Below are positions 1 to 16,211 of a stretch of DNA of 16,211 nt, piece by piece (the stretch's first letter is position 1; each line of letters starts with the position of its first letter). Origin of the DNA: Candidatus Methylomirabilis sp. Its GTDB lineage: Bacteria > Methylomirabilota > Methylomirabilia > Methylomirabilales > Methylomirabilaceae. A model generated the notes under the pieces. That model was given only the letters and a program-made list of their open reading frames with translations, had not been told where the DNA came from and ran no database searches. The DNA lies in NCBI GenBank assembly GCA_041498975.1, contig JBGQJI010000050.1:1-16211 (forward strand), written 5' to 3'. Position numbers and translations under genes: made by a program.

Positions 1-291
1 AAACGACCGGCGCCCGGTCCGGCGAGGTTGGTGGTCTACGGCAACTCGGGGTTCGCCGGCAATAGCTTCCTGAACTTCTCCGGAAACCGGGACCTCTTCC
101 TCAACAGTATCAGTTGGCTGGCCGAGGAGGAGGAGCAGAACTCGATTCGGCCAAGGGAGGCGAAAAGCACGCCCATCTTCCTGACCGCCATGCAGGGGCG
201 ACTGGCGTTCTGGCTGCCGGTCGTCGTCGTGCCGGCCCTGCTCCTGGTCTCCGGGACCTCAGTGGTGCTTCGCCGGAGGCGGTCGCGATGA
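1..291 (+). CDS. 3' end of GldG-like / ABC-type uncharacterized transport accessory protein (5' part outside window)
   Basis: Frame open from base 1: RLVVYGNSGFAGNSFLNFSGNRDLFLNSISWL...IRPR, then a C-terminal TM helix ending RRRRSR. This is the typical GldG-family C-terminus, and it precedes a DUF4340 gene. Confidence 0.8.
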   Translation, partial: KRPAPGPARLVVYGNSGFAGNSFLNFSGNRDLFLNSISWLAEEEEQNSIRPREAKSTPIFLTAMQGRLAFWLPVVVVPALLLVSGTSVVLRRRRSR

Positions 292-1637
292 GGTGGCGTT
301 CCCTCGGCCTGCTGGCCCTGGCCCTTGCCGTCGTCGCGGGAGCATACTTTTGGCTGGAGGCGAAGGGGAAAAAATCGGAGGACGCCAGGCAACTCTTCCC
401 GATGGACGAGAAGGAGATCGAGAGGCTCTCCATCAAGAAGCCCGAAGGACAGATCGTCGTGGAGCGGGAAGGAAACGGGTGGCGTCTTGTCGAACCGGTG
501 CAGGCGAGGGCGGACGCGATGGAGATCAGCTCGGCGCTTCAGACCCTCCTCACTACCAAGCAAGAACGAAGCATCGACGAGCAGCCCAAGAGCCTTGCAG
601 AGTACGGGCTAGAGCACCCCGCCATCCAGGTCACGTTGCGTCTCAAGGGCGACAAGCCGCCTGCCGTCCTGCTCTTGGGCGATAAGAATCCGAACGGCTT
701 CTCGATCTATGCAAAGCGGGGCGATCAGCCGGCGGTTTTCCTGGTTGCCGACATCTTGAGAACTCGACTGGACCGGAAGGCGGCGGATTTCCGCGACAAG
801 ACGTTGCTCGTGCTGGAGCCGGACAAGGTCAAGCAGTTGGAGCTGATTGCCAAGGGGCGATCGATCAAGCTGAGCCGCAGTGGAGGCGACACGTGGGAGT
901 TGACGCAGCCGATCAAGGGCAAGGCGGACGCCTCGGCGATCAGACAGCTTCTGTGGAACATCAAGGACGCACGCGTCAAAGAGTTTCTCGCTGGCGGAGC
1001 CGATGCCAAGCGACGCTATGGCCTCGACACCCCCGACTTCATCGTTAGTCTGACGGAACCTGACGCCTCTAAACGGCTTCTGCTCAAGAAGGCCCCAGAC
1101 CCGAAGATGGGACTGTACGCGCTGGCCGACCCTGGGGAGTGGGTGGTCACAGTCGACGCCCGCCTTCTGACCGAACTCTCCAAGTCGCCGTTCGATTTGC
1201 GGGACCGCAGCTTGTTTCGCTTTGAAACCACAGACGTCAAGACGATCGAACTTCGTCGGGGAGACCAGTCGATCAAGTTGGCCAAGGAGGGAGATGCCTG
1301 GAAACTGACCGCGCCGACCCAGGCGGATACTCAGGCGGGGAAGGTCTACGATCTTCTCTACGCGCTGAAGGAGCTGCGTTTTATAGACCTGGTAGAGGAG
1401 AAGGGAGGCGATCTCGCCCGGTACGGCCTGAAGGCGCCGCAGGCGGAAGTGGAGCTGAGCATGAGCGAGGGGTCTCGCCTCCCTGCGCTGCTCATCGGGA
1501 AGTCGGAGAAGAATCGGCTGTACGCGAAGCTTTCGACAGCCGCCGACATCTATGCCATCGACCCGAAATTTCTCGACCGGCTTCCCAGCGGGCCGGACGC
1601 GTTGAAACAACAGACCAAACCCGCAGCCGGCAAGTAA
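288..1637 (+). CDS. DUF4340 domain-containing membrane-anchored protein
   Basis: ATG at 288 overlaps the upstream TGA (ATGA). N-terminal TM helix (MRWRSLGLLALALAVVAGAYFW), then three repeats of W.L..P....AD / YGL..P / FRD(K/R)(T/S)L. The ORF-track start at 114 is an over-extension. Confidence 0.85.
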   Translation: MRWRSLGLLALALAVVAGAYFWLEAKGKKSEDARQLFPMDEKEIERLSIKKPEGQIVVEREGNGWRLVEPVQARADAMEISSALQTLLTTKQERSIDEQPKSLAEYGLEHPAIQVTLRLKGDKPPAVLLLGDKNPNGFSIYAKRGDQPAVFLVADILRTRLDRKAADFRDKTLLVLEPDKVKQLELIAKGRSIKLSRSGGDTWELTQPIKGKADASAIRQLLWNIKDARVKEFLAGGADAKRRYGLDTPDFIVSLTEPDASKRLLLKKAPDPKMGLYALADPGEWVVTVDARLLTELSKSPFDLRDRSLFRFETTDVKTIELRRGDQSIKLAKEGDAWKLTAPTQADTQAGKVYDLLYALKELRFIDLVEEKGGDLARYGLKAPQAEVELSMSEGSRLPALLIGKSEKNRLYAKLSTAADIYAIDPKFLDRLPSGPDALKQQTKPAAGK

Positions 1638-1660
1638 GAGGCGCTAGACCCCCCTCTTTT

Positions 1661-1755
1661 GTCATTGCGAGGACCCAGAGCGAAGCGAAGGGGACGAAGC
1701 AATCTCGTTGCTCTATACGCAGGTTTTGAGATCGCTTCGCTTCGCTCGCAATGAC
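1661..1755. repeat. REP/RPE-like long palindromic intergenic element
   Basis: Outer arms GTCATTGCGAG (1661-1671) / CTCGCAATGAC (1745-1755) are perfect. Inner arms CGAAGCAATCTC (1695-1706) / GAGATCGCTTCG (1728-1739) have one mismatch. Confidence 0.85.
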
Positions 1756-1818
1756 GGGGTTGCTGAGACCTCATCCTCACCGTCTTATTAGACGCCATCT
1801 GAAAGCGAAGGGGACGCC

Positions 1819-2010
1819 ATGGAGACGCACTGGGATAGAGCCGAGATCCACTGCCCCGGATGCCGGGAAATCCTCGTATTGCACGCCTCCGTTCTCGAGA
1901 TCTGGTGCCCCTGGTGCGAAGAGCCGTATGAGGTCCGCGAGACCCCTCACCACGCCGATCCCACCCGCATCCTCCTCACACTGGCGAAGAAATCCCAAAG
2001 CGACACCTAA
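1819..2010 (+). CDS. Small Zn-ribbon protein (CPGC...CPWC), 63 aa
   Basis: Two CxxC motifs; GAAGGGG RBS-like sequence just upstream of the ATG. Confidence 0.65.
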   Translation: METHWDRAEIHCPGCREILVLHASVLEIWCPWCEEPYEVRETPHHADPTRILLTLAKKSQSDT

Positions 2011-2080
2011 GGCCTGCTCTCGTCCGTCGTGCGGGAAAATGGTTATCACCATCTCCAGGTAGGTGTTTCCTCCCTGCGTT

Positions 2081-2131
2081 CCCCCTCATCCCCACCTTCT
2101 CCCCAACGGGGAGAAGGGAAGATTGAGGGGG
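2081..2131. repeat. GC-rich palindromic element / possible bidirectional terminator between convergent genes
   Basis: Stem CCTTCTCCCC (2095-2104) / GGGGAGAAGG (2108-2117), plus outer CCCCCTCA (2081-2088) / TGAGGGGG (2124-2131). Confidence 0.7.
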
Positions 2132-2181
2132 TCGAAGGCCGCGGAGGGCAGCAATGCGTCACGATGAGAGAGATGTGACTA

Positions 2182-2913
2182 TTAAGGTTGGAGCGAGGGC
2201 CCCGAAGAGGGACGCGTGCCTGCCGACAATGAGCGCCAATGCAGCCTAAAGGAGAGGGCTGTGTAGTAGATCGGATACAACAGGGACCAGCCCACCAGCG
2301 AAGGGGATGGATCCGGAAGTTGCCAGAGGACAATCAGTACCACGATTCCCCACAGGATGCCCAAACCGACCGTGAGGGGACGGAGGGGCCGGGTCCTGCC
2401 CGGATAGACGTACTTGATCGGAACAAAAACCATGATGGCGGCAAACACAATGAAGCCCGCATTGAACCACAGCGGAGTTCTGCCCACATACAGGTAGAAG
2501 GCCAGGATATTCCAGTACGAAGGGAACCCCGTAAAGAAATGATCCGGCGTCTTGGCCGACGCATGGCAGAAGCGGTAGGCGCTGGCGAGGACCGGCAGAC
2601 TCAAGATCCAGAGCGAGGCCGATCCCGGCAGCAGTTGTGCATCGTTGAGGAATACGACGGGCACCACAACATAATTCAGATAATCCATCAAGTCGTCCAG
2701 TTTCGACCCATCGAACGTCGGCAACACCTCTTTGACCCGGACCAGGCGGGCAAGCGGGCCATCCGCGGCGTCGATCAGCACGGCAAGCATCATGCCGAGG
2801 AAGGCCCCCCGATAGTCACCTCTGTGGATGGCGATGAGGCACCAGACCCCCACGACCGCTCCTAGCGCGGTGAGCAGGTGGACAGCCCACGCCAAAACTC
2901 GCCGATCTCTCAG
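2182..2913 (-). CDS. pcs: Phosphatidylcholine synthase-like CDP-alcohol phosphatidyltransferase
   Basis: AWAVHLLTALG, the CDP-alcohol motif DAADGPLAR...FDGSKLDDLMDYLNYV, and DHFFTGFPSYWN are characteristic of Pcs. Start uncertain (CTG 2913 or TTG 2895). Confidence 0.8.
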   Translation of the reverse strand: MRDRRVLAWAVHLLTALGAVVGVWCLIAIHRGDYRGAFLGMMLAVLIDAADGPLARLVRVKEVLPTFDGSKLDDLMDYLNYVVVPVVFLNDAQLLPGSASLWILSLPVLASAYRFCHASAKTPDHFFTGFPSYWNILAFYLYVGRTPLWFNAGFIVFAAIMVFVPIKYVYPGRTRPLRPLTVGLGILWGIVVLIVLWQLPDPSPSLVGWSLLYPIYYTALSFRLHWRSLSAGTRPSSGPSLQP

Positions 2914-2932
2914 CGCCAGGACCCTCCAACCA

Positions 2933-3772
2933 TTAGCGGAGCTTCTGCCAAAACACCCCGGTCCAGTCGATGCGGTGCACCTTCTCGGTGACGTCGTGCG
3001 CGGTGCGGAAATCCTCGATAGCCGCCCGACACCTAGGCAGGGCGTAGTCATCGACAATGACGTACCCACCAACCGAGACCCTGGGATAGAGATACCGGAG
3101 GACGTCCGTGGTCGATTCGTACATATCGCTGTCGAGCCGGAGAATTGCAAGGCGGTCAATCGGGGCGTCCGGCAGGGTGTCCCGAAACCAACCAACAAGA
3201 AAACGGACCTGACTGTCCAGGAGATCATACCGGACGAAATTCTGTTTGACCTCCTCTACCGAAACAGCCAGTTCGGGGAAGGTCCACAGACGATCTCCTT
3301 TGTCGGCGGGGTATCGCTTTGAATCGGGCTTCGGCAGACCTTGAAAGGAGTCGGCCACCCATACTGTCCTATCTGTATCGCCATAGGCTTTCAGCACAGC
3401 CCTCATAAAGATCGTCGCCCCGCCCCGCCATACGCCAGTCTCGATGAGGTCGCCCGGTATCCGCTTGGTGATGACATCCACAACGCAGTGCTGCAGGTTG
3501 TCGAGGCGCTTCATACCGATCATTGTCTCAGCGTCTAATGGCCAGTGACGACCTTCGACACACGCATCGGACGAAACACGCCGAACAAGCTGCAGGTGGA
3601 AGAACGAAAGCAACTCAGTTATCGGCAGAAACAGGGCTCCCAGAACCCCTCGCCTGCCTCGGCCAAACAGCCGGTAGGCATCCCCAAACATTTGGCGAGT
3701 AAGGCATTTCTTGAGGAGGTCGAGGTAGAGCGTCGCGGGATCGCTGGATGCGCAAATAAGGTTTTGGTTCAT
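2933..3772 (-). CDS. TylF/MycF/NovP-family O-methyltransferase
   Basis: AETMIG..RLDNL, PGDLIETGVWRGGA, WVADSFQGLP, GWF.DTLP, LRLD.D.YEST, GGYVIVDDY, IDWTGVFW; GGAGG RBS. Confidence 0.92.
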   Translation of the reverse strand: MNQNLICASSDPATLYLDLLKKCLTRQMFGDAYRLFGRGRRGVLGALFLPITELLSFFHLQLVRRVSSDACVEGRHWPLDAETMIGMKRLDNLQHCVVDVITKRIPGDLIETGVWRGGATIFMRAVLKAYGDTDRTVWVADSFQGLPKPDSKRYPADKGDRLWTFPELAVSVEEVKQNFVRYDLLDSQVRFLVGWFRDTLPDAPIDRLAILRLDSDMYESTTDVLRYLYPRVSVGGYVIVDDYALPRCRAAIEDFRTAHDVTEKVHRIDWTGVFWQKLR

Positions 3773-3965
3773 CGCTTACCTCCCTCGGGGGCTCCAGCTG
3801 TGCCAAGGTCGCCCGAGTGGCCGGCCCCAGCATCTCATTTCCAGACCACCTCGCCATGCCGTACCCTGAGCCGGCTGTCTCAACGATTCAATTCTCCTCG
3901 CTATTGTAGGCTTAGCCCAGTTCCGGTCTCCGGTCAATGGAAAAATCCTGTCAAGATAAAAGTCC

Positions 3966-3994
3966 TTGACCGAAAAAGTCAAATGAGATATGAA
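3966..3994 (+). promoter_or_regulatory. Putative sigma70 promoter for the aminotransferase
   Basis: TTGACC (3966-3971) - 17 bp - TATGAA (3989-3994) in the AT-rich divergent intergenic region. Confidence 0.45.
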
Positions 3995-4074
3995 GCCTTC
4001 ATCCGTTGTCGTGGCGATCGAACCTCTCACGTGCGCCGTGAAGACTACGCTACAATAGCCGTCCTGGAGCGCCG

Positions 4075-5472
4075 ATGAAAGCCGATTCGACTCGCGTTGA
4101 ACATCTGTTCGCCGCCGACCGGAAGCACCTCTGGCATTCCCTCCTCCAGCATAGCAGCCTTGAGAAGAAACCTCCGCTGGTGATCCGAGAGGGGAAGGGG
4201 TGTATTGTCGTGGACGAGCACGGGAAAGAGTACGTCGACGCGATGGCCGGCCTTTACTGCGTCAATGTCGGGTATGGTCGGGATGAGATCGCCGAGGCGG
4301 CCATGAACCAGATGCGACGTCTCCCCTTCTATCCGCTCAGCCAATCGCATGAGCCCGCCATCTTGCTGGCAGAGACGTTAGCATCGATCCTGCCTCCGGG
4401 ACTTGACCGTGTCTCCTTCTGCAACAGCGGCTCCGAGGCAGTCGAGACTGCCCTGAAGCTCGCACGGCAGTATGGGCGGCAGGTTCACAAAGGGGAAAAC
4501 CGTTATAAGGTGATCGCCCGCTACCGTGGCTATCACGGCTTCACCATGGGGGCGTTGTCCGCCACCGGACAGGTCGCGCGGCGGAGGGCCTTCGAGCCGT
4601 TGGTCCCGGGATTCCTCCACGTCAATCCACCCGATCGGTATCGGTGCACACATTGCCAAGCGGCCCCTGCCTGCACGCTGGCCTGCGCCGATGAGATCGA
4701 AGCCATGGTTCGGCACGAAGGGCCGGACACCGTGGCCGCCATCATCGCCGAGCCGGTGATCGGCGGCGGGGGTGTGATCCTTTCCCCCGATGGGTACCTG
4801 CAGCGGCTCCGGGAGATCTGCGACCGGTGGGGTATTCTCCTGATCCTTGATGAGGTGATCACCGGCTTCGGTCGCACCGGACTGCTGTTCGGATGCCAGC
4901 ACTGGAATGTCGTCCCGGACATCATGACGGTCGCCAAAGGGATGACGTCCGGCTACCTGCCGTTGGGGGCTGCTATCACCAGCCAGCGAATCTTCGATGC
5001 CTTCCTGGGCGAACCAGGAGAGGGCGTGCATTTTTCGCAGGTGAGCACCTTCGGGGGACATCCCGTTGCGTGCGCCGCCGCGAGCGCCAACCTCGAGATC
5101 CTCCTCCGAGAACGCCTCTGGGAGAATGCTGCGTCGGTGGGCGACTACCTGATGGGACGTCTACGGGCGATCCACCACCCCTGGGTCGGGGAGGTGCGTG
5201 GGATGGGGTTGCTCATCGGGGTGGAGCTGGTGCGGGACGAGAAGAGGACACCCGTTGCCGAAAAAGACTTGGGGCGCCTGTCGGCAGCGATCAGGGAGGC
5301 CGGCGTGATCGTCGGCAGGAATGTGGAAACCGTACCCGGCTTTTGCAATGTCATGATCCTCGCCCCACCGCTGATCCTAACGAAGGACGAGGCGGATCGG
5401 ATCATCGAAGCCATTGAAGCCGGATTGGCGGCCGTTGCAAGAACGGCCGAGGAGGGAGTCCCATGCAACTGA
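4075..5472 (+). CDS. Class-III PLP-dependent aminotransferase (omega-amino acid/taurine/BioA-like)
   Basis: DAMAGLYCVNVGYGR, NSGSEAVETALK, YHG.T.GALS, LILDEVITGFGRTG, PDIMTVAKG (PLP lysine), TFGGHP. Confidence 0.93.
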   Translation: MKADSTRVEHLFAADRKHLWHSLLQHSSLEKKPPLVIREGKGCIVVDEHGKEYVDAMAGLYCVNVGYGRDEIAEAAMNQMRRLPFYPLSQSHEPAILLAETLASILPPGLDRVSFCNSGSEAVETALKLARQYGRQVHKGENRYKVIARYRGYHGFTMGALSATGQVARRRAFEPLVPGFLHVNPPDRYRCTHCQAAPACTLACADEIEAMVRHEGPDTVAAIIAEPVIGGGGVILSPDGYLQRLREICDRWGILLILDEVITGFGRTGLLFGCQHWNVVPDIMTVAKGMTSGYLPLGAAITSQRIFDAFLGEPGEGVHFSQVSTFGGHPVACAAASANLEILLRERLWENAASVGDYLMGRLRAIHHPWVGEVRGMGLLIGVELVRDEKRTPVAEKDLGRLSAAIREAGVIVGRNVETVPGFCNVMILAPPLILTKDEADRIIEAIEAGLAAVARTAEEGVPCN

Positions 5473-5693
5473 TGCGAGAGATGTTGATTCGACACCCGAA
5501 CCGGTGCACCCACAATGCCGTGTGCATCCCGGTCTGCCCGACAGGCGCCTGGCAGGCGACGAAGCCGTTCGGGTTCGAGGCCAGCAAATGCCTGGAAGGC
5601 TGCACGATCTGCATCCAGGCGTGCCCGAGCGGCGCGATCTACGCAACCTACCGGAAGGGCGGGGCAGTTATCGAACCCCGGAAGGCCTCCTAG
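5463..5693 (+). CDS. Dicluster-type ferredoxin-like protein
   Basis: CTHNAVCIPVCPTGA and CLEGCTICIQACPSGAI; GGAGGGAG RBS; overlaps the aminotransferase stop. Confidence 0.8.
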   Translation: MQLMREMLIRHPNRCTHNAVCIPVCPTGAWQATKPFGFEASKCLEGCTICIQACPSGAIYATYRKGGAVIEPRKAS

Positions 5694-5699
5694 AGGCTG

Positions 5700-5975
5700 T
5701 TACCCGCCGGCGATGGCCGGGACGATGGAGACGAGATCGCCGGGCTTCAATGGGGTCGAGGTGCCCTGCAGGAACCGGATGTCTTCCTCATTCACGTAGA
5801 TGTTGATGAAGCGGCGGATGCTGCCGGTCTCGTCGCAGATCCGTTCCCTCAGCCCGCCGTACGACTTCTCCAGGTTGTCGATCAGCTCGTTGATCGAGCC
5901 GCCCTGCTCTTCCACCTCCCCCTGACCCTTCGTGAGTCCGCGAAGGGGCGTGGGGATTCGGACTTTCACGCTCAT
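5700..5975 (-). CDS. MoaD/ThiS/CysO-family ubiquitin-like sulfur carrier protein
   Basis: VKVRIPTPLR..., RRFINIYVNEEDIRFL, C-terminal IVPAIAGG. Confidence 0.92.
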   Translation of the reverse strand: MSVKVRIPTPLRGLTKGQGEVEEQGGSINELIDNLEKSYGGLRERICDETGSIRRFINIYVNEEDIRFLQGTSTPLKPGDLVSIVPAIAGG

Positions 5976-6022
5976 CTATTCCGCTCCTTTCGGCTGTCTA
6001 TCGCCATCTTCTCTGTCGGTGC

Positions 6023-7285
6023 TCAATGCGCATTCCTCGGCGTCACTTCGATCCCGTGAGAGGCCATCGCCTCGTCGAACGATCGAAGGGTCGGTTTGAT
6101 CTGCACCTTCACCTTCAGGTCAGCGGCCACTGCCTCCTGGGTCTTCAGCCCGTTTCCGGTGATGCAGAGCACCAGGCTCTCGTCCTTCGGGATTCGTCCC
6201 TGTTCGATCAGGCGCTTGGCCGCGGCCACCGTGACCCCCCCGGCGGTTTCGGCGAAGATCCCCTCAGTGCTGGCCAGTAACCTCATCCCTTCCACGATCT
6301 CCTCGTCGGAGGCATGCTCGCCGTAACCCCCACTCTCCTTGACGACCTTGTAGGCGTAATATCCGTCTGCCGGGTTCCCGATGGCCAGCGACTTTGCGAT
6401 CGTCTTCGGTTTGACCGGCTTGATGATCTCACTGTTCTCCTTGATGGCGGTCACGATGGGACCGCATCCCTCAGCCTGCGCGACGTGCATCCGCGTGGCA
6501 CAACCGCCGCTCAAGAGACCGAGACGATCGAACTCTTTGAGCCCCTTCGATATCTTCGTGACCAGGGAACCGCCGGCCGCCGGCACAACGATATGCTGCG
6601 GGGCGCGCCACCCGAGTTGCTCTGCGATTTCATAGCCGAAAGTTTTTGACCCCTCAGCATAGTAGGGCCGTATGTTGATGTTGACAAACGCCCAACGGTA
6701 CTTGTCGGCGATCTCGCTACAAAGACGGTTCACCTCATCATAGTTTCCCTCGACGGCCACCAGCTTCGGGTCGTAGATGAGGGTGCCGATAATCTTGCCC
6801 TGCTCCAGGTCGGCGGGGACGAACACAAAGCTTTGAAGCCCGCCCTCGGCGGCATGTGCCGCCACCGAATTGGCGAGGTTGCCCGTGGAGGCGCAGGCCA
6901 CCACTCTGAAGTCGAACTCCAGGGCCTTTGTCACCGCCACCGCCACGACCCGGTCCTTGAACGAAAAGGAGGGGTGGTTGACGGTATCGTTCTTGACGTA
7001 CACCTCCCGCATGCCGAGGGCGCGCGCCAGGTTCCCGGCTTTCACAAGGGGCGTCATCCCACAATGTCTGCCGACGGCGGGCCCACCTTCGATCGGCAGG
7101 AGCGCGCTATACCGCCAGATGCTGGGCGGGCCGGACTCGATCGCCCTCCGGGTCAGCGTGCCGCGAAGCCGATCGTAATCGTAATCGACCTCGAGCGGCC
7201 CGAAGCAGAACTCGCAGACGTGCAGCGGATCCGCCGGGTAAGGCCGGCCGCACTCCCTGCACTTTAAGCCCTTCACCTTCGCCAT
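6023..7285 (-). CDS. thrC: Threonine synthase-family PLP enzyme (possibly a sulfur-carrier-dependent homocysteine synthase)
   Basis: N-terminal CREC...CEFC, HPSFSFKDR (PLP lysine), ASTGNLANS, EGSKT, TIAKSLAIGNPADG, TEGIFAETAGG, ITGNGLK. Start at MAKVKG (7285). Confidence 0.88.
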   Translation of the reverse strand: MAKVKGLKCRECGRPYPADPLHVCEFCFGPLEVDYDYDRLRGTLTRRAIESGPPSIWRYSALLPIEGGPAVGRHCGMTPLVKAGNLARALGMREVYVKNDTVNHPSFSFKDRVVAVAVTKALEFDFRVVACASTGNLANSVAAHAAEGGLQSFVFVPADLEQGKIIGTLIYDPKLVAVEGNYDEVNRLCSEIADKYRWAFVNINIRPYYAEGSKTFGYEIAEQLGWRAPQHIVVPAAGGSLVTKISKGLKEFDRLGLLSGGCATRMHVAQAEGCGPIVTAIKENSEIIKPVKPKTIAKSLAIGNPADGYYAYKVVKESGGYGEHASDEEIVEGMRLLASTEGIFAETAGGVTVAAAKRLIEQGRIPKDESLVLCITGNGLKTQEAVAADLKVKVQIKPTLRSFDEAMASHGIEVTPRNAH

Positions 7286-7286
7286 C

Positions 7287-7523
7287 TCAGCGCCCCTTCC
7301 CTGGAGTTGGCTCCACCCTGATCCCCAAACCATTCAGGTAGGCAACCCCTTTATTCAACTCTTCTTCTTCGCCATCGAGCTCCACCATGAGCTCACCGGC
7401 CTTCTCCGTCACCCGCGCCCGGCGGATATTGGGGATAATCTTGAACTGCCTGGAGAGGCGGTAGATCACGGGTTCCTTGATGAGCGTCTGTGGAAAGATG
7501 AGGGTGACCATCCGTTTCGGCAT
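7287..7523 (-). CDS. Stand-alone NIL-domain protein
   Basis: L.FP..LI.EPVIY.L...F.IIPNIRRA.V....G....EL.G; ATG at 7523 after GGAAAGGGA. Confidence 0.85.
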   Translation of the reverse strand: MPKRMVTLIFPQTLIKEPVIYRLSRQFKIIPNIRRARVTEKAGELMVELDGEEEELNKGVAYLNGLGIRVEPTPGKGR

Positions 7524-7541
7524 CGCGTGATCCCTTTCCCC

Positions 7542-7580
7542 AAAATCAAAAGCCCCTTCTCGCGAAAATGAGAAGGGGCT
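7542..7580 (-). terminator. Intrinsic terminator of the SAM riboswitch expression platform
   Basis: Minus strand: perfect 11-bp stem AGCCCCTTCTC/GAGAAGGGGCT followed by TTTGATTTT. Its 5' arm CCTTCTCAT can alternatively pair with ATGAGAAGG at the 3' end of P1 (antiterminator). Confidence 0.85.
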
Positions 7581-7600
7581 GTCAAATTCGACGGCGTCCT

Positions 7601-7720
7601 TCTCATCTCTCACCCCGCCCTGTCCGGGATGCAGGAGTTGGCACCACTGTCCGCGGGGACATCTTGCGAACCGGTTGCCGTGGCTTCGCAGGGCCAGTCC
7701 CTCAGCCACTCTGGATGAAA
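7601..7720 (-). ncRNA. SAM-I (S-box) riboswitch
   Basis: Minus strand TTTCATCCAGAGTGGCTGAGGGACTGGCCCTGCGAAGCCACGGCAACC...GGTGCCAACTCCTGCA...AGAGATGAGA shows P1, kink-turn P2, GCAACC/GGTGC P3 and the closing GATGAG. Confidence 0.95.
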
Positions 7721-7734
7721 AGGTCAATCTCGGC

Positions 7735-7764
7735 TATCTAAACAGAACGACCTTTCCCTGTCAA
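7735..7764 (-). promoter_or_regulatory. Putative promoter upstream of the riboswitch
   Basis: Perfect TTGACA (7764-7759) with a weak -10 (TTAGAT/TAGATA) 17-18 bp downstream, ending about 15 bp before the aptamer. Confidence 0.45.
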
Positions 7765-7780
7765 GACAAAATCGACTTTC

Positions 7781-8020
7781 TTAATAGACCACGTCCTGCT
7801 CGATCGGGGCCACTTGCACGCCTCGCTCTTCCAGCCACTTGATCCCATTCTCGAGGCGCTGAGCATCCCCCTCGAGTTCGGCCATGATCCATCCGATCCC
7901 CTCGGTCACGTCGGCTTGGCGAATGTTGAAGATCAGGTCGAACGTCTGACTGAGCTGCCAGAGAATCGGCTCCTCGACCAGCTTGCCTGTAAACGTCAGG
8001 TGCACCCGCCGCTTTGCCAT
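7781..8020 (-). CDS. Second stand-alone NIL-domain protein
   Basis: VHLTF...LVEEPILWQL...FDLIFNIRQADV..GIGWI..ELEG...VAPIEQDVV; AGGTG RBS before ATG 8020. Confidence 0.87.
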   Translation of the reverse strand: MAKRRVHLTFTGKLVEEPILWQLSQTFDLIFNIRQADVTEGIGWIMAELEGDAQRLENGIKWLEERGVQVAPIEQDVVY

Positions 8021-8030
8021 TTGGATCACC

Positions 8031-8138
8031 TAGGGTCTAGAGTCTAGCGTATAGGGTTTAGGGTATAGCGTGTAGACCTCAAGGGGGACTGCACAACCTT
8101 TTCGATCATTTATCCTGAACCCTCTACCCTATACCCTC
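8031..8138. repeat. Inverted pair of degenerate heptamer tandem arrays
   Basis: TAGGGTC TAGAGTC TAGCGTA TAGGGTT TAGGGTA TAGCGTG TAGACCT (8031-8079) and the complementary TATCCTG AACCCTC TACCCTA TACCCTC (8111-8138). Confidence 0.8.
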
Positions 8139-8143
8139 TCCAA

Positions 8144-8398
8144 TCACCGGCCCATAAATCTGGGAGGGCGCTTCTCCAGAAAGGCCTGCACTCCCTCTCG
8201 GAAGTCCTCGGTCTCATAACAATGTAGCGGCCTCTCAGCGTCGGTCGCATTGACCGCCGACAGAGCCGGGTCATAACGGCACTGCTCCACCATTGCTTTC
8301 GCCGAAGCAACCGAGAACGGCGCGTTCGCAGCAATGGTCGCGGCTGTCTCGAGGGTTGTCTGGCGGAGCAAAGGGTCCGGGACGACCCCGTTCAGCAG
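8144..8398 (-). pseudogene. 3' fragment of an enoyl-CoA hydratase/crotonase gene, truncated at an oriIS-like end
   Basis: LLNGVVPD...AATIAANAPFSV..AK...TEDFREGVQAFLEKRPPRFMGR*. Homology stops at the GAGGCTAGG repeat boundary. Confidence 0.85.
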
Positions 8399-8468
8399 AG
8401 GCTAGGCAACAGAAACGGCGTTCTCGGACCGGCGGGCACGGGGGGCCAGACCCGAGGCCATGCTACAG
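8398..8468 (-). mobile_element. IS91/ISCR-like family alpha, ori end only (~70 bp)
   Basis: GAGGCTAGGCAACAGAAACGGC(G/A)TTCTCGGACCGGCGGG... is nearly identical to the copies at 9273 and 15775. Confidence 0.75.
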
Positions 8469-8637
8469 AAAGCGCGAGCGGTGTGCCGGGCTTCGGCCGC
8501 AGAGCAAGCACGTCATGAGCACATGGTGGTCCGCCGGCCTGTACGCGGTCACTAGTGCCGTATCACTTAGAGGGTTGAATACTGCCGTCACGATGCTAGA
8601 CGGAATCGCTCTAATTCGCCAGCGCGGCCGTCTTCCT

Positions 8638-8985
8638 CTAAAGTATCAATCGCTTCGTATAGTTCAGATAGATCCAGGGCACACAGAAGTATCTGAAGCC
8701 AAGAACCTTCCCGGCTCCACTCTGATCCTCCCAGCACAAGTAGAAAGCGTTCCACGGGACGAAGGTGGTGTAAGGACCTGCCCAGACGTGGCCGAAATCA
8801 TCCTCGGCGTAATAGACGAAGCAATGTCCTCCAATCGACCCCGACCACACCTTAGCGGTCGATCCCGGTCCTACTTTGTACCAACCCTTCTTGTACCAGC
8901 CTGCGTCGCACCACGAGTACTCAGAGGAATGCCCATAAGCCACCCAGATAGGTGACGGCGTAGCGTTCTCGAAATAGAGGCCCAT
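8638..8985 (-). CDS. DUF1036-like protein
   Basis: F.N.T..PIWVAYG...W..KGWY.V.PG....V..G.....YYAED..G..WAG pattern; AGGTGG RBS. Confidence 0.7.
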   Translation of the reverse strand: MGLYFENATPSPIWVAYGHSSEYSWCDAGWYKKGWYKVGPGSTAKVWSGSIGGHCFVYYAEDDFGHVWAGPYTTFVPWNAFYLCWEDQSGAGKVLGFRYFCVPWIYLNYTKRLIL

Positions 8986-8998
8986 GATCCACCACCTA

Positions 8999-9226
8999 TC
9001 ACTTGCCAGGCTTTATCGGGGGCGGCTTAAGCGGAGGGCGCTCTTCAAGCACCGGCGGCTTACGTGGCCTCTTCTCGATGCCTGCCCTCTCTTCCGAACC
9101 GCCGGCGCGACCCGCCAGAGGAGGCGCCTTGCGATGGACGGTGCGTGCCTCTTCTATCTCCTGGTCATCTTCGTCCGGCAGTTCCTTATCGCCGAGTTCC
9201 CGCGAGAGACGATCTCGCTCAGACAT
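8999..9226 (-). CDS. Small hypothetical protein, acidic N-terminus and Pro/Lys-rich C-terminus (75 aa)
   Basis: Strong RBS GGGAGGTG before ATG 9226; stop lies 13 bp before the DUF1036 start. No recognisable family. Confidence 0.55.
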   Translation of the reverse strand: MSERDRLSRELGDKELPDEDDQEIEEARTVHRKAPPLAGRAGGSEERAGIEKRPRKPPVLEERPPLKPPPIKPGK

Positions 9227-9272
9227 CGCGCACCTCCCTACGTTGCGGCCCTTCGCGCTGGTGAGACTCTCT

Positions 9273-9875
9273 GAGGCTAGGCAACAGAAACGGCATTCTC
9301 GGACCGGCGGGTGGGGGGCCCGACCCGCGGCCATGCTATAGCGCGGATGAACACCCTGTCAAGGCAAAACCCTGGGGACCGAGAGCGGCATGTGGCCGCG
9401 TGGGGTGGTCCCGATGCCGTCGGCCGAAGTGCGACGAGCGGGGGTGCGCGCACTCCTAGACGGAGCGCGGCCAAGCGCTGGGGCCGGGTAGCGCGCGTAG
9501 GCAGGGAGGTCGGCGAAGAGGTCTCCGGTGGCGCTTGGAGGGCGGCGGGAGGGGGAGGGATCGGGACCCTCGGGCGGGAGCCGGAGATGGGCGAGGATCC
9601 GGCGGATCACCCGGGGATCCTCAATGGTCGCGATCAGGCGCATCCGCCCCCCACAGGCGCTCACTTCGGCGAGGAAGTCCAGGGGAGCGAAGACCCGGAA
9701 GTTGGCGTGGTGCCGCGGGTGGACCGCGTCTGACCGATAGATGATCTGGGTTTTGCTCGCCTCTCCGAGCATCCGCTGCGGTGTGATCGGAGGGCGGGTC
9801 ATGTAGCGGGCGACGACCCCCGGAGTGGCGTTCGCGGGGATCGCCCGGCTCACGTGCGTGCCGAATCCCGTATGG
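9273..9875 (-). mobile_element. IS91/ISCR-like family alpha remnant: internally deleted transposase plus 3' region and oriIS-like end
   Basis: HTGFGTHV...ARYMTRPPI...FAPLDFLAEVSA fused directly to CGGRMRLIATIEDPRVIRRILAHLRLP (Y2-transposase mid-region and C-terminal motifs). The stop seen in the 16002 copy (TAA) is TAC here (9499-9497). Minus-strand end: GCCGTTTCTGTTGCCTAGCCTC. Confidence 0.85.
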
Positions 9876-9882
9876 TGTCTCC

Positions 9883-10302
9883 ATGAGCGATGCCAGGGAC
9901 CACCAGATTCTGCCGGCCTGCGGGCTGAGCGGCGGCAGCATCACCAACCCGCCGCTGCATGACCTGCAGCGCCACATCGTGGTCTGCGACGATTCAGCCA
10001 ACTGCCACCTGCAAGCCTGGCGTTTTGATCTCGGCACACGCTCGATGACACCGCTATGGCGGAAGACGCCCTTCGGCTGCGCCAGCCACATGATTCAATA
10101 CCCGGACACCGGCGAGTTCGTCGTCAATGACTACCGCAAGGGTGGCGAGGAAGTCGCGGTGTTGAACATTGAATCCGGCCGGGAGATCGCCCGCGTCCGC
10201 ACCGGCGGCTTCAATCAAGGTGTGGTGTTTCCGAGCGTAGGCTGGAGTGGCGATTTCTATTGGTCCTCGATGGCGCGGCTGGCGCGGGTCTTTGTGCAGT
10301 GA
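9883..10302 (+). pseudogene. Probable 5'-truncated C-terminal fragment of an uncharacterised (beta-propeller-like?) protein
   Basis: Protein-like composition (GGSITNPPL...PLWRK...ASHMI.YPDTGE.VVND...FPSVGW). It abuts the transposase remnant and has no clear RBS. Confidence 0.5.
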
Positions 10303-10413
10303 CATCCCCCGCGCCCTCGGCTGAAACGAGCACGAGGCGCTCCGATCCGTCCGCCGTCCACGGTCCGAGCTCTTTTGACCAGGCCCCACCGGGAGTGAAC
10401 GGCGCGAGATGAG

Positions 10414-11787
10414 CTACTGTTGGCGCTGGCGTGATCTCCGGGTCACGGCTTCGCTAACCGCCAGATAGGTAATCAGCCAAGATACACGGGTAAGATACCG
10501 TGCGTTCGGTATGCTCAAAGCCGCAGGCATTACGGCGCTGACGATGGCGCTGAAAATGGTCCACCCGAAGAAGCTCACGCGTTCGAAGTCACCGTTCCTC
10601 CAGAATCGCACGGTCGCGAGCGCTACGAGAACGACGGCCGCAATGAGTGCGAGGCCATGGACCTGGCAAATCGTTTGGAGTCCCAGGGTGCCCAGGGTTT
10701 GCCGTGACCCCACAAAGGCCGGGTACTCTCGCGCGAAATGGGTTCTCTGCGCATCTGCTACGAGTGGGAACTGGTCGAGCGGATCGAATATTACCGACAG
10801 ATCGATCAAACTCAACTGGCGGATGGCGTTCTGCATCATGGTTTGAAGCGTCCAAAGCGGGTATGCCCGGATCGTCTCCGTCACGATCTGAGCGCCCTCG
10901 CGCCGGTAACCATCGAACCAACCCAATTTCCTGAAGGGAGATTGCTCGCTCCACAGGAACTGGTCCGAATCTCTCGGTAGGGAATCGATGCTGTCGCAAA
11001 TCCTGTAGCGCTTCTCTGCGCAATGGCTCTGCAAATAGGCGACCGCCGGCCCGTCAGTAATCAAGCGCGCCAACAAATGAGCATATCCGGAAGGTGATAG
11101 GCTGAAGGAGCCGTGCATCCATGCATTGTTGGTCACCAGCAGCAATGCGGCGATGAGTGCGGGAGTGAGGATGCGCTGGGGCAGGTATCCTCGGCAGACC
11201 TGCGATGAGCGAAAGAACAACTTCAGAGCCGCCGCATAGACGAACAAGACGGTCACGAGCGGCAGGGCTGAAGAGTGAACAAGCATCGCTGCCCCGCTGA
11301 TGACGGTCAAATAAATGCGCTGGCGCCCGCTCAAAGCGGTTGGCCTAAATACGAGAAAGTACAGCGAGAGAATTAGTAGAGGTGTGAAAATATCGGGGGT
11401 CACGAATCCGGTCATCCACGGGAGAGGAGACAGAAGGGCGAGAACGGTGATGATAACCGTATAGCGAAAGATGTTGATCGACCCAAATACACGGTCGGTT
11501 ACGAAATATAAAAGATGCGAAACCAAGAGCGACTGCCAGAACGCCACCAGCCACAACGAAGAGCCCAGATGCATCGGATATAACAGAAGGGCATAGAACG
11601 GAGGCCGAATCGACGACCGTACGTAATGTACGTACATTTCGGAATCGTAGAACAACAATGGATAGCCATTGTAGAGGCACGCGAGCATCAGGAGGGACGC
11701 TCCGAGCACCACGGCGAGTACTCGTCGCGCCGTACCGTACCGCTCGGACTCCGAGGTTTTTCCGGCTCTCTCTCTCAGCGCCGGCAT
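10414..11787 (-). CDS. Polytopic membrane protein, possibly GT-C-type glycosyltransferase-like
   Basis: Start MPALRE at 11787 (GGGAG RBS, overlaps upstream stop). NGYPLLFYDS..Y, TPDIF, LVHSS, LARLI.DGPA..YL..HC, RYLTRVSWL, and many TM segments. ORF-track start 12474 is an over-extension. Confidence 0.75.
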   Translation of the reverse strand: MPALRERAGKTSESERYGTARRVLAVVLGASLLMLACLYNGYPLLFYDSEMYVHYVRSSIRPPFYALLLYPMHLGSSLWLVAFWQSLLVSHLLYFVTDRVFGSINIFRYTVIITVLALLSPLPWMTGFVTPDIFTPLLILSLYFLVFRPTALSGRQRIYLTVISGAAMLVHSSALPLVTVLFVYAAALKLFFRSSQVCRGYLPQRILTPALIAALLLVTNNAWMHGSFSLSPSGYAHLLARLITDGPAVAYLQSHCAEKRYRICDSIDSLPRDSDQFLWSEQSPFRKLGWFDGYRREGAQIVTETIRAYPLWTLQTMMQNAIRQLSLIDLSVIFDPLDQFPLVADAQRTHFAREYPAFVGSRQTLGTLGLQTICQVHGLALIAAVVLVALATVRFWRNGDFERVSFFGWTIFSAIVSAVMPAALSIPNARYLTRVSWLITYLAVSEAVTRRSRQRQQ

Positions 11788-13511
11788 ACCGATCTCCCGA
11801 GCTTGATTGCAAGCCGATTCTCCGACCCTTGCGCGAAGAAAATGACGAAGTGGGCGATCGCTATGGTGTGGACATATGTCCAGAAGAGCAGGAGCCAGGT
11901 TAATCGACTGGTCGGGTGGTGCCACACGTGGCTGCCCAGGAAGCTTCCGGTGACGAGCAGAACCAGCAACACGGCCATCTGCGGACTCGAGAACTTCTCC
12001 CGCGGTGCGGGCTGAGTGCTGCGTGAGCCCTGGAAGTACATTGGCGACCCATGCATCAGCGCCCTGAGCGCCGCTCGCGGGAGTACAGGCGCGGTGCTCG
12101 CCATTAGCCCCTGTACCATGATCATGTTGCGCAGCGGATAGCCCCGCAAACGCATGTTCACGTATGGAAAGAGCATGACGAACGCATACACGGGGTACAA
12201 GGTGAAGTAGGCGAGCCCCACATCCCATTGAGAAGCGTTCATTTCGAACAACCCAACGACACGGCCCGCGGTGAACAGATCGGCGACGAGCAGCAAGGAC
12301 GGCCATGCCGTCATTATCGTAAGGACCATCGTGTAGAGGCAGAACCCGGACGACCAGAGGTACTCGACGGCAATCCACATGGAGCCGCGGCGCCGATCTC
12401 GCCGGATGGCATCGAGCAGGACCGCGCGAAACAGAGCGCTGTTGCCGGTCGCCCAGCGGACCTGTTGCCGCCAATAGGAAGAAAGGTCGACGGGCGCGAG
12501 TCCCTTAGCGTACACCTCGCGCATGTAGATCGATTTCCACCCCCGACCATGCACCTTGTAGGAAGTGGCCAGGTCCTCGGTCACGTTGCTTTCATCCCAA
12601 CCCCCAACACTCTCGAGCGCGGAGCGACGCATGACGAAGTTGGTGCCATAGCATGGAGCCCTCTCGTAAGCCGACTTCCCGTCGAGCACGCAGTCGTACA
12701 GCAGCATCTGTTGCTGACTCGCGGCCGTCGCCACGAGCGAATCCGACGCATTGGCGCACACCTGCGGAGTTTGCACGAAGGCGATACCCGAGTCCGCTTC
12801 CAAAAGCGGGATGACCGCGCTCAGGAAATCCGGCAAGACGGCCTGATCCGCATCGAGCACGCTCAGGTACTCCGTTTCGAGATCGATCGAGCGCATCGCG
12901 TCATTGAGAGCACCCGCCTTGTTGCCGCGGTTGGGAATGTCGACCACGTCGATCCCATGCCGCGCCGCCAAAGCCCGGGCGCCGGCCTTGAGGTCTGAGT
13001 CGAGGGAGTTCTCGACGAGCAGGACGCGCAGATTGGGGTATGCCAGTTTTGACGCGGAGAAGACGCTCCTCTCGAGGACGGCAGGGGGCTCATCACAGCA
13101 GGGAATCAGCACCGAGACGCGCGGGAACCGGCTGAGCGGCGGGATGTTATCCCGCTTTGTTCGAGAGAGTCCGGCTGTGGAGAAGAAAAGGTAAATCCAC
13201 AAATGGGTTCCGGCGATGGCCTCGCACAGTGTCACGGTTCCGAAGATCGACAGGTTCACGACCAGTTGAAGTGTGAAGTGAGCTTCTCGGGACTCGCGAA
13301 AAAAGTTCCACAGAAAGGAAGCACGCAATACGTGAAGCATGATGAACAATATCGGCATCAGGAAGAGCGCAGCATTGTGAAACGCCTTCAAGGCGCCGGT
13401 TCGTCGTGAGGCTACGAACGTCTCTTCGATCCGGTCCGGAAGTCGGTAGCGACGCGCGACCAGAAACGCCAGGGTGAGTAGGATCAATGAAGGGAAGATG
13501 GAATAGGCCAT
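11775..13511 (-). CDS. Processive GT2 glycosyltransferase, cellulose-synthase-like
   Basis: NKAGALN, DADQ, VQTPQ, GTNFVMRRSALESVGGW, TEDL and QQVRW motifs with flanking TM helices; no C-terminal PilZ domain evident. Confidence 0.9.
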   Translation of the reverse strand: MAYSIFPSLILLTLAFLVARRYRLPDRIEETFVASRRTGALKAFHNAALFLMPILFIMLHVLRASFLWNFFRESREAHFTLQLVVNLSIFGTVTLCEAIAGTHLWIYLFFSTAGLSRTKRDNIPPLSRFPRVSVLIPCCDEPPAVLERSVFSASKLAYPNLRVLLVENSLDSDLKAGARALAARHGIDVVDIPNRGNKAGALNDAMRSIDLETEYLSVLDADQAVLPDFLSAVIPLLEADSGIAFVQTPQVCANASDSLVATAASQQQMLLYDCVLDGKSAYERAPCYGTNFVMRRSALESVGGWDESNVTEDLATSYKVHGRGWKSIYMREVYAKGLAPVDLSSYWRQQVRWATGNSALFRAVLLDAIRRDRRRGSMWIAVEYLWSSGFCLYTMVLTIMTAWPSLLLVADLFTAGRVVGLFEMNASQWDVGLAYFTLYPVYAFVMLFPYVNMRLRGYPLRNMIMVQGLMASTAPVLPRAALRALMHGSPMYFQGSRSTQPAPREKFSSPQMAVLLVLLVTGSFLGSHVWHHPTSRLTWLLLFWTYVHTIAIAHFVIFFAQGSENRLAIKLGRSVCRR

Positions 13512-13532
13512 GAATCGACGCCAAGTCCTGCT

Positions 13533-13992
13533 ACCAGATAGGAAACTGGAAACGGGCCCCAGCCGCGTGCTCGCCTAGACGAGCGGGCGAGCCAGAGCGA
13601 TCGCCGAACCGGGGAGAACCACCAGGGGGAAAACGACCTCGGCGGGGAGGCTACCCCCAGCAGGTGGGGCTGTCAAGCGGAATTCGGCGGGCACCGGAGC
13701 ATGCGAGGGACGGGACCGGACAGCCCGACCCCGCAGCCCCGGCTACCCACGCGTCGGATCGGGGACGGGGAGGTCATCAAAGACCGGTTCGTACGCCCAC
13801 TTACGGGGGTGGTCAGCCGCCAAGCGCGCGGGCAGATCGGGGGGCGCTCGGAGGCTGGGCGCTCCGGCGGGGAGGTCCAAATGGGCGAGGCTTCGTCGCG
13901 AGCGTCTCGACTGAGCTCGACGAAGTCTCAGCCGAGCGGATCTGCCGGACGATCGCCGGGCGTACGATCACGGCAAGGATCTTCATCGCGAC
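13533..13992 (-). mobile_element. IS91/ISCR-like family beta remnant: transposase tail plus 3' region and oriIS-like end
   Basis: MKILAVIVRPAIVRQI [49-bp insertion] LAHLDLPAGAPSLRAPP...WAYEPVFDDLPVPDPTRG* (stop 13745-13743). Minus-strand end CCGTTTCCAGTTTCCTATCTGGT resembles ISCR oriIS (TTT...TTCCTAT). 13533-13693 is repeated at 15613-15774. Confidence 0.82.
13890..13938. repeat. Two nested, oppositely oriented ~25-bp REP-like micro-insertions
   Basis: Inner GTCTCGACTGAGCTCGACGAAGTC (13904-13927, +) sits within outer GCTCGGCTGA|GCTCGCGACGAAGC (-). Removing 13890-13938 restores ...RQI-LAHL... Confidence 0.75.
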
Positions 13993-14030
13993 GGCTCTTG
14001 ATGGCCGATGCAATGGCCGCTACGTCTGTA

Positions 14031-14798
14031 TTACTCAGCAGCGAGTCTCGTATAACGTGCCCGCAGGCTCTCGAATTGACGGTCGGGCATCAGCCGCCAG
14101 TGGTGCAACTGGTAACGCCACACCAGCCAGAGAATCTTCAACCCATACACCACACTTTGGCCAAAACTTGCCGACGACGATTCCGGGAAGTAACGGGTCG
14201 GTACTGCGATCTCGGCGATACGGAACCGGGCAGCAACCACCTGCGCCGTGATTTCTTGATCAAAGATGAAGCCATCGGAATTCATGGCGTAGTTAACCGC
14301 CTCCAAGACTTCACGACGGAACCCACGATAACCGGTGTGGTAGTCGCTCAAGGTGAGTCCGAAGATCATGTTCTCGACCCATGTGAGAAATCGATTCGAG
14401 AAATACTTCCACCACGGCATACCATCCTGTAACGCCGTACCGCGCTTAAGTCGGGATCCAAAGACCACATCGGCCAAACCTTGTTGAATAGGTTCGATAA
14501 TCTGCGGCACCAGCCGCGGGTCGTACTGGTAGTCGGGATGCACCATAACCACGATGTCGGCACCGGCTTTGATCGCTTCGGCGTAACAGGTCTTCTGATT
14601 AGCACCGTAACCGTAGTTGTGGTTGTGGACGAAGACCTCCAACTTCAATTCCTTGGCGATGCGCAAGGTGTCATCCGTCGAGCCGTCATCCACCAGAATC
14701 ACCGTATGGACGGCGTCTTTGGGCAGTTTTTCATAAGTCATGCGCAGTGTCCGCTCTGCGTTGAAGGCCGGCATGACGACGATAACTTTCGGTTTCAT
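14031..14798 (-). CDS. GT2 glycosyltransferase, DPM1/polyprenol-phosphate sugar synthase-like
   Basis: VVMPAFNAE.TL, LVDDGSTD, NYGYGANQKTCY, MVHPDYQYDP, DVVFGSR, LSDYHTGYR, PTRYFPE.SS; GGAGG RBS. Confidence 0.92.
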   Translation of the reverse strand: MKPKVIVVMPAFNAERTLRMTYEKLPKDAVHTVILVDDGSTDDTLRIAKELKLEVFVHNHNYGYGANQKTCYAEAIKAGADIVVMVHPDYQYDPRLVPQIIEPIQQGLADVVFGSRLKRGTALQDGMPWWKYFSNRFLTWVENMIFGLTLSDYHTGYRGFRREVLEAVNYAMNSDGFIFDQEITAQVVAARFRIAEIAVPTRYFPESSSASFGQSVVYGLKILWLVWRYQLHHWRLMPDRQFESLRARYTRLAAE

Positions 14799-15070
14799 CT
14801 CGCCTCCAGTGGCCTAGCAACAGCCACGAATTGATAATTGGCCAACGCCAGCCCCCCTCGGCCCAGCACTAGAACTGCTGAGTGGCTCAAATACGGATTG
14901 CCAGTTTTCGATTGGGGATTGGGTTTCACGCCATTCATACAAAATACTCTCCCGTCTTTCCCCGTCACGCAACTCAATTCTACTACAAAAGTGCCAAAAC
15001 CCTACTGAGACGACTTTCAGCGATTTCTTTTTGTGGCAGCTAACCGGCGGAACCGCTACAATTTGCCAAC

Positions 15071-15612
15071 ATGAAACGGCAACAGTGGACGACATTCTTC
15101 GCGGTGACGATTCTCCTCGCCGTCTTTACCGGGCTGGCTGTAAACGCCCTCATCCGCGAATCCGCCACGTTCGACGAGACGACGCACCACGTCGCCGGGT
15201 ACAGCTACTAACATTACAACAATTACCGGCTGAACCCCGAACATCCTCCCCTGCTCAAACGCTGGGCGGCGCTTCCGTTGCTCACGCAAGCCATCTGGCC
15301 GGTCGCGCGGCAGGGCTTGTCCGATTCCGCCGCCACGCAGTCTTCACAGCAAGCGTGGGCCGAAGCCGTCGCCGACAACGACGCGCAATGGTTCTACTCC
15401 CACAACCTTCTCTACGGCGTCCACGACTTCACGCTGATGCGCCTTGGCGTCAATCACCCGCTCGCCGTCCCGCCCACCGCCAAGATTTCGATTCCCGGCA
15501 AGCTCATGCTCTTCGCCAACCGGCAGCGCCTCTTACCGGAATCGTACGTGTACGGCTTCGCGTTTACCGAGATGAAATCGCTGCAACGCGACAGTTTTCT
15601 GCTGGGCAAAAC
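15071..15612 (+). pseudogene. ArnT/PMT-like (GT-C) glycosyltransferase pseudogene
   Basis: TM helix, then SATFDE..H..AGYSY*...YRLNPEHPPLLK.WAALPL. In-frame TAA at 15209-15211, apparent jump to the later motif LLPESYVYG...FLLG, and truncation at the beta ori end. Confidence 0.8.
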
Positions 15613-15774
15613 ACCGGAGAGGAAACTGGAAACGGGGCCCCGCCGCGTGCTCGCCACGTCGAGCGGGCGAGCCAGAGCGATCGCCGAGCCGGGGAGAACC
15701 ACCAGGGGGAAAACGAACTCGGCGGGAAGGTTACCCGCGGCGGCGGGGGCCCGTCAAGCGGAATTCGGCGGGCA
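15613..15774 (-). mobile_element. IS91/ISCR-like family beta, second ori-end copy, interrupted by an alpha element
   Basis: Closely matches 13533-13693, then switches abruptly to GAGGCTAGG (alpha end) at 15775. Confidence 0.8.
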
Positions 15775-16162
15775 GAGGCTAGGCAACAGAAACGGCATTC
15801 TCGGACCGGCGGGCACGGGGGGCCCGACCCGAGGCCCAGGCTGCAGCGCGGATGAACACCCTGTCAAGGCAAAACGCTGGGGACCGAGAGGGGCATGTGG
15901 CCGCGTGGGGTGGTCCCGACGCCGTCGGCCGACGTGCGACGAGCGGGGGTGCGGGCGCTCCTAGACGGAGCGCGGCCAAGCGCTGGGGCCGGGTAGCGCG
16001 CTTAGGCAGGGATGTCGGCGAAGAGGTCTCCGATGGCGCCCGGAGGGGGCCGGGAGGGGTGGGGATCGGGACCCTCGGGCGGGAGCCGGAGATGTGCGAG
16101 GATTTTGCGGATGACCTGGGGGTCCTCGATCGTCGCGATCAGGTGCATGCGCCCCCCACAGG
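15775..16162 (-). mobile_element. IS91/ISCR-like family alpha remnant: transposase tail plus oriIS-like end
   Basis: Aligns with 9273-9657. Encodes CGGRMHLIATIEDPQVIRKILAHLRLPPEGPDP...DLFADIPA* (16160-16002). Confidence 0.85.
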
Positions 16163-16185
16163 TCTAGGGTATTCTACCCTCTGCT

Positions 16186-16211
16186 CTATCGTCCTCTAAA
16201 TCTTGGAGGGC
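16186..16211 (-). CDS. Extreme 3' end of a probable enoyl-CoA hydratase gene (rest outside window)
   Basis: Reads (R)PPRFRGR*, matching RPPRFMGR* at 8144-8170 (19/26 nt identical by hand alignment). Very short. Confidence 0.55.

Follow-up and report, generated by a model that had tools for sequence, protein, structure and literature searches.

Does the cluster of co-oriented transposon ends in the window (the whole 16,211-nt stretch of DNA analysed here) record a new way of capturing genes, or the decay of ordinary mobile elements? The original prediction was that rolling-circle transposition had built an integron-like array. We conclude that the locus is scarring of a kind already known from transposons; it does not represent a new gene-capture system of integron type, although part of that prediction stands.

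Ends of two IS91/ISCR-type lineages

The five predicted ends, three of an alpha family (8398, 9273 and 15775) and two of a beta family (13533 and 15613), are all present and all point the same way. A 20-mer of the alpha terminus taken from the window matches at 8400, 9275 and 15777, each time on the plus strand and with 0 mismatches, and has no further match in the window at ≤3 mismatches. The beta terminus matches twice, at 13537 and 15617, again on the plus strand. For either terminus, matches occurred in 0 of 200 shuffles. The ends are called a1 to a3 and b1 and b2 in Table 1, which also lists the genes between and beside them.

Table 1. Transposon fragments and genes in the right-hand part of the window
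Feature	Position	Strand	Evidence or boundary
Enoyl-CoA hydratase, C-terminal third, 84 aa	8147..8397/8398	-	Pfam ECH_1 E 2.3e-8, profile positions 170-250/251
a1, alpha oriIS-end stub, ~71-81 nt	8398..8468	-	inner boundary between 8468 and 8478
a1-a2 block, 170 nt non-coding and two ORFs	8469..9272	-	profile searches
DUF1036-like gene	8638-8985	-	Pfam DUF1036 E 3.2e-5
Small low-complexity ORF	8999-9232	-	no family found
a2, 389-nt alpha unit	9273..9661	-	repeat scan; NCBIfam ISCR_clade_Ia E 4e-6 on C-terminal motif
Beta-type IS91-family transposase fragment (aa 255-328), in-frame fusion to a2	9662..9882	-	tblastn, 88% identity to P0001 over 74 aa
C-terminal third of uncharacterised ~420-460-aa protein family	9883..10302	+	protein relatives
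457-aa multi-pass membrane protein, apparently full length	10414..11787	-	Atlas clusters only
578-aa processive family-2 glycosyltransferase (cellulose-synthase/PgaC-like)	11775..13511	-	Pfam Glyco_tranf_2_3 E 2.7e-26; NCBIfam CelA domain E 2.6e-38
b1, ~490-nt beta oriIS-end fragment	13533..14022	-	inner boundary bracketed to 14016-14030
255-aa polyprenyl-phosphate glycosyltransferase (GT2; AglJ/PpgS/ArnC-like)	14031..14798	-	Pfam Glycos_transf_2 E 4.9e-22; NCBIfam matches
ArnT/PMT_2-family (GT39-like) gene, first 180 codons	15071..15612	+	460 matches among 1498 candidates
b2, 162-nt beta oriIS-end stub	15613..15774	-	repeat scan; cut at 15774 by a3 terminus
a3, second alpha-unit copy, 388 nt	15775..16162	-	repeat scan, tblastn
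Short palindromic spacer and last 8 codons of second enoyl-CoA-hydratase-like gene	16163..16211	-	translation; alignment with first hydratase gene 3′ end

Assignment of the tails and ends to IS91/ISCR-type elements, which have Y2_Tnp transposases, holds on sequence comparison. Checked against IS91/Y2_Tnp proteins, the tails match transposases with Zn_Tnp_IS91 and Y2_Tnp domains: among the proteins matched by the translation of 9359-9880, Y2_Tnp is present in 33 of 33 and Zn_Tnp_IS91 also in 20 of the 33, and the domains of P0001 and P0016 were confirmed with Pfam. The family has an N-terminal Zn_Tnp_IS91 domain and a Y2_Tnp domain; the window itself has only fragments, 88% (beta) and 73-81% (alpha) identical to proteins with both domains. 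Counting against the assignment, Pfam Y2_Tnp is not significant on the window fragment alone (E 0.3).

The termini support the assignment. The ISCR2 boundary was taken from two copies on different plasmids, whose sequences agree as far as ...CGTTTATTCTTCCTATACGT and part beyond it. The alpha terminus (...CGTTTCTGTTGCCTAGCC) and the beta terminus (...CGTTTCCAGTTTCCTMTC) have a common CGTTT-N6/7-CCTA pattern; alpha matches the ISCR2 terminus at 13 of 21 terminal positions in a hand alignment, and beta has the form CGTTT...CCTAT. An oriIS end with a conserved terminal sequence lies downstream of the transposase 3′ end, ~225 nt past the canonical stop in alpha and ~210 nt in beta, compared with ~230 nt in ISCR2. 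Palindromic stretches are present at the ori ends, and their predicted hairpins are no more stable than those of shuffles (z -1.28 to +1.64). Repeat scans and flank reading found no terminal inverted repeats or target-site duplications around a2, a3 and b1. The window DNA has no DNA-level match in the plasmid collection, and a scan of species-representative genomes gave only a 21-nt chance match. Aligned with ISCR2/IS91-family transposases, the alpha-type transposase P0016 has 43-44% identity across 92-95% of its length. Judged from these comparisons, alpha is ISCR2-like and beta is a distant IS91-family lineage.

Transposase remnants and a chimeric tail

The oriIS is the end where rolling-circle transposition starts, and this right end is intact in all five copies. 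Each copy is nevertheless defective: terIS is missing, and so is the greater part of the transposase gene. As predicted, the window holds no intact transposase. A tblastn search of the window with 33 IS91-family proteins returned fragments only, all on the minus strand except for three weak plus-strand matches (E 0.001-0.008) that look like chance. The minus-strand fragments are beta residues 255-328 at 9656-9874, the alpha C-terminal ~52 residues at 9500-9655 and 16005-16160, and frameshifted beta residues 404-467 at 13746-13986; some of the proteins also gave weaker alignments of lower identity at 9273-10105 and 15775-16163. Transposase residues 1-254 had no match anywhere in the window with any of the 33 proteins.

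The a2 unit begins with CCTG when read in transposase orientation; for IS801, a miniature product is recognised by an intact right end together with a left end at a tetranucleotide resembling that of the wild type (PMC3189936, in excerpt). The coding part of a2 consists of the last ~52 codons of an ISCR2-like transposase gene, and beyond these come ~225 nt of non-coding 3′ sequence and the oriIS end. The unit is ~89% identical to a3 (a 300-nt ungapped repeat, D1), and the likeness ends at the identical nucleotide in both, so that the two copies have both boundaries in common within unlike flanks, the pattern of one fragment in different contexts described for IS801 (PMC3189936, in excerpt). 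The two flanks of each copy are non-contiguous, and therefore neither copy is a simple insertion. The a1 stub is closer to a3 (63 of 65 positions, 97%) than to a2 (74% identity, ungapped). Between the beta copies, identity is 88%. The b1 fragment contains the frameshifted last ~64 codons of a beta transposase. On one side it is bounded by the stop of the 255-aa GT2 gene (14031), and its other edge is 21 nt upstream of where the 578-aa GT2 gene starts; without b1, the spacer between these two co-directional genes would be ~36 nt.

In the tail at 9359-9880 the two families meet: the 389-nt alpha unit is fused to beta-type transposase residues 255-328, which makes the tail chimeric. On its alpha side, the C-termini of the alpha-type proteins P0016 and P0020 match 9500-9655 with 73-81% identity, and on its beta side, 9656-9874 is 88% identical to residues 255-328 of beta-type P0001. 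The same junction is present in P0043, from another contig. Because one tail is chimeric for two families, nested insertion has occurred, and the stacking originally proposed could be only part of the process.

How common the unit may be was judged from the protein collection, which has 43 short ORFs with an alpha tail. Normal upstream transposase sequence is present in 31 of them; one (P0043, the same chimera) has the 389-nt boundary, two are ambiguous, two are fused to other genes at different positions, and seven start too late to tell. In P0054 and P0069, from other contigs, unrelated genes are attached to the distal alpha end, with the break elsewhere than at the 389-nt boundary. Outside the window the 389-nt boundary is repeated only in P0043, and there in the same context as a2; with one instance in 43, these counts give no sign that the unit is widespread.

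Genes between the ends

Several genes are cut sharply by the ends, as had been predicted. The a1 terminus cuts the hydratase gene, the b2 terminus cuts the ArnT-like gene, and b2 is itself cut by a3. A fourth cut had been missed: the ORF at 9883-10302 lacks its N-terminal part, with the break at the beta-fragment boundary. This ORF matches P0211 (423 aa) at 287-419 and P0213 (424 aa) at 287-423, and has no Pfam family. The ArnT-like piece corresponds to the first 180 residues of PMT_2/ArnT proteins of ~580-730 aa and has an in-frame TAA at 15209-15211. At the right edge, the second hydratase-like gene runs past the end of the window; its 3′ end and that of the first are ~75% alike over the 24 visible coding nt.

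The cargo was described as unrelated blocks, which is only partly right. Four of its genes have glycan-synthesis functions and would form one functional set: a GT2 synthase, a GT-C-like membrane protein, a polyprenyl-phosphate GT2 and an ArnT-like protein. The stop of the 578-aa GT2 gene overlaps the start of the 457-aa gene. The 457-aa protein has no Pfam or NCBIfam match; its nearest Atlas clusters are of 441-463 aa, one with PMT on 15% of members, and it is possibly a GT-C-type glycosyltransferase. GC3 is 0.64-0.80 in cargo genes and 0.68-0.79 in left-flank genes with a family assignment. Most of the cargo, by its predicted functions, makes up a coherent set of glycan-synthesis genes, and its composition is that of the left flank.

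Nor are the blocks cassette-like. Integron cassettes are promoterless, mostly single-gene, co-oriented and site-ended; the blocks here hold 0, 0, 2, 2 and 3-4 genes or gene fragments, lie on both strands, and include three gene fragments and one nonsense codon. A unit of cargo, tail and ori also fails as a general description, in that two of the five (15613-15774 and 15775-16162) are without any cargo.

Origin of the arrangement

We consider it moderately probable that two IS91/ISCR lineages left non-autonomous ori-end fragments here, which have since decayed and been reshuffled by deletion and recombination. Alpha and beta fragments would have inserted into an ordinary chromosomal stretch with fatty-acid genes and a set of cell-envelope glycan genes, and into each other. 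By analogy with IS801, the fragments are most likely prematurely terminated ('miniature') transposition products, of which the alpha 389-nt unit would be the clearest case, and their mover would be a full-length element elsewhere, acting in trans. In IS91, 82 bp of the ori end suffices, and mini-elements move when transposase is supplied in trans (PMC13181058, in excerpt). At most ends the DNA on one side does not match that on the other; deletions and recombination between co-oriented copies at a later stage best account for this present order, and one-ended transposition may in some cases have carried neighbouring DNA along. The proposal of non-autonomous units survives to the extent that all copies are defective and at least one (the alpha 389-nt unit) behaves as a discrete non-autonomous fragment needing transposase in trans; there is no evidence that cargo travelled with the ends. 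Against the favoured explanation, no full-length alpha or beta element or terIS was found at the DNA level, neither a2 nor a3 is a simple insertion, the 389-nt boundary recurs in just one of the 43 ORFs, the hairpins predicted at the ends do not exceed shuffles in stability, and all five ends have one orientation, each abutting the next block, as head-to-tail stacking would also produce.

That last observation supports the alternative in which one-ended rolling-circle transposition in trans stacked units of cargo, tail and ori into an integrase-free, integron-like array, which we think unlikely. A truncated gene stands at the start of three blocks, as would be expected had replication from an ori entered neighbouring DNA and stopped by chance. 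There is also precedent: the available excerpts of PMC13181058 give one-ended transposition at 1-14% in IS91 and IS1294, and the ~71-81 nt of the alpha stub is close to the 82 bp sufficient for IS91; IS91-type gene cassettes and multi-gene circles are reported as well (PMC5737581, in excerpt). However, cargo beside a short tail requires prior loss of terIS and most of the transposase in every unit, and cargo and flank have the same composition. The four glycan genes span two adjacent 'units', which fits an operon split by b1. The 4 nt after each ori follow the family of that ori and not that of the following unit (alpha TCTG/TCAG/TCTG, beta TGGT/CGGT), although there are only three and two copies and these bases could belong to the element instead of being a conserved target tetranucleotide. 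Copies differ by ~11%, which argues against recent serial activity, and neither a common promoter nor uniform gene orientation is present. A related and distinctly more doubtful reading is that short ori-end fragments of the two lineages served as portable start sites, reused in trans, with chromosomal segments copied head to tail beside an existing ori end.

Two further scenarios appear very improbable. Alpha and beta repeats might have joined contigs from different loci or strains during assembly, making the non-matching flanks chimeric joins. The nearest proteins are all from metagenomes, so that a metagenomic origin is likely, and the least sensible joins, at the a2 and a3 flanks, fall exactly at repeat boundaries. 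Yet the copies in the window are only 74-97% identical and would not collapse together, the beta/alpha junction occurs independently in P0043, and the cuts at 8397, 15612 and 15774 coincide exactly with an element terminus, as in real insertions. Alternatively, and with as little probability, a circle with ~8469-15774 and a short alpha ori stub might have recombined homologously into a resident copy of the alpha 389-nt unit, leaving alpha at both ends of the insert. Complex integrons of ISCR1 have been proposed to arise in this way, through entry of a circle by homologous recombination. The closer match of a1 to a3 than to a2 is as expected from such an event, and alpha sequence, along with two hydratase gene ends of like orientation, encloses the entire set, but the homology available is only ~70 nt, and the similarity of the hydratase ends is low over a short span in a view that ends at 16211.

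The closest parallel to the favoured explanation, a patch of decayed ori-end fragments, is IS801 of Pseudomonas syringae pv. phaseolicola. In the excerpted account (PMC3189936), right-end fragments of 229, 360 and 679 nt make up 26% of IS801 insertions; they retain an intact ori end and a variable length of transposase 3′ sequence without left end or transposase, moved in trans, and in one case (229 nt) interrupt another IS91-family element. Genomic IS801 fragments cluster near other genes, and most are ascribed by those authors to reorganisation. The alpha 389-nt unit looks like these miniature fragments. Unlike IS801, the present case involves two lineages in an uncultured ~60% GC bacterium, with five copies in one orientation within 7.8 kb, and is known from sequence alone. 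ISCR2 is similar to alpha in its terminus pattern, the distance of the terminus from the stop codon and its transposase (43-44% identity over ~94% of length), and the C-terminal motif CGG-x-M-[KR]-[LV]-I-A-x-I-E-D-P is that of ISCRs (NCBIfam ISCR_clade_Ia). Truncated ISCR2 copies beside cargo genes are common (PMC7758954, in excerpt); unlike the ISCRs, the window has no resistance genes, a chromosomal-looking, environmental context, and identity far below that among named ISCRs. The sdpA cluster of sphingomonad catabolic plasmids (PMC5737581, in excerpt) likewise has several IS91-type elements of two subtypes with a common terminal region among cargo genes, and is explained by a mixture of one-ended transposition, circles and repeat-mediated duplication; its elements are full length and its circles were detected experimentally, whereas only remnants are found here. 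As in integron arrays, there is one recombination-type site per block, in one orientation. Unlike integrons, which use tyrosine recombination, the locus has no integrase, attC or common promoter, its blocks lie on both strands and include gene fragments, and its chemistry would be HUH rolling-circle.

The locus carries a caution, in that co-oriented ori ends with truncated neighbours mimic a capture array, and insertions followed by recombination or deletion explain the structure at least as well as repeated one-ended stacking. Were unit-wise mobility true, it would bear on the rolling-circle assembly of gene clusters outside the resistance-gene setting, and were the ends portable start sites, they would represent an integrase-free rolling-circle counterpart of the integron, assembling multi-gene blocks in an uncultured bacterium. 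We suggest that two IS91/ISCR-type lineages not described before, from uncultured, high-GC bacteria, are represented here, and that the locus probably shows a naturally occurring miniature ori-end derivative lodged inside another member of the family, extending a behaviour shown experimentally only for IS801.

Two families of co-oriented oriIS-like ends

The original prediction placed three copies of one ori-like end (alpha) and two of another (beta) in the window, and scans bore out both the repeats and their positions. A 20-mer from the alpha terminus has three exact copies at 8400, 9275 and 15777, all on the plus strand, with no extra copy in the window at up to 3 mismatches; the beta terminus has two, at 13537 and 15617, also on the plus strand; and no match to either terminus occurred in 200 shuffles. 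The extents of the copies (a1 to a3, b1 and b2), obtained by repeat finding and alignments, are listed in the table. Copies a2 and a3 are ~89% identical and their likeness ends at the same nucleotide, a1 is close to a3 (63 of 65 positions), and b2 is interrupted by the terminus of a3. Transposase sense is the minus strand in all five copies, which would occur by chance about once in 16 under random orientations; a strand bias of single-strand integration could be the cause.

Repeat copies, transposase remnants and adjoining genes in the window
Feature	Position	Strand (transposase sense for repeats)	Description
a1	8398 to ~8468-8478	minus	alpha stub, ~71-81 nt
a2	9273-9661	minus	alpha, 389 nt
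a3	15775-16162	minus	alpha, 388 nt
b1	13533 to between 14016 and 14030	minus	beta, ~490 nt
b2	15613-15774	minus	beta, 162 nt, 88% identity to b1
Beta-type transposase, aa 255-328	9656-9874	minus	tblastn, 88% identity to P0001
Alpha-type transposase, C-terminal ~52 aa	9500-9655 and 16005-16160	minus	tblastn, 73-81% to P0016 and P0020
Beta-type transposase, aa 404-467	13746-13986	minus	tblastn, in two frames
578-aa protein	start 13511		processive GT2
255-aa protein	stop at 14031		polyprenyl-phosphate GT2
180-codon piece	15071-15612		N-terminal quarter of ArnT/PMT_2 proteins (~580-730 aa)
457-aa protein			full-length membrane protein; weak lead to PMT-type enzymes (lead only)
Block next to a1	8469-9272		DUF1036-like gene and doubtful small ORF (8999-9232)
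Second enoyl-CoA-hydratase-like gene	16188-16211	minus	last eight codons (PPRFRGR*); runs off the window

The predicted IS91/ISCR identity is supported by protein comparisons and by the termini. Of 1777 candidates compared with the minus-strand translation of 9359-9880, 33 longer proteins matched; Y2_Tnp is present in every one and Zn_Tnp_IS91 in 20, and Pfam confirmed two of them. The window fragment alone gives a weak Y2_Tnp match in Pfam (E 0.3), and its C-terminal motif matches NCBIfam ISCR_clade_Ia (E 4e-6). When the 33 proteins were aligned to the window by tblastn, only fragments matched strongly, each of them on the minus strand (see table); some proteins gave weaker, lower-identity minus-strand alignments spanning 9273-10105 and 15775-16163, and three weak plus-strand matches (E 0.001-0.008) look like chance. 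None of the 33 matched anywhere in the window through transposase residues 1-254, and the window therefore holds no copy with a transposase or terIS side.

Published work puts terIS upstream and oriIS downstream of the transposase gene (PMC13393415). Two ISCR2 copies from different plasmids are identical as far as ...CGTTTATTCTTCCTATACGT and divergent beyond, which places the ISCR2 ori boundary, on empirical grounds, ~230 nt downstream of the stop codon. Read in transposase orientation, the three alpha copies end in ...CGTTTCTGTTGCCTAGCC and the next 4 nt are TCTG, TCAG and TCTG; the two beta copies end in ...CGTTTCCAGTTTCCTMTC, with TGGT and CGGT as the next 4 nt. These ends lie ~225 nt (alpha) and ~210 nt (beta) past the canonical stop positions. 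Because the terminal pattern and spacing are like those of ISCR2, both fit oriIS ends. Reported targets are tetranucleotides, e.g., CTTG or GTTC, adjoining oriIS (PMC13181058), and the 4 nt past each end, seen in only three alpha and two beta copies, are compatible either with a target preference or with a part of the element. Single-strand folding of the ends predicted hairpins no better than those of shuffled sequence, and so gave no support beyond composition.

Two further features of the ends may be mentioned. A predicted promoter-like site in the a2 ori region (9362-9333, minus strand; TTGACA, 18-nt spacer, TAGCAT; 10/12) is directed out across the terminus, with the small ORF and the DUF1036-like gene ahead of it, and recalls the outward promoters described for the ISCR1 oriIS region (PMC6218425). 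The scan found 5 such sites against 2.3 expected, and a3 does not conserve the -10 element while a1 lacks the -35 element. In the b1 tail (~13900-13940, minus strand), a C-terminal frameshift is common to b1 and the 462-aa protein P0007 (...IRQIRSAE...), and compared with P0007, b1 has an additional ~24-nt palindromic insert, read as TSSSSVET.

A discrete alpha unit joined to beta sequence

Alignment shows that the putative transposase tail at 9359-9880 is a chimera, in which a beta-type segment, with ...DFLAEVSA at its end, runs in frame into an alpha segment that starts CGGRMRLIATIEDP. The junction, at 9661/9662, is the exact point where a3 (16162/16163) stops matching a2. This makes the alpha sequence a discrete 389-nt unit (alpha-389), present in two copies that have both boundaries in common and different flanks. 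Its first bases in transposase orientation are CCTG. The same beta-alpha chimera occurs in P0043, a 118-aa ORF on another contig, with an identical beta part and an alpha part that differs at a few residues.

To what extent the boundary recurs was judged from 43 short alpha-tail ORFs, of 64 candidates in the protein collection, sorted by hand. Normal transposase sequence lies upstream in 31, seven start too late to be classified, and one has the beta-alpha chimera. P0059 and P0061 are ambiguous as further independent contexts of the boundary, as they may be frameshifted normal genes. The remaining two, P0054 and P0069, have other break points, at which unrelated protein sequence meets the distal alpha region. 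The sort does not show the 389-nt boundary to be common beyond this locus. In the last two ORFs, which are on other contigs, the joined sequence is in one case the first 57 aa of a 3-hydroxyacyl-CoA dehydrogenase (Pfam 3HCDH_N, E 2e-6) and in the other ~100 aa of an unassigned protein; alpha end-stubs therefore lie beside cut genes elsewhere also.

Genes between and beside the ends

The 578-aa, 255-aa, 457-aa and ArnT-like proteins, the last with an in-frame TAA, belong together functionally. The original prediction distributes these four glycan-type genes over two units of captured cargo, whereas their functions go together. On one side of b1 is the stop codon of the 255-aa GT2 gene, and its other end lies 21 nt upstream of where the 578-aa GT2 gene starts; without b1, the two GT2 genes and the overlapping 457-aa gene would form a compact co-directional set opposite the divergent ArnT-like gene. 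Pfam and NCBIfam contained nothing for the 457-aa protein or the beta tail ORF, nor for the small ORF beside the DUF1036-like gene (8999-9334 in the NCBIfam search).

The ORF at 9883-10302 covers no more than the C-terminal third of the proteins in its family, which are ~420-460 aa long; its single Pfam match is non-significant (NADH-G_4Fe-4S_3, E 0.085, below cut-off), and its full-length relatives have no Pfam family. Since this ORF lacks its N-terminal part, the inner boundary of the beta fragment also adjoins a cut gene. GC and GC3 were used to ask whether the cargo is foreign, and the cargo did not differ from the flank: GC3 is 0.64-0.80 in the cargo genes and 0.68-0.79 in left-flank genes with a family assignment. 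Nothing in the cargo bears a foreign or cassette-like mark.

The second hydratase-like gene end has the same orientation as the cut gene at 8147-8397 (PPRFMGR*), with ~75% DNA identity over 24 nt, and the remnants are thus bracketed by hydratase gene ends. Downstream of the cut gene, at 8030-8140, is a REP-like structure whose two 27-nt arms of TAGGGT(A/T)TAGGGTA-type repeats are 45 nt apart and 78% complementary. The AGGGTA/TACCCT motif recurs in a short palindrome at 16163-16187, which separates the inner boundary of a3 from the end of the second hydratase gene. Farther left, a SAM riboswitch (7600-7721, minus strand; Rfam RF00162, 84.6 bits, E 3.7e-19) precedes a NIL-domain ORF and a PLP-dependent (PALP) enzyme gene (6023-7333), which together probably form a SAM-controlled sulfur/methionine operon; the true start of listed ORF 7287-7727 is probably downstream of the riboswitch. 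At 2182-3772 (minus strand), a CDP-alcohol phosphatidyltransferase-like ORF (2182-3228) and a TylF-type O-methyltransferase ORF (2933-3772) overlap by ~296 nt as listed, and the downstream gene probably starts later.

Origin of the remnants and their relatives

The closest precedent for these remnants, by analogy, is a study of IS801, which describes right-end fragments of 229, 360 and 679 nt that make up 26% of IS801 insertions, each beginning at a tetranucleotide like that of a normal left end, a 229-nt fragment being found within another IS91-family element (PMC3189936). In the case of IS91, an ori-end segment of 82 bp with the adjacent tetranucleotide is described as sufficient, and mini-elements as mobile with transposase supplied in trans (PMC13181058). 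By this precedent, alpha-389, b1 and the beta fragment from aa 255 are most likely prematurely terminated products inserted at this locus. The alpha units probably came after beta, because a3 cuts b2 and a2 adjoins beta coding sequence.

Only b1 has the look of a simple insertion. When the flanks of a1, a2 and a3 were read for continuation of the cut gene, none fitted: the hydratase gene does not resume to the right of a1, nor does the beta transposase gene resume to the left of a2. For these copies one must therefore invoke either later deletion or recombination between co-oriented copies, or transposition carrying upstream DNA. The IS801 authors consider genomic fragments to derive mostly from reorganisation rather than one-ended transposition (PMC3189936). 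Entry of a circle through recombination in alpha sequence is a further but improbable option, and the closeness of a1 to a3 hints at such recombination.

The original prediction envisaged an integron-like array laid down unit by unit through repeated one-ended transposition. Such stacking accounts for the co-orientation of the ends and for the truncated genes at block starts, but it requires a prior deletion in every unit and conflicts with the native look of the cargo, and we consider it the less likely reading. In addition, the 4 nt past each ori track the family of that ori and not that of the next block, which fits a target choice by each element and fits stacking of foreign units on a resident ori less well. 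Chimeric assembly via repeats is more doubtful still, as P0043 shows the beta-alpha junction independently and the cuts sit exactly at element termini.

As for relatives, the alpha-type transposase P0016 aligns with ISCR2 and other plasmid IS91-family transposases at 43-44% identity across 92-95% of its length, and the best plasmid match of the beta-type P0001 has 38% identity. A DNA search of the plasmid collection with the alpha and beta units gave no match. A genome-contig scan with the alpha 20-mer found a single locus in an Acidobacteriaceae MAG, a chance match because it is only 21 nt long, in a coding region and without a transposase nearby. The closest plasmid relative of the beta type (H16) is in the 290-kb plasmid NZ_CP058410.1 of Trichlorobacter lovleyi, and H16 matches at 14 places in this one plasmid. 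We suggest that NZ_CP058410.1 is a possible natural system for the multi-copy behaviour of the beta lineage.
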